Assembly (NCBI GenBank): GCA_965202625.1
Contig: CBDBBI010000010.1
Location: 832,001-896,000 of the forward strand
Reading direction: 5' to 3'
Source of the DNA: a bacterium
Lineage (GTDB): Bacteria > UBA8248
Length of the DNA: 64,000 bases
The position numbers were made by a program, and so were the translations under genes. This document shows, one piece after another, positions 1-64,000 of the stretch (the first letter of the stretch is position 1; each line of letters begins with the position of its first letter). A model generated the notes under the pieces. That model saw nothing but the letters and a program-made list of their open reading frames with translations. It had not been told where the DNA came from and made no database searches.

Positions 1-1
1 C

Positions 2-739
2 CTATTCAGGGAGAAGGACAAGGCGGATTATCAAGAATGGTTTGAGCGCGCCGTTCAGATTCTGAAGCCGACTCTCAAGCCGACGGCGACGGCGTACGTA
101 TGCTCTGACTGGAAAACGTCCACCCTCATCGCTCCGGTTCTCGAAACGTATTTTCACGTTCGCAACCGCATCACCTGGGAGAGGGAAAAGGGACGCGGAG
201 CGAAAGCGAACTGGAAGAACAACGCCGAGGACATCTGGTTTTGCACGGTCTCCGACGCATACCATTTCGACGTGAACGCCGTGAAGCTCAAGCGCAAGGT
301 GCGCGCTCCCTACCGGACGAACGGAAAGCCCAAGGACTGGCGCGAGGAGGAGAGCGGCGACTATCGCCTCACGCATCCCTCCAACGTCTGGACGGATGTG
401 ACAGTTCCGTTCTGGTCAATGCCCGAGAACACCGACCACCCGACGCAGAAGCCGGAAAAACTCATCGCCAAGCTCGTTCTCGCCAGTTCGAGGGCGGGCG
501 ACTTCGTGTTCGACCCGTTTCTGGGCAGCGGTGCGACGGCCGCGGTCGCCGAAAAGCTGGGCAGGAATTTTTGCGGAATCGAGATTTCCGAGGAATACTG
601 CTGCTGGGCACTGAAACGCCTGGAGAGAGCCGCCTCCGCTCCTGAAATTCAAGGATACGCAGGCGGCGTCTTCTGGGAGAGAAACACCCTCGCCGAGCAG
701 CCCGTGGGCGAGACGCGACAAGAAAAACTTCCGCTATGA
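2..739 (+). CDS. Site-specific DNA methyltransferase, N4-C/N6-A (beta-class motif order), 5'-truncated by window edge
   Basis: Frame of ORF 272..739 is open back to base 2 (LFREKDKADYQEWF...ITWEREKGRG...EDIWF). HPTQKP and the SAM-binding motif DPFLGSG lie near the C-terminus. Stop overlaps the next ATG (ATGA). Confidence 0.92.
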   Translation, partial: LFREKDKADYQEWFERAVQILKPTLKPTATAYVCSDWKTSTLIAPVLETYFHVRNRITWEREKGRGAKANWKNNAEDIWFCTVSDAYHFDVNAVKLKRKVRAPYRTNGKPKDWREEESGDYRLTHPSNVWTDVTVPFWSMPENTDHPTQKPEKLIAKLVLASSRAGDFVFDPFLGSGATAAVAEKLGRNFCGIEISEEYCCWALKRLERAASAPEIQGYAGGVFWERNTLAEQPVGETRQEKLPL

Positions 740-1407
740 AGTCGTCTTTTTATTACGACGGCCACTATCGGAAGGTGGCCGAGAAAATTAAGGGCTACGT
801 CAACGCTTCACCCGATTTTCTTTCTCCTCAGACCGCTGGCAGCACGAGGGCTACCGGAGACGCAATAGAATCTCTGATTTCAGAAAAATTCAATGCGTTT
901 TTGGAGGATTGGTGTGCTGAATACTCCAGCGACTTCGCGCGCAGGGCAATGGCCGACCTCGCCTTCACCGACAAGGAAGGCTTTTATTCCGTCGTTGACG
1001 TAAAGACACACAGGGAAGATACGAAATTCAATATGCCGAATCTGACATCGGTGGAGCGATTGACGAGGTTTTATGAATCGGATATGAACGTTTTTTCTCT
1101 CATCATGGTCAAATATGCCATGGACGAAACCCGTTTGAGAGCAACGGAAGTCCTTTTTTCTCCTATCGAATACCTAGACTGGGATTGTCTCACCGTCGGG
1201 GCGTTGGGATGGGGACAGATTCAAATAGCCAACTCCAACTACATCAAGATAAACGGTGGATACTCGCGCAAGAAATGGATGCTTCAGCTTTGCGACGCAA
1301 TGCTTGATTTCTACCCAAAAGAAATTCAAAAGATCAAAAACCGCATAGGAAGGTTCGATGACGTGAAAACCCATTGGGAATCGAGAGAGGATATTTGGGA
1401 CGGATAA
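736..1407 (+). CDS. Putative type II restriction endonuclease (PD-(D/E)xK; HincII/EcoRV-like motif pattern)
   Basis: GDAIE...ADL...VDVKT catalytic pattern followed by PNLTS and a later QIQ, resembling HincII DVKT..PNIIS..QIQ. Translationally coupled to the MTase; lower GC. Confidence 0.75.
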   Translation: MKSSFYYDGHYRKVAEKIKGYVNASPDFLSPQTAGSTRATGDAIESLISEKFNAFLEDWCAEYSSDFARRAMADLAFTDKEGFYSVVDVKTHREDTKFNMPNLTSVERLTRFYESDMNVFSLIMVKYAMDETRLRATEVLFSPIEYLDWDCLTVGALGWGQIQIANSNYIKINGGYSRKKWMLQLCDAMLDFYPKEIQKIKNRIGRFDDVKTHWESREDIWDG

Positions 1408-1417
1408 GCCGCGCCGG

Positions 1418-2272
1418 ATGGCGATAGAATTGCGAGAGGAAAACATGAAATGGTGGGAGAAACTGGATAAGAAGAAAGGGAGCCGTCCACGCTGCCTGTT
1501 GCTGGTTGACGGTGACCGGAATGCGGTCGCCGAACGCCTGAGACGGCTGGTGGATTATCGAGGCGTGAAGGTTTCGCCTGATGATAAATGGATGCCCTAT
1601 GGCAAGCCTGTCTGCAAGAACGGCTCGGGGGGTAACGATCCAGCGGAAGAGGCACAACTGGACAACGCAAATCCCCTCGTATCGCCCAAGATACAGGAGG
1701 AGCTTCAGACTTGGTGGCTAGTAAACGTGGGAAGAACCACGCCGAACTGGGACATCGCCAGCACCTGCAAAATTATGAATACGCAGGGACTCCTTCTGAT
1801 CGAAGCCAAAGCCCATGAGAAGGAACTGTCCGAATCCGACAAGTCTAGAGCAACTGACTCGGCGAATCGTAAGCAAATCTGCCAGGCGATCAAGGAGGCG
1901 AACGCCGGGCTCGGGGAATTAACGGAAGATAGGAATGCCTGGAATCTCTCCCGGGATTCTCACTACGAGATGTCGAACAGGTTTGCGTGGTCATGGAAGC
2001 TGGCTTCGCTGTGCATCCCCGTCGTTCTCGTCTATCTCGGATTTCTGAATGCGACGGACATGAAGGATGGACGGTTATTCCATCTACATGGAGATTGGGA
2101 GCGCGCGCTCAAGGAATATAGCAAAGACACAATGGATAATTCGTGTTGGGAAACATCCCTGAACGTCAAAGGGAGGCCCCTCATTCCGCTGATTCGCTCG
2201 ATTGACCAACCTTTCAACCCACGCTGCCCTTCATCCTCTTTTACGGATCAGCCGCGCATCCCGACATTGTGA
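1418..2272 (+). CDS. Uncharacterised PD-(D/E)xK nuclease-like protein (start may be ATG 1446)
   Basis: TPNWDI...LLLIEAKAH motif and downstream HYEMSNR. GAGAGGA RBS-like sequence precedes 1446. The C-terminal tail reads through the 52-bp repeat. Confidence 0.65.
   Translation: MAIELREENMKWWEKLDKKKGSRPRCLLLVDGDRNAVAERLRRLVDYRGVKVSPDDKWMPYGKPVCKNGSGGNDPAEEAQLDNANPLVSPKIQEELQTWWLVNVGRTTPNWDIASTCKIMNTQGLLLIEAKAHEKELSESDKSRATDSANRKQICQAIKEANAGLGELTEDRNAWNLSRDSHYEMSNRFAWSWKLASLCIPVVLVYLGFLNATDMKDGRLFHLHGDWERALKEYSKDTMDNSCWETSLNVKGRPLIPLIRSIDQPFNPRCPSSSFTDQPRIPTL
2211..2262 (+). repeat. 52-bp degenerate direct repeat, copy 1
   Basis: ctttcaacccacgctgcccttcatcctcttttacggatcagccgcgcatccc matches 3508-3559 at 45/52 positions by hand alignment. 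Confidence 0.9.
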
Positions 2273-2452
2273 GCGCGGCGGACGCAAACGCCCTCGCCCG
2301 CTCTTTCACGGCTTTTTTCGAGCCGCTTATGCCCCGGAAAACGGCCATTTTTCCAAGCCATTCGCAATGATTTTTGTTTGGCTGCAACCTGACGAGTCTC
2401 TACTGCGAGCGGTGAACCGTTTTTACGATGAACTCGCTTCACTACGTAGTTT

Positions 2453-3199
2453 TTAATGCACATCAACGTATTTGTAAATCGAAAATAATTCCTTCCCGCC
2501 TATACAGAGTTTGTGAGCGAGGGCAATTTGGCTGCCGCATGATGGCTTCTGTTCGCCACGGACACACTTCACAAATTTCTCGTAATCCTTATAGTTTTTA
2601 TCACCTTTTCCTTTCTCGTATGCGCACGTCCTGAAAACCAGGACGCAGAAAACCGCTATGTCTATCTCTTTTCTTTTCGTCACCGCAACTATTCCCGCCG
2701 TAGCAGTCAGCAACTGATAACGGATGCAGGAAAACTTGGACTCGCCAGGCAGATCCGTATCCAAAAAATACTTCGAGAGCAATTCCTCTACCCGCTCAGG
2801 CGCGTTGGTTGGCTTACCATCGCATCGGTCTTTCTTGGCTTTGCGATACCTTTCGCCCACCGTTTTTCCAAACGCTTCATCAACCTTCGCCTCTAATCCC
2901 ACAAACATCCTCTTTCCGGAGCAAACCCGTCCATATAATCCCAAGTCAAGATTGCTCGGCCCTCTGTAGCAATCAAACTTCGCTTGGTATTCTGGCGTGG
3001 CCCGCTCGAAAGCGACCTTTGGAAATTGAGGCAAAACGGACCCTATATCCGATTCCAGGTCTTCCGCTCCTCCTTTGTTCATCATGTAGTCGGCAAGCGC
3101 GTAGGCACTTCGTCCCTTTTTCCACTGTCCAGCCTTAACGTGACTCTTCCATTCTTCCAGAGTCGAAATCTCATTATCCTCATAATCTAGAATTTTCAT
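2453..3199 (-). CDS. DUF6946-like PD-(D/E)xK nuclease-fold protein
   Basis: WKKGRSAYALA...PEY...SNLDL...GLEAKVDEAFG...RYQLL motif series. Confidence 0.7.
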   Translation of the reverse strand: MKILDYEDNEISTLEEWKSHVKAGQWKKGRSAYALADYMMNKGGAEDLESDIGSVLPQFPKVAFERATPEYQAKFDCYRGPSNLDLGLYGRVCSGKRMFVGLEAKVDEAFGKTVGERYRKAKKDRCDGKPTNAPERVEELLSKYFLDTDLPGESKFSCIRYQLLTATAGIVAVTKRKEIDIAVFCVLVFRTCAYEKGKGDKNYKDYEKFVKCVRGEQKPSCGSQIALAHKLCIGGKELFSIYKYVDVH

Positions 3200-3507
3200 A
3201 TCTTCGCTCCCTACAGGATTGGACGTTCAAAACGCCGCACGGATGATTCCGCAGGGCAGACGCAGACGGGACAAGCTGTCCCCGCATCGTCGCTTTTGGT
3301 CAATTTGTCTTTCTCATTCTCTGACGCATCGACCGGAAAACCGCTGGGCTGACCCGAAGAGGGCATTCAACATGGCATTACGATACCCCTATACGCACCC
3401 CATCCACGCGAAAAATATCATAGCGGGGGCATTGCCTTATCATCCACATGGAGCGGACCGCAACGTAGCGGAATTAGGCATTTCACACGCCGACTGACGC
3501 CCCCCGT

Positions 3508-3559
3508 CTTTCAACCCATACCGCCCTTCATCCTACTTTACGGATCAGCCGCGTATTCC
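3508..3559 (+). repeat. 52-bp degenerate direct repeat, copy 2
   Basis: ctttcaacccataccgcccttcatcctactttacggatcagccgcgtattcc; see copy 1. Confidence 0.9.
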
Positions 3560-3682
3560 ACTCCTAACGCCCCTTCGTTTGACGCACCGCGCGAAACAAA
3601 CTAGATTAGTTTTTATCCACCAGACGACGCAGACGACGGCGAAACGAGCGGCTCTATTTCTCGCAAGACGGGAAAGCGAATC

Positions 3683-4177
3683 GTGCCGAACATTGAGCGA
3701 AATCTCTCATGGGTGCTTCTGCTCTCCCTCACCTTGATGCTCACCGCCCAGGTGATCGCGCGCTACGTATTCTTCACGTCGATCAGCTGGATCGAGGAGT
3801 TCTCGCGCATTGTCTTCATCTGGTTCATCTACCTGACCATCAGCTGGATCATCCTTCAGGGGCGGCACATCCGCGTGAACGCCATCGAGATGATCGCCCC
3901 CGCCTCCTGGGCACGCCCGATAGTCTTTCTGGCCGATTGCCTGTGGATGGCCTTCAACGTTTTGATGACGTATTTCGGCTATCTCTTCGTGCGCAGCGAG
4001 ATCGAGGTCTGGTCGGAGACGGATATCCTGCAGATACCCGAGGCCGCGGTTCACTCGATCATCCCCATTGGGTTCGGGTTGATGACCCTGCGCCTCGCCC
4101 AATACATGTATCGCGTCTATGTGCTGGGCGGGCCCGAGGTGGTCTATGAGGTCGACAAGCAGGAGGAGGAAAGATGA
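3683..4177 (+). CDS. TRAP transporter small permease (DctQ family)
   Basis: About 4 TM segments; QVIARY, SWIEEFSR, HIRV motifs; coupled to DctM. Confidence 0.92.
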   Translation: MPNIERNLSWVLLLSLTLMLTAQVIARYVFFTSISWIEEFSRIVFIWFIYLTISWIILQGRHIRVNAIEMIAPASWARPIVFLADCLWMAFNVLMTYFGYLFVRSEIEVWSETDILQIPEAAVHSIIPIGFGLMTLRLAQYMYRVYVLGGPEVVYEVDKQEEER

Positions 4178-5460
4178 ACGTGCCCCTTCTGCTGCTCGGC
4201 TCCCTCGCCCTGCTCCTATTCATCCGCGTGCCGGTGGGCGCCTCCCTGGGTGCAGCCTCCATCCTCGTCTATTACGCCACCGGTGAGCACTTCGAGAGCC
4301 TGGCGCTCTCTTATTATGACGGGTTGGACAAGTTCCCCTTCATCGCCGTGCCCATGTTTCTGCTGGCCGGCGCGCTGATGGAGAAGGGCGGCATCAGCAG
4401 GCGCCTCATCGCGGTGGCGGATTGCTTCGTGGGCAACGTGCAGGGCGGCCTCGCTCACGTCACCATTCTTGCGTGCATGCTCTTCTCGGCCATATCGGGC
4501 TCCGGCCCAGCCACCACCGCCGCCGTGGGCGGACTCATGATCCCCACCATGCTCAGGCGCCAATACGACAAGAACTACTCGGGCGCCGTCTCCGCCTGCG
4601 GGGGGACGCTCGGCATACTCATTCCTCCGAGCATCACCCTCATCGTCTATGGGGTGAGCGCGGATCAATCCGTCACGCGGCTGTTCATCGCCGGCTTTCT
4701 GCCCGGCATCCTGCTCGGCTGCATGCTCATGTGCTGCGCCACGATCATGGCGCGCTTCATGACGGTGGAATCCGACTCTGAGCCCTTCTCCGTCTCGCGG
4801 ACGCTGCGCACCATCTGGGAGGCGCGCTGGGCGCTCCTTGCTCCGGGCGTCATCATCGGCGGCATCTACGGCGGCTTCGTCACGCCGACGGAGAGCGCCG
4901 TCATCGCCGTCCTCTACGGCTGGGCGGTCGGCACCTTCGTCTACAAGGAGCTCGACTGGCGCAGAACGCGCGAATGCCTGGAAATCGCGGCCCTGGTCAC
5001 AGGCACCATCGCCATCATCTGGGGGGCGTCGCTCGCGTTCGGCGAGCTGATCACCATTCACCAGATTCCCCAGCTGGTCACCGCCTTCATCCAGGAGGTT
5101 ACGACCTCGCCGTTCTTCATCCTCATACTCATCAGCCTGTTTCTCACTTTCGTGGGAATGTGGCTCAACACCATGGCGCAGGTCATCATCCTCACGCCGA
5201 TGTTCCTCCCCGTCATCAAGGCGGCCGGAATAGACCCCATCCACTTCGGCATCGTTTTCGTGGTGAACTGCGAGATTGGCTACCTCACGCCGCCCCTGGG
5301 CACGAGCCTGTTCGTGGCGATGGGCATCGCGGACACGACGCTTGGCGCCATCGCCAAGGCCGTCCTGCCCTTCATCGTGACGATGTTGCTCTGCATTCTC
5401 GTTCTGTCGTATTTCCCCAGCATCTCCCTTGTCCTGCCGAACCTCATCCTCGGCAGATGA
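4174..5460 (+). CDS. TRAP transporter large permease (DctM family)
   Basis: AVPMFLLAG, SAISGS, LIPPS, TPTESA, DPIHFG, GYLTPPLG motifs. Confidence 0.95.
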   Translation: MNVPLLLLGSLALLLFIRVPVGASLGAASILVYYATGEHFESLALSYYDGLDKFPFIAVPMFLLAGALMEKGGISRRLIAVADCFVGNVQGGLAHVTILACMLFSAISGSGPATTAAVGGLMIPTMLRRQYDKNYSGAVSACGGTLGILIPPSITLIVYGVSADQSVTRLFIAGFLPGILLGCMLMCCATIMARFMTVESDSEPFSVSRTLRTIWEARWALLAPGVIIGGIYGGFVTPTESAVIAVLYGWAVGTFVYKELDWRRTRECLEIAALVTGTIAIIWGASLAFGELITIHQIPQLVTAFIQEVTTSPFFILILISLFLTFVGMWLNTMAQVIILTPMFLPVIKAAGIDPIHFGIVFVVNCEIGYLTPPLGTSLFVAMGIADTTLGAIAKAVLPFIVTMLLCILVLSYFPSISLVLPNLILGR

Positions 5461-5490
5461 GGGGGGCGCCAAGCCAAAAGGAGGCAAACC

Positions 5491-6504
5491 ATGCGACATC
5501 TGAAACGAAGTTTCATGGCGATCGCGGGCGGCGTCCTCGTCGCCGGGCTGCTCGGCTTCACTCTCCCGCAAGCCGAGGCCGCCAAATACGTCATGAGGTT
5601 CGCCCACAACAACCCGCCCAAGCCGCAGCTCCTCTACCAGGCCACGGCCCTCACCATGCGAAAAAACCTCCAGGTCTATTCGAAGGGAGACATCGACATC
5701 CAGATATTCCCCTCCTCCCAGCTCGGCAAAGATCGCGTGGCCGCGAAGAAGGTGCAGCTCGGCTCGGTGCAGATGCAGTTAGTCGCCTCGAACAACATCA
5801 CGGCCTTCGACAGACGTCTTGACATCTTCACCCTGCCCTTCATGTTCAGCAGTTTCAAAGGCGCGGCCAAGGTGTTCAACAGCGACATAGGCAAGACCAT
5901 CGGCGAGAATTTCCGAAAGAAATCGGGCATCCGCGTGCTCGGCTTCGTCGCAACGGGCTTTCGGAACATGATGAACAGCAAACACTCCATCATGAAGCCG
6001 ACGGACCTCGGCGACTTGCGGATGCGAATCGCGAAAAACCCCATCATGGTCGAGACCTACAAATCCCTGGGCGGCAGCACCATCGGCATGGCACCGACCG
6101 AGCTCTTCAGCGCGCTGAGCACCAGGACGGTGGACGGCCACGACGGAGGCTCGAGCTGGGCGTGGGCGATGAAGCTCTACGAGGTGCAGAAATACCTCTC
6201 CATCACCCGGCACCAGCTCGTCGCGGGCGCGCTCATCATGAACGACAAATACTACGAGAATCTGCCCGGGGCCATGCGCAAGGCCGTCCTACTAGCGGCG
6301 CGCGACACCATCGCATGGGCGAACGCCTACGCGGAGGAGGCCGAGAAGGACATCATGAAGGGTTTCGCCGAGAAGGGATTGACCGTCTCCACGCCCGACC
6401 TCAAGCCCTTCCGAAAGGCTGTGCGGCCCGTTCACCAGAAATTCGCCGACAAGGTGGGCGGCATCGACCTCATCAACCGCATACTGAAAATGCAGGAAGG
6501 CTAA
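5491..6504 (+). CDS. TRAP substrate-binding protein (DctP family)
   Basis: Signal peptide; FPSSQLG, LPFMF, GFR, DLGDLRMR motifs. Confidence 0.93.
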   Translation: MRHLKRSFMAIAGGVLVAGLLGFTLPQAEAAKYVMRFAHNNPPKPQLLYQATALTMRKNLQVYSKGDIDIQIFPSSQLGKDRVAAKKVQLGSVQMQLVASNNITAFDRRLDIFTLPFMFSSFKGAAKVFNSDIGKTIGENFRKKSGIRVLGFVATGFRNMMNSKHSIMKPTDLGDLRMRIAKNPIMVETYKSLGGSTIGMAPTELFSALSTRTVDGHDGGSSWAWAMKLYEVQKYLSITRHQLVAGALIMNDKYYENLPGAMRKAVLLAARDTIAWANAYAEEAEKDIMKGFAEKGLTVSTPDLKPFRKAVRPVHQKFADKVGGIDLINRILKMQEG

Positions 6505-6557
6505 GCGAAGGAGGGGGCGGGCGGCGTTTTATCTCACGAAGAAAAGAAGGAGCGCGC

Positions 6558-7313
6558 ATGAGAGGCTTTGAGGGACAAAGCGCCATCGTCACGGGCGCGG
6601 CGACGGGAATCGGCGCGTCCACGGCGAGAATTCTCGCGCGCGAGGGGGCGGAGGTCACGCTCATGGACATCGACGCGGACGGCGCGGAGGCGGTCGCGAA
6701 ATCCATCGGCGAGAGCGGCGGAGCGGCCCGCATCGCCGTCGTCAACCTCACCGACTGGGAGGCGACACGCGCGGCCGTGGAGGAGGCACACCGTCGGACA
6801 GGGCGGATGGACGTCCTCGTTCACAGCGCGGGCGGCTTTCCCCGCTACGTGAGCCTGCTCGATTGCCCGGTCGAAGCGTGGGACGGCGTAGTGGACTCAA
6901 ACCTCAAGTCGATGTTCTACCTCCTCAAAGCCGTCGCCCCCCTCATGGCGGCGGCACGCTACGGGCGGTTCGTCACCCTCTCGAGCATGGCCGCGCGCAG
7001 CGGCGTGAACCCCAATCCGCCGCATTACACGGCCGCCAAGGCGGGGGTGCTGGGACTCACACGCCAGGCGGCGCGCGAGCTCGGGCCGCACGGCGTCACC
7101 GTCAACGCCGTGGCGCCGGCCAACGTGCGAACGCCGAGAACCCTCGCCATCCGCAAGCCCGAGCGCATCGCCCACATTGAGCACTCCTCCCCTGTGGGCA
7201 GGCTCTCCGAACCCGTCGAGATAGCGGAGGCGGTCGTCTTTCTCTGCCGAAAGGAGGCGGCCTATATCACCGGCGCCACCCTGGACGTGAACGGCGGCGC
7301 GACGATGATCTGA
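6558..7313 (+). CDS. Short-chain dehydrogenase/reductase (FabG-like)
   Basis: TGAATGIG, YTAAK, VNAVAP, YITGATLDVNGG; AAGGAG RBS before ATG 6558. Confidence 0.93.
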   Translation: MRGFEGQSAIVTGAATGIGASTARILAREGAEVTLMDIDADGAEAVAKSIGESGGAARIAVVNLTDWEATRAAVEEAHRRTGRMDVLVHSAGGFPRYVSLLDCPVEAWDGVVDSNLKSMFYLLKAVAPLMAAARYGRFVTLSSMAARSGVNPNPPHYTAAKAGVLGLTRQAARELGPHGVTVNAVAPANVRTPRTLAIRKPERIAHIEHSSPVGRLSEPVEIAEAVVFLCRKEAAYITGATLDVNGGATMI

Positions 7314-7464
7314 AACGCTCCCTCACTCCGCACCTGTCGAGACGGCGGTTGCGCACGTGGACGGCAGGGAGGGACGCGCCTCCGCCCGCTTTGGGAACGC
7401 GAAAATGCGATTTTCAGCCGATGGACGTCCGCTGGCAGAGGCTCGGCGCGCGTTCCCCTGCGCG

Positions 7465-8364
7465 TCAGGCGGTTTTGAGCGCCTCGCGCACGAGGGGAAC
7501 GATTTCAGAAAATTTCTCCGCCACGAGGACGCCAGCTTCTCTCAGCAGCCTCTTTTTGAGCGAGGGCGCGCCGCGTCCCTTACTCATGAGCGCGCCGGTG
7601 TGGCTCACGCTGGCCGGCGTGGGTGAAGTTTCCCAGAACGCGCCGGGCACCATGGCCACCACGGGTTTCGTGAACCCGCCCGAGGCGATGAAGCGGGCCG
7701 CCTCTTCCTCCCTGTCCGTGCCGGGCTCTCCGAACATGACGACGGCACGGGTCTCGGGGTCCTCCTCGAACAGCGTGAGCATCTCAACGAACGACGCGCC
7801 GATGAGCAGGTCGCCCCCCAGTGCCACGTAGGTGCTCTGGCCGATTCCCGCCCGCGTCAAAAAAAGGCAAATCTCCGCGCCCATTCCTCCGCTTCGGCTC
7901 ACCACGCCCACGGGGCCAGGGCGAAACATGAGGTCCGGCGTCTCGCCCCCCGTGCCGCCGAGTTTCGACTTGCCCGGACTCACCATGCCCTGGCTGTTGG
8001 GGCCGATGACGAAGACGCCCCTTTGCGCCGCGCGCGTCAGTAGCGCACAGGCGTCATGATGCGGAACGCCCTCGGCGAGAACGTGGAGGGTGGGCACGCC
8101 CGCCTCGATAGCCTCCAGGGCGGCGGCGCGTACGAAGCGCGCCGGAACAAAAAGTACGGAGAGGTCCACCTCGTGCGCGCGTAGGGCGTCGGCCACCGCG
8201 TCGTAGATCGGAACGTCCCCGACCCGGGCGCCTCCCCTCCCCGGAGACACGCCCGCCACCACGCGGGTGCCGTAAGCCGTCATGGTGGGCAGCAGCCGCC
8301 GCGCCTCTCCTCCCGTCGCTCCCTGCACGAGCACCCGGGTTTCGGAATCCAGCAGAATGCTCAT
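7465..8364 (-). CDS. ADP-forming acyl-CoA synthetase alpha subunit (SucD-like paralog)
   Basis: MSILLDSETRVLVQGATG, GPNSQG, SRSGG, GIGQS, FGEPG, phospho-His motif SHTGA. Confidence 0.9.
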   Translation of the reverse strand: MSILLDSETRVLVQGATGGEARRLLPTMTAYGTRVVAGVSPGRGGARVGDVPIYDAVADALRAHEVDLSVLFVPARFVRAAALEAIEAGVPTLHVLAEGVPHHDACALLTRAAQRGVFVIGPNSQGMVSPGKSKLGGTGGETPDLMFRPGPVGVVSRSGGMGAEICLFLTRAGIGQSTYVALGGDLLIGASFVEMLTLFEEDPETRAVVMFGEPGTDREEEAARFIASGGFTKPVVAMVPGAFWETSPTPASVSHTGALMSKGRGAPSLKKRLLREAGVLVAEKFSEIVPLVREALKTA

Positions 8365-8511
8365 TCGCCTCTCCCCAAAAATCGCCCTCGCGCGAGGGCG
8401 GCTCGGCGGCGGCACCCCGCCAAACTCCCGATGCGCTTCACAATTCGGATAATTCCAACGGCTGCTTCAGCGAGTCGAACGATCATGGCGATCGCGCCCA
8501 TGACGCGCCAT

Positions 8512-9780
8512 TCACTTTTCCGGGTTTGCGGCGTCCGACGGGACTTTCCCCTCATGGAACGCGGGCACAGGCGGCGCATCCCCATAGACGCGCGCCATGA
8601 CACGCTCGGCGAGATATTCTATCGACGCCTCCTCCTCGTGCCACTCCACGCCCGGAACCTCGGCGATGCACCGTCGCGCCTCCTCCACCCCCGGGCCAGC
8701 GTAGCGGACGATGACGGGAAATTTTTCATAGTCGAGGTCCATTTCCTTGAGGGCGCGCGCCACACCCGCCGCCTTGACGTCCACCCGCGTGAAGTTGCTC
8801 ACGTTTCCCGCCAGAAGCAATCCCTTGAGGCCGGGCATGGAGAGCACGGCCTTGACCGCCTCGCGCATCTTTTCGTCGTAGCGTCCGGGCGTGATGTCAA
8901 ACGTAGTGGCCGGCCTCCCTCCCCGGCGCAGAAGCGCCTCCATACTCGAGAGGCCGTAGCCGCCGCCGGTGACCATGAAGCCGACGTCGCCGTCGAGCTC
9001 ATTGAAGCGAATCGCGCCCACCTCGGGGTCGATGGCGTCCACCTCGCGCATTCGCATCTCCAGTTCGGTGAAAGGACGCCAGCCGTTTCCCCCCTCGGCG
9101 CCCAGCCTGGCAGCCAGGTCCGGATGGCGGAAAAGCGCCTGCGCGTCGAGCTGCGCGGCAGCGGCGGCGACGACCACGCGGCCGTCGGCCAGTTCCGCCA
9201 GCGGGTTCACCTCGATCATCTCGCATTCATGGGCGCAGAAGACTTCATACGTCGCGCCGACCGCGCGGGCGACCTGGCCGGCGAGGCCCCCTGAAAGTCC
9301 CGCGCGCCGCGCCAGGCGGAGGGCGTCGGCGGCGTTGAGTCCTTCCAGAATGTTCACGGGGCATTCAAGGAGTTTCTCCGGATGGGCGCAAGCGAGCGTC
9401 TCTACGTCCACGCCGCCCTCCGCGCTGAAGAGGATGAGCGGACATTTTCTCCCCGCGTCGAAGGAGACGGAGCAGAACATCTCGCGCCTGATGTCGAGCG
9501 CCTCCATCACGATGAGGCGTTTGACGGGAAAGCGCCGCACCTCCATGTCGAGAATCGCCTCCGCGCGCGCGCGCGCTTCCTCCGCCGAGGCGGCGAACTG
9601 CACCGCGCCCGACCTGCCCCGCTTTCCGACCGGCACGAGCCCCTTGATGACGACGCGTCCGCCCAGGCGCGCGAGGGCATCGGCGGTCTCCTCCGCACTC
9701 GCGCACACCTCGAAATTTGGGACGGGGACGCCGCGCGCAGCGAGTAGAGCCAAAGAGTCGTTCTCCAGAAGGCGTGACAC
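8512..9780 (-). CDS. ADP-forming acyl-CoA synthetase beta subunit (ATP-grasp; SucC/citryl-CoA synthetase-like)
   Basis: GTG 9780 with GGAGG RBS; RLLE, GKRGRSG, EGGVDVE, IEVNPL, LDGDVGFMVTGGG, SNFTRVD. Confidence 0.88.
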   Translation of the reverse strand: MSRLLENDSLALLAARGVPVPNFEVCASAEETADALARLGGRVVIKGLVPVGKRGRSGAVQFAASAEEARARAEAILDMEVRRFPVKRLIVMEALDIRREMFCSVSFDAGRKCPLILFSAEGGVDVETLACAHPEKLLECPVNILEGLNAADALRLARRAGLSGGLAGQVARAVGATYEVFCAHECEMIEVNPLAELADGRVVVAAAAAQLDAQALFRHPDLAARLGAEGGNGWRPFTELEMRMREVDAIDPEVGAIRFNELDGDVGFMVTGGGYGLSSMEALLRRGGRPATTFDITPGRYDEKMREAVKAVLSMPGLKGLLLAGNVSNFTRVDVKAAGVARALKEMDLDYEKFPVIVRYAGPGVEEARRCIAEVPGVEWHEEEASIEYLAERVMARVYGDAPPVPAFHEGKVPSDAANPEK

Positions 9781-10126
9781 GCGCGACCTCCAAGAAGGGG
9801 CGATCCGTCTCGTTCCTCCGCGCCCGAAAACCGGCGAAGGGGGCGTACGATTCTTAACCTCTCCGCCCCCACGCGTCAAGATTCCGGCGGTTTCCGGAAC
9901 CCGACCCATGCGTAGGGACGGACACACGTGTCCGCCCGCCCGCAGAGGGACGACCGCCCGGGGACGGGACAATCGCACATCATGCGCGACGACCACAGGG
10001 AGTTGTCCCTAAGCCTCTCCCCTCCCCAAACGCGCGGAAACGCCGTAGTGTGGGGACACCGCGTTTTTGTTCACGCCCCCTCAGGCGGGGCGGCCCGTCG
10101 CTCCGGTTTTTGGGGGAGGACGTTCG

Positions 10127-10760
10127 ATGGCCCCGACGACGAAACCGCCGGTTCTCACGAAGCGCGAGGGCGCGATCGCCGCCCTCACTCTCCACCGTCC
10201 CGAGAAAAGAAACGCCCTGAACGCAGAGTTCATCCGCCAGGGGCAGTAGCGATAGAGGCACTGGAGGGGCAGCGCCGCTTTCTTCACCGGGGCCAACCTT
10301 GTCGAGATGGACGCCTTGACGCGCGAGAGAGCGCGGGACTTCATCTCCAACCTCCACACCTCATCCGCAGCCTCCGCGAATTTCCCCATCCGGTGGTCTG
10401 CAAGTGCCACGGGCGCGTTCTAGGCGGCGACTTACACCTCGCCGACGACGATACGCACTTCTCCATACCCGATGTGAGGCTGGGCGTCCCCCTCCGTCAT
10501 AGAGGCGGCGCCGTTTCCACCCGTCTACAGTCTCGGCGCCGCGCAGGACTTCCTTCTCACAGGCAGGGAATTTGACGCGCGAGGGGCGGCATCGGCATCG
10601 TTCAGCGGATATGCTCGCCGCCCTAGGGGTGCTGTGCGCCCAGAAAAGGCTGCTGTGGGGTTGGGACGCGCGCGTATCTGGACGCCGCCGTTCCGCCTTC
10701 CATCGACACCTTCGAGGCTTCCTTCGATAGCGGCGAGCCGCAAGAGGAGATGGCCGTCGC
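10127..10760 (+). pseudogene. Degraded enoyl-CoA hydratase/isomerase (crotonase) pseudogene
   Basis: Fragments across frames: LTLHRPEKRNALN (stop at 10247), AFFTGANL, FPHPVVCKCHGRVLGG, FSIPDVRLGVP, LLTGREFDA, SFDSGEPQEEM. Confidence 0.82.
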
Positions 10761-11025
10761 GCGGGAGACGAATAGAGTCGCGCGGATCGGCAAGGTTGTG
10801 AATCCTGCGCCCATACGCTATAAAAAAACCTGTTATGTCAAAGACATAAAAGCAGAGTTTCTCCCAAAGTTTCTGGAATGCGAAGAAAGCGCATCGTTGG
10901 CGAGAAGCTCAACCATGTATCAAAAGACGGAGGCGCGCTACACGAGGACGAAACTGCGAAGAGCTCTCGCCCCCTCTCCGGCTGAAAAAGCGCGACGGGC
11001 GCGCGTCCTCCTAGTGGCCGGAGAA

Positions 11026-12177
11026 ATGATGAAAAGACGCATCGCCAGAACCGTCGCCGAGATTTCGGGCGGAGAGCGCGCTGACCACATGACTGCAAGA
11101 ATGCCGCCGGGCATGGCGCGTCTCGATTCGGGAACGCCGAACTTCCCCACGCCCGAGCACGTCAGGAAAGCCGCCAAGGAAGCTCTCAATGCGGGACTCA
11201 CGGGCTACGCCCCTGGTCAGGGGGACCCCGAGTTTCTCGAAGCCGTGTGCGAGCACGTCGAGCGAGAGGCGGAGGCGAGATATACGCCCCGTTCGATCAT
11301 CACCACGAACGGGGCAAGCTCGGGCATCTACGCCGTCATGACGACGTTTCTCAACCCGGGGGATGAGGTCGTCCTGATGGACCCCACGTTCTCCCTCTAC
11401 GCCCACGTGGCACGCCAGCTGGGTGCCGTCCCCGTCCAGGCACCCCATGCCGGAGATTACCACCTCGACCTTGAAGCCGTCCGACGCGCCATCTCGCCCC
11501 GCGCGCGCCTGCTCCTCATCAACAACCCGAACAATCCTACGGGCGTGGTCTATCGGCACGACGAACTGGAGGCACTGCTCGAGCTCGCCGCCGCGCACGA
11601 CCTCATGGTCGTCTCAGACGAGGCGTACGCGAAAATCCTGCAACCCGGCTTCGAGCATGTCCCCCTGCTCTCTTTCACTGCGCATGCGGAGCGCCTCATA
11701 CTTCTTGACACCTTCTCCAAGACCTATTCGATGACCGGTTGGCGTCTCGGCTTCATGGTCGTTCCAGAGGACCTCGCCCGGACGATGTTCGGCGTTCATC
11801 GCTCGATCAACGGGCCGATCAACACCTTCGTCCAGCGTGCGGGCGCGGCCGCGCTCAGAGGCTCCCAAGAGTGCGTGGCGGAAATGGCGCGCGTCTATCA
11901 CAGGCGGGGCCGGCTCATTCACGAGATGGCGCGAGAGATTTCCGGCCTAACGCCGGTTCCGCCCCAGGGCGGCTTCTATCAATACTGCCGATATGCGTAC
12001 CCCCTCCCCTCGGCAGAGATGAGAAAGCGCATCTGGGAGGCCGGGGCTGCCGTCCGCAGCGGCTCTGAGTTCGGCGATTCGGGCGAAGGCCACCTGCGCT
12101 TCACCTATTCGGTGGACGAAGAGGTGATTGCGAAGGGCATGGAGGTTGTGGGCGACGTGTTTCGGCGCCTGGGCTGA
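11026..12177 (+). CDS. PLP-dependent aminotransferase class I/II (aspartate aminotransferase-like)
   Basis: GTPNFPTP, NNPNNPTG, SDEAY, TFSKTYSMTGWRLG. True start is 11026 or 11029 (GGAGA RBS), not 10750. Confidence 0.92.
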   Translation: MMKRRIARTVAEISGGERADHMTARMPPGMARLDSGTPNFPTPEHVRKAAKEALNAGLTGYAPGQGDPEFLEAVCEHVEREAEARYTPRSIITTNGASSGIYAVMTTFLNPGDEVVLMDPTFSLYAHVARQLGAVPVQAPHAGDYHLDLEAVRRAISPRARLLLINNPNNPTGVVYRHDELEALLELAAAHDLMVVSDEAYAKILQPGFEHVPLLSFTAHAERLILLDTFSKTYSMTGWRLGFMVVPEDLARTMFGVHRSINGPINTFVQRAGAAALRGSQECVAEMARVYHRRGRLIHEMAREISGLTPVPPQGGFYQYCRYAYPLPSAEMRKRIWEAGAAVRSGSEFGDSGEGHLRFTYSVDEEVIAKGMEVVGDVFRRLG

Positions 12178-12407
12178 GGCCGGCGGCGGATTCAGAGAAA
12201 AAGGCGCGTGCGGGGGCGGCTGTAAGCAGAGCAGAATAATTGTGAATTTCGCGTGTAAAAGGCGAAAACATGCCCTTTCTCTTCCTTTTTCAAGGGCGTT
12301 TATCGTGGGGATTTTCAGCGTTCCAACTCCCCCGCTGTGGCATATTCGCCACATAAGAACGTTTGCGGAGATTGTCGCGGATCATCTGAAAGTAAGGGGA
12401 GACGTTC

Positions 12408-13172
12408 TTGAAGGTTCATTTGAGCGGACTAAGGTTAAGGTTGCATCGCGCCCTTAAATCGAAAGAAATCAAGATAAGGGGCGTTCGATTGCACGCGAGC
12501 GAAGGTTTTGTCCCCCGATCTGTGCAATCTGCATTGTACAAGAAAAAATGGGAACGTGCCGAATCTCGTTTATTGGAATCGGTGCTGCGGCCGCAGCACC
12601 GGGTACTGGAGATTGGGGCCGGCATCGGGTTCACCTCCTTGCTCGCAACGAAGCTGACGCAAGAGGGCCAGGTGCTCTCTTATGAGGCGAATCCCGCTAT
12701 GCGGCGCGTGATCGAGGCGAACTTTCGATTGAACGATCTGACCCCCAACTTGCGGATGCGGGCGATTACGCGAGATGGGTCGAAAGTCCGGTTTTTCGTG
12801 GAGCAAAACCCGCAATCCTCCTCCCTACTCCAACGAAGCCAAGAGGCAACCCTCATTCAGGTGGAGAGCGACGCGATTGGAGACGTCATAGAGGCCCATC
12901 GGCCGGATGTGATTCTCATGGATGCTGAAGGGGCGGAAAGAGAACTGATTGCCGCCGCGAATTTTGAGACGGTGGATTTTTTGATTATAGAATTTCATCG
13001 CCGCCTTGTTGGAGAGGCGCAAGCGGATTCCTCGGTGAGATGCCTCGAAAACTCCGGTTTTGAAGTGGTGAAAAGGCTTGGGAAGAGGCATGTCCTATTT
13101 GAAAACAAGGGGACAAACAGAGAATCGATGGGAGCGGCGGAGGCGCGGGTCCAGCCCCATCATGCGAGATGA
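12408..13172 (+). CDS. FkbM-family SAM-dependent methyltransferase
   Basis: VLEIGAGIG, YEANP, MDAEGAE, IIEFH. Confidence 0.85.
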   Translation: MKVHLSGLRLRLHRALKSKEIKIRGVRLHASEGFVPRSVQSALYKKKWERAESRLLESVLRPQHRVLEIGAGIGFTSLLATKLTQEGQVLSYEANPAMRRVIEANFRLNDLTPNLRMRAITRDGSKVRFFVEQNPQSSSLLQRSQEATLIQVESDAIGDVIEAHRPDVILMDAEGAERELIAAANFETVDFLIIEFHRRLVGEAQADSSVRCLENSGFEVVKRLGKRHVLFENKGTNRESMGAAEARVQPHHAR

Positions 13173-13313
13173 AAGCGCCCTCCCCCTGCCTTTGAGAAAC
13201 CGCCCAGGAGGCGCGCGCCGCGTCCCCGTCTTGACGTTCGTCCACGCTTCGGCGTAGCGTTGCTCCGGCACCTAAGCGGCGAACTTCAACGTCCTCCCCA
13301 TCTGGAGACATCC

Positions 13314-14684
13314 ATGCAGCAGCCAGCGGACACGGCCAAGATCGCGGACGCCTATGCGGAATCGCTGCCCGCCTCGCGCGCCTTGTTCGAGCGGGCGAAG
13401 GAGATTTTCCCCGACGGGGTGACGCACGACAACCGCAGGATGCGCCCGTTTCCTATCTATGTCGAGCGTGCCGAGGGCGCGTATAAATGGGATGTGGACG
13501 GCAACCGCTATGTGGACTACTGGATGGGCCACGGCGCCCTTATGTTCGGGCACAATCCGCCCCACATCCAGGAAGCCGTGAACGAGGCCGTGCTTCAAGG
13601 CTCACATCACGGTGCGAGCCATCGGCGAGAGGTGGAATGGGGCGAATGGGTGCGTCGTCTGGTACCGAGCGCCGAGCGGGTGCGCTTCACCGCCTCGGGC
13701 ACCGAGGCTACGCACATGGCGCTCAGACTCGCGCGCGCCGCCACGGGAAGAAAGCGCGTGCTCAAGTTCGCGGGCCACTTTCACGGCTGGCACGAGGGAC
13801 TGGAGATCGGCGTACGCCCCCCCTACACGAACGCGCCCGAGGCGGGGCAGCTCGAGGAGGTGACGAATCTCGTCACCGTCTGTCCGCCGAACGACCTTGC
13901 AGCCGTGCGCGCCGCGCTCGCCTCGAACCAGGTCGCCGCGCTCATCCTCGAGCCGACCGGCGGACACTTTGGCACTATCCCCATGCGGGGGGATTTCGTG
14001 GCCTCCCTTAAAGAGGAGACCGCGAAAGCAGGCGCCCTCCTCATTTTCGACGAAGTGGTGAGCGGGTTTCGCGTGTCGCCGGGCGGAGCGCAAGCCCGCA
14101 TCGGGGTGACGCCCGACCTCACCGCCCTTGCGAAAATACTCTCAGGCGGCCTTCCGGGCGGAGCCGTCGCCGGACGGGCGGACGTCATGGAACACCTCGC
14201 CACCAAGGCGGACCCGCAAGCCGACCGGCGCGCGAAGATCGCCCATCACGGCACCTTCAACGCCAACCCTATCTCGGCGGCCGCGGGGTGTGCCATGCTC
14301 TCCTCTTTGGCCGATGGCGAGGCCACGAAACAGGCGAACGCACAGGCCGAGAGACTGCGCTACGGAATGAACGAGATTTTGGCGCGAGAGGCGTTGCCCT
14401 GGAAGGTGTATGGCGCATACAGCGACTGGAAAATTTTCTTCGGCGCCGACGCTCCGCCGCGTGAGGGGGCGGACCAGGACGTGAGCGGGTTCGAATGGCA
14501 ACGCCTGGACGCCAAGGACGCGGACAAGAGCCGCGCGCTACGGCAGGCGCTGATCCTCCACGGAGTGGACTTTAACGGCGCACGCGCCCTCGTGGGCGTT
14601 TGCCACACGGACGACGTTATAGAGGAGACGCTCGCCGCCTTCCTGGCGGGGATTCAGGCCATGAAGGCGGAGGGCGTCGTCTAG
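13314..14684 (+). CDS. Aminotransferase class III (glutamate-1-semialdehyde aminomutase-like paralog)
   Basis: WDVDGNRYVD, SGTEA, FDEVVSGFR, ALAKILSGGLP, GTFNANP; GGAG RBS before ATG 13314. Confidence 0.9.
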   Translation: MQQPADTAKIADAYAESLPASRALFERAKEIFPDGVTHDNRRMRPFPIYVERAEGAYKWDVDGNRYVDYWMGHGALMFGHNPPHIQEAVNEAVLQGSHHGASHRREVEWGEWVRRLVPSAERVRFTASGTEATHMALRLARAATGRKRVLKFAGHFHGWHEGLEIGVRPPYTNAPEAGQLEEVTNLVTVCPPNDLAAVRAALASNQVAALILEPTGGHFGTIPMRGDFVASLKEETAKAGALLIFDEVVSGFRVSPGGAQARIGVTPDLTALAKILSGGLPGGAVAGRADVMEHLATKADPQADRRAKIAHHGTFNANPISAAAGCAMLSSLADGEATKQANAQAERLRYGMNEILAREALPWKVYGAYSDWKIFFGADAPPREGADQDVSGFEWQRLDAKDADKSRALRQALILHGVDFNGARALVGVCHTDDVIEETLAAFLAGIQAMKAEGVV

Positions 14685-14895
14685 GAGGGTTTCTGGGCGC
14701 GTGCGTCGCACAAGTCGCTCACACGGGCGCGCTAGAATCACGGCGTCTCGTCGGCGATGTTTTCCGCCCGTTTGGCCGCGTCGCCTGAAGAGAGCGTAGC
14801 GCCCCGCATCAAGGGTCCCCTTCGCTCATCAAAACGAATCGCGCGTGGGACGGAGGAAGCGGCCCGCCGTCCTAGACGCTTGAGGAGAGGCCAAT

Positions 14896-16146
14896 TTGTA
14901 TAGTGCGCTGCAGGGTCTGCTGAGCCTGGATTCAGGGAGAATCGCGGACGACATGAAACACCCCTTTGCCTGCCCGGACACGGGTGGAAGCCTGCGGGGC
15001 AGCTACGACCTCGAATGGGTGAAGGCGTGCGTGGACAGGGACGAGGTCGCACGCAGACCCAAGGGCATCTGGCGTTGGCATGAACTGTTGCCCGTCCGGA
15101 ATGAGAAAAACGTAGTCTCGCTCGTCGAGGGCGACACCCCCCTCATTCACGCCGAGAGGCTGGGGGAGGCACTCGGATTCAAGAACCTCTACCTTCTGGA
15201 CGAATCGAGAAACCCCACCGGCTCGTTCAAAGATCGCGGCGGCTCCGTCACCATCAGCAAATGCAGGGAAGTCGGCGTCGGTAGGATAGTGCTGCCATCA
15301 TCCGGCAACGCGGCCGCCTGCTTCAGCGCCTACTGCGCGCGGGGGGGGATCGAATTCATCGGCTTCGTGCGCGAGGATAGCTCCGCCGTTCATTGCCTCC
15401 AAGTGGGCGCATATGGAGCGTTCACGCTCCTCGTCGAGGGCGATCAGGGCGTGGGCGGCCGCTTCGCCGAGGAGGTGTCGAAGGAGCTGGGCTGTCTGCA
15501 CGCCACCCTACCGCGAAACCTGTACCGAATCGAAGGAAAAAAGACAGCCGCTTATGAGATCGCGGAAAAGCTCGGCTGGCGCGCGCCCGAGCGCGTCGTC
15601 TGCCCCACCGCGGGCGGCACGATGGCCCTCGCGATGGAACAAGGCTTCCGAGAGTTACTCGCCTTGGGCTGGATCGAGAGGATGCCGGCGATTGACGTCG
15701 TGCAGGCCGGGGGTTGCGCGCCCATCGTAAAGGCACTGCGCACGGGCGGAAGAGTCGCGCCCTGGGGCGAGGTGCGGACGAAATCGGCAGGCCTCACGAG
15801 TCCTTTCCCGGGGGCGGGCGACCGCGTGGCCGATGCCGTGCGAGACTCCGGAGGACAAGGCGTGGTGGTGAACGATGAGATGAACATCGAGGCGGAGTTC
15901 CTCATCGCCAGGAGCGAGGGGCTGTTCCTGCAACCCGCCTCGGCAGCGTCTGTGGCCAGCCTCATGGAGAGCGCGGATCGGCCGGAGCGTCCGGCGGCGG
16001 ATGAAACCATCGTCTGCATCGGCACGGGCACGGGCAAGAACGCGGCGGAGGTGGCAAGCGCGGTGCTCGGAAAGCCAGAGCAGATTTCACCGGATATAGA
16101 TGCGTTCAAAAAGGCATACGCATCCTGGAGAGGCGGCCGCCTGTAG
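14896..16146 (+). CDS. Threonine synthase-like PLP enzyme (fold type II)
   Basis: EGDTPL, NPTGSFKDRG, SSGNAA, YRIEGKKT, TGTGK; TTG start with GAGGAG RBS. Confidence 0.85.
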   Translation: MYSALQGLLSLDSGRIADDMKHPFACPDTGGSLRGSYDLEWVKACVDRDEVARRPKGIWRWHELLPVRNEKNVVSLVEGDTPLIHAERLGEALGFKNLYLLDESRNPTGSFKDRGGSVTISKCREVGVGRIVLPSSGNAAACFSAYCARGGIEFIGFVREDSSAVHCLQVGAYGAFTLLVEGDQGVGGRFAEEVSKELGCLHATLPRNLYRIEGKKTAAYEIAEKLGWRAPERVVCPTAGGTMALAMEQGFRELLALGWIERMPAIDVVQAGGCAPIVKALRTGGRVAPWGEVRTKSAGLTSPFPGAGDRVADAVRDSGGQGVVVNDEMNIEAEFLIARSEGLFLQPASAASVASLMESADRPERPAADETIVCIGTGTGKNAAEVASAVLGKPEQISPDIDAFKKAYASWRGGRL

Positions 16147-16457
16147 CCTGTAATAAATACCCTCACGGCGCAATGCGCTTGCGATGGGGGGGTGGCATCA
16201 GCGCGAGAGCGAAATGCGTAGAGTGCGGCGTCAGACATGCCCGAAAGCGGATGACGCGAATTTTCACCAGATTCCGAAAAAACTTCCACGCAAAGAACTC
16301 GCTTTTCAGAGTGCTCATTCCATGCCACTCACCCAGACACGCCCCGCGCGCCTCAAAGCCCCCGGCTTCCCAAAAGACGGAGCAAGGGAGAAGAACGCTA
16401 TAGATTTTCGTTTTATTTTCTCTTATATTCTTCTTTTCTCATCCAGACAAAGGAAGA

Positions 16458-17708
16458 ATGGCGATGGTGACAGAGAAAACCCTTCAGAAACTGGCCATCC
16501 TCGGCGGACAATCCTTCGACGACAGGGAAGGCCCGCCCGGCGCGCGACGGTGGCAGAAATACCGGCGAAAATTCCAGGGTTCGGACGCGCCGGCGATATT
16601 CCCCGTCCCCTTCTCCGGCGGACGTGTCATGCCGCTTCTCTCCACCATGATGACAAACGCCTGCAGCTACGATTGTCATTATTGTCCCATGCGCGCCTCG
16701 CGCGATATGCCGCGCTACGCCTTCGGCCCCGATGAGCTGGCCGAGGCTTTCATGGTGCTGAGGAGAAAAAACCGCGCCCAAGGGCTTTTTCTCACAAGCG
16801 GAATTCCGGGCAGCGGGATCGCCGGCGTGGACAGGATGATAGCGGCGGCCGAGCTTCTGCGCTTCAAGTATCGTTTCGGGGGCTACATTCACCTCAAAAT
16901 GCTGCCAGGGGTTCAGGACACCCAACTCAACCGCGCCGCACAGGTGGCCACGAGGCTTTCGGTGAACCTTGAAGCCGCCACCGAGGGGGGCCTTCGCGCC
17001 ATGGCACCCGAGAAAAAACTGGACGCCGACCTCAGACCCTCCCTTCGACACGTAGGAAAAATCGCGCGCGAGGCGTCTGTGGAAAACACCGGACTCATCC
17101 CCGGAGGCGTCACAACGCAGTTCATCGTGGGGGCCAGCGGGGAGAGGGACGTAGACGTTCTTGCGGCGTCCCACTCCCTACAGAAGGAGGGACTCCTACG
17201 GCACGCGCACTTCAGCGCCTTCAAGCCGGTTGCGGACACGCCGATGGACAGCCTGCCCACAATCTCCAAAACACGCGAGCACCGCCTCTATCAGGCAGAG
17301 CGCCTGCTCCGGGAGTATGCGTTCACGCTCGATGAAATTCCCGTCTCACAAGGCAATCTGGCACTTGATGAGGACCCCAAAATGGCGTGGGCGAAGCAAA
17401 ACCGCTCGAAATTTCCCGTAGAGATCATGACCGCCGACCCGAAAACCCTGATGCGCGTGCCGGGAATCGGCCCTACGTGGGCGAAGCGCCTCGGCAACGT
17501 AAGGAGAGAGGCGCACTTTCGGGACTTCAAAGACCTCGCACGCCTGGGTCGCATTCGACAATCGGCGGCGGGCTGGCTCACCCTACGCGGCAAACGCCTG
17601 GGGCCAGAGCCGGTATTCGCCACGCAGCTGAGCCTCGACCTGCGAATGAAGCGCAAAAGGCGCGCTTTCGCCTCGAGACAAACCCTGCCGCCCTGCTCGT
17701 TTCGATGA
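16458..17708 (+). CDS. Putative DNA modification/repair radical SAM protein with helix-hairpin-helix (TIGR03916-like)
   Basis: CSYDCHYC, GLFLTSG, GYIHLK, RLSVNLE, REHRLYQA, LMRVPGIG. Confidence 0.88.
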   Translation: MAMVTEKTLQKLAILGGQSFDDREGPPGARRWQKYRRKFQGSDAPAIFPVPFSGGRVMPLLSTMMTNACSYDCHYCPMRASRDMPRYAFGPDELAEAFMVLRRKNRAQGLFLTSGIPGSGIAGVDRMIAAAELLRFKYRFGGYIHLKMLPGVQDTQLNRAAQVATRLSVNLEAATEGGLRAMAPEKKLDADLRPSLRHVGKIAREASVENTGLIPGGVTTQFIVGASGERDVDVLAASHSLQKEGLLRHAHFSAFKPVADTPMDSLPTISKTREHRLYQAERLLREYAFTLDEIPVSQGNLALDEDPKMAWAKQNRSKFPVEIMTADPKTLMRVPGIGPTWAKRLGNVRREAHFRDFKDLARLGRIRQSAAGWLTLRGKRLGPEPVFATQLSLDLRMKRKRRAFASRQTLPPCSFR

Positions 17709-17727
17709 TGAGGCGTGTGAGATGCAC

Positions 17728-17756
17728 TTGACGAGAAAAACCAATGGGACTACCCT
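17728..17756 (+). promoter_or_regulatory. Putative sigma70 promoter for tRNA-Glu
   Basis: TTGACG-17 nt-TACCCT about 65 nt upstream of the tRNA. Confidence 0.5.
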
Positions 17757-17820
17757 TCTCTCTGTCGCCATCGGGTTGCGGTTGCGCGCGATGGGTGGGG
17801 TGGGGGAGACACCGCGTTAT

Positions 17821-17895
17821 GGCCCCTTCGTCTAGCGGTCAGGACACCGGCCTCTCACGCCGGGAACAGGGGTTCGAGTCCCCTAGGGGTCACCA
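17821..17895 (+). tRNA. tRNA-Glu (anticodon CTC)
   Basis: Acceptor stem GGCCCCT/AGGGGTC plus ACCA; anticodon arm CCGGC-CTCTCAC-GCCGG; T-arm GGTTCGAGTCC. Confidence 0.96.
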
Positions 17896-18037
17896 CACCA
17901 CCCCTGAAAAGCGTTTTCGCTCTCTTAGCGGCCAGCTAACGTGTTGTGCGAAAAAGTCAGTAGGATCCTTCGACAAGGTGCTCGTGCGACATGTCTTGAC
18001 CGCTCGAAACTCGACCGAAATCAATGAGGAGGAACGC

Positions 18038-18361
18038 ATGAAACGCGCGTTGCTTTGCGTTGCTTTTTTTGCAGTGATTTTCTCTGTCCCCACGCAAGCA
18101 TACGCGGCGCAATTATGTCCGGATGGCTCCTATGTCGCCTATGCCCCATGTCATCTGTGCCCCGACGGATCTTACGTAGGTGGTGGCCGCGGCTGCCGGA
18201 TGACGCCGAGAGGCACCTATGTCCCTGACCGAGGCCCGGCCCAGATGGCACCCGACGGCTCATACGTTCCTGGGGGCGGCAACGTGAGAGCGTGTCCGGA
18301 CGGCAGCTACGTAACCGGACGCTGCTTCCTCGCGCCAGATGGAACCTATGTCGGCAAGTAG
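18038..18361 (+). CDS. Small secreted Cys-containing protein with six (C/A/T)P(D/R)G(S/T)YV repeats
   Basis: GAGGAGG RBS; signal peptide ending AYA; repeats LCPDGSYV, LCPDGSYV, MTPRGTYV, MAPDGSYV, ACPDGSYV, LAPDGTYV. Confidence 0.8.
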   Translation: MKRALLCVAFFAVIFSVPTQAYAAQLCPDGSYVAYAPCHLCPDGSYVGGGRGCRMTPRGTYVPDRGPAQMAPDGSYVPGGGNVRACPDGSYVTGRCFLAPDGTYVGK

Positions 18362-18578
18362 CTTCGGCGCGCGGAGATGGACACAAGAACAGGGTTTCTG
18401 GGTCATTGAACGCGACGGGGTGCTCAACCCCAAGCATTCCATATACGCGATCCCGTTGATTGAACAACCCGCGACGAGATGAAAACAGGTCCCCAGCACA
18501 TCGATCATCAGAATGCGCGCCGCCGCGGGACTCTGAAGGCAAAGCCAGGGGGCTTTCGTCAACTAGCCGCGTCAAAAC

Positions 18579-19223
18579 TCAAGGCCAGGCGTTCACGCCC
18601 ACAATCTTATCCAACGGACACCGATCGGCGGGCTTGAAACGGGTTCCCAGCGTATAGGCCACCGGAATAAGCGCCACCTGCATAAAATCATCCGGCACGC
18701 CGAGCAAGTCTGCCGCCTCCGCCTCACAGCGTAGATGCAGGGTGGTGAACACGGAGCCCAGGCCGCGCGACCTGAGCGCCAGCTGAAAATTCCAGACCGC
18801 CGGTATGATGGAGCCCAAGAGGCCTGCCCACATGAACCTCGGCGGATCATCAGGCAGGAAATTCTCGATGCAGGGAATCACATGAACGGGCGCACGCTCA
18901 ATATTCTCGGCCAGATAGATGGCGGAATCGAACACCCGCTCGTTTTGCGCCGACTCTCCGCGCCGCGCGGAAGCCCTGCCCTGCTCCAAATAGTCCCCCG
19001 CTCCCTTGCGGTAGAGAGCACCGAGGCTTCGCCGCAGGGCCGCATCCGTCACGACCACCCAACGCCAGCCCTGGCGGTTCGACCCCGTGGGCGCCTGAAC
19101 CGAGAGATGGAGGCACTCCATCACGACTTCAAGAGGCACCTCGCGGTCGAAATCCAGGCGCTTCCTCACCGAGCGCGTCGTAGAGAGCAGCCTATCGGTC
19201 GTTTCGAGATCAAAATCCGCCAT
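18579..19223 (-). CDS. Nitroreductase family protein
   Basis: TTRSVRKR, APTGSNRQGWRWVVV, LALRSRGLGS. Confidence 0.92.
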   Translation of the reverse strand: MADFDLETTDRLLSTTRSVRKRLDFDREVPLEVVMECLHLSVQAPTGSNRQGWRWVVVTDAALRRSLGALYRKGAGDYLEQGRASARRGESAQNERVFDSAIYLAENIERAPVHVIPCIENFLPDDPPRFMWAGLLGSIIPAVWNFQLALRSRGLGSVFTTLHLRCEAEAADLLGVPDDFMQVALIPVAYTLGTRFKPADRCPLDKIVGVNAWP

Positions 19224-19440
19224 GCGCGGCTCCTTTCAGATGCTTGACCCAAGGATTCTCAGGCGAAGCGGGAATGCGACATGCTAGCAAAAACCGTCAG
19301 CTCCTCCCATATTCGCCGCGCGCATGCGCCCATCGCGGGCCCGAGGCGCCCGCCGCGTCAAGCAAGCCCATTCCCAAACAGAGCGAGGTTCATATATAAT
19401 GATGCCACCTGAACGTCTAAAAGCCAAGATGAGGAAATCC

Positions 19441-20124
19441 ATGCCCAACCAAGCGCAGCGGACTAGCAAAATTCAGATGGTCAACCCCCGGAACGCGGCG
19501 GGCGACACGGCCCGGTTTTTCGAGGCGACGCGCGAGTTTCTCGGCCGCATACCCCATTCAGCGCGCGTGATGGCGAACACGCCCTACGTCGCAAGGCTCT
19601 ACCTGCCCTTCAACGCGACCCTCCAGCGCGAGGGCATGGGTGGGCTACTCACATGCAGGATCAAGGAAATCGTCGTCCTCAAGACGAGCTTCGTGAACGC
19701 CTGCGCCTACTGAATCGCGCACAACACGGCGCTTGGTCAAGCGACGGGACTCACCGATGCGCAGATCGAGACGATCGCCTCCGATGCGTACATGACCTCG
19801 CCCCTCTTAAGCCCCCGGGAGCGTGCCGCCTGCCTCTGGGCGGAACACTTTACGAAGAACACCGCGCGCGCGAACCCCGAAGTCCTTGATGAGGTGAAAA
19901 AGCAGTTCACCGACGGCGAGATCGTCGAGATGTCCCTGATGAGCGGCAAGCAGGGGATGATGAACCGCTTTATGGACTCGTTCGGGATACCCATCGAGGA
20001 GGAGGGCGAGGTGAACAAGATCAAAAAATCGGTGCGGGGCGACCCGCAGAAAATGAAGGCGTATCTGCAATCGCTAATCGACAACTGGCCGGAGGCGTTC
20101 CCCGAACCTCACCCGGATGCGTAG
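19441..20124 (+). CDS. AhpD/carboxymuconolactone decarboxylase family selenoprotein (in-frame TGA 19711-19713 read as Sec, CxxU)
   Basis: ORFs 19324..19713 and 19792..20124 share a frame. The junction reads NACAY-TGA-IAHN, matching the AhpD-type NxCxYCxxH motif. A SECIS-like hairpin follows. Confidence 0.85.
19714..19750 (+). promoter_or_regulatory. Putative bacterial SECIS element
   Basis: CGCTT-GGTC-AAGCG stem-loop (19730-19743) with a G-first loop 21 nt after the UGA. Confidence 0.7.
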
Positions 20125-20161
20125 GCTTCCTACGCTGTGCGGCGCTCTTCCGCCCTCCCGA

Positions 20162-21196
20162 TTATAAATAGTCCTTCAGTTCGACCGTACGGGACAAGCG
20201 CGAGCTCGCCTCGGCCGCATACACGACGGCGAGGTTCTCGTGTGCCACTCGACCGTCGACCTCGGGCGTGCGATCCTCGCGCACGCAATCCGCGAAATCC
20301 TCGAGCGCGTCCCTGAACATGTCGCCCTCCGGCATGTCGTAGACGACATCCTCGCCCAGCGGCTCCCTGTCAACGTGGAGACGAACCGGTTCCGGTGCCA
20401 TAGAGGGGTCGCGCCACTGCTGGCCGGTAATGCGAAAATGCGCGATTCCCTTCGTGCCATGCACGTTCATCTGAAACGCCCAGGGACACGCCCAGCCGCC
20501 CCCTACGTAGGAGAGTCTCCCGTTTTCGTGCTCGAGAATCATCATCGAGGCGTCATCCACATCCTCGGTCGCATACATGCGCTTCAGTCTGGCGGTGACG
20601 GACTTTATGGGGCCGTGAAGGTAGCGAAAGGTGTCGACGTGGTGGATGGACAGCTGGATGACCACGCCCGTCGGGTTGAGTTCCCGGCTCGATCGCCACT
20701 TTTCGGGCGTCAGCTCCAGGCCACGCTCCGTGCAAAAATTACTCTCGCTCATCGAGATTTGCCCAAGCGCATCGGCCTCGATCAGCGCCTTCATACGTCT
20801 CGACGCGGCGAGGCGGCGCGCACTGTGGCCTATCGCCAGTTTAGAGCCGGCGCCCTCGACCGCATCGACGATGGCTTTGGAGTGCGCCATGCTGTGGGCG
20901 ATGGGTTTTTCGCAGTATACGTGCTTGCCCGCAACAGCCAGCGCCTCGATGTGCTCCTTGTGATTGTGGTTCGGCGTCGTAAGAATGACGGCCTCGATCT
21001 CCTCATCCCTCAAGAGCGCCTCGAAACTCTCTGCCTCCCGCGCACCGTATCGCTCCATGAAGTCGCGCCGCTTCTCGGGCGTTCGGCTGAAGCACGAGAC
21101 GAGCCGCATCTTGCCTCCACGCAGCGCGGCGTCGGCGAGCACGTTGGACCAACGCCCCAGGCCCATTGAGGCGGCACGCACGGGTTCAAACAACAT
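20162..21196 (-). CDS. Gfo/Idh/MocA family oxidoreductase
   Basis: GLGRW, TPNHNH, GKHVYCEKP, IHHVD. Confidence 0.92.
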   Translation of the reverse strand: MLFEPVRAASMGLGRWSNVLADAALRGGKMRLVSCFSRTPEKRRDFMERYGAREAESFEALLRDEEIEAVILTTPNHNHKEHIEALAVAGKHVYCEKPIAHSMAHSKAIVDAVEGAGSKLAIGHSARRLAASRRMKALIEADALGQISMSESNFCTERGLELTPEKWRSSRELNPTGVVIQLSIHHVDTFRYLHGPIKSVTARLKRMYATEDVDDASMMILEHENGRLSYVGGGWACPWAFQMNVHGTKGIAHFRITGQQWRDPSMAPEPVRLHVDREPLGEDVVYDMPEGDMFRDALEDFADCVREDRTPEVDGRVAHENLAVVYAAEASSRLSRTVELKDYL

Positions 21197-21298
21197 GACC
21201 TCCCTCCTTTAGCAATTGCAAGCGACACGACCGGTCGAGCGCGCCACACACGCGCCTAAGCGAGAGGAAAGAAGCACCTACCCGTCGCGGCGTCTCCG

Positions 21299-21754
21299 CT
21301 AGATGCTCACCTGGAAATTCGGCAGACGGGCGTCTCCCCCATCGGCCGAGCGCACGCTCAAATCCTCCAGAGTGGTTTCCCGCAGCGTCTTCTCTATCGC
21401 GTCTTCTAGTTTTTTCCACAAAAGACGGCTTCCGCAGGTCGGAATGTGCGGGCACGGAACCGAAGGCGGGCCCTCGCCGCAGTCCACCGGCTGAATCGTC
21501 TCCCCCACCGCAAACAAAACATCCTTCATGTTGATTTGGGATGGCGGCAGCGCCAGAACGTAGCCGCCTCCCGGCCCTCTCGTGCTGCTCACCAGAGAAG
21601 CCCTCCGCATTTTCACGAACAACTGCTCAAGGTAGTGCTGGCTGATTTTCAGCCCGCCGGCTATCTGGGGCAAGGGAACGGGGTGCGCTTGCGAATGCCT
21701 AGATAGTTCGATCATGGCGAGCACGGCGTAGCGTCCCTTGGTCGATATCTTCAT
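21299..21754 (-). CDS. Rrf2-family transcriptional regulator (IscR/CymR-like, three Cys)
   Basis: MKISTKGRYA, YLEQL, RGPGGGY, C-x8-C-x5-C. Confidence 0.92.
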   Translation of the reverse strand: MKISTKGRYAVLAMIELSRHSQAHPVPLPQIAGGLKISQHYLEQLFVKMRRASLVSSTRGPGGGYVLALPPSQINMKDVLFAVGETIQPVDCGEGPPSVPCPHIPTCGSRLLWKKLEDAIEKTLRETTLEDLSVRSADGGDARLPNFQVSI

Positions 21755-22578
21755 TCGCGGCGTCCCCCCGTCTCGCTTCTCGGCATTGTCCGCTCAACGA
21801 ACGCTTTTCGGCCCGCGGGGGTTTGCGCTTTCCGGCGCCGCGCGAGGGCGCAAGCCGGACAACGCGGGTCTTGCGCCACCGTCAGTCCCCCAAAGGCGTC
21901 ACTCCAAAAATCAGCCGTCAGTAGCCTGTTCAACCAGGTCGGTTTCCGCCCTGCGAGAATCCGGAGCGCGTCGGCCGCCTGCGCCATGCCTACGAAACCC
22001 GCCACGGCACCAAAGACGCCCGTCTCCGCGCAGTCAAGACCCTTTACGCTCACGCCCTCATCCCCCACCAAGCACCGCAAACACGCACTCTCGCCTGGGA
22101 AAATCGTCATTACCTGCCCAAAAAATCGCAAGACACCCCCCATCACCCAAGGCTTGCCCAACGAGGCGCACGCGCTGTTCAGGGCGAGCTTTGAGGGTAA
22201 ATTATCACTTCCATCAACCACGACGCCGTAGGGCGCGATGATTTCGGCGGCGTTCTTCGGCGTGAGCTTTAGAGGAATCCTGTCCACCGACACGCACGTG
22301 GAGAACCGCGATAGGAAATCCGCGCCCGAGTCCACTTTCTTCCGGCCAACATCCTCCGTTCGGTGGAGAATCTGGCGCGCCAGGTTGTCAAGGGTAACGA
22401 CGTCGTGATCCACCATCCCGATCCGCCCCACACCAGAGGCCGCAAGAGCGAGAGCAGCGGGCGAACCCAGACCGCCGACCCCCAGAACAAGCGCGGACGA
22501 AGCCGCCAGCGCGCCCGCGGAACTTGCGCAGTCCCCAAACGCGCCTTCGGACACCGCCAGAGCGTTCGCGCAGTTCAC
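21751..22578 (-). CDS. ThiF/MoeB (E1-like) adenylyltransferase, catalytic type, lacking the N-terminal RYxR(H/Q) helix
   Basis: GVGGLG, DHD, NLARQ, DGSDN, CLRC, C(AETG), CPAC. GTG 22578 overlaps the JAMM stop codon. Confidence 0.88.
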   Translation of the reverse strand: MNCANALAVSEGAFGDCASSAGALAASSALVLGVGGLGSPAALALAASGVGRIGMVDHDVVTLDNLARQILHRTEDVGRKKVDSGADFLSRFSTCVSVDRIPLKLTPKNAAEIIAPYGVVVDGSDNLPSKLALNSACASLGKPWVMGGVLRFFGQVMTIFPGESACLRCLVGDEGVSVKGLDCAETGVFGAVAGFVGMAQAADALRILAGRKPTWLNRLLTADFWSDAFGGLTVAQDPRCPACALARRRKAQTPAGRKAFVERTMPRSETGGRRE

Positions 22579-23069
22579 GCTCCCGCCTCCTCTACGATTT
22601 CCAGCTCGCTTGGGACGAAAGTCTTCCGCCCCCCATCCCAGGAAAACACCTTCTGGCCGCAAACCAAGCCCTCACGCACGCTCATGACGACATGCTCCGC
22701 TTCCGGAAACGATGGGACGTCGCCAAAGGGAAGCGCCGCGTCCTTGTCCTCCTGCGAGAAATAGGCGTCCTCGTCCGGGTGGCTGTGATATATGCCGCGA
22801 ATCACCTCGCCAGTTTCTCTCGCGCGCTCAAGAATGCGTTTAAACTCGAAGGGATCAATCAGAAAAGCGCGGCGTGCCGTCCGGGGATAGGCTTGGGGGT
22901 CTCGCCCATGCATTTCGTTCTGAACGTTTCTGCAGGGTAGAAGACGGAAGCGCGCGCATATCCGCTCCTCCGCGCGCGGCGGACCGAGGATCAGGCCACA
23001 ACATTCATCGGGATAGGCCTCCCGCGCACACCGGCGCATCACCTCTACCTGTTCACGATTCAAGCGCAA
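22575..23069 (-). CDS. JAMM/JAB (Mov34/MPN, M67) metallopeptidase, Mec-like
   Basis: YPDECCG...IYHSHPD...FSQED. Confidence 0.93.
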   Translation of the reverse strand: MRLNREQVEVMRRCAREAYPDECCGLILGPPRAEERICARFRLLPCRNVQNEMHGRDPQAYPRTARRAFLIDPFEFKRILERARETGEVIRGIYHSHPDEDAYFSQEDKDAALPFGDVPSFPEAEHVVMSVREGLVCGQKVFSWDGGRKTFVPSELEIVEEAGA

Positions 23070-23070
23070 A

Positions 23071-24033
23071 TCAAGCCTCCTGGCGCGCCTCGCTCAAATA
23101 TCTGTCTCCGCCATCAGGAAACAGGGTGACGATGACGCCCCTTTCTATCCGCTTCGCCACCTCGCGGACTCCAACGAGCGCGGCGCCTGCGGAGTGGCCG
23201 ATAAAAAGCCCCTCCTCTTTCGCGGCCCTCTCGGCCAACACGTAGCTTTCCTCGGTGCTCGCCAAAATCAGCCGATCGTGGACGCTCTCATCGTAAATTC
23301 CCGGGCGAATGGCCGTGGGGATATGCTTCATGCCTTCGAGACCGTGGAATGACTCTGAAGGCATCACCGCGTGAACCTCAACGTCAGTCTTCCTCGTTTT
23401 CAGGCCGCGTCCTGTGCCCACAAGGGTGCCCGTCGTACCGAGGCCAGCGACGAAATGCGCCACGCACCCATCGGTCTGTTCCAAAATTTCCACTGCCGTA
23501 GTTTCGGCATGGGCGCGAGGGTTCGCCGGGTTGTCGTATTGACATGGCAAGAAGTATTTCTCCGGCTCATCTCGATACATTTTCGCCGCGAGACGCTGCG
23601 CGCCGTCCGAGCCTTCCATCGGATCCGAAAAAATGACGTCGGCCCCATAGCCCCGCAACGTCGCCTTGCGCTCATCGCTCGCGTTCGCCGGAAGGACGAG
23701 GCGGACGGGAATTCCCAGCGCCGCTCCAATCATGGCGTAGGCGATGCCGGTATTCCCGCTCGTAGAATCGAGAAGAACCTTGCCGGAGCGCAATCGCCCG
23801 GATTCCAAGCCATCCCTTACCATGAAGAGCGCGGGCCGATCCTTCACCGAGCCGCCTGGGTTGAACCACTCCGCTTTGGCATACGCTTCCACATGAGGGA
23901 ACTCGCTCCTGAACAAGTTGAGTGCGAGCAGGGGTGTGTTGCCGATACATTTGAGAATGGCAGAATCCTCTATGTCCCTGAACACGCTTCCGGAATTTCG
24001 CACCGTGGATTCGATCATTGGCATGGCCCCCAT
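23071..24033 (-). CDS. cysM: Cysteine synthase B-type (CysM-like)
   Basis: IGNTPL, NPGGSVKDR, TSGNTG, GLGTTGT, HGLEGMKH, FPDGGDRYLS. Confidence 0.82.
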   Translation of the reverse strand: MGAMPMIESTVRNSGSVFRDIEDSAILKCIGNTPLLALNLFRSEFPHVEAYAKAEWFNPGGSVKDRPALFMVRDGLESGRLRSGKVLLDSTSGNTGIAYAMIGAALGIPVRLVLPANASDERKATLRGYGADVIFSDPMEGSDGAQRLAAKMYRDEPEKYFLPCQYDNPANPRAHAETTAVEILEQTDGCVAHFVAGLGTTGTLVGTGRGLKTRKTDVEVHAVMPSESFHGLEGMKHIPTAIRPGIYDESVHDRLILASTEESYVLAERAAKEEGLFIGHSAGAALVGVREVAKRIERGVIVTLFPDGGDRYLSEARQEA

Positions 24034-24042
24034 TCTGACGTC

Positions 24043-24696
24043 CTAAAACGTTCCAGGAGACGATCGCGTTCGCTTCGTGGCGCCGCGTGAAAGATCAAAA
24101 CGGGCCTGAGTAGTCGACCCCACCGTGTCCGCCCCATCAACTAGGCGCCGCAAGGCCCTAGCTGCTAGCCACGCGCCCAAAACGCCCTGAGTCGCCGCCA
24201 TTTGCGCCTCTCTACCGGGTGAGGCCGCGTCGCCCCCCTCAGACGCTCCACTCCCCTCGAGAATCTCTGCCACGGCGCCGCGCACGACAATTCTTTTTGC
24301 GGCTTTGAACGCCGCGAAATCCTCAACGGATTCATCGCCCAGCCAAACAAGCAAGTCGAAATGCGCCCCGACTACCTCGTTCGGACGATACCGAATGAAC
24401 CGCGCATCCGGGTTGAGGCTCTGGACACCACCGCAGGCGCCGAGAAATGGAGAGAGGGAAAATTCATCTCGAAGCCGCCCACCCTCGGTATCGAATCCAT
24501 CGAGTGGACACCACCCAATGCGGCCTACACCTGCGGCCGCCAGGTAGACCAAGGCGAGGGCCGCGGCGCCTTCTTCATTTATCGAAAACGCGATAAGGAC
24601 GGATGAAGCCAAAAGACGCTCTTGCCCGACTCCTCCCACCTCGGGAAGCAGAACGTGGCGGCTGTATCGCTGGATCTGCTCCTCCGTCAAGTTCAA
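24043..24696 (-). CDS. Degenerate ThiF/MoeB-like protein (pseudo-enzyme retaining RYSRH)
   Basis: MNLTEEQIQRYSRHVLLPEVGGVGQERL, YLAAAGVG, LNPD and GVLGAWLAARALRRL are kept. GxGGxG, DxD, NLxRQ and both CxxC are absent. Intact ORF with AAGGAG RBS. Confidence 0.8.
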   Translation of the reverse strand: MNLTEEQIQRYSRHVLLPEVGGVGQERLLASSVLIAFSINEEGAAALALVYLAAAGVGRIGWCPLDGFDTEGGRLRDEFSLSPFLGACGGVQSLNPDARFIRYRPNEVVGAHFDLLVWLGDESVEDFAAFKAAKRIVVRGAVAEILEGSGASEGGDAASPGREAQMAATQGVLGAWLAARALRRLVDGADTVGSTTQARFDLSRGATKRTRSSPGTF

Positions 24697-24729
24697 AGAG
24701 CGGCTCTCCTTTCAGGCTGTAGAAAGCGG

Positions 24730-25008
24730 CTACAGCCCGCCCGCAATCGCTGGCACGATAGAGAGTTCATCGCCATCGCTCACCGCCGTTCCCTCGCCTT
24801 GCAAGAAGCGAATATCCTCCTGATTCACGTAGATGTTCACGAAACGGCGCAACCTAGCTTCATCGTCATAGAGACGCTGGCGAATGCCGGCGAATCGCCT
24901 ATCAAGGTTCTCAAGTACCTCCCTAACGTCCTCGCCCTCGATCTCCACGGCGTCTCGCTGCTGCGTGAACTCTTGCAAAGGTGTCGGAATACGAACCGTT
25001 ACCGCCAT
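24730..25008 (-). CDS. MoaD/ThiS/CysO-family ubiquitin-like sulfur carrier, C-terminus IAGG-L
   Basis: VRIPTPL, RRFVNIYVNQEDIRFL, DGDELSIVPAIAGGL. Confidence 0.93.
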   Translation of the reverse strand: MAVTVRIPTPLQEFTQQRDAVEIEGEDVREVLENLDRRFAGIRQRLYDDEARLRRFVNIYVNQEDIRFLQGEGTAVSDGDELSIVPAIAGGL

Positions 25009-25060
25009 TTCCGCCTCCTGATCTGAAAACCCCTCTTAGGGGATGGTCGAAATAAAATTC

Positions 25061-26020
25061 CTAACGAAACTGCCGCTCCAGACTATAATATCTCTCCCAG
25101 CCATCGGGTATGACCACCACCATGTTCTCATCCGGATGCATCCGCCTAGCCACGCGCAGGGCGGCGCAAACAGCTGCGCCCGCCGAGATGCCGGCGGCCA
25201 TACCTTCCTCCCGGCTCAGGGATTTACTCATGTCGTAGGCCTCTTCATCCGTCACTTGGACCACCTCGTCAATGATATTTCGATTCAAAACTCCGGGAAT
25301 GAAGCCGGCGCCAATCCCCTGTATTTGGTGCGGTGCCGGCTCTCCGCCAGAGAGAACGGGAGAGGCGGAGGGCTCCACGCCGACGATCAGGATTTGCGGC
25401 CTCCTCTCCTTCAAAACCTCGCCCACACCCGTGATTGTCCCCCCTGTGCCCACGCCCGCCACGAAGGCGTCCACCGATTCCATACCCATGTCGCGCAGAA
25501 TCTCCCGCGCCGTGGTTCTGCGATGAATTTCCGGATTGGCCGGATTGTTAAACTGCTGGGGCATAAAATAATCCGGATTCTCCGCCAAAAGGGCCTCCGC
25601 CTTCACGAGCGAGCCGTACATGCCCCCTTCGCTTGAGCTGAACACCACCTCCGCCCCGTAGCCCGTGAGCAGTGCGTGCCGCTCGTGGCTCATGCTCCTG
25701 CTCAAGACGATGATCGTCCGATAGCCTCGAATGGCGCCGATGAGCGCGAGACCGATGCCCGTGTTACCGCTCGTAGGCTCGATGATCGTTCCGCCGGGCT
25801 TGAGCAAACCGCGCCGCTCGCCGTCCAACACCATACTGAGCGCAATACGATCCTTCACGCTTCCGCCGGGGTTGTATTGCTCCAGCTTGGCGAACACGCG
25901 CGCTCCCGACGAATCGGGGAGACGCCGCAGCTGGACGAGACTCGTGCTCCCGATACCATCAAGTAGCGAGGGGAGCGCTCTCAAAATCCGAGGCGGGCGG
26001 CCCCGGGTGCCCAACGCCAT
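25061..26020 (-). CDS. cysK: Cysteine synthase A
   Basis: NPGGSVKDR, EPTSGNTG, QQFNNPAN, GVGTGGT, HQIQGIGAGF. Confidence 0.9.
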   Translation of the reverse strand: MALGTRGRPPRILRALPSLLDGIGSTSLVQLRRLPDSSGARVFAKLEQYNPGGSVKDRIALSMVLDGERRGLLKPGGTIIEPTSGNTGIGLALIGAIRGYRTIIVLSRSMSHERHALLTGYGAEVVFSSSEGGMYGSLVKAEALLAENPDYFMPQQFNNPANPEIHRRTTAREILRDMGMESVDAFVAGVGTGGTITGVGEVLKERRPQILIVGVEPSASPVLSGGEPAPHQIQGIGAGFIPGVLNRNIIDEVVQVTDEEAYDMSKSLSREEGMAAGISAGAAVCAALRVARRMHPDENMVVVIPDGWERYYSLERQFR

Positions 26021-26081
26021 CAGAGTTCCCCCTTCCCCCAAAATCCCCTCACGCGAAAACCCTAACCCACGAGAGACTATA

Positions 26082-26106
26082 ATTCCTAAATAAAAGTGTC
26101 AAGAAT
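26082..26106 (-). promoter_or_regulatory. Putative Rrf2 (IscR type-1-like) operator overlapping TTGACA of the cysK operon promoter
   Basis: Minus strand ATTCTTGACACTTTTATTTAGGAAT is a 25-bp imperfect palindrome resembling ATASYYGACTRWWWYAGTCRRSTAT. Confidence 0.55.
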
Positions 26107-26215
26107 TTCTAAATTCCGTGATTTTACATTTTCTCCAGCACACTCCCAATATATTCTCCTTATGCTACATTCTCATGGCGCGCACGTCTTATGATATGAT
26201 GTAAGGAGAGTGGAC

Positions 26216-27037
26216 ATGAGAAAATCCCCGACGATTCCCCCCATCGCCTTGACGATAGCGGGATCAGACTCCGGCGGCGGTGCGGGAATTCAAGCCGACC
26301 TGAAAACTTTCGGTGCGTTCGGCGTCTATGGCGCCTCGATCATCACCGCCCTGACGGCGCAAAACACCGTGGGCGTCCAAGCGACGCACGACGTACCGCC
26401 CGACTTCATCGGAGCGCAACTCAACTCGGTGTGCTCTGACCTTGCAATCGCGAGTGCCAAAATCGGTATGCTCGCCACGGCCGAGGTCATCGAGGTAATC
26501 GCCGAGAGGGTGAAAGCGCACGCGGTCGCTCCCGTCGTGCTTGACCCGGTGATGGTCGCAAAAAGCGGGGATCGGCTTTTGCTGTCTGACGCGAAAGACG
26601 CGCTCGTTGAAAAGCTCTTTCCGTTGGCGGAAATCATCACTCCCAACGCGGATGAGGCGCGGGACATTCTAGAAATAGGGGAAATCAGAAACCTATCGGA
26701 CATGAAAACGGCCGCCCGCATGCTCCACGAGCGAGGAGCCAGACGCGTTTTGTTGAAGGGGGGACACATCACCGAAGGGGCAGTAGATTTCTTTTTCGAC
26801 GGGGAAAACGAGGTCACCCTGAAAGGCAGGCGCGTCGACACGCCACACACCCACGGGACGGGGTGCACGCTGTCCTCGGCCATCGCCGCGAGCATGGCGC
26901 TGGGCGCATCGACCATTGAGGCGACGAGGCGGGCGAAGCGCTTCATTCAAGGCGCCATCGAGAACGCACTGGACATCGGAAACGGAAGAGGGCCGCTTAA
27001 CCACATGTATCGCCAACGCAAAGAGGAACTGCCATAA
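26216..27037 (+). CDS. thiD: Hydroxymethylpyrimidine/phosphomethylpyrimidine kinase
   Basis: IAGSDSGGGAGIQADLK, DPVM, TPN, HGTGCT. Confidence 0.95.
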   Translation: MRKSPTIPPIALTIAGSDSGGGAGIQADLKTFGAFGVYGASIITALTAQNTVGVQATHDVPPDFIGAQLNSVCSDLAIASAKIGMLATAEVIEVIAERVKAHAVAPVVLDPVMVAKSGDRLLLSDAKDALVEKLFPLAEIITPNADEARDILEIGEIRNLSDMKTAARMLHERGARRVLLKGGHITEGAVDFFFDGENEVTLKGRRVDTPHTHGTGCTLSSAIAASMALGASTIEATRRAKRFIQGAIENALDIGNGRGPLNHMYRQRKEELP

Positions 27038-27114
27038 GTCGTCCACCCCTGGGGGCGTGAATCGTTTGTATTTCGGGTCATACGGGTCCCCATTCATGCC
27101 GAGAAGGAGCCGCC

Positions 27115-27528
27115 ATGAATCGTCGTCCCCATGACAAGCCCTTGCGCGTGCGGGAGCGCGAGGCCTCGAGTGGAGAGCTGCCCGTGCCCGGAGGCAGGAG
27201 CGTGTTTCGAATTCTGCTGGACGAGGAGAGCGTGGGTGCCAAACGCTTCGCCCTGCTCGTCAACGAGTTCGAACCAGGGTTGACCTCTGTCGCTCACAAG
27301 CACGATACAGAGGAACACGCTTTCTACGTCATCAGCGGAACAGGGGTGGTCGAGGTGGAGCGAGAGAAAATATACGTGACGCCGGGAGATGCGGTTTTCG
27401 TGCCACCGGGCAAAATGCACCAAATATCGAGCACGGGTGACGCGCCACTCAAATATGTGGTTCTATACTCTCCGCCAGGTCCCAACATGGCGCTCAGGGA
27501 AAAAGGCGCCTATGGACTCGCCGAATGA
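27115..27528 (+). CDS. Cupin domain protein
   Basis: HKHDTEEHAFYVISGTG...PGDAVFVPPGKMH. Confidence 0.88.
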   Translation: MNRRPHDKPLRVREREASSGELPVPGGRSVFRILLDEESVGAKRFALLVNEFEPGLTSVAHKHDTEEHAFYVISGTGVVEVEREKIYVTPGDAVFVPPGKMHQISSTGDAPLKYVVLYSPPGPNMALREKGAYGLAE

Positions 27529-27612
27529 CGGGGGCTCGTTCGCCGAATCGTCTCCACGTCTTTACAAAAAAGCGGCCGGAAATCAAAATCAAACCCTTCT
27601 CGGAAATAAAAA

Positions 27613-30162
27613 ATGAACACTGTGCTCTCGTTTCAGGTCGTTCCCAAGGTTCCTTCCGGATTGAAAGAACTTGAAGCCATCGCCAGCAACGTTGCCTTTG
27701 ACTGGAACCATCGTGCGCGCGCGCTGTTCAAACAACTGGACAAAACCCAGTGGGAGGAGTGTCACTACAACCCCGTCAAGATGCTGGGGTGCGTCTCTCA
27801 GAGGCGGCTCAATGAAGTAGTGCGCGATGCGCATTTCCTCAGCGAGATGAAAAGCGTCCTGAAGGAGCTTCACGCATATCTCGAAAAACCCACCTGGTAC
27901 CAAAACTTGCCCGAAAGCGAGAGGGACGCCGACCTCAGCATCGCCTATTTCAGTATGGAATTTGGGCTGACGGAATCCGTGCCCAACTACTCAGGCGGCC
28001 TAGGCGTCCTCGCCGGCGACCACATGAAATCCGCAAGCGACCTAGGGCTGCCCCTCATCGGTGTCGGGCTCTTATATAGCCAAGGATATTTTCGGCAACA
28101 CCTTGGTCCTGACGGCTGGCAGCAAGAGCGCTATCCGGACAACGATTTTCATCTCATGCCCCTCCATCTCGAGCGCGACGAGAGCGGCGCACCCATCACG
28201 GTAGAGATCGACTACCCCGACGGCCTTCTCACCGCGCAAATCTGGCGTGTTCAGGTTGGCCGCAACCCTATCTATCTCATGGACGCGAACATCCCCGAAA
28301 ACGCAACCTCGCTGCGCGAAATTACTTTAGCCCTTTATGGTGGGGACATGGAGACGCGAATTCGCCAGGAGATATTGCTCGGCATCGGCGGCGTAAGGCT
28401 GCTCCACAAGCTGAATCTCCCGCCCGTCGTCTGCCACATGAACGAGGGGCATTCCGCCTTCCTTGCACTCGAGAGAATCCGATTCTCGATGGAGAAATTC
28501 GGGATCAACGCCGGCACTGCTCGAGAGTTGACCTCGGCGAGCAACATCTTCACGACGCACACGCCCGTTCCGGCGGGCATCGATATTTTTCCACCCGACA
28601 TGATGGAAAAATACTTCCGCGCTTATGCGAAATCCCTCTCGATGGACTGGGACGACTTTCTGGGACTGGGCCGGGTCCACCCCGAACAGGGGGCTGAGCC
28701 CTTCAACATGGCCGTCCTCGCACTGCGCCTCTCCTCTGCGGCGAACGGCGTCAGCAAACTTCATGGAGAAGTCTCCCGAAAAATGTGGCAATCGATGTGG
28801 CCGGAAGTCCCCGAACACGATATCCCCATCGACTCGGTCACGAACGGCGTTCATTTCCCCACCTGGGTGTCTACCGAGATAAAAGGGGTGTTCGATCATT
28901 ACCTGGGCGGCGTTTGGGCGGATGAGACGGACAACTCCGAGATATGGGAGAGAGCCGCCTCCATTCCGGAGAGCGAGCTCTGGGCTGTCAAAGAGAAAAA
29001 TCGCGAGCGTCTCATCCGCTTTTGTCGTGAACACATCCTCAGGGGGCCGTTGGGGGGCATCCACCACTCCGGCGGCGCCATACTCCCCAACCCCAAAGCC
29101 CTGACGATTGGGTTCGCCAGACGCTTCGCCACCTACAAGCGCCCTACCCTTTTGCTCAAACGGCCAGAACGCCTCGTCTCACTCCTCACGAACGAAGAGA
29201 AGCCCATTCAGATCATATTCGCCGGCAAGGCGCACCCCAAAGACATGGAAGGCAAGAGCTTCATCCGAGAACTCATTCATTTCGCCCGAAGAGAGAACGT
29301 GCAACAGAAGCTTATATTCCTGGAGGATTACGACGTCCACGCCGCGCGGCAACTCGTGCAAGGGGTGGATTTATGGCTCAACAACCCGCGTCGCCCGCAA
29401 GAAGCGAGCGGAACGAGCGGCATGAAAGCCGCCGTCAACGGCGCCTTGAACCTGAGCATACTGGACGGCTGGTGGGCGGAGGGGTATTCGAGTCGTCTGG
29501 GGTGGGCCATCGGCGGCCCGGAGGAGTATGACGACCCTGGCTATCAAGATGAGATGGAGTGCGAGAGTTTATTTAATATTCTCGAGCAGGCCGTGGTTCC
29601 CCTTTTCTACGAGCGCAACCAGGAAGGGGTTCCGCATCGCTGGATGGAGATGGTCAAAAATTCCCTAAAATCCCTTTGCCCGCTATTCAACACCACTCGA
29701 ATGGTTCGTGAATACACCGAGAAATTCTATCTGCCCTTAGGGGCGCACCACGCGCGCCTCATGGAGGATGAGAGGGCGGCCGCGAAGGCGCTCTCCGAGT
29801 GGAAAAAGTGCGCGAGAGACGCATGGCCCGGAGTCGAGATCACCCGCATTTCGATGGCGCAAAACGGCGTCGTCCCGCTGGGCACGAAAATGAGGATCGA
29901 AGCGGAAGTTTCTCTTGGAAGGCTCTCGCCGGAAGAGGTTCGTATCGAAATTTATGAGGGCGCCATGAAGGAGCATAATCACTTAACCGGCGGTGTCGCC
30001 TCCCCCATGACCTTCACGGAAGACTTAGGGGGCGGCACTTACCGTTTTCAAGGCGAGATCGAGTGCTGCAGAACGGGGGCGCATGGCCTCTCGGTTCGCG
30101 CTGTCCCCCATCACCCACACCTCCTTCATCCTTTCAGCCTGCACCTCCTGACATGGGGATAG
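27613..30162 (+). CDS. glgP: Alpha-glucan (glycogen) phosphorylase
   Basis: YFSMEFG, YSGGLGVLAGD, HMNEGH, FARRFATYKR, EASGTSGMK. Confidence 0.96.
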   Translation: MNTVLSFQVVPKVPSGLKELEAIASNVAFDWNHRARALFKQLDKTQWEECHYNPVKMLGCVSQRRLNEVVRDAHFLSEMKSVLKELHAYLEKPTWYQNLPESERDADLSIAYFSMEFGLTESVPNYSGGLGVLAGDHMKSASDLGLPLIGVGLLYSQGYFRQHLGPDGWQQERYPDNDFHLMPLHLERDESGAPITVEIDYPDGLLTAQIWRVQVGRNPIYLMDANIPENATSLREITLALYGGDMETRIRQEILLGIGGVRLLHKLNLPPVVCHMNEGHSAFLALERIRFSMEKFGINAGTARELTSASNIFTTHTPVPAGIDIFPPDMMEKYFRAYAKSLSMDWDDFLGLGRVHPEQGAEPFNMAVLALRLSSAANGVSKLHGEVSRKMWQSMWPEVPEHDIPIDSVTNGVHFPTWVSTEIKGVFDHYLGGVWADETDNSEIWERAASIPESELWAVKEKNRERLIRFCREHILRGPLGGIHHSGGAILPNPKALTIGFARRFATYKRPTLLLKRPERLVSLLTNEEKPIQIIFAGKAHPKDMEGKSFIRELIHFARRENVQQKLIFLEDYDVHAARQLVQGVDLWLNNPRRPQEASGTSGMKAAVNGALNLSILDGWWAEGYSSRLGWAIGGPEEYDDPGYQDEMECESLFNILEQAVVPLFYERNQEGVPHRWMEMVKNSLKSLCPLFNTTRMVREYTEKFYLPLGAHHARLMEDERAAAKALSEWKKCARDAWPGVEITRISMAQNGVVPLGTKMRIEAEVSLGRLSPEEVRIEIYEGAMKEHNHLTGGVASPMTFTEDLGGGTYRFQGEIECCRTGAHGLSVRAVPHHPHLLHPFSLHLLTWG

Positions 30163-30189
30163 CCGCTCGCGCGCAGAGGAGAACACGGC

Positions 30190-30504
30190 ATGAGCGACAA
30201 CAAACCGCACATCGTCGAAATCGGACGCGGGGGAAGAATCCGCCTCCCCAAGGAAATCATGAAATCCATGGGAGCTGTGCCTGGCAACCAGATCAGGTTC
30301 GAGGTGGAGGGAGGCTCCGTGCGAATTCTGCGGCATCAGGTGAAAGACCCGTTCGCCGAAGCCGCCAGAAAAAAGATCCCCGACATCCAGGAATTGATGA
30401 GCCAGCAAGCGGCACGGAAGAAAGAGGCGGCCGACCTTTTCGACAAAGGGATTCAGGAGAAGCACAACATCAGGCCCGAAGATCGGGAAGATTTTTGGCG
30501 ATAA
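30190..30504 (+). CDS. AbrB/MazE/SpoVT-domain DNA-binding protein
   Basis: IGRGGRIRLPKEIMKSMGAVPGNQIRFEV plus a helical C-terminus. Confidence 0.8.
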   Translation: MSDNKPHIVEIGRGGRIRLPKEIMKSMGAVPGNQIRFEVEGGSVRILRHQVKDPFAEAARKKIPDIQELMSQQAARKKEAADLFDKGIQEKHNIRPEDREDFWR

Positions 30505-30531
30505 CGGCGAAAGCGCGATCAGCCGAAAACC

Positions 30532-32430
30532 CTAGGCGCTGAATCCCTCCTCAAAGCGCACGTTGGCCGCTTGCCTAAGCTTTTCCAAATACAGCCCAAA
30601 CGCCAGCGCACTTTTCAGGCGAAGCATATCGCGCCAAAAATCCGCTTTCTCGGATTCGAATTTTTTTCCGTTCACCTTAGGCCCCTCTAATACCTCGAAC
30701 AAAATTACGTCTCCGGCAGATTCCGCCATACCGAAATCGCCTTTGTCGAGGGAGAAAGCGACGTCCGATAGATTCATCGAGGGACCAAGCGAGCGAGGGA
30801 CGCCCACGCGCTTGAAAGGTCTGGGCGTGAGCGCTTTCAGTTGGACTCCCTCGGCGACGGAGAGCAGATCGCGCTTTTTGTCCTTCAACTCCTGAAGCCA
30901 TAGTTCCGCCTTTCGTTTTGCGATCTCCGCGCCCTGGAACCGCAAAAACGACTTCTCCGCCACTTCGCGCACGTCCGAAAATTCCGGAACAAAGGGCGCC
31001 CTTTTCGCTTCGAGCCGCACAAAGCTGACGCCCCCCTCGCCTTCTCTCTCCCTGGATATTCGCTCTTTTCCGCTCAAACCAAAGGCAAGCGCGCTCACCA
31101 CTCCAGACGCAGGAACCGTCCGGGGAAGTCGACCTCTTTCAAAGAAATCGGTTTTCCCCTTTCTCAGGCCGGCGAGGGAAGGCTCCGCCTTTTTGTCTTC
31201 GATCGTATAGCGAATTTTTCTCAACGCGCTCCTCGCCTGCTGCTTCGCCCGCAGTCCCCGCAAATCTTTTTCCACCTCGCCTCGAACTTCCTCGAACGGC
31301 CTCTGGCCGGCCAACACCCGATCCTTCACCCATAGGAGATGCATCCCAAAGGAAGTCTTCACCGGCGCGCTCACTCCCCCTTTTTCCAGCCCAAACGCCA
31401 CTTTCTCCAACTCCGGCAGCATCTGTCCCCTGCCGAACGTGCCGAGAGCACCTCCCTGGCTCGCGGCTGGGCCCTCGGAGTGGGTCTTCGCCAATTTGAC
31501 GAACTTCTCGCCTTTGACGATGCGCTCGCGCAATTTTTCGAGTCGTTCCCTGGCCGCCTCAATTCGTTCTTTGTTCACATTCGGCGGAAGTTTCAATAGA
31601 ATTTGATGGGGCCATATGCTCTCCTGACGTTCATACTTCGCGCGGGTTCGGTTATAGTGAGACATTAGGTCCCCGTCGCTGAGCTCGATTTTCTTCTCCA
31701 CCTCGGAGAATGGGAGATGCCACCAAGACACCTTCCTTTGGGGTCCGGTTTTGAATTCGTTCCTGTTTTTCTCATAGTAGGTTTTCAAGTCCGTCTCCGA
31801 GGCCAAAACTTCTTCGGCGAACATCTCCGGTCGCAGACGAATCGCGACCACCTTGATTTCCGCGTTTCTCCACTCATACGCGTCACCCACCTCCTGCGCG
31901 CTGATCGACACGCCCATGCTCACGTAATCCCGAAATTGGCTGAGCAGAGCGCTTCGCCTTTGTCCCTCCTCAAATTGGCGAGGGGTGAGGCCGTTCGCCT
32001 CCAAAACGTCTCGATATCGAGCCGCGTCGAATTTCCCGTCTTTTTGAAAAGGGGGGAGCGACTGTATCTGGAGAGCGACTTCCGAGTCGGTGACCTGCAT
32101 ACCGAGACGCCGGGCCTCGCGCAACTGAAGTTTCTCCAGTATGAGAGAATTCAGTACCTGACGTCTCAGGCCGAGGCGACGCGCGAGTTCCTCGTTATAG
32201 GCATCGCCCACCTGTCGCCTAAGTGCCTCAGCCCGGGCGTAGTAGCGCTGTTCAAATTCGCTCACCGATATCGGCGTATCGCCGACCCACGCCGCAACCC
32301 GCGCGCCTGTGGAGTGACTCGGCCTATCCGTAAGCGCAAACCCTCCAAAAGACACGAACGTGAGCGCAACGAGACCGAGCAGCACCTTCAAAACCCAGCT
32401 TTTTCCCTTCTCTCTCAAAAAACGAAGCAT
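30532..32430 (-). CDS. ppiD: PpiD-like membrane-anchored SurA-domain/parvulin chaperone
   Basis: N-terminal TM anchor, SurA-N (FQKDGKFD), rotamase HQILL...HSEG...GGALG. Confidence 0.85.
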   Translation of the reverse strand: MLRFLREKGKSWVLKVLLGLVALTFVSFGGFALTDRPSHSTGARVAAWVGDTPISVSEFEQRYYARAEALRRQVGDAYNEELARRLGLRRQVLNSLILEKLQLREARRLGMQVTDSEVALQIQSLPPFQKDGKFDAARYRDVLEANGLTPRQFEEGQRRSALLSQFRDYVSMGVSISAQEVGDAYEWRNAEIKVVAIRLRPEMFAEEVLASETDLKTYYEKNRNEFKTGPQRKVSWWHLPFSEVEKKIELSDGDLMSHYNRTRAKYERQESIWPHQILLKLPPNVNKERIEAARERLEKLRERIVKGEKFVKLAKTHSEGPAASQGGALGTFGRGQMLPELEKVAFGLEKGGVSAPVKTSFGMHLLWVKDRVLAGQRPFEEVRGEVEKDLRGLRAKQQARSALRKIRYTIEDKKAEPSLAGLRKGKTDFFERGRLPRTVPASGVVSALAFGLSGKERISREREGEGGVSFVRLEAKRAPFVPEFSDVREVAEKSFLRFQGAEIAKRKAELWLQELKDKKRDLLSVAEGVQLKALTPRPFKRVGVPRSLGPSMNLSDVAFSLDKGDFGMAESAGDVILFEVLEGPKVNGKKFESEKADFWRDMLRLKSALAFGLYLEKLRQAANVRFEEGFSA

Positions 32431-32679
32431 AAATGATCAACTCCTCGAAAAACCAACATCCTAGCGAACAAACGCGCACCCAAGCGGGACTCGGAGAAAA
32501 ATAGCCCACCTCTCCTCTCATCGCAAACGGGAGAAGCCGAATTCTCAGAATCCAGCTGCTATTGCGTAAATAGGCTTTTGCCGCATTGCTTCGCGCTTTT
32601 CCTTTTACGCTTGCGTGCTTTCCTTGATTTTTCTCCCCTAGAATGTTACGTCGTAGAGAAATTTGTCTCAGGAAGGTAG

Positions 32680-33732
<1,053 letters not shown>

Positions 33733-33809
33733 CCGAAATATTCCAGAAGGAATTCCACCCCCTTTAATACTGCTTTTCGCCCACGTCCAAGAGCGAACCC
33801 TGGAATACG

Positions 33810-34643
33810 ATGCTTCATTTTTTTATCAGGCGCCGAAACGCAATCCTTCTTCTTTCCCTGTTTATCGTCTGTTTTACGCTCATCACGCTAAGCGTGCGCT
33901 TTCAGGGACGCTCCACCCTGCTCGACAGGGCGTTCTTTTCTCTCGTCGGGCGCGTCATCAAGATTGCCGACGCCCCCAGAAAGTGGTCGGTTGAGGCATG
34001 GCAAAGATACAGGCTCCTTAAGAATGCGCACGAAGAAAACGTGGCATTGAAGCAAAAATTACAAGCACTTTATACGTATCATGCACAAATGCAGGAGCTG
34101 AAATCGAAAATCGCGCGCATGGAAAGATTGCTCAAAGCTTCAGAGGCGTTGACGTCACCCGTTCGTCTCGCGCGGATCGTGGCTTACGGCAAAAGTATTT
34201 ATGGAAAAACATTGATAGTGGACCTAGGCTCAAAAGATGGGGTGCGCAAGAATATGTCAGTCATCCACCAAGCGGGCCTGGTGGGCAGAATCTCCCGCGT
34301 GGGCAACGGTGTAAGCCAAGTGCTCACCCTGCTTGATTCGAGAAGCGCGGTCAACGTCATCGCGCAGGGGTCGCGTGCGCAAGGGATTCTCTCCATCTCC
34401 CCTTACGGGGAGATGGAGGTGCGCTATATGCCGACTAACGTGGAAATCGCGGTGGGAGATCTGCTCATTTCCTCCGGACTGGGCGGAATTTTTCCAAAAG
34501 GGTTCCCTGTGGCCCACATCACGGAAGTCGTCAACACAAAAGGGCTGTTCTCCAAAATCAAGGCGAAGACTGCCGTCAACTTCTCCAGTTTAGAAGAAGT
34601 GCTGATCCTCATGACGAAACCGGAGGAAAACACATGGGAATGA
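33810..34643 (+). CDS. mreC: Rod shape-determining protein MreC
   Basis: TM, coiled coil, GLVGRI, SSGLGGIFPKG; follows mreB. Confidence 0.94.
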   Translation: MLHFFIRRRNAILLLSLFIVCFTLITLSVRFQGRSTLLDRAFFSLVGRVIKIADAPRKWSVEAWQRYRLLKNAHEENVALKQKLQALYTYHAQMQELKSKIARMERLLKASEALTSPVRLARIVAYGKSIYGKTLIVDLGSKDGVRKNMSVIHQAGLVGRISRVGNGVSQVLTLLDSRSAVNVIAQGSRAQGILSISPYGEMEVRYMPTNVEIAVGDLLISSGLGGIFPKGFPVAHITEVVNTKGLFSKIKAKTAVNFSSLEEVLILMTKPEENTWE

Positions 34644-35167
34644 CTCTTTTGTTCTATTTAATACTCGCCGTCATCACAATCGTCTTTCACCTGTCGATAG
34701 CGGAGTATTTCGCCGACTGGATTGGTTCCAGGCCCGACGCTATCCTCCTCACCTCCGTATTTCTGGGCGTGCGGCGCAACGCGGAGACGGGGCTCATCGG
34801 GGGGTTCTTCCTAGGACTCTTTGAGGATGTGCTCTCGGGGGGGGTGTTAGGTTTCAACGCGCTCCTGAACGGGTTGATCGGTCATTACATAGGAAGGGTG
34901 AAACACAACATGACGATACACGTCGCCCTTTTCCACTGCCTAGTGGTGTTCTCGGCCTCAATGTTCGACCTCTTGTTCTCAGCGGTACTCGTGAAGATAT
35001 TCCTCCCTCAGCAAGCACTGCCTCTCACGTATTGGATAGAAGAAATCAAGACCTTGGGACTGAACGCCCTTTTGGCGCCGGCGGCTATCGCCTTGCTGAT
35101 GAAGATAGAAAGCAAAATACTTCTATCCGCCGCAAGTTCTCCCTACCCGGAGCGGTCCATCAGATGA
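34634..35167 (+). CDS. mreD: Rod shape-determining protein MreD
   Basis: Hydrophobic; RPD, GLFEDVLSG; operon position. Confidence 0.88.
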   Translation: MGMTLLFYLILAVITIVFHLSIAEYFADWIGSRPDAILLTSVFLGVRRNAETGLIGGFFLGLFEDVLSGGVLGFNALLNGLIGHYIGRVKHNMTIHVALFHCLVVFSASMFDLLFSAVLVKIFLPQQALPLTYWIEEIKTLGLNALLAPAAIALLMKIESKILLSAASSPYPERSIR

Positions 35168-37068
35168 GAGAGTGGGAATCCAGCCCAAACCCCGAGAAGA
35201 CCAGCGCGCTCAAGCAGCGCGTTCGCATATTCTACATTTGTTTTGGCTTCATCTTTTTGGGCCTGTCCGTTCGACTTTGCAACCTTCAGGTGATTCAGGG
35301 CGAAAAATTCAGAAGCCGCTCCGAGAACAACCGTATCGCCCATCGACTCGTGCGAAGTCCTAGGGGAATGGTGTTCGATGCAACCGGAGAGCCGCTTGCA
35401 GACAACCGCGCGTCCTTCAGCATTTACATGGTCCGGGAGAACGTGAAAAAACTGAAGCGGACGATTCAGGTCCTCGCTGAACTCACGGAGCAACCCTATG
35501 AGGAACTCTACCAAAAGACCCTGCGCGCGGACCGCTTCCAGCCATTTCTCATCCAAGAGGACGTAAGCCGAAAAACCATAGCCTTTTTGGCGGAGCACAA
35601 ACCTGATTTTCCTGGCGTATTCATCAAAGTGGCGCCGCTTCGCAAATATCCGTCGCTTGAACAGGCGAGCCACCTTGTGGGCTATCTGGGCGAGATCGAC
35701 ACTCCCAGTCTGAAGCGCTTAAAAAAGCGAAGCTATTACCCAGGCGATCTCCTCGGTCAGCACGGGATCGAGCGGACACAAGAAAAATTCCTGCGCGGGA
35801 AAAGCGGCTTCAAACAGGTGGAAGTGGACGCATATGGAAGAGAATTGCGCGTCGTCCGCCCTTTCAAGGAGAGATCAGGGAACGACGTCTACCTGACGCT
35901 CAACCTAGAACTCCAGAAAAAAGCGGAAGCATTGTTTGAAAAGCACGAAGGTAGCATCGTCATACTCGATCCATCAGATGGCGCCGTTTTGGCCATGGTC
36001 AGCAAGCCGTCCTTCGATCCAAATATATTCGCCACGGGCATCGACACCAAAAATTGGAAAAAGCTCCAGAAAGACCCCTTGAATCCGCTGATGAATCGAG
36101 CGACCAGAGGGCAATATCCACCCGGCTCGATTTTCAAAATCATCATGGCCTTCGCCACGCTGAACGAGAAAATCACGAGCTCAAGTGAAAAAATACACTG
36201 CCCCGGCTCCTTTCGGTTTGGAGCCAAGGTATTTCAAGACTGGAAACAAGAGGGACACGGCCACATAGACGCCACACAATCCCTTGCCCAAAGTTGTGAC
36301 GTCTACTATTATAACGTTGGCGCCAAGCTAGGCATCGAGAGTATCGCGCGTTACGCCCGCATGTTCGGCCTAGGCGCACGCACCGGTTTTAGCTCCGCGG
36401 AAGAAAGAGGGCTCGTGCCATCCGGCGCGTGGAAGCAACGTCGATTCAACGAGAAATGGTACGCTGGCGAAACGATCAGCGTATCCATCGGCCAAGGTTT
36501 TAATCTCATAACGCCCTTGCAAGCGGCCAACCTCATGGCCACCGTGGCAAACCGTGGACATCTTTGGAAACCTTATGTCGTGAAAAAGGTACTGAATCCC
36601 GCCGGCAAGGTTATCTATAAGTCCGCTCCTCGGCTCACTCGCAAAATTCCGATAAGCCAAGAAATCTTCCGCGAAGTTCGAAAAGGACTCAGAGAGGTTG
36701 TCCATGGTGCGCGGGGGACGGGGAAAAAAGCGCGCATCCCAGGTATTGTCGTGGCCGGCAAGACGGGCACCTCCCAGGTGGTTGCCCTGAAATTCACGGG
36801 ACGAAAAAGGGAACCCGAGGAATTGCCGCGAAAATACCGGGATCATGGTTGGTTCGTCGCATTCGCCCCATACGAGAATCCAACTATCGCGCTCGCTATC
36901 CTCGGAGAGCACGCCGGGCGTCCGGGTTCTTTTTTCGCCCCATACGCCCGAGAACTGATTTCGTTTTATCTCAAGAAAAGCGAGAGCAAGGAGCTTCTCG
37001 CGTTCAACGCGGGGCGCCGAAAAAAAGAGCGCCCGCCAAGCGTCCGTCCATCAAGAGAACGTAGATGA
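35164..37068 (+). CDS. mrdA: Penicillin-binding protein 2
   Basis: PRG, PPGSIFK (SxxK), SCD, KTGT; ATG 35164 overlaps the mreD stop. Confidence 0.95.
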   Translation: MREWESSPNPEKTSALKQRVRIFYICFGFIFLGLSVRLCNLQVIQGEKFRSRSENNRIAHRLVRSPRGMVFDATGEPLADNRASFSIYMVRENVKKLKRTIQVLAELTEQPYEELYQKTLRADRFQPFLIQEDVSRKTIAFLAEHKPDFPGVFIKVAPLRKYPSLEQASHLVGYLGEIDTPSLKRLKKRSYYPGDLLGQHGIERTQEKFLRGKSGFKQVEVDAYGRELRVVRPFKERSGNDVYLTLNLELQKKAEALFEKHEGSIVILDPSDGAVLAMVSKPSFDPNIFATGIDTKNWKKLQKDPLNPLMNRATRGQYPPGSIFKIIMAFATLNEKITSSSEKIHCPGSFRFGAKVFQDWKQEGHGHIDATQSLAQSCDVYYYNVGAKLGIESIARYARMFGLGARTGFSSAEERGLVPSGAWKQRRFNEKWYAGETISVSIGQGFNLITPLQAANLMATVANRGHLWKPYVVKKVLNPAGKVIYKSAPRLTRKIPISQEIFREVRKGLREVVHGARGTGKKARIPGIVVAGKTGTSQVVALKFTGRKREPEELPRKYRDHGWFVAFAPYENPTIALAILGEHAGRPGSFFAPYARELISFYLKKSESKELLAFNAGRRKKERPPSVRPSRERR

Positions 37069-38201
37069 AAGACTTCGCCCTCTCACCATCGTCGACTTTC
37101 TCGCGCGTCATCTCCCAGGTGGACTGGATACTCGTTCTCACTACGCTCGCGCTCAGTCTCGCGGGCATTTTCATGATCTATAGCGCGATTCACTCCACCC
37201 CCACTCTTCTGAAAAACTCCTTGCATCTCAAACAAGCACTGTGGTCATCCATCGGATTGAGCGTGCTGCTCTGTATTCTTTTTTTCGACTACCACGTTTT
37301 TACGCGATGGGCTTATCTTTTTTACGCCCTCATCATCGTTCTGCTCATCGCCGTCCTCGTCTCGGGACAGATGGTCTATGGCTCGAAACGCTGGCTCGTC
37401 TTCGGTCCCTTGCGCCTGCAACCCTCCGAGCTTGCGCGCCTGGCGGTCATTCTCGTGCTCGCCAGATGCCTCGGCTCGCGCGAAACAGAAAAACCTCTAC
37501 GTTTCAAGGAGCTCATCCTGCCGTCTATTCTCGCGCTCGTGCCCGCGCTATTGATTATCCAACAGCCCGATTTAGGGACCGGACTCACGGTTCTCCTAAT
37601 AGCAGGAGCCATTTTTTTGGTCGTAGGCGTCACAAGAAAGGTACTTCTCACTATGGGGAGCATGGCGATCGCGTGCGTGCCCCTCGGTTGGTTTTTTCTC
37701 AAGGAATATCAACGCCGCCGCATCTTGACGCTCTTCAACCCCGAAGCTGACCCCCTTGGCGCGGGTTACCAGAAAATGCAAAGCATCATCGCCGTAGGCA
37801 GCGGGGAAATGTGGGGTAAAGGACCCCTTCAGGGAACGCAGAGCAGGCTTGGCTTTGTGCCAGAGAAACATACCGATTTCATCTTCGCCGTCCTGGGCGA
37901 GGAGTTTGGCTTCGTGGGCAACGTCACCGTCCTGGTTTTGTTCTTCATCTTCATTCAGCGGTGCCTGAGCGCAGCGCTGAACGCCGCCGACAAGGAGGGC
38001 GCGCTGCTCGCCATGGGCGTCGGCACGGCATTTTTCCTCTACATCACTTTCAACGTGGGAATGACGCTCGGCCTGATGCCCATAGTAGGAATCCCGCTTC
38101 CCATGCTCAGCTACGGGGGGAGTGCCTCCATTGCATCCTTCATCGCCATCGCACTGGTTTTGAACGTCAACATGAGAAAAAGAAAAAACCTCGTTCCTTG
38201 A
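37065..38201 (+). CDS. rodA: SEDS peptidoglycan polymerase RodA
   Basis: LQPSE, QPDLGT, PEKHTDFIF, LSYGGS. Confidence 0.96.
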   Translation: MKDFALSPSSTFSRVISQVDWILVLTTLALSLAGIFMIYSAIHSTPTLLKNSLHLKQALWSSIGLSVLLCILFFDYHVFTRWAYLFYALIIVLLIAVLVSGQMVYGSKRWLVFGPLRLQPSELARLAVILVLARCLGSRETEKPLRFKELILPSILALVPALLIIQQPDLGTGLTVLLIAGAIFLVVGVTRKVLLTMGSMAIACVPLGWFFLKEYQRRRILTLFNPEADPLGAGYQKMQSIIAVGSGEMWGKGPLQGTQSRLGFVPEKHTDFIFAVLGEEFGFVGNVTVLVLFFIFIQRCLSAALNAADKEGALLAMGVGTAFFLYITFNVGMTLGLMPIVGIPLPMLSYGGSASIASFIAIALVLNVNMRKRKNLVP

Positions 38202-38215
38202 TTGAGCCAGCCCTC

Positions 38216-39679
38216 TCACTCCCCATATTCCTTCTCTCCCGGGGGCGCGGACGCGAAATTGATGCCGATGGAGATGACCGCATCGCGCCCGCCATGCCGC
38301 TCAATCAGCGCGGCCTGCTCCTCCTTGGCACGACGATCCGCCTCATCAGGGTCAACTACAAGCAAAAGGCGCGCTTTCAGCTCTGCAAGAACCGATTGAT
38401 GCGCCGGGCTTCGAGAGAGGTCGCAACGCTCGTCCGGGTCGTCCTCCAGATCGAAGAGTTCAGGGTCGTACCCCACGTAATGGATATACTTGTAGGGCCC
38501 ACGGCGCATCATGAACAATCCCGTCTTAGCGCCAAGCGCGTGGAATTCACTGAAAATTTCACGCTCAGAGTCATCCGGCTCGCTCGCGATTCGGAACAAC
38601 GAGGCGCCGTGCAGCCTCTTCTCCTCATCAGGCACGAGAAGGCCAGCACAGTCGAGCGACGTTGGATACAAGTCAATGAGCGAGACCGGCGTTCGCGACG
38701 TTCTTCCCTTCGGAACATCCGGGCCAGAGATAATTAGAGGCACGGCGACCGACTCCTCATACATGGTGGATTTTCCCCAAAGCCCACGCTCTCCCAAGTT
38801 GTCTCCATGATCGCTCGCGAAAACCACTCGCGTATTCTCTCGAAAGCCGGTTTCCCCCAAAGTGCTCAAAATTTTTCCGACGTTTGAGTCCACATAGCTG
38901 ACCATGGCGAAATAAGACGCTAAGGCGACGCGGCGCTTTTGTTCATCAAAATAAGCGTCATAGGGAGCACATTCGTGGAGGGCCGCGATCCAGGGGTGCC
39001 AATCGTAACTGCCTGAGGGATGCGGCCTAGGGAGCGGAACGTCCTCCAAGGGGTAGAGGTCGTAAAACTCAGGCGGCCCGATGAAGGGGAAATGCGGGCA
39101 AGTGAGGGAGACGAACAACGCCCAGGGGCGCTCCCTACGCATGGACGCCTCCCTGGCGATCCACTCACACGCTAAATCCGTGACTTTCCCGTCATACGCG
39201 ATGTATTTGGAATCTCCCGGCCCAATGTGCTCGGCCATCCACTCCGGATGATTCCGGGGCGGCAAACCTTTTTCATCCCGAATGGCACTGAAGATATCAC
39301 CCCGCCCCTCTTTACCCAAGTGCATGGGAATAAGCTGTTCGTCAAAACCAACGGAAAAATCGGCGTTTCGGTAGTGAAGTTTGCCGACCGAGGCGGTTCT
39401 CACCCCGTTCTTCTGAAGACGATGTCCCCAGCTGGGCGGCTTTCCCTCATAGGGATGCGCGTTGTCCCACGCGCCGATTTCATGCACATATCTTCCGGTG
39501 GCAAAACTCGCACGCGCCGGAACGCAAATGGGGCAATTCGTATAGGCACTTTCGAAAAGGACGCCAGACGCCGCAAGTTCATCTATGTTTGGCGTTTTGG
39601 CGAGAGGATGGCCATAGCAGCCCAATATCTTTTGCGTATGCTCATCGTCCATCAAGAGCAAGAAATTCATCGGCTCCAT
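38216..39679 (-). CDS. Formylglycine-dependent sulfatase (choline-sulfatase-like)
   Basis: MDDEH, CVPAR (CxPxR), GKLH, SDHGD, WGKS. Confidence 0.9.
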   Translation of the reverse strand: MEPMNFLLLMDDEHTQKILGCYGHPLAKTPNIDELAASGVLFESAYTNCPICVPARASFATGRYVHEIGAWDNAHPYEGKPPSWGHRLQKNGVRTASVGKLHYRNADFSVGFDEQLIPMHLGKEGRGDIFSAIRDEKGLPPRNHPEWMAEHIGPGDSKYIAYDGKVTDLACEWIAREASMRRERPWALFVSLTCPHFPFIGPPEFYDLYPLEDVPLPRPHPSGSYDWHPWIAALHECAPYDAYFDEQKRRVALASYFAMVSYVDSNVGKILSTLGETGFRENTRVVFASDHGDNLGERGLWGKSTMYEESVAVPLIISGPDVPKGRTSRTPVSLIDLYPTSLDCAGLLVPDEEKRLHGASLFRIASEPDDSEREIFSEFHALGAKTGLFMMRRGPYKYIHYVGYDPELFDLEDDPDERCDLSRSPAHQSVLAELKARLLLVVDPDEADRRAKEEQAALIERHGGRDAVISIGINFASAPPGEKEYGE

Positions 39680-40004
39680 TCGGGTCCCCCTGATTGATGG
39701 AAAACGTCAAAAATTTCTGAAGAAAATAATACCGACAAGGCTCCCAAAACATAAGACGGAAGGCGCGCGCGCTCCTGCACAGCAGTGATAAAGCGCTTCA
39801 CCCACCTATGTGATGACTATCACGCGAAAGCGTGTTGGTGGCGGTGGAACACCCATCCTCATACGCCTTAGTTGCCCATTTCGCCCATATCCTGCAATAT
39901 AGATAGCCAGTTTGACCACTCCGCAGAAAAGGCCGGGCTGGAGAACGGAACAAAACAGATAGCGCCCCTCACATATGGTGAGGAGCTTTCACAGGTTGAT
40001 TGCG

Positions 40005-42791
40005 ATGGATTTAGACTACGCACGGGGTGTTTTTCCCTTCGTCGAGAAGCCTTCGCGTTATTTGGGAAACGAAGTCAACGCGATCCATAAAGACCTCGCC
40101 AAGGTCAGGAATCGCGTCGGCGCTCGCCTTTCCGGACACCTACGAAGTCGGCATGTCGCACAACGGCGTCCGCATACTCTATCATCTGCTAAACGAGGAT
40201 GAAGACGCCGCCGCCGAGCACGTTTTTCTCCCTTGGAATGATTTTGAAGCCATCATGAGAAGCAAAAACGCATTGCTCACCACCTTGGAGAGTAGAACGC
40301 CTGTTCGGAAGTTTCATATTCTAGGAATATCGCTTCTATACGAGCTGGCCGCCAGCAACGTCGTCTTGCTTCTCAATTTGGCCAAAATACCTAGACGCCC
40401 GCGCAAAGGCGCAGAGAAGACCCGCTCGTCATCGCAGGCGGCCCTGTGACGTTCAACGTAGAGCCAATGGCGCTTTTCTTCGACGCGGTGGCTCTGGGCG
40501 ACGGGGAGGAGCTTTTTCCCGAGGTCATCAAAATTCACGAAAAATGGCGAAAAACGAACCAGCCGAGAGAAACGCTGCCTGACATGCTCGAAGAGATTGA
40601 CGGTATCTACGTCCCGAATCGTTACGTGATCGAACACGAACCGAACGGGGAGGTGAAAAGGTTCCGCCACATCACCGGACACAAACAACCCGTTCTGGCG
40701 CGCATATTAGAGGATTTGAATCATTCGCCCCACCTCACGCGGACTATCATCCCCTACGCCCAAGTCGTGCACGATCGGGTGACGCTTGAGGTGCAGCGCG
40801 GATGCACAGGAGGATGCCGCTTTTGTCACGCGGGAATGGTATACCGATCCGTTCGATATCGAGACCCGCACCAGGTCCTGGAACTCTCCGAAGAATCGCT
40901 CAAGAAAACAGGCTATGAGGAAATCAGCCTCTCATCTCTTTGTATCGCCGACTATCAACCCCTAAAAGGGCTCGTTCCTCGCATGATGGAGCGCCTCGCC
41001 CCTATGCAGACTTCCATCTCCCTACCCTCACTTCGCGTGGGAGCAATGAGCCCAGACCTATTGTCCCAAATCGCGCGCGTGCGCCGCACAGGCTTCACCC
41101 TGGTGCCCGAGGCGGGCAGCGAACGCCTTCGGAACGTCATCAACAAAGTGCTGACGGAAGCGGACCTGAAACGAAACCTTCAGGATATCCTTGATAACGG
41201 CTGGCCAGGCGTGAAATTTTATTTCATGCTCGGTCTTCCCACAGAGAGTTTCGACGATTTAAGAGAGATGGCGGAAATGCTCGCCGCCTGCATGAAAATG
41301 CGCTCACGGGTGACGTGTGAGACGTTCCGCTTCATCAACGTAAGTCTCTCTACTTTCGTGCCGAAACCGCATACGCCATTCCAGTGGTTCCCGCAAAACA
41401 CACAAAAGGAAATCAACACAAAGCTCCAATACATCAAACGGGAAGTACGCGATCGGCGCATCAAGCTACGTTGGTCAAACCCTCAGCATAGATTTTTGGA
41501 GGCCGTCATCTCGAAAGGCGATCGCCGACAAGCGGACGTGATTGAGACGGCAGTTGACACCGGATGCAAATTTGACGGTTGGATGGAGTTTTTTGATCAC
41601 AAGAAGTGGATGGCCGCCTTCAAAACCCATGGACTCGACCCTGAGTGGTACGCCTATCGAGAGATACAGGAAGATGCGCCGCTGCCCTGGGACCATCTCG
41701 ACTCTGGGGTGACCAAGGAGTATCAACTTGCCGATTGGAAACGCGCCTTGCGTGAAGTCACCATCGGCGATTGTCGCTATGAGTCATGCGGCCAATGCGG
41801 CATTTTGGATAAATACAAGGGCATCAAATACCATTACGAGAAACCCATGCCGCCGGAAAATTCCCCCCTTCCCCTCATTGAGGAATCAACACGCGGGCGC
41901 GATGTGCCCCCTGCAGAACCAGTAGAGCTTACAATCGCCAAAATCCAGCAAGGCGTAAAACGATCTAAACAAAAACGGCACAAGGGTGTCGCCCGTGAAT
42001 CCGGCCCCGTTCCGGTGGGCTTCGAGGATTCACGCGATGACAATCCTGGCCTCGCTGAAGAACAACCGGACGCGCCCATTCGTAAATTCAGGTTCATCTA
42101 CGAGAAATCTGGCGATCTTCGTTTTTTAAGCCATTTGGAGATTTTAAGAACATTCATCCGCGCGATTCAGCGGACGGGCTATCGCATCGAACATTCCAAG
42201 TGCTTCAACCCTCACCCTAAAATCGTTTTCTCCCACGCGCTCCCCGTTGGCGTGGAGAGCCAAGCAGAGCTGGTGGATTTCTCACTTCTGGAGACAGACG
42301 GACGAATTCGGGTGGGCGATTTGTTCAAAAATCTAAAACGAGAACTCCCCAAAGGTCTGAAGCCACGCGCGGCATGGCACATTGAGGGGAATGTCCCCTC
42401 ATCGGCCAACGCATTGCGCGCGGCGACTTATGAAGTCTCCCTGTCAAGTGAAGATTTGGGGCCGCTAGGAGTGCGGGATGCGCAAATCAAAGCCACCGTT
42501 GCGGATTTGATGAATGAGAAAAGCATTATAATATCGCGCGAACGCCAAGGGAGAACAAGACATTTCGACGCGCGCCCGTCCATCGCCGGGTTTTCGATGA
42601 AATCATCCACCGCCGCCGTCGTTCGCCTGCGTGTCACGCTTCGCTATGTCGATGACGCGAAACCGAAAGTGACGGAAATACTCGCAAGGTGCTTCGGGTT
42701 GTCTCCGCAGGGATGCCTAAAAGCCCGAATCCGCAAAATCGCCGTTCACTGGAGAGCGGGAACTTTCCGAGCAATAGAAAATGCCGTCTGA
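40005..42791 (+). pseudogene. TIGR03960-like radical SAM / TIGR03936-like fusion with two N-terminal frameshifts
   Basis: KPSRYLGNEVN, then an extra G at about 40119, FPDTYEVGMSH...YEL in a second frame, then a missing base at about 40400 and DPLVIAGGP, RGCTGGCRFC, RFLSHLE. Confidence 0.8.
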
Positions 42792-44391
42792 AATCGTCGT
42801 CAACGCCGAACCATTTGAAACGCGCGTCGCTTTGCTCGAGAGCGGGGTAGCTGCTGAGCTCTACATCGAACGCGAAAGCGGAAGAAGCATCGTTGGTAAC
42901 ATCTACAAGGGAAGAGTGACGAAAGTGCTTCCGGGGATACAGGCGGCGTTCATAGACATTGGTCTAGAGAAAGCAGGCTTTCTCTACGTGAACGACGTGG
43001 ACACCATCGAGTCTATTGAAAATTACAGAGAACTTGCGGCTCGACAAGCGGACGATGAGGACGGCGACCTTGATTTTGAGGGAAGCGGCTTCGGCAACGG
43101 GGATGAGCACGACAACGGCGACGATGCGCAACACAACGGATCGCCCGCAAACGCAACCATAAGACGCCCGCGCCGCTGGGAAAAGGAGCGGCACATAGAA
43201 GATTTGCTGAAAGATGGACAAGACGTAATCGTTCAAGTCAGCAAGGAGCCATTGGGCACCAAAGGATCCAGACTAACGAGCTACATCACCCTGCCCGGTC
43301 GATATGTCGTCTACATGCCCACGATTAAGCAAATTGGCATCAGCAGGCGAATCGAAAACGAGGGAGAACGAAAAAGGCTCAAAAAGCTGGTCCGCAAGCA
43401 TCGTCAACCAGGAGCCGGATATATTGTGCGCACCGCAAGCGAAGCCATGCCCGCTCAGGAAATCGAAGCCAACGTAAATTTTCTGCACGCTCTTTGGGAA
43501 GATATTCTGAGCAGAAACGAATCGGCTTCCGCTCCATCAAGAATTCATTTGAACCTGGACATCATACAGCGCACCGTGAGGGATTTATTCAATTCCGCCG
43601 TCGACAGAATGGTCATCGACGATAAGGAACAATACCTGAAAACCAGGGAATTCTTGCAAAGCTACTACCCACACTTGGTACCCAAACTCCATCACTACGA
43701 CGACGATGAGCCGATATTCGGCCATTTCGGCGTCGAACTCGAACTTGAGCGCGCACTCGGTCAGCGCGTGTGGCTTCGCAATGGTGGCTATATCGTGATC
43801 GATCAGACAGAGGCACTCACCACCATTGACGTCAACACCGGACGCTTCGTCGGCAAGAAAAATCCCGAGGAAACCATCCTCCAAACCAACCTGGAGGCGG
43901 TGCGACAAATCGTGGCGCAGTTACGCCTTCGCAATCTGGGTGGAATTATTATCGTCGATTTCATCGACATGGAAAAAGAAACTAACAAGGAAAAAGTATT
44001 CAATACCTTCAAAGAAGAACTCAGAAAAGACCGCTCACGCACCAACATCTTGAAAATAAGCGACCTGGGGCTGGTCGAGATGACTCGAAAGCGCGTGCGG
44101 GACAGCGTCCAGAGGACGCTTTGCACCCCATGCCCCTATTGCGAAGGACGTGGACAGGTGAAATCCGCGATCTCGGTGAGCTATGAGGCCATGCGAGAAG
44201 TGCGACGGATGAAGAAAACGCACAAAGACGCGACAAAATTCCTCATCAACGTTCACCCCGAAGTCGTCGACGTCCTGCTGGATGAAGAGCGAAAGCATGT
44301 CGAGGAACTCGAACGTTTCCTGAACATACAGCTCATCATCAAAGGCGATGGTGAACTGCATCGAGAAGGGTTCGAGGTCGTTCGCCTATGA
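42781..44391 (+). CDS. rng: Rne/Rng family ribonuclease (RNase G-like)
   Basis: GNIYKGRV, AAFIDIG, IDVNTG, GGIIIVDFIDM, CPYCEGRG. Confidence 0.92.
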   Translation: MPSEIVVNAEPFETRVALLESGVAAELYIERESGRSIVGNIYKGRVTKVLPGIQAAFIDIGLEKAGFLYVNDVDTIESIENYRELAARQADDEDGDLDFEGSGFGNGDEHDNGDDAQHNGSPANATIRRPRRWEKERHIEDLLKDGQDVIVQVSKEPLGTKGSRLTSYITLPGRYVVYMPTIKQIGISRRIENEGERKRLKKLVRKHRQPGAGYIVRTASEAMPAQEIEANVNFLHALWEDILSRNESASAPSRIHLNLDIIQRTVRDLFNSAVDRMVIDDKEQYLKTREFLQSYYPHLVPKLHHYDDDEPIFGHFGVELELERALGQRVWLRNGGYIVIDQTEALTTIDVNTGRFVGKKNPEETILQTNLEAVRQIVAQLRLRNLGGIIIVDFIDMEKETNKEKVFNTFKEELRKDRSRTNILKISDLGLVEMTRKRVRDSVQRTLCTPCPYCEGRGQVKSAISVSYEAMREVRRMKKTHKDATKFLINVHPEVVDVLLDEERKHVEELERFLNIQLIIKGDGELHREGFEVVRL

Positions 44392-44434
44392 TGAGGCGCC
44401 ACGCCATTCGTCCTCTATCGTTCCGCCGGCAAAG

Positions 44435-45204
44435 ATGAGAGACATGCGGCGCAGCCTGCGCACTCTGGTGATCGCAACCCTGGCGTCGGGGTACGTCAAT
44501 TCCCTTACACCTGCTCAAAAGTCCGCTCCGTCCAAGCCGCCTCAAAGCGCTCCCAACGTCAAGTCGCTCAAAGAAGAATTGTCGTCTGCAAAGGCGCAGA
44601 GCGAGAGTCTCAAGGCCCAGGTTTCTGAATTCGTCGAAAAGGTCAAGACGCTTTCTCCAGCTGTTCGTAATCTCCAAGAGAAAAACAGAAGATTGGAAGC
44701 CACCATCAAACGATTCGAGAGAGAGCCTCCCCGCTACGTCATCCCCGCAAAGAACGAGGGGGCAAAGCACCTGTCCAGAACCCGAAGGATGGCGCCGAGA
44801 AAAAGTGGACCGTCGCCCACCACCCCCCAGGAACTCTACAATAAGTCGTATCGTGCTGTCAGAGACGGGCGAAGCGAGGAGGTCATTCCGAGTTTCGCCG
44901 CTTCCTGCGACTGTTTCCCAAAAGCCAGCTGGCGTCCAACTCCCAGTATTCGCTGGGGGAGGCTTACTACTATCTGCGAGAACACCTCGCCGCGCTGGAT
45001 GAGTTCGACCATCTCACCCGCAACTACCCTAAAAACCGAAAAACGCCGGGCACGCATTATAAACGCGGGCTGCGCTATCTTCGTCGAAAGCGTCCCCACA
45101 AAGCTGCGCTCGAATCTGAGAAACTCCTCAAAAAATTCCCCCGTCATCCACTATCCCCAAAAACGAGGCCGCAACTTCAAAACCTCAAGCATCAGCAAAA
45201 ATAA
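44435..45204 (+). pseudogene. CpoB/YbgF-like coiled-coil plus TPR protein, frameshifted and decayed
   Basis: Signal-like N-terminus, coiled coil, PQELYNKSY, then a frame change at about 44890 to EFRRFLRLFPKSQLASNSQYSLGEAYY...NYPK...KKFP, stop at 45204. Confidence 0.75.
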
Positions 45205-45325
45205 TATAGCGTTGTGAAAATACGCGTCCCTACCTCCCTCGCGCCTCAATTTTTCGCGCATCTTGACATGCGATACGGACTCCGTGCTATGGATTCAAAA
45301 GCGCGATGAAGATTGGAGACCCTGA

Positions 45326-46507
45326 ATGAACGCTTCGAACCACAATGTATGCTCTCAGAGCACAGGCACTTTGAGCGCATCCGACGCCTGGCTCGTTTTA
45401 CAGACGCTTCCAGGCATGACTCCGGAGCGCATGCATCGATTAACAGAGGCGTTCCAGTGCCCGACGGAAGCCTTCGAGGCGCCGCTGGACGTATTTGCGC
45501 GCCTTTGCGGCCGGAGGGCGCGCGAGGTTATCGAAAAGGATTCTCCATACGACTTGGCGATCAAAGGCCGGCAGGAAGCATCCAGATTGGGCGTGGGGGC
45601 AATCACGCGCGATTCCGCCCAATATCCCGAGACACTGCGCAATATTTACTATCCACCGGGCGCGTTTTTCATCGAAGGCGAAATCCTGGACTCGGATTGC
45701 CTCGCCGTCGCTATCGTCGGCATGCGGCGTCCAACGGACTACGGAAGGCGAATGGCACAGGAGCTCGCCGCTGCACTCGCCAGAAAGGGCGTCACCATCG
45801 TAAGCGGTATGGCACACGGCATTGACGCGGAAGCCCACCGGGCCGCACTCGACGCAGGAGGCAGAACCATCGCCGTCATGGGATGCGGCCTAGCGCGAAA
45901 TTATCCTGCGGATCATAAAGAGCTCAGGCAGAAGATCGCTGCCGATGGTGCTGTGCTCTCCGAATTTCACCTTCATGCTCATCCGCGAAAAGAGAACTTC
46001 CCCAGGAGAAACCGACTGATTAGCGGCCTGTCTCTCGCTACGATCGTCGTCGAAGCCGCGCAACGAAGCGGAGCGCTCATGACCGCCCGGCTCGCGTTGG
46101 AGCAAGGGCGCGAGGTGATGGCCGTCCCGGGGTCCGTGCATACCCAGAGAAGCGCCGGCTGTCATCATCTTCTCAAACAGGGGGCGCATCTGGTGGAAAA
46201 CGCGGAGGACATCGTCAACGCCCTTCCAGAATACGCCCGAAACATGTTAGATGATCCAGCACGGATTCAGATCAAGGGATTGCGCCCTGACGAAAACGCG
46301 GATGAAACCAGGGCGTCGCATCCCCATCTCACAGACGATGAAAACGCGCTTTTACGCTTGTTGGAAAATGGAGACAATACCGTAGAGGAGCTTATCCAAA
46401 AGCGAGGCTTGCCAGCACAGGAAATTTCATCCGCCTTGTTGCGCCTTGAGATAGAAGGCTTGGTCAGACAAACACGTTCAGGTGCCTACGAACGGTTTTC
46501 TTCCTAG
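45326..46507 (+). CDS. dprA: DNA-processing protein DprA
   Basis: VAIVG, VSGMAHGID, NFPRRNR, VEAAQRSG. Confidence 0.95.
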   Translation: MNASNHNVCSQSTGTLSASDAWLVLQTLPGMTPERMHRLTEAFQCPTEAFEAPLDVFARLCGRRAREVIEKDSPYDLAIKGRQEASRLGVGAITRDSAQYPETLRNIYYPPGAFFIEGEILDSDCLAVAIVGMRRPTDYGRRMAQELAAALARKGVTIVSGMAHGIDAEAHRAALDAGGRTIAVMGCGLARNYPADHKELRQKIAADGAVLSEFHLHAHPRKENFPRRNRLISGLSLATIVVEAAQRSGALMTARLALEQGREVMAVPGSVHTQRSAGCHHLLKQGAHLVENAEDIVNALPEYARNMLDDPARIQIKGLRPDENADETRASHPHLTDDENALLRLLENGDNTVEELIQKRGLPAQEISSALLRLEIEGLVRQTRSGAYERFSS

Positions 46508-46669
46508 AGTGATGGCCTCTAGGCGAGGAGAAAGGTTGAATTTGCGCGGCCAAACGCATAACCCAAGCAACCCCAAAAAGACCAACGATAGCCGCCCTCC
46601 GAGTAAATCTCTGCGCGCGGAACGCTTTTCGTATTTCGGAAAGAGCGGCGAGATTTCGACTGAAAATCA

Positions 46670-49282
46670 GTGTCGCAAACCATGGAGGACCCAGTGGGCG
46701 AGAGCAAATCAATGATCAAAAAAAAAGCGATGAAGAAAACCTCCCAAAAACGCTCTTTGGGCGAGAGAAAAAAAACGCTCCCCAAGAAACGCGTCTCTCA
46801 CAGCGCGCAAAACCAAAAATCCGCCTCCAAGCTCCTCATCGTGGAGTCACCGACGAAGGTCCGCACCATCAAGAAATTTCTGGGGCCTGAGTTCGACATT
46901 CTCCCGTCCAAAGGGCATGTGCGCGATTTGCAAAAAACAGGTGAACTCCGCATGGGAATAGATGTTCACAATAACTTCGAAGCGGATTATGACATCATCC
47001 CAGGAAAGGCAAAAACGGTAGAGCAACTGCGGAAAGCCGCAACTGAGGCGAAGGAGATCTATTTGGCCCCGGACCCAGACCGCGAGGGAGAAGCTATTGC
47101 CTGGCACATTCAGCAACTCCTCAGCGGTGCGGACCCCAAAAGCGAATTTTATCGGGTGAGATTCAACGAGATCACACGAAGGGCGGTTCATGAGGCACTC
47201 GCCAAACCAGGGCGAATCGACCAGAAAAAAGTCGAAGCGCAAGAAACACGCAGAAAGCTGGATCGAATCGTGGGCTTCAAACTCTCCGGTGAGATTCTCT
47301 GGAGCAAGGTCGCGTTTGGTCTCAGCGCAGGTCGGGTTCAGTCCGTCGCCCTGAAGCTGATATGCGAGCGAGAAGATGCGATAGAGGCTTTTGAACCGAA
47401 AGAATACTGGAGTGTCACGGCGCACCTGGAAAAAGCGGGCCTCAAACCTGAGTTTGAAGCGAAATTGCATCGAATCAACGGAGAAGAGGCAGAAATTCCA
47501 AACGAAGCGAGAGCGAGCGACTTGGCGGAGAAAATAGCCGCCGGCATCTTGAGGGTGTCCAAGGTGGAGAAAAAAGAGCGGCGACGCAGGGCGCCCGCTC
47601 CTTTTATCACCAGCTCCCTCCAGCAAGAGAGTTCAAACAAATTGCGTTATGGCGCAAAAAAAACCATGCGCATCGCACAATTTTTGTACGAGGGGGCGCC
47701 TTTAGGCCGCGACGTGGGAAATGTCGGCCTCATCACCTACATGAGAACTGACTCCGTAAGGCTCGCACCCGAGGCGGTCGCCGAGGCGCGCTCGTATATC
47801 GAGACGATATACGGAAAGAACCATCTCCCCCAAAAACCCGCTGTATTTAAGACGAGAGGGATGACCCAGGACGCGCACGAGGCTATTCGTCCAACCGACA
47901 TTCGCCTTACGCCCGAGAAGTTGAGACGCTTTCTCAAACCAGAAGCACTATCCCTCTATTCCCTCATCTGGCGGCGATTCCTCGCAAGCCAAATGACGCC
48001 GGCCATCTACGATCAGACCAGCGTGGACATTTCCCTCGACCATCAGAGAGAGGACGATTCAGGCGCGGAAGAACTCCTTCTGAGGTCGAGCGGCTCCATC
48101 CTGAAATTCGCAGGCTTCCTCAAGGTCTATGAAGACGACGCCGAATTCAGTGGCGACGCGGACGCTCTAAAATCGAAGCCTTCAAACGCCGGGCGCGACA
48201 GACCCTTGCCTCCCCTTGCGGGGAACGACCTTGTATCGCTCGTGAAGTCAGAATCCGTGCCCACCGGCGTCAAGCCCGAGCAACATTTCACCCAACCTCC
48301 CCCCCGCTATACGGAAGCCTCCTTGGTGAAAGAATTGGAGGAAGACGGGATTGGTCGGCCCAGCACATACGCGAGCATCTTGGACACGCTAGAAAAACGA
48401 AAATACGTCGAGATAGAGAGAAAACGGAGACAGTTCACGCCCTCCCCACTTGGACGGGAAGTGAATCGACTTCTTATCCAGGGCTTTCCCGAACACATCG
48501 ACGTGGGCTTCACGGCGAAAATGGAAGGCGACCTGGACGACATTGAAAGCGGAACGAAACCATGGCTGCCCATCATAAAAAATTTTTACGATGATTTTGA
48601 CCAGAAGGTCCAGATAGAGAAGGAAAAGTTGCCAAACCTTAAGATAAAAACGGAGCCAACCGGCAGGAATTGCCCCGAATGCGCGCGCGAGCTGGTGAAG
48701 AAATTCAGCAGAAACGGCTGGTTCATATCATGCTCAGGATACCCGGATTGCCGTTATTCGGAGGACATCCACACCCGAAACGGGGCTAATTCCGAAGCAG
48801 AAGAAGAAATGGCGCGCATTGAGGAAGTCGCCCCACCCTGCGAGGAATGCGGCGCGCCCATGCGGGCAAAACGCGGGCCTTTCGGCGTCTATTTGACTTG
48901 TACGGCGTTGCCGAATGAGCACAAAAAAAGAAAAGTATCCGGCAATGGACAAGAGACCATCGCCCCGAAGTTAACCGGCGTGAATTGTCCCCGCCATGGT
49001 TGCGATGGAGAATTGGTGGAGCGACGCTCCCGTCGCACCGGAAAACCTTTCTATGGATGCAATCGTTTCCCGGCCTGCAAGTCCGTCACATGGGATTGGC
49101 CGGTCGCTCAGCCATGCCCTTCTTGCGGGCATCCCATCCTGACGATAAAAACAACCAGGAAAAACGAGAAACACCTCGTTTGCTCTCTCAAAGATTGCGA
49201 CTACGCCATTCCATGTCCCCTTGATCTCATTGAACAGATAGAAACATCAAGGGCCCGTTTGGCTCAGGAGATCTCGGCTTGA
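46670..49282 (+). CDS. topA: DNA topoisomerase I with C-terminal Zn ribbons (start may be GTG 46694)
   Basis: IVESPTK, DPDREGE, SAGRVQS, ITYMRTD, GIGRPST, C4 ribbons. Confidence 0.96.
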   Translation: MSQTMEDPVGESKSMIKKKAMKKTSQKRSLGERKKTLPKKRVSHSAQNQKSASKLLIVESPTKVRTIKKFLGPEFDILPSKGHVRDLQKTGELRMGIDVHNNFEADYDIIPGKAKTVEQLRKAATEAKEIYLAPDPDREGEAIAWHIQQLLSGADPKSEFYRVRFNEITRRAVHEALAKPGRIDQKKVEAQETRRKLDRIVGFKLSGEILWSKVAFGLSAGRVQSVALKLICEREDAIEAFEPKEYWSVTAHLEKAGLKPEFEAKLHRINGEEAEIPNEARASDLAEKIAAGILRVSKVEKKERRRRAPAPFITSSLQQESSNKLRYGAKKTMRIAQFLYEGAPLGRDVGNVGLITYMRTDSVRLAPEAVAEARSYIETIYGKNHLPQKPAVFKTRGMTQDAHEAIRPTDIRLTPEKLRRFLKPEALSLYSLIWRRFLASQMTPAIYDQTSVDISLDHQREDDSGAEELLLRSSGSILKFAGFLKVYEDDAEFSGDADALKSKPSNAGRDRPLPPLAGNDLVSLVKSESVPTGVKPEQHFTQPPPRYTEASLVKELEEDGIGRPSTYASILDTLEKRKYVEIERKRRQFTPSPLGREVNRLLIQGFPEHIDVGFTAKMEGDLDDIESGTKPWLPIIKNFYDDFDQKVQIEKEKLPNLKIKTEPTGRNCPECARELVKKFSRNGWFISCSGYPDCRYSEDIHTRNGANSEAEEEMARIEEVAPPCEECGAPMRAKRGPFGVYLTCTALPNEHKKRKVSGNGQETIAPKLTGVNCPRHGCDGELVERRSRRTGKPFYGCNRFPACKSVTWDWPVAQPCPSCGHPILTIKTTRKNEKHLVCSLKDCDYAIPCPLDLIEQIETSRARLAQEISA

Positions 49283-50604
49283 GCGAAAGATTGCAGATAA
49301 TCGGCGGAGGTCTCGCCGGCTGTGAAGCCGCTTGGCAGGCGGCTAAACGAGACATCCAGGTCGACCTGTACGAGATGCGTCCCCACGTTAAGACGCCGGC
49401 ACATGAAACCACTGACCTAGCGGAGCTTGTTTGCTCGAACTCCTTTCGCTCGAATTCTCTCGAAAACGCCTCGGGCCTGCTCAAAGAAGAAATGCGCAAG
49501 CTCGACTCACTCATCTTGCGAAGCGCCGATTCTTTTCGGGTTCCAGCAGGCATGGCGCTGGCCGTCGACCGCTCCTCCTTCAGCAAAGTGGTCACGCAAA
49601 CGATCGAAAACGACCCGCGAATCACGCTTCACAGAGAAGAAATCACGAACTTGGAGGGGGATGCGCCCACCATCATCGCCACGGGTCCGTTGACGAGCGA
49701 TTCTCTCTCTGCCGAAATCGCCCGCATGACGCAAGGGAAGTATCTGTATTTCTATGACGCCATTTCGCCCATTCTGCACGCGGACAGCATCGACATGTCG
49801 GTGGCGTTCATAGGATCGCGCTACGGAAAAGGTGAAGAAGAGGGTGGAAAGGGCGACTACCTCAATTTGGGCCTGAGCGAAACCCAATACTATCAGTTCG
49901 TGGAGAATCTAATCGCTGGCGAGAAGATACCCCTTCGTGAATTTGAACGCGCGGTCTATTTCGAAGGTTGCCTTCCCCTCGAAGAGATAGCCGCGCGCGG
50001 AAAAGACACCCTCGCCTTTGGACCGATGAAACCCGTAGGACTGGAGCATCCCGAGACCGGAGAGACATACAGCGCGGTCGCCCAGCTCAGACGCGAGGAC
50101 CTGACGGGAGATTACTTCTCGATGGTGGGTTTTCAGACAAGGCTGCGCTATCCGGAGCAAAAGCGTATCTTCTCGACGCTTCCCGCTTTGCGAAACGCAC
50201 GCTTTTTACGCTACGGAAGTTTGCACCGAAATACTTACATCAACGCGCCGCGTCTATTGCGGATAACCCTACAACTCAAGCGCCATCCGAACATTTTCAT
50301 GGCGGGGCAACTCACCGGCGTCGAGGGATACCTTGAGTCGGCCGCAATCGGCCTTCTCGCAGGAATCAACGCGGCTGTCACTATCCACGAAAAACCCTTA
50401 CTCCCTCCGCCACCGACAACGGCGATCGGCGCCTTGAATCACTACGTCATTGAAGCGAATCCGAAAAATTTCCAGCCCATGAACATCAACTTCGGCCTCT
50501 TTCCGCCTCTGGAAAAACGCATTCCAAAAAAATATCGAAAAAAGAGCGTCATCAATCGTGCCATCAAGGATATGGAGCAATGGCGAAGCAAAATCGCCCC
50601 ATAA
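49279..50604 (+). CDS. trmFO: Folate/FAD-dependent tRNA U54 methyltransferase TrmFO
   Basis: GGGLAGCEAA, AELVCSNS, FYDAISP, GQLTGVEGY. Confidence 0.96.
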   Translation: MSERLQIIGGGLAGCEAAWQAAKRDIQVDLYEMRPHVKTPAHETTDLAELVCSNSFRSNSLENASGLLKEEMRKLDSLILRSADSFRVPAGMALAVDRSSFSKVVTQTIENDPRITLHREEITNLEGDAPTIIATGPLTSDSLSAEIARMTQGKYLYFYDAISPILHADSIDMSVAFIGSRYGKGEEEGGKGDYLNLGLSETQYYQFVENLIAGEKIPLREFERAVYFEGCLPLEEIAARGKDTLAFGPMKPVGLEHPETGETYSAVAQLRREDLTGDYFSMVGFQTRLRYPEQKRIFSTLPALRNARFLRYGSLHRNTYINAPRLLRITLQLKRHPNIFMAGQLTGVEGYLESAAIGLLAGINAAVTIHEKPLLPPPPTTAIGALNHYVIEANPKNFQPMNINFGLFPPLEKRIPKKYRKKSVINRAIKDMEQWRSKIAP

Positions 50605-51524
50605 ACCGTCTGAGCGAGGCTCGGGAATCGTTTGAGGCACATCTGCGCGATGAGCGCGACAGTTCGCAGCACACGATTCGCGCGTACGCCACAGATTTAA
50701 GAAGCTTTGAGGAATTTCTCACCGATTGGGCGCATAAGCCGGCGCGATTAGATGAAATTGATTCTCTATCTGTTCGCGGGTATCTCGGCTTTCTCTACAA
50801 AAAGGGCGCCTCGACAACGACCGTGAACCGGCACTTATCGAGTATACGAAGCCTGTTTCGCTTCTTAAGGCAAGAGGGCTTCTCCGTGGCCGATCCAGCA
50901 GGCGAAATCCTCTCACTCAAGGGGAAAAAAACCTTGCCTACCTTCTTGCCCGTCGATGACGCCGTTCGCCTAATGGAGATGCCCGACACCTCGACTCCGG
51001 AAGGCGTCAGGGACAAGGCGATGTTCGAGCTGCTTTACGGTTCGGGCTTGAGGGTCAGTGAATTGACGGGGCTGAACCATGCGGATTTAAACACGGGTGA
51101 AAAGCTCATCCGCGTTCGGGGGAAGGGAAGAAAAGAGAGAATCGTTCCTATCACAAAAGAGGCTGCAAAAGCCGTCATCCACTATCAGGAACAAATGAAA
51201 GCGGATGTTCTGGAGGATTCGCCTCTCTTCGTTAACCAGAGGAAGCGAAGAATCTCCCCTGCCTTCGTGCGCACTATCTTCCTTAGATATGAAAAAAGGG
51301 GCGGTTTCAGCTATCATTTCACCCCTCATGCGCTTCGTCATACGGCGGCAACGCATTTACTGGAAAGCAAAGAAGCCGATCTGCGGTCGATTCAAGAACT
51401 ACTGGGGCACGCGAGCCTATCCACGACGCAAAGATACACACAGGTAGATTTCTCTCATCTGCGCGCCGTGTATGATGACGCCCATCCCAGGGCGAAGATG
51501 AAAACAAGCAAGGATGATCAATGA
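50580..51524 (+). CDS. xerC: Tyrosine recombinase XerC
   Basis: [36 protein letters not shown]; trmFO-xerC-hslV context. Confidence 0.9.
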
Positions 51525-52068
51525 AAAAACCAGGCGAAACGATTCGCTCCACCACCATCCTCGCCCTGCGCTATAAAGGGCGAACCGCCTTGGGCGGAGA
51601 CGGTCAGGTCACCATGGGGCAGGCGGCGGTAAAGCACAGAGCCGTTAAAATTCGCAAGCTCGGTGGCGGAAAGGTGCTCGCGGGCTTTGCCGGTTCCGCC
51701 TCAGACGCCATCGCCCTATTCGAGCGATTCGAGGGGAAACTTGAGGAATACCGGGGAAACTTATCGCGCGCCGCCGTAGAGATGGGCAAAGACTGGAGAA
51801 CGGACAGGGTCTTGCGCCGTCTGGAGGCCCTTCTGGCGGTGGCGGATGTGAAAACCTCGCTCATCTTGTCAGGCACGGGCGACATCATCGAGCCGGACGA
51901 CGGAGTTCTCGGAATCGGCAGCGGCGGCCCCATCGCCACCGCCGCCGCGCGCGCCATGCTGAGATTGGAGCCCGACTTAGACGCCGATGAAATTGTAAGG
52001 CGATCTTTGGAAATCGCGGCGGATATTTGCATCTACACCAACAAAAACATCTCAGTGGAAACGCTCTG

Positions 52069-52069
<1 letters not shown>
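51521..52069 (+). CDS. hslV: ATP-dependent protease peptidase subunit HslV
   Basis: TTIL, GDGQVT, GFAGS, IGSGG. Confidence 0.96.
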
Positions 52070-53427
<1,358 letters not shown>

Positions 53428-53534
53428 AACCTAGACTTGTCCACCCCTTGGCCTCAAGCCTCTGGGGGGTGTATATTTCTCGCCTGTGAAGAAAAATTCA
53501 TATCTCGTTCGTTATTTTTGAAGGTTCCTCGCGG

Positions 53535-54410
53535 ATGGAAGAAAAAGACAGAGCGGCGACGTTGGTTGAAGCACTGCCCTACATTCAACAGTTCGCCGGC
53601 AAAACCATCGTCGTCAAATACGGCGGGGCCGCCCAAGTGCGAGCGGAGCTCCACGCCCCGTTCGCCCAAGATATCGTGCTTCTCAAATACGTGGGGATCA
53701 ACGTGGTCGTCGTTCACGGTGGTGGTCCTCAAATTGGCGAGACTCTCAAAAAAATCGGAAAAACCAGTGAGTTCATTGAAGGTCTCCGGGTGACGGACGA
53801 GGAGACAGTCGGCATCGTGGAGATGGTGCTTTCCGGCTCCACGAACAAGGGCATCGTAAGACTTATCAACCAACACGGGGGCAACGCCGTGGGTCTCTCT
53901 GGTTCTGATGCTGGCCTCACGACGGCGAAAAAACTCACCATGAACAAAAAAGGGCCATTCGGAGAAGACGTGGAATACGATTTGGGGCGCGTCGGCGATG
54001 TCTTGTCCATACGACCCGAAATAATCCACCATCTCACTGAGGGCGGGTTCATCCCCGTCATCGCTCCCTTAGGCGTGGGACGAGACGGCAGCATCTACAA
54101 CATCAACGCCGACTCAGTCGCCGGTGCCATCGCCGGGGCGCTTCATGCGGAAAAATTCATACTCCTCACGGACGTGCCCGGCATTCTGGACACAAGCCAA
54201 AACCTTATCAGCACCCTCAGGCGCGATGAAGTCAAACGATTAAAAGACGAGAAAATCCTCACCGGCGGCATGATTCCGAAAGTGGACGCTTGCCTGAACG
54301 CGCTCTCATCCAGCGTGGCAAAAACCCACGTCGTAGACGGCAGAGTCCCTCACGCCGTTTTGCTCGAAGTGTTCACGAAAGAAGGCGTGGGCACGCAAAT
54401 CGTCAGATAA
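53535..54410 (+). CDS. argB: Acetylglutamate kinase
   Basis: VVKYGG, HGGGPQI, NINAD, GGMIPK. Confidence 0.96.
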   Translation: MEEKDRAATLVEALPYIQQFAGKTIVVKYGGAAQVRAELHAPFAQDIVLLKYVGINVVVVHGGGPQIGETLKKIGKTSEFIEGLRVTDEETVGIVEMVLSGSTNKGIVRLINQHGGNAVGLSGSDAGLTTAKKLTMNKKGPFGEDVEYDLGRVGDVLSIRPEIIHHLTEGGFIPVIAPLGVGRDGSIYNINADSVAGAIAGALHAEKFILLTDVPGILDTSQNLISTLRRDEVKRLKDEKILTGGMIPKVDACLNALSSSVAKTHVVDGRVPHAVLLEVFTKEGVGTQIVR

Positions 54411-54430
54411 GCTCATCCTTGAGGAGAAGC

Positions 54431-55624
54431 ATGGGCAACTCGAAACTGATCGCAGATGCTGAATTACACGTCGCCCCCACCTACGGACGCTATCCCATCG
54501 CCTTGGTACGCGGCGAAGGTTGCCGCGTCTGGGATGCAGACGGAAAAGATTATCTGGATTTCGTGTCCGGCCTAGCTGTCTGCAGCCTCGGACATTGCCA
54601 CCCCGTCGTGGTGGCCGCCATAAGAGAACAGGCCGGAGAGTTGATTCACGTCTCGAACCTCTACCACGTCGAACCTCAAATCGAGTTAGCGAAAAAACTC
54701 AACCGCCTCTCTTTCGGCGACAAAGTGTTTTTCTGCAACAGTGGAACGGAAGCCGTGGAAGCGGCACTGAAACTCGCCAGAAAGTACTCATATAAAAAAT
54801 ATGGCGAGGGCCGCCATGAAATTTTAAGTTTTGACATGAGCTTTCATGGCCGCACCATGGCTTCGCTCACCGCCACGGGGCAAACGAAATTTCACGGTGC
54901 GTTCAAGCCATTGGTACCTGGCTTTCGGCACCTACCTTTCGACGACGCAGAATCCGTAGCCAACGCGGTCACTGACGAGACTTGCGCCATTATGGTGGAG
55001 CCCATACAAGGCGAAGGAGGCGTCAATGTCCCCGCCGAGGGCTACCTAAAGGAGTTGCGCAATATATGCGACGCGAACGACCTGCTCTTACTTTTTGACG
55101 AGGTGCAAGTCGGCTTGGGCAGAACTGGAAAACTTTGGGCGCACGAGCACGAGGGCGTAGTTCCAGACGCCATGAGCTTAGCGAAGGCCTTGGCGGGCGG
55201 CGTCGCTATCGGCGCACTGGTGGCGTCGGATAAAGCCATGGCGTTTGCGCCCGGGGATCACGCGGCGACGTTCGGGGGCAATCCCCTAGCCACCGCTGCA
55301 GGGTGTGCCGCGCTGGACGCCATCGCCGCGCCCGAATTCCTCAGGCGCGTCGAGGAAATGGGCGCATACGCCATGGCCAGCCTCGAGAACTTAGCCGCGC
55401 GACACGCCATCATCAAAGACGTCAGAGGCAAGGGGCTCATCATTGGTTGCGAGGTGGATCGGGACGCGACGCCCATCGTCGCCAAGGGTTTGGAGGCCGG
55501 CTTCTTGCTCAACGTGGCCGTCCAAAAAGTCATTCGACTCATTCCGCCCCTGATCGTGGAAAGAGAGATGATCGACAACCTGATGAACTTCCTAGATGAA
55601 GCCCTTGCGGATTTAGCGAAATGA
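54431..55624 (+). CDS. argD: Acetylornithine aminotransferase
   Basis: NSGTEA, FHGRT, EPIQGEGG, DEVQVG, LAKALAGG. Confidence 0.94.
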   Translation: MGNSKLIADAELHVAPTYGRYPIALVRGEGCRVWDADGKDYLDFVSGLAVCSLGHCHPVVVAAIREQAGELIHVSNLYHVEPQIELAKKLNRLSFGDKVFFCNSGTEAVEAALKLARKYSYKKYGEGRHEILSFDMSFHGRTMASLTATGQTKFHGAFKPLVPGFRHLPFDDAESVANAVTDETCAIMVEPIQGEGGVNVPAEGYLKELRNICDANDLLLLFDEVQVGLGRTGKLWAHEHEGVVPDAMSLAKALAGGVAIGALVASDKAMAFAPGDHAATFGGNPLATAAGCAALDAIAAPEFLRRVEEMGAYAMASLENLAARHAIIKDVRGKGLIIGCEVDRDATPIVAKGLEAGFLLNVAVQKVIRLIPPLIVEREMIDNLMNFLDEALADLAK

Positions 55625-56550
55625 AAGACCTCCACTACCTCACCGGAGACGAACTGACCGCCGCCCAAACGCTTCATCTCATTGAAGAAGCGATCGCCCA
55701 GAAAAAAGAAACAACCAAACGAGAGATTCACCCCGTTTTGGCGGGAATGAATTTTGCGCTCCTTTTCGAAAAGCACTCTACCAGAACGAGGGTTTCTTTC
55801 GAGGCCGCTCTCTCTCAACTAGGCGCGAACGCGATTTTTCTCTCACCGAACGACGCACAACTCGCCCGGGGAGAATCTCCCGCGGACAGCGCGAAGGTTC
55901 TGAGCGAATACGTGGACGGGATTATAGTAAGAACATACGAACATTCGCGCGTGGAGGAAGTCGCCTCAAATGCGAGTGTTTCCGTCATCAATGGCCTCAC
56001 GGACCTCCATCACCCATGCCAAGCCCTCGCCGATTTTCTGACGATCAGGGAGCATTACAACACTTTGGAGAACGTAAAGCTCGCGTACGTGGGCGATGGA
56101 AACAACGTTTTGCATTCTTTGTTGATCGTGGGCGCGTTAATCGGAGTTAACGTCAGCGCCGCATGTCCAAAAACGTATCGGCCCGATTCCGCTGTCCTGG
56201 CGCACGCCCAGAGACTGGCGCAAGAGTCAAACGCCAAAATCGAGATTACGAACAAGGTGGAAGAAGCATGTATGGAGGCCAACGTCATTTACACGGACGT
56301 ATGGACTTCCATGGGCCAAGAGAATGAGAATGAGCGCCGCCAAAAGGGGTTAGCCGCATATCAAGTGAACGAAGAGGCGTTTCAACACGCACATAAGGAC
56401 GCCATCTTCATGCACTGCCTGCCCGCACACAGGGGAGAAGAGGTGACGAAAGACGTAATGGACGGCCCCCGGAGCGTCGTTTTCAAACAAGCCGGAAATC
56501 GGCTCCATGCGCAGAAAATCCTCCTGCAAATTCTGGTCCGAGGGATCTGA
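55621..56550 (+). CDS. argF: Ornithine carbamoyltransferase
   Basis: STRTR, HPCQ, SMG, HCLP. Confidence 0.96.
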
Positions 56551-57764
56551 TGGCACTTAAGCCAAACAAAGTGGTACTCGCCTACTCCGGAGGGCTGGAC
56601 ACTTCCGTCATGCTCAAATGGATCCGGGAAAAATATAATTGCCCTGTCGTGGCCTATGCGGCGAACGTTGGCCAAGGCGCCGGCGAGCTCGAAGGCTTGG
56701 AGGAAAAGGCTTTGGCCACGGGCGCTGAGTCTTGTCATATCCTAGACTTACGAGAAGAATTCGCGCGTGATTATATTTTCCCGATACTTCGTGCCGGGGC
56801 GGTGTATGAAGGCGCGTACCTGCTCGGGACGTCTATCGCTAGACCCCTGATCGCCAAAGGGCACATGGAGGTTCTCCGAAAAACGAGAGCGAACGCCGTT
56901 GCCCACGGCGCGACAGGCAAGGGAAACGACCAGGTGCGCTTTGAATTCTCCTATGCCTCCATGGACCCGGACGTCACTATCATCGCGCCCTGGCGTGATT
57001 GGGACTTCGGGGGGCGCTCACAACTCATCGCCTACGCCGAAAGACACAGTATCCCAGTACCCGTTACGGCAGAAAAACCATACTCCATGGACAGAAACCT
57101 CCTTCACATCAGTTTCGAAGGCGGAATTCTCGAGGATCCCTGGATGGAACCGCCCGAGGACATGTACGTCCTTAGCGTATCGCCCGAGAAGGCGCCTGAC
57201 GCGCCTGAATACGCCGAGATCGAATTCGACAAAGGCAATCCCGTCTCCCTGAACGGGGAGCCTCTCTCGCCGGTCGCCATGATGGAGCAGCTCAACACCC
57301 TGGCGGGTACCCATGGCGTAGGTCGAGTGGACTTGGTGGAAAACCGCTTCGTAGGGATGAAGAGCAGAGGCGTTTATGAAACGCCCGCGGGCACAGTGCT
57401 TCACGCGGCGCGTCGGGCGGTGGAATCCCTCACGATGGATCGCGAAGTCATCCAGTTGCGCGATTCACTCATCCCCAAATACGCGCAACTCGTCTACAAC
57501 GGTTTTTGGTTCGCGCCCGAGCGAGAATTTCTACAATCCGCCATCGATCTCGCATCAGAAGGGGTCTGCGGCACCGCCAAAATCAAACTCTATAAGGGCA
57601 CGTGCAGCGTTGTCGGAAGAAAGGCGCCTGAGAACATGAGCCTTTATCGTCCCGACATCGCCACTTTCGAGGAAGATGCGGTTTATTCCCAAAAAGACGC
57701 GGAAGGATTCATTCGCTTGAACGCACTGCGGCTGCGGATACGAGCGCAACGAGACTCTGTATAA
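56550..57764 (+). CDS. argG: Argininosuccinate synthase
   Basis: [31 protein letters not shown]. Confidence 0.97.
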
Positions 57765-57828
57765 GCTATCTATCCGCCTCACTCATTGTCATCCTTTCAG
57801 GCCAACACGTGTTCCGCCTCTAGGATAT

Positions 57829-58761
57829 TTAGGCTTTGGCCGCCGATCTTTTCTTGCTTCTCGATCCACCGCGCGCCGCTTCTGGCCATGCCAACAGGAT
57901 GGGACTTGCCACGTAGATGGAAGAATACGTACCCACCACGATGCCCACCGCAAGCGCAAACGCCACGTCAGAAATTACATCGCCCCCCAAGAACAAGAAC
58001 GCCAACACGGCGACGAGCGTTGTTCCAGAGGTGAGCAACGTCCGAGAAAGGGTCTGATTGATGGATTTATTGACGAGATCGGATAAATCCGCCCGCCTTG
58101 AGGTGCGCGTATTTTCCCGAATGCGATCAAACACGACAATGGTATCATTCAACGAATAACCGATGATCGTGAGAATCGCCGCAACGATGGGGAGTGAGAA
58201 CTCCTTGCCAGATAAAGAAAATACGCCGAGCGTGATGAGGACGTCGTGCAACAGTGCCACGACCGATGCGATCGCCTGGCGAAACTGAAACCGAAAACTG
58301 ATGTAAATCAAGATTCCGACGAGGGCGAACAACATGCTGCTGAGCGCTTTCTGGCGCAAGTCCGCCCCTACTTTGGGTCCCACCATCTCGGTTCGCCTCA
58401 TCAAAAAAGCATCTTTGCCAAATTTTTCCACAAGTGCCTCTTTCACGAGAGATTCGACGCCCTCTACGTTGCCCGAACTCCTCTCTACTCGAATCAAAAA
58501 CTCTCTGTCAGAACCAAAATTCTGGATGACCGTATCGCCCAAAGAAGGCATGGCAACTGCGCTGCGCACATCTCCAATCGACGGGGAGGTCGCTTGGAAT
58601 TGCACTTGCACTAGCGTTCCACCAGTAAAATCAATGCCGTAGTTTATTCCTTTTGCGAAAAGAAGAAGAACGGAAACCACGACAGCCGCGCTGGAGACGC
58701 CGACGAAGAACTTGACTTTTCCAATGATGTTGTATACTGCATCTGGTCGGATGAGCTCCAT
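57829..58761 (-). CDS. secF: Protein translocase subunit SecF
   Basis: GIDFTGG, VGPKVG, GYSLNDTIVVFDRIRE. Confidence 0.96.
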   Translation of the reverse strand: MELIRPDAVYNIIGKVKFFVGVSSAAVVVSVLLLFAKGINYGIDFTGGTLVQVQFQATSPSIGDVRSAVAMPSLGDTVIQNFGSDREFLIRVERSSGNVEGVESLVKEALVEKFGKDAFLMRRTEMVGPKVGADLRQKALSSMLFALVGILIYISFRFQFRQAIASVVALLHDVLITLGVFSLSGKEFSLPIVAAILTIIGYSLNDTIVVFDRIRENTRTSRRADLSDLVNKSINQTLSRTLLTSGTTLVAVLAFLFLGGDVISDVAFALAVGIVVGTYSSIYVASPILLAWPEAARGGSRSKKRSAAKA

Positions 58762-60311
58762 TATATACTCAGACTTCTCACATCGGTTCGGAACAAGAAT
58801 AAATCATACACAAATCTGGTGACAAAAATCGCTGTGAACATACTCGCCACAATACCAATGCTGAGGGTGACAGCGAACCCCTTGATGGGCCCCGTGCCAA
58901 ATTGCAAAAGCACCAACGCAGCGATGAGCGTCGTCACGTTCGCATCCAAAATCGTGAGGAAGGCTTTTCCATAACCAGAAGCAACGGCGGAACGGATGGT
59001 CTTTCCCAAGCGCAATTCTTCTCTGATTCTCTCAAAAATCAAAACGTTGGCGTCCACCGCCATGCCGACCGTCAGCACGATGCCGGCGATTCCCGGAAGG
59101 GTGAGCGTAGCACCGAAGAATCCAAGCGCCCCCATGAGTATCAATAGATTAAAGAGCAGAGCGATGATGGCCACGGTGCCGCTCAGTTTGTAGTAGATGG
59201 CCATGAACATCAAAACGAGTATGAACCCAACGATGATGCTCACGAGGCCCTGACGCACAGAATCTGCACCCAGAGATGGCCCGACGTTTCTTTCTTCCAA
59301 AACTTCCACCGGGGCGGGAAGCGCGCCCGCTCTCAGGGCTATCGCCAAATCCCTCGCTTCTTCGAGCGTGAAACTTCCCGTTATCTGCGCCCTCCCCTGG
59401 CTGATCCGCTCCTGTATGATGGGAGCACTATATACGACTCCATCCAGGACGATGGCGAGACGCTGGCCCACGTTGGCCGCCGTGAGGTGGTCGAAAGCAT
59501 CCGCTCCTTTGGCGTCAAATGCGATGGATACGTAGGGCTGGTTGAATCGATCTCCGATCTCCACGCGCGCATCGGTCAAGTTGGCCCCGGTCAGGGCAGC
59601 TTCTCTCTTCACGAGCAAGGGGGTGCGCTCGCGCACCTCGCCCGTCCGGTTGTCCCTTGACACTTCATATAAAAGCTCTAGGCCCTCAGGCGCGCGATTA
59701 CTTTCTTGCGCGCGCGCGACGTTGGCGTCGCCATCCACCATTTTGAACTCCAAAAGCGCCGTTTTTCCGATGAGAGACTTCGCTCTGGAAGGATCATCCA
59801 CTCCGGGCAGCTGAACGATGATCCGTCTCTCACCCTGCCGCTGAAGCGTAGGTTCACGCACGCCAAACTGGTCGATGCGATTTCGAATCGTCTCAAGTGC
59901 CTGAACGATCGACTGCTCTTTCGTCCGTTCCATTTGTTGCTGTGATAAGAAATAGACAAACGTTGGAGGCACACCCTCTTCCTTCTCTAGGGTGAGGTCC
60001 GGGTAATCTTGCATCATCGTGAGAAAATGCGCCCTATCGGATGAGCGATGAAGGGCAACGCTTATTCTCAGTGCATCGCGCTTGAAGAATCGGGTGCGTA
60101 TATCATCTCTGGAAAGACGATTTCTCAGCTCTGTAAAGTAGCGGTCCATCTTCGATTCCACCGCTGTTTCCGCTTGCACCTCAAGGACTAGGTGAATCCC
60201 GCCCTGCAAATCAAGCCCGAGATTGATGCGCTCGTTCGGGGGAATCAAATAAAACGCGGACGCGGCGATGACTATCGCTATCAAACCCGCCCGCCAACCT
60301 GTGTCTCTCAT
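58761..60311 (-). CDS. secD: Protein translocase subunit SecD
   Basis: LGLDLQGG, RIDQFGVREP, GMAVDANVLIFERIREE. Confidence 0.96.
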   Translation of the reverse strand: MRDTGWRAGLIAIVIAASAFYLIPPNERINLGLDLQGGIHLVLEVQAETAVESKMDRYFTELRNRLSRDDIRTRFFKRDALRISVALHRSSDRAHFLTMMQDYPDLTLEKEEGVPPTFVYFLSQQQMERTKEQSIVQALETIRNRIDQFGVREPTLQRQGERRIIVQLPGVDDPSRAKSLIGKTALLEFKMVDGDANVARAQESNRAPEGLELLYEVSRDNRTGEVRERTPLLVKREAALTGANLTDARVEIGDRFNQPYVSIAFDAKGADAFDHLTAANVGQRLAIVLDGVVYSAPIIQERISQGRAQITGSFTLEEARDLAIALRAGALPAPVEVLEERNVGPSLGADSVRQGLVSIIVGFILVLMFMAIYYKLSGTVAIIALLFNLLILMGALGFFGATLTLPGIAGIVLTVGMAVDANVLIFERIREELRLGKTIRSAVASGYGKAFLTILDANVTTLIAALVLLQFGTGPIKGFAVTLSIGIVASMFTAIFVTRFVYDLFLFRTDVRSLSI

Positions 60312-60383
60312 GAAACTCCCCTCGCCAAGAGTCTCAACGCTACCCATTCACAATCATTTCACCGAATGAACAGCAAAATCACT

Positions 60384-60776
60384 TCACTTTTGTTTTTCTC
60401 GTTTTTCTTGCTGAGCAGCCTTGTTTTTGTTCGTGTTCGCGCCCGAGTCACTCGCCGTCACAAAGGACTTCTGCACGCGAATGCGCACGTTCTCATCTAC
60501 TTTCAGCGTCACAACGTCGTCCTTGATTCTCGCCACCTCGCCCAAAATTCCATTTGCGACCACCTGATCTCCAGGTCTTAGAGCCTTCTGCATTCTACGA
60601 ATTTCCTGCTGTCTCTTCTGTTGGGGCCTGATCATGATGAAATATATTATGGCGAAAATCATCAAAAACGGCGCCAATTGAATCAAAAAATTCTGCTGTC
60701 CTCCGCCACCTCCAGAGGGTGCCATAGCATAGGCGGCGGAAGAACCCATAAACCATGTCACAAAAGAATCAAGCAT
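60384..60776 (-). CDS. yajC: Preprotein translocase subunit YajC
   Basis: TM followed by YFIMIRPQQKR, LRPGD; upstream of secD. Confidence 0.93.
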   Translation of the reverse strand: MLDSFVTWFMGSSAAYAMAPSGGGGGQQNFLIQLAPFLMIFAIIYFIMIRPQQKRQQEIRRMQKALRPGDQVVANGILGEVARIKDDVVTLKVDENVRIRVQKSFVTASDSGANTNKNKAAQQEKREKQK

Positions 60777-60877
60777 TCTTTGAAATCTCCATATAAACGC
60801 GCCACGCCGGGTGCTTGACAAGTTTTCGTAGCAAAGCCCCCATCCCTTGTCAAGCAAAGGCGTTAAGAATCAGTCGC

Positions 60878-62080
60878 TTATTCTTTGGCGAGGGTTTCGG
60901 AAACAAAGCGCCCTGAGCGATCCCGGCGCACCCGTCCAGCCCCTAGAGGTTCTGCCGCATCTTGGGCGAGTGGTCCAGCGAGTCGTTCGTCCGCCCATAA
61001 GGAGAAACGACCCTGACCGATTGCTTTTCGGGCCTGCGCGAGCAAATCTTGATAAAAATAAAGATTGTGAATGCTCATGAGACGCAAGCCCAAAGTTTCC
61101 TTCGCCTGGAACAAGTGCCTCAGATATGCTCGGCTATATCCTCTCTGGCATACGTGACACCCGCAATTCGGATCAATGGGCCCGGGAGCCTCAGCATGAA
61201 AGGCGTTCTTGATAGACAACCTTCCTCCCCATGAGAAAAGATTTCCGCGCCTCGCATGGCGAGTCGGAATCACACAGTCGAACATATCCGCGCCCTTGCG
61301 AATCCCTCGAATCAAATCCGCTGGAGTGCCCATTCCCATCACATAACGCGGCTTGTCAGGCGGCAAGACATCCGTGACCGCATCGAGAAGAGAAGCGGTC
61401 TTCACTTTTTTCTCACCCAAACAAAGGCCGCCAATCGCGTAGCCTGGAAAATCGATTTTCACCAGCTCCCTTGCACTCCGTCGCCTTAAATCCTCAAAAC
61501 CTCCTCCTTGAACAATAGCAAAAAGGGATTGATCTTCGCGCGCATGCGCTTCTTTGGCCCTTTGGGCCCAAAAAGTTGTGCGGGATAAGGCTTGATGTGC
61601 CTCATCCCGGGTATGCGGAAAGCCCAAAGGCTCATCGAGCACCATCGCAATGTCGGAGCCCAAGTTTTCTTGAATCGCAACAGTGCGCTCGGGCGTCAGC
61701 ATCATCCGCGCGCCATCAATGTGACTTTGAAAATCAATTCCCTTATCCGTGCTCTTGGCGAGTGGAGCCAAGCTGAAAAGCTGATATCCGCCACTATCGG
61801 TCAAGATGGGTCCGTCCCAACCCATGAACCTATGAAGCCCACCCAGCCTGGCGACAACATCGGCACCCGGTCTGAGAGAGAGATGATACGCATTGGCAAG
61901 AATAATCTGGCAGCCCGTCGACAGCAAATCCTCAGGCGCAAGGGTCTTTACAGTCGCCTGGGTGCCGACAGCCATGAAAGCGGGTGTCTTCGCCTCGCCA
62001 CGCGAAAAGACGAGACGACCCGTGCGAGCCTTGCTCCTCGCGTCTTGATGGGTGAGATGAAACTCCAAAGGCATATTCAC
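60878..62080 (-). CDS. tgt: Queuine tRNA-ribosyltransferase
   Basis: TPAFMAVGT, TDSGGYQ, DMFDCVIPT, CGCHVC. Confidence 0.95.
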   Translation of the reverse strand: MNMPLEFHLTHQDARSKARTGRLVFSRGEAKTPAFMAVGTQATVKTLAPEDLLSTGCQIILANAYHLSLRPGADVVARLGGLHRFMGWDGPILTDSGGYQLFSLAPLAKSTDKGIDFQSHIDGARMMLTPERTVAIQENLGSDIAMVLDEPLGFPHTRDEAHQALSRTTFWAQRAKEAHAREDQSLFAIVQGGGFEDLRRRSARELVKIDFPGYAIGGLCLGEKKVKTASLLDAVTDVLPPDKPRYVMGMGTPADLIRGIRKGADMFDCVIPTRHARRGNLFSWGGRLSIKNAFHAEAPGPIDPNCGCHVCQRGYSRAYLRHLFQAKETLGLRLMSIHNLYFYQDLLAQARKAIGQGRFSLWADERLAGPLAQDAAEPLGAGRVRRDRSGRFVSETLAKE

Positions 62081-62829
62081 AGGATATGTATCGGCCCCTC
62101 TGCACTTCCGACGATGAACTGGCGCACGAGAGGATCGGTCGATGCCCGAATTTCGTCCGGACCTCCAGTGAACACCATTCTACCCTGGTGCAACATCCCC
62201 ACATAGTGAACAAATTCAAGCACCTTTTTCACGTCATGGCTTATCATTACGGACGTCACCCGCAACATTTCCTGCATGTGAACGATGAGGCGATGGATGG
62301 AATCCGTGAGCATCGGATCGAGCCCCGTCGTCGGTTCATCATACAAGACGATTTCAGGCTCGCGGATAATCGCTCTTGCCAAACCCACGCGCTTCTTCAT
62401 TCCGCCCGATAACTGGGAGGGCATCCTCGCCTCTACGCCGTCAAGCCCCACCAGGCGCAACGTCTCTTTCACGCGACCCGATATTTCCGAGCGCGTCAGA
62501 CTGGAATGCTCCATCAATGGAAACGCCACGTTCTCCTCCACCGTCATCGAATCGAACAAAGCCGCTCCCTGAAAGAGCATCCCGAATTTTGAGCGCGCCT
62601 GATTCAACTCTCGTCCGCGCAATTTTGAAACGTCGGCACCATCTATCAAAATTTCACCGCTGTCAGGACGTATCAGACCCAATGAATGTTTCAACAATAC
62701 GCTTTTACCCTCACCGCTTCGTCCTATGATTGCGGTGATGCGCCCGGGCGGAATCTGAAAATCCACGCCGCGCAACACCTGATTCCCGTCAAAACTCTTC
62801 TTCACTGCCTTGTATTCAATTTTCGCCAT
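62077..62829 (-). CDS. mlaF: ABC transporter ATP-binding protein, MlaF/Ttg2A family
   Basis: GRSGEGKS, FQGAALFDSMTV, LSGGMKKRVGLARA, YDEPTTGLDP. Confidence 0.82.
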   Translation of the reverse strand: MAKIEYKAVKKSFDGNQVLRGVDFQIPPGRITAIIGRSGEGKSVLLKHSLGLIRPDSGEILIDGADVSKLRGRELNQARSKFGMLFQGAALFDSMTVEENVAFPLMEHSSLTRSEISGRVKETLRLVGLDGVEARMPSQLSGGMKKRVGLARAIIREPEIVLYDEPTTGLDPMLTDSIHRLIVHMQEMLRVTSVMISHDVKKVLEFVHYVGMLHQGRMVFTGGPDEIRASTDPLVRQFIVGSAEGPIHIL

Positions 62830-62860
62830 CGCCACCCTGTCCCCAGAGAACAACAATTCC

Positions 62861-64000
62861 CTACAACCTGCGAATGTGGGTAACCTGATTTTTCCTCAAA
62901 TAAACTCTCGGTGCGCGGCTCCCTACTCCGCACATGATTTCATAGGGTATCGTTTCAGCCCTATCCGCCATCTCTTCACAGCTGATAATCTCATCACCCT
63001 GCTCACCCAAAAGGACAACTTCATCTCCTAGAGCAACGCTCCCGATTTTTGACACATCGAGCGCTATCATGTCCATCGATACACGTCCGGCGAGGGGAAC
63101 TCGCGCACCGTTGATCAACACATCCGCTCGGTTGGAGAGAATGCGCGGATACCCATCGCCATACCCTGCCGCCGCTACGGCCATCTGACCAGGAAAATTT
63201 CTTTGATACGCTCCGCCATATCCTATGGGTTGGCCAGCATCGATGCTCTTCACCTGTAATATTTTCGTGACCCACCTCATGGCGGATTTAACAGATATAT
63301 TTTTAGAGAATTGAGGAGACGACCCATAAAGCGCGATCCCCAAACGCGCTAGGTTACCAGGGATATGAGGGTAATTTAACAACCCTGCGCTGTTCGCCGT
63401 GTGCACATGAGGGGGGAGCAGATCCTTTTCCCGTAGAACACGAATCAGCCCTTCTATCCCATGAATTTGGGACTTGGTCGCACCTCCTCCTTCCTCCTCG
63501 TCCGCGCGCGCAAGGTGGCTCATCAGACCGGCAACCTCGATGCCTTTCTGCTGGGACACCTTTTGAATGAAATCAACGGCTTCGGGTGGATACAATCCCA
63601 ACCGCCCCATCCCAGAGTCCACTTTGACGTGGATTCTCGCTTTTGTGCCCATCCCCTTCGCCACATTCGCCAACCCTTCAATCTGCTCCATATGCCAAAC
63701 AGTGGCGTCGCAATCCGCCTCCACGAGCCTTTCCGCGATATCCGCCAGCGTGTCGCTCATCACCAGTATCCGCGCATCGGAAAATCTGTCTCTCGGGTTG
63801 AAAACATGGGCGGCGCGAAGCGATTCCGCCTCCTCAATGGTCGCAACGCCAAACCATCTGGCACCCGCTTCATAAACGGCTCGTGCAACCTCCACCCCCC
63901 CGTGCCCGTAAGCCTCCGCTTTCACGACGGTGAGCGGTTCCTGAGAAAGAAGCGGATCGGTCAAATTTTTATAATTTTGAATCAAGATATCTAAATTGAT
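62861..64000 (-). CDS. alr: Alanine racemase (5' end beyond the window)
   Basis: VVKAEAYGHG, KVDSGMGRLG, GYGDGYPR, GRVSMD, TIPYE. The frame stays open to the window end (INLDILIQNY). Confidence 0.94.
   Translation of the reverse strand: MNLDILIQNYKNLTDPLLSQEPLTVVKAEAYGHGGVEVARAVYEAGARWFGVATIEEAESLRAAHVFNPRDRFSDARILVMSDTLADIAERLVEADCDATVWHMEQIEGLANVAKGMGTKARIHVKVDSGMGRLGLYPPEAVDFIQKVSQQKGIEVAGLMSHLARADEEEGGGATKSQIHGIEGLIRVLREKDLLPPHVHTANSAGLLNYPHIPGNLARLGIALYGSSPQFSKNISVKSAMRWVTKILQVKSIDAGQPIGYGGAYQRNFPGQMAVAAAGYGDGYPRILSNRADVLINGARVPLAGRVSMDMIALDVSKIGSVALGDEVVLLGEQGDEIISCEEMADRAETIPYEIMCGVGSRAPRVYLRKNQVTHIRRL

Follow-up and report, generated by a model that had tools for sequence, protein, structure and literature searches.

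The locus described here raises the question why an operon for cysteine synthesis should carry two genes of the ThiF/MoeB family at two separate positions, each encoding a protein that has lost what the other keeps. The operon lies on the minus strand of the window (the whole stretch of 64,000 nucleotides that was analysed) from a relative of a marine nitrite-oxidiser, and its genes follow in the order CysK, ThiS/CysO-like carrier, B, CysM-like enzyme, JAMM, A, and Rrf2:

25061..26041, minus strand: CysK-type cysteine synthase, first gene of the operon (Pfam PALP, 2.2e-78)
24730..25008, minus strand: ThiS/MoaD/CysO-like sulfur carrier (Ubl) (Pfam ThiS, 1.4e-17)
24043..24696, minus strand: B, degenerate ThiF/MoeB-fold protein, proposed inactive subunit (motif alignment, model, conservation)
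24655..24672, minus strand: codons of B residues 9–14 (QRYSRH), N-terminal helix with the candidate arginine finger R10, R13
23071..24033, minus strand: CysM-like PLP enzyme, candidate carrier-thiocarboxylate-dependent cysteine synthase (Pfam PALP, 9.7e-62)
22575..23069, minus strand: JAMM/Mec+-type metalloprotease (Pfam Prok-JAB, 6.2e-18)
21751..22578, minus strand: A, by its motifs a catalytically complete ThiF/MoeB adenylyltransferase, without N-terminal helix and without rhodanese domain
22465..22482, minus strand: codons of the A nucleotide-binding loop GVGGLG, residues 33–38 (read from the sequence)
21299..21754, minus strand: Rrf2-family regulator, IscR/CymR-like (Pfam Rrf2, 1.7e-35)

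The operon matches the gene content of the CysO/CysM/Mec+ type, with a GG carrier, a CysM-type PLP enzyme, and a JAMM protein; the use of a thiocarboxylate is putative. The CysK gene is syntenic in nine of nine related loci and its product scores above the cut-off of NCBIfam TIGR01139 cysK (404 bits, cut-off 350.95), and the carrier passes that of TIGR01687 moaD_arch (50.7 bits, cut-off 49.5). The CysM-like protein stays under the TIGR01138 cysM cut-off (330.9 bits, cut-off 394.2), as does the Rrf2 protein with IscR (120 bits) and CymR (109 bits). The start of the Rrf2 gene overlaps the stop of A (ATGA). No E2-like gene was found among the Pfam matches of the operon. Metatranscriptome contigs of at least 99% identity cover portions of A and B (one study, four runs) and one of them (24560–25031) runs from ThiS into B, a weak hint at expression as DNA carry-over is possible.

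A ThiS-like carrier, a cysteine synthase, a JAB protease, and an E1-like gene in one operon are also the components of operon type 4c in the accessible part of Iyer et al. 2006. However, in type 4c and in the mycobacterial CysO–CysM–Mec+ system with MoeZR the described E1 consists of one protein that carries a fused rhodanese domain. A has no such domain (ThiF is its only Pfam domain) and occurs together with the degenerate paralogue B, whereas a rhodanese–MoeB is encoded elsewhere in the genome. The carrier also differs from those of these systems in that its GG is followed by further residues: it ends in AGG plus one residue (Leu), and in all 14 orthologues read one to three variable residues follow the GG.

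The protein A comprises 275 amino acids; its GTG start overlaps the JAMM stop (GTGA) and is preceded by GGAGG. It has the motifs GVGGLG, DHD, NLARQ, RKK, DGSDN, CLRC, DCAETG, and CPAC, including a Cys at the catalytic position, and lacks the RYxR helix, just as the initial annotation had read it. In the alignment of the A family (A2) the GxGGxG motif (G33, G35, G36, G38), the Arg of NLxRQ, the following Lys, and the Asp of DxxDN are invariant. Its match to Pfam ThiF (PF00899) is strong (E 3.4e-60, 203.6 bits) and covers the profile positions 17–237 only. The alignments to PDB chains likewise start inside the known proteins, at residue 26 of ThiF (26–244, E 7.3e-35) and residue 28 of MoeB (28–248, 7e-34).

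The missing helix is not hidden upstream of the start codon. The longest possible reading frame of A (from 22662) has no RYxRQ, its added residues being the frame that overlaps the JAMM gene, and the upstream open frames of orthologous A loci have no helix of this type in seven of seven cases. A motif R[YF]xR[QH] before the glycine loop is absent from all 67 clusters of the A family, the majority of which start about 15 residues ahead of this loop. The loss is thus fixed, and it is confined to where B exists. Among the next-best canonical MoeB homologues, which served as outgroup, 50 of 53 have the helix (33 RYxR[QH], 17 RYxRN), and two of the three without it group with A-like proteins of other phyla. 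The start of A is therefore very probably correct.

The protein B is smaller (217 amino acids) and is read from a TTG codon with AGGAG 9 nt upstream, so that the intact frame with its own ribosome binding site noted initially is confirmed. It begins with MNLTEEQIQRYSRHVLLPEVGGVGQERLL, and YLAAAGVGRIGW, LNPD, and GVLGAWLAARALRRL follow. Aligned to canonical MoeBs, B keeps the RYxRQ-type N-terminal helix, the LNPD, and the helices of the dimer interface including the C-terminal packing helix, and has lost GxGGxG (SINEEG at this place), DxD, NLxRQ, the following Lys, DxxDN, the CxxC or any Cys of the crossover loop, and the C-terminal CxxC; this agrees with the earlier reading of B. Proteins of the B type are at present annotated as 'hypothetical protein' or mis-named adenylyltransferase.

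The match of B to Pfam ThiF is below the cut-off (E 0.0086, 15.7 bits, cut-off 28.1) and spans the profile positions 1–48 only, and all NCBIfam MoeB models match under their cut-offs and at the N-terminus only. A profile of B finds the PDB chains of Uba4, ThiF, and MoeB (1.5e-12 to 1.8e-8), and its alignment to MoeB begins at residue 3. The AlphaFold model of B (mean pLDDT 68.6) has its best Foldseek matches in Uba4, MoeB, and ThiF (TM 0.52–0.61, E 2.8e-7 and weaker) and also matches the APPBP1 and SAE1 chains (TM 0.39–0.46). Despite the sub-cut-off Pfam match, B is thus predicted to have the ThiF/MoeB/E1 adenylation fold.

One could argue that B is a decaying duplicate, that is a pseudogene, as it stays under the Pfam cut-off, evolves faster than its operon neighbours, and is interrupted by an in-frame stop in 2 of 30 matches (TAG in G048, TGA in G041). 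In the window and up to nine further loci the median dN/dS is 0.30 for B, 0.23 for A, and 0.06–0.14 for the operon neighbours. Within B, the residues 1–62 have a value of 0.14, the middle part has 0.38, and the C-terminal helix 0.25. About 75 full-length homologues have intact frames (the weakest at E 1.6e-18), the synteny is preserved in nine of nine loci, and an alignment of 59 sequences has 27 invariant columns, among them R10, Y11, S12, H14, L16, L17, P18, G21, G24, and Q25. The position R13 is conserved to at least 90% in these sequences, one lineage (P0059, standing for 22 sequences) having His instead. B is a conserved family under purifying selection and not a decaying or neutrally evolving one. 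Its dN/dS, its intact homologues, and the lack of a helix upstream of A contradict both a pseudogene and a mis-called start of A, and we give these two explanations next to no chance.

When A and B are compared column by column with canonical MoeBs their motif losses are reciprocal, and this complementarity is a fixed trait of two whole protein families and not a chance event of a single genome. Both proteins are also distributed together: in a survey of 51 genomes of the phylum, full-length B is present in 30 and the A type in 29, one more genome has fragments of both, and 20 have neither. The A type without B was found in none of the 51 genomes, and the sole genome with B and without the A type has B on a contig of 3.2 kb. 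Three genomes, two of them closed and from the same genus, retain CysK, ThiS, CysM, JAMM, and Rrf2, with A and B both absent. The degenerate gene is thus present in relatives, jointly present or jointly absent with A. A weak search for a fused B–A protein found none. Since the missing parts of A and B are complementary, the two proteins probably work together as one enzyme.

All genomes of the phylum in which a match was found encode a canonical MoeB in addition, its open frame being about 400 amino acids long. In the genome of the window it is a housekeeping enzyme (G000:C10, ∼1,288,000) with an N-terminal rhodanese domain and an RYSRH helix of its own. As a protein of the ThiF fold could in principle dimerise with it, B might be a partner of this enzyme instead of A and divert or regulate it. 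We consider this highly improbable: where the contig allows a judgement B never occurs without the A type, B sits in the operon of A and is lost jointly with A while the housekeeping enzyme remains, and the conserved helix of B would be redundant next to the helix which this enzyme already has.

Thus, we suggest, with a probability of roughly 65%, that A and B are the subunits of an asymmetric E1-like enzyme with one active site which is dedicated to the CysO-type carrier of the operon. A model of the A:B complex reaches an ipSAE of 0.88 in three of three runs and passes its controls (0.00 for the best of three), although this score may reflect a memory of solved MoeB/ThiF homodimers; 58 of 80 solved complexes attain the mark used for the model, compared with 2 of 110 mismatched pairs. 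The runs have at least 67% of the contacts in common, with a partner pLDDT of 66–67. The confident interface comprises the residues 9–14, 16–17, and 19–20 of B and 63–64, 66–68, 70, and 73–75 of A, the latter being the NLARQ region with R68, so that the model sets the B residues 9–14 against the region of the ATP site of A. None of the computable refuting tests went against the heterodimeric E1 which the initial annotation had proposed, and this interpretation is supported.

A different view is that A is a self-sufficient homodimeric E1 without arginine finger and that B is an accessory protein with another job in the same pathway, for example a scaffold for the carrier, the CysM-like enzyme or the sulfur donor, or a regulator of A. 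The initial annotation had stated that Arg14 of MoeB is supplied by the neighbouring subunit; this is borne out, together with Arg11 of ThiF, by the accessible part of PMC13139853. The same text reports that these fingers are non-essential and that E. coli TcdA has none, and therefore the loss of the helix need not inactivate a homodimer of A. In addition, A retains the helix of the homodimer interface (residues 183–209, which are within the modelled A:B interface), and co-occurrence indicates a functional link and says nothing on the mode of interaction. On the other hand, conservation is strongest in the N-terminal RYxR helix and the interface elements, both in B and in 40 other degenerate relatives, and the known role of this helix in the MoeB/ThiF family is at the ATP site of the partner. 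The alignment of 59 sequences shows no invariant Cys in B for sulfur transfer. Nitrospinota B also lacks the part past the FDLS motif that canonical MoeBs keep and that helps to bind the carrier. As the helix of A is lost in every cluster and only where B exists, we regard an accessory role of B as unlikely and prefer the heterodimer.

How could such a heterodimer work? [quoted passage not shown] B would be an inactive subunit of the adenylation fold that replaces the second protomer of a MoeB/ThiF homodimer; it would supply the helices of the dimer interface and the RYSRH helix, the arginine(s) of which would reach the ATP site of A in trans. We propose that the dead partner site in B is the reason why A lost its own helix. 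The JAMM protease would first trim the one to three residues past the GG, the CysM-like enzyme would turn the thiocarboxylate into a carrier–cysteine adduct, and the JAMM protease would afterwards free the cysteine, in analogy to the CysO/CysM/Mec+ route of mycobacteria. Heterodimerisation, the trans arginine, the stoichiometry of one site, and each step of this pathway are what we infer.

The proposed enzyme can be compared with several known systems. The E. coli MoeB–MoaD and ThiF–ThiS enzymes are, in the literature available in part, symmetric homodimers with both sites active; in contrast, A and B have each lost what the partner keeps. The eukaryotic heterodimers NAE1/APPBP1–UBA3 and SAE1–UBA2 consist, like A and B by their motifs, of two chains of the MoeB/ThiF fold, one without nucleotide binding and the other with the single site. 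As far as the partial sources on these pairs go, the inactive subunit provides the key Arg. The accessible part of PMC10557695 bears out the earlier statement that in eukaryotic E1s the inactive adenylation domain gives the key Arg to the single active site, and extends it to bacterial BilD. Unlike the eukaryotic enzymes, A and B have no catalytic-Cys domain insertion (A, with its 275 residues, has a short crossover loop only), no ubiquitin-fold domain, and neither E2 nor E3, and they presumably yield a thiocarboxylate for cysteine synthesis and not a protein conjugate. A separate origin is the simpler explanation, since B has its best structural matches in MoeB, ThiF, and Uba4 rather than in the inactive subunits of eukaryotes.

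BilD, the E1 of the antiviral ubiquitination-like system BilABCD, comes from bacteria; it has two adenylation domains, one inactive and one active, and a single active site, as proposed for A and B, and its Arg9 is supplied by the inactive domain according to the same partial source (PMC10557695). However, BilD is one fused chain with a mobile Cys domain that works with an E2 in phage defence, whereas A and B are two genes at separate places of a metabolic operon. Two small paralogues of the ThiF family with complementary defects also form the yeast tRNA ct6A dehydratase Tcd1–Tcd2, described as a heterodimer in the part of the source at hand; this enzyme is eukaryotic and its substrate is tRNA and not a Ubl. 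Tcd1, which has no ATP-coordinating Arg, contributes Arg59 as an arginine finger to the site of Tcd2, and the mutation R59A costs just 26% of the product ratio (PMC13139853, accessible in part). With so small a loss, the finger may be dispensable in A and B, too.

Similar pairs appear to exist outside the phylum. Among the best 150 representative matches of the B profile, 41 keep the RY helix and have neither an NLxRQ-like nor a DxxD[NS] motif. Three of these degenerate proteins were traced to genomes, and all three genomes have, in addition, a ThiF that is complete except for its truncated N-terminus; in two of them it lies in one operon with the degenerate protein, ThiS, and a CysM-like gene, and in the third the A-like and B-like genes are on separate contigs. 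We tentatively raise the possibility, which is somewhat doubtful, that an unannotated 'pseudo-MoeB' family in several phyla (Nitrospinota, a Binatia lineage, Planctomycetota, and unplaced metagenomic lineages) comprises the inactive subunits of two-gene E1s for CysO-type carriers and that this division arose by reciprocal loss after duplication of a homodimer.

In textbooks, E1s exemplify how a homodimer of bacteria (MoeB/ThiF) turned into an asymmetric heterodimer or pseudo-dimer in eukaryotes. Two-protein enzymes with an inactive and an active subunit are so far known mainly from eukaryotes, and according to the accessible part of PMC10557695 the known E1-like proteins of bacteria, for example ThiF, MoeB, and Cap2, are all homodimers, the fused BilD excepted. 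Present reconstructions of the cysteine pathway in marine nitrite oxidisers and in further uncultured groups overlook the proteins of the B type, whose annotation a two-gene E1 would help to correct. If the wider reading of a 'pseudo-MoeB' family is true, the sulfur metabolism of bacteria has also evolved and retained the split into an inactive and an active subunit known from eukaryotic E1s. A two-gene bacterial E1 in a metabolic operon would be a simple natural test of how and why asymmetry evolves and of the real contribution of the arginine finger and of the second protomer, with the close relatives that have neither A nor B as built-in controls.

The two ThiF/MoeB-type genes A and B lie in a seven-gene operon on the minus strand, which we delineated in the window by reading the open reading frames and by Pfam and NCBIfam matches; the source genome has a size of 3.09 Mb.

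Genes of the operon (window coordinates, strand, gene product)
25061–26041, minus strand, CysK-type cysteine synthase
24730–25008, minus strand, ThiS/MoaD-fold carrier
24043–24696, minus strand, B, degenerate ThiF/MoeB-fold protein
23071–24033, minus strand, CysM-like PLP enzyme
22575–23069, minus strand, JAMM/Prok-JAB protease
21751–22578, minus strand, A, ThiF/MoeB-type adenylyltransferase
21299–21754, minus strand, Rrf2 regulator

The junctions are tight: the GTG start of A overlaps the stop of the JAMM gene, and the stop of A is overlapped by the ATG of the Rrf2 gene (ATGA, window 21751–21757). Two gene calls of 388 and 393 aa (P0163 and P0184) have both Rrf2 and ThiF Pfam domains and are probably frame errors or mis-calls, not real fusions. 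A ThiD-type hydroxymethylpyrimidine/phosphomethylpyrimidine kinase is encoded divergently from the operon (26210–27037, plus strand), and the ORF list of the window also contains a predicted small secreted protein (17744–18361, plus strand) with a signal-like hydrophobic stretch followed by about six (C)PDGSYV repeats. In all 14 orthologues of the carrier (C-terminus at window 24730–24741; loci L009–L017 and L124–L128) the GG is followed by one to three variable residues (L, R, V, D, C, LY or ARA), and none of them ends exactly in GG. This implies that the C-terminus of the carrier is trimmed first, presumably by the JAMM protease.

The initial annotation had described A and B as two reciprocally degenerate ThiF/MoeB genes in one operon, and both the motifs and the conservation within the families confirm this description. 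Protein A, which is devoid of a rhodanese domain, contains every catalytic motif of the MoeB/ThiF adenylyltransferases, and its similarity starts late, at position 17 of the Pfam profile, residue 26 of ThiF and residue 28 of MoeB, in agreement with the claimed absence of the RYxR(H/Q) helix. A mis-called start as the cause of the missing helix could be ruled out, as no RYxRQ is present in frame upstream of A, where the frame overlaps the JAMM gene, in any of seven orthologous loci, and as none of 67 A-family clusters has R[YF]xR[QH] before the G-loop. These clusters mostly begin about 15 residues ahead of the G-loop; two of them, in which no G-loop can be recognised, seem to be artefacts of the frame or the gene call. 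Among the next homologues, which are canonical MoeBs, some with a rhodanese domain, the helix is found in 50 of 53 (33 with RYxR[QH] and 17 with RYxRN) and is absent in three.

Protein B has a strongly MoeB-like N-terminus (QRYSRHVLLPEVGGVGQERLL) and also keeps YLAAAGVGRIGW, LNPD and the long C-terminal helix. Absent are GxGGxG, DxD, NLxRQ, the following lysine, DxxDN, the crossover-loop Cys/CxxC and the C-terminal CxxC, and no cysteine is conserved in B; the aligned motif comparison is thus consistent with the earlier reading that the helix was kept and the nucleotide-binding and catalytic motifs were lost. The Pfam ThiF profile rejects B (15.7 bits vs a cut-off of 28.1). The profile of the B family matches Uba4, ThiF and MoeB chains, and Uba4, MoeB and ThiF are also the best structural matches (TM 0.52–0.61) of the AlphaFold model of B (mean pLDDT 68.6, pTM 0.70). 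A protein search yielded about 75 homologues of the length of B (about 215–235 aa, weakest E value 1.6e-18), below which the list consists of ordinary MoeBs with an N-terminal match only. When 59 members are aligned, 27 columns are invariant, including R10, Y11, S12, H14, L16, L17, P18, G21, G24 and Q25, and R13 is conserved in at least 90% of the sequences, with His in one lineage (P0059).

The median dN/dS ratios (Nei–Gojobori) are 0.30 for B, 0.23 for A and 0.06–0.14 for the remaining operon genes, all approximate values from the window and up to nine orthologous loci at a dS of about 0.5–1. Thus, B is the loosest gene of the operon yet clearly under purifying selection, and neutral decay is rejected. 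Selection is strongest at the N-terminal helix region: the ratio is 0.14 for residues 1–62, 0.38 for the middle part and 0.25 for the C-terminal helix.

The pairing of A and B is also seen in related genomes. The gene order is the same in nine of nine genome-contig loci (titled as Nitrospinota-type or untitled "bacterium" records), and A was found in all seven of these whose contigs extend to its position. Among 51 genomes of the phylum Nitrospinota, which are kin so that the counts do not equal independent events, full-length B is present in 30 and A-type in 29 (E 1e-70 or better); no genome has A-type without B, and the sole mismatch is G022, whose B-bearing contig measures about 3.2 kb. In a genome of another family (G009) ThiS is followed by a B-like start at the contig end, and CysM, JAMM and an A-like gene are on a second contig. 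Neither A nor B was found in 20 of the 51 genomes. The genomes G023, G034 and G039 keep CysK, ThiS, CysM, JAMM and Rrf2 with 62–90% protein identity, with no B gene between ThiS and CysM and no A gene between JAMM and Rrf2; G023 and G034 are single-contig genomes from the genus of the window, and G039 belongs to a different genus. This joint absence at two separate positions of the operon argues that A and B are gained or lost as one unit. Every genome of the set that gave a match also encodes a canonical MoeB, in an open frame of about 400 aa. In the source genome it is a rhodanese–MoeB with its own RYSRH helix, and the canonical MoeB presumably acts on the carrier in genomes that have neither A nor B. 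An in-frame stop (TAG or TGA) is found in two of the 30 B matches, G048 and G041, the latter being also split across two contigs. Genome G029, with a stated contamination of 16%, has two B and two A matches, i.e. two copies of the A/B operon.

When A and B were modelled together, both supplied with the alignment of their own family, the ipSAE was 0.88 in three runs and did not exceed 0.00 in any of three controls. Of 80 solved complexes 58 reach the ipSAE mark, and of 110 mismatched pairs 2 do so; these counts are rough since own alignments were used. The runs have at least 67% of the contacts in common, with a pLDDT of 66–67 for B. The confident interface comprises residues 9–14, 16–17, 19–20, 47–56, 83–96 and 164–183 of B and residues 40–48, 63–75 (including N65, L66 and R68 of NLARQ) and 183–209 of A. 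This predicted interface is what one would expect for B in the place of the second protomer of a MoeB-type dimer, with its N-terminal helix on the ATP site of A. As MoeB and ThiF homodimers are already among the solved structures, the score may reflect likeness and not binding. In addition, MoeB and ThiF are reported in PMC13139853 to have arginine fingers that are not essential for catalysis, so that B need not be an obligate partner. The same report speaks for an alternative in which a homodimer of A is active alone and B is an accessory protein, which we regard as a less probable but live rival. As far as computation goes, the reading of A and B as one asymmetric E1-like pair is supported by the anatomy of both proteins, the conservation of the helix and interface of B, the co-occurrence and co-loss, and the membership in one operon.

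Metatranscriptome contigs from four runs of one study match A, JAMM, CysM, B and ThiS over part of their length with at least 99% identity, and one contig from an RNA library (24560–25031) spans ThiS into B. Such contigs show that the sequences occur in RNA libraries but tell neither the level of transcription nor where transcripts end, and with DNA carry-over being possible they are a weak hint that the operon is expressed.

When the profile of the B family was searched exhaustively, only eight representatives matched at E 1e-30 or better. Among the best 150 hits are 41 proteins of 195–300 aa which keep the RYxR[QH] helix and have lost both the NLxRQ-like and the DxxD[NS] motif; in a control with 42 canonical proteins, the same regular expressions missed motifs in one protein alone, a fragment of 149 aa. 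In 40 aligned degenerate proteins (mean column identity 27%) R12, Y13, R15, G23, G26, Q27, G55, G57 and N91 are invariant, and most retain two CxxC pairs. A quick maximum-likelihood tree separates 30 degenerate rows (7 Nitrospinota B and 23 others) from 35 active ones with an SH-aLRT of 95.5, a grouping to which long branches and shared losses could contribute. The A-type proteins are split in this tree, and a single clade is not rejected (p-AU 0.27). Degenerate and canonical proteins score 255 vs 225–235 bits with the profile of alignment A5 and are not separable by score.

The genomic context was located for three degenerate proteins, a small sample picked by the presence of B-like genes. 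The MAG G051, which bears the title Candidatus Binatia, has the order A-like ThiF, 483-aa PALP, ThiS, CysM-like PALP, NIL-domain protein and B-like gene; this A-like ThiF starts 16 residues ahead of the strand, has no helix and is preceded by stop codons. In G165, from the phylum sample of G051, the order is A-like ThiF, ThiS, CysM-like, B-like, CysD-like and CysN/C-like, the last two being genes of sulfate activation. In G349, which holds P0351 (NCBI title Planctomycetota), the B-like gene borders the end of its contig, and a ThiF that is truncated at the N-terminus but otherwise complete is found on a separate contig, so the two genes are not seen side by side. All three genomes encode a single canonical, a single N-truncated and a single degenerate ThiF above E 1e-10; additional weak ThiF-fold matches occur in G051 and G349. 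In the Binatia-titled operon (locus L290) the 483-aa PALP (4707–6158) has an N-terminal NinF-like zinc-ribbon match and the NIL-domain protein (7584–7820) comprises 78 aa; this suggests a second thiocarboxylate-dependent reaction, possibly in homocysteine or methionine synthesis.

Ten two-ThiF regions were inspected in the phylum of G051: eight have two canonical MoeBs, one has a complementary pair, and one, which is ambiguous, has a canonical MoeB and a protein without a clear helix. Nitrospira loci that match most of the length of B were rejected as B orthologues, as they are ordinary full MoeBs, two per cluster. These Nitrospira-titled clusters (L033, L036, L048, L051, L057, L061, L071–L073, L078 and L088) are arranged as CysK, MoeB, (gap), ThiS, MoeB and JAMM. 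Their two canonical MoeBs, both complete, are separated by about 2.7 kb and represent another kind of duplication, without degeneration, in a similar pathway. Since ordinary MoeBs occupy these loci and eight of the ten regions, neighbouring ThiF genes alone do not indicate the split form. No fused B–A protein was found at E 1e-10 or better in a weak search among proteins of 381–2000 aa. Protein P0361 was not found in 251 Nitrospirota-side genomes, and a scan with the C-terminal part of protein P0263 gave no orthologue. Among the matches listed for the scans with alignment A6 (genome contigs) and with P0263 (metagenome contigs), identities are 29–38% only, and these matches are probably canonical MoeBs.

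The principle of an inactive subunit joined to an active one is known from the eukaryotic NAE1–UBA3 and SAE1–UBA2, from Uba1-type pseudo-dimers and from the bacterial BilD (in part of the preprint PMC10557695), and also from yeast Tcd1–Tcd2 (in part of PMC13139853). BilD is a fused chain, whereas A and B are encoded by two separate genes. According to the BilD preprint, every bacterial E1-like protein known so far, such as ThiF, MoeB and Cap2, is a homodimer (PMC10557695). The operon class of carrier, E1, JAB and cysteine synthase is already listed in a section of Iyer et al. (2006). In the full-text literature searched, which takes in a minority of the subscription journals, we found no account of a bacterial sulfur-carrier system with an inactive/active E1 encoded by two genes, and this arrangement in such an operon appears to be what is new here, the principle and the operon class being known.

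Judged from the sequences and the model, the following mechanism is plausible. A and B would form an E1 with a single active site, in which B would give the second half of the dimer and its N-terminal arginine helix to the ATP site of A. The JAMM protease would trim the residues after the GG of the carrier, which would then be adenylated by A. For the later steps the mycobacterial CysO/CysM/Mec+ scheme serves as a model of adduct formation and cysteine release: the CysM-like enzyme would make the carrier–cysteine adduct, from which the JAMM protease may later free cysteine.
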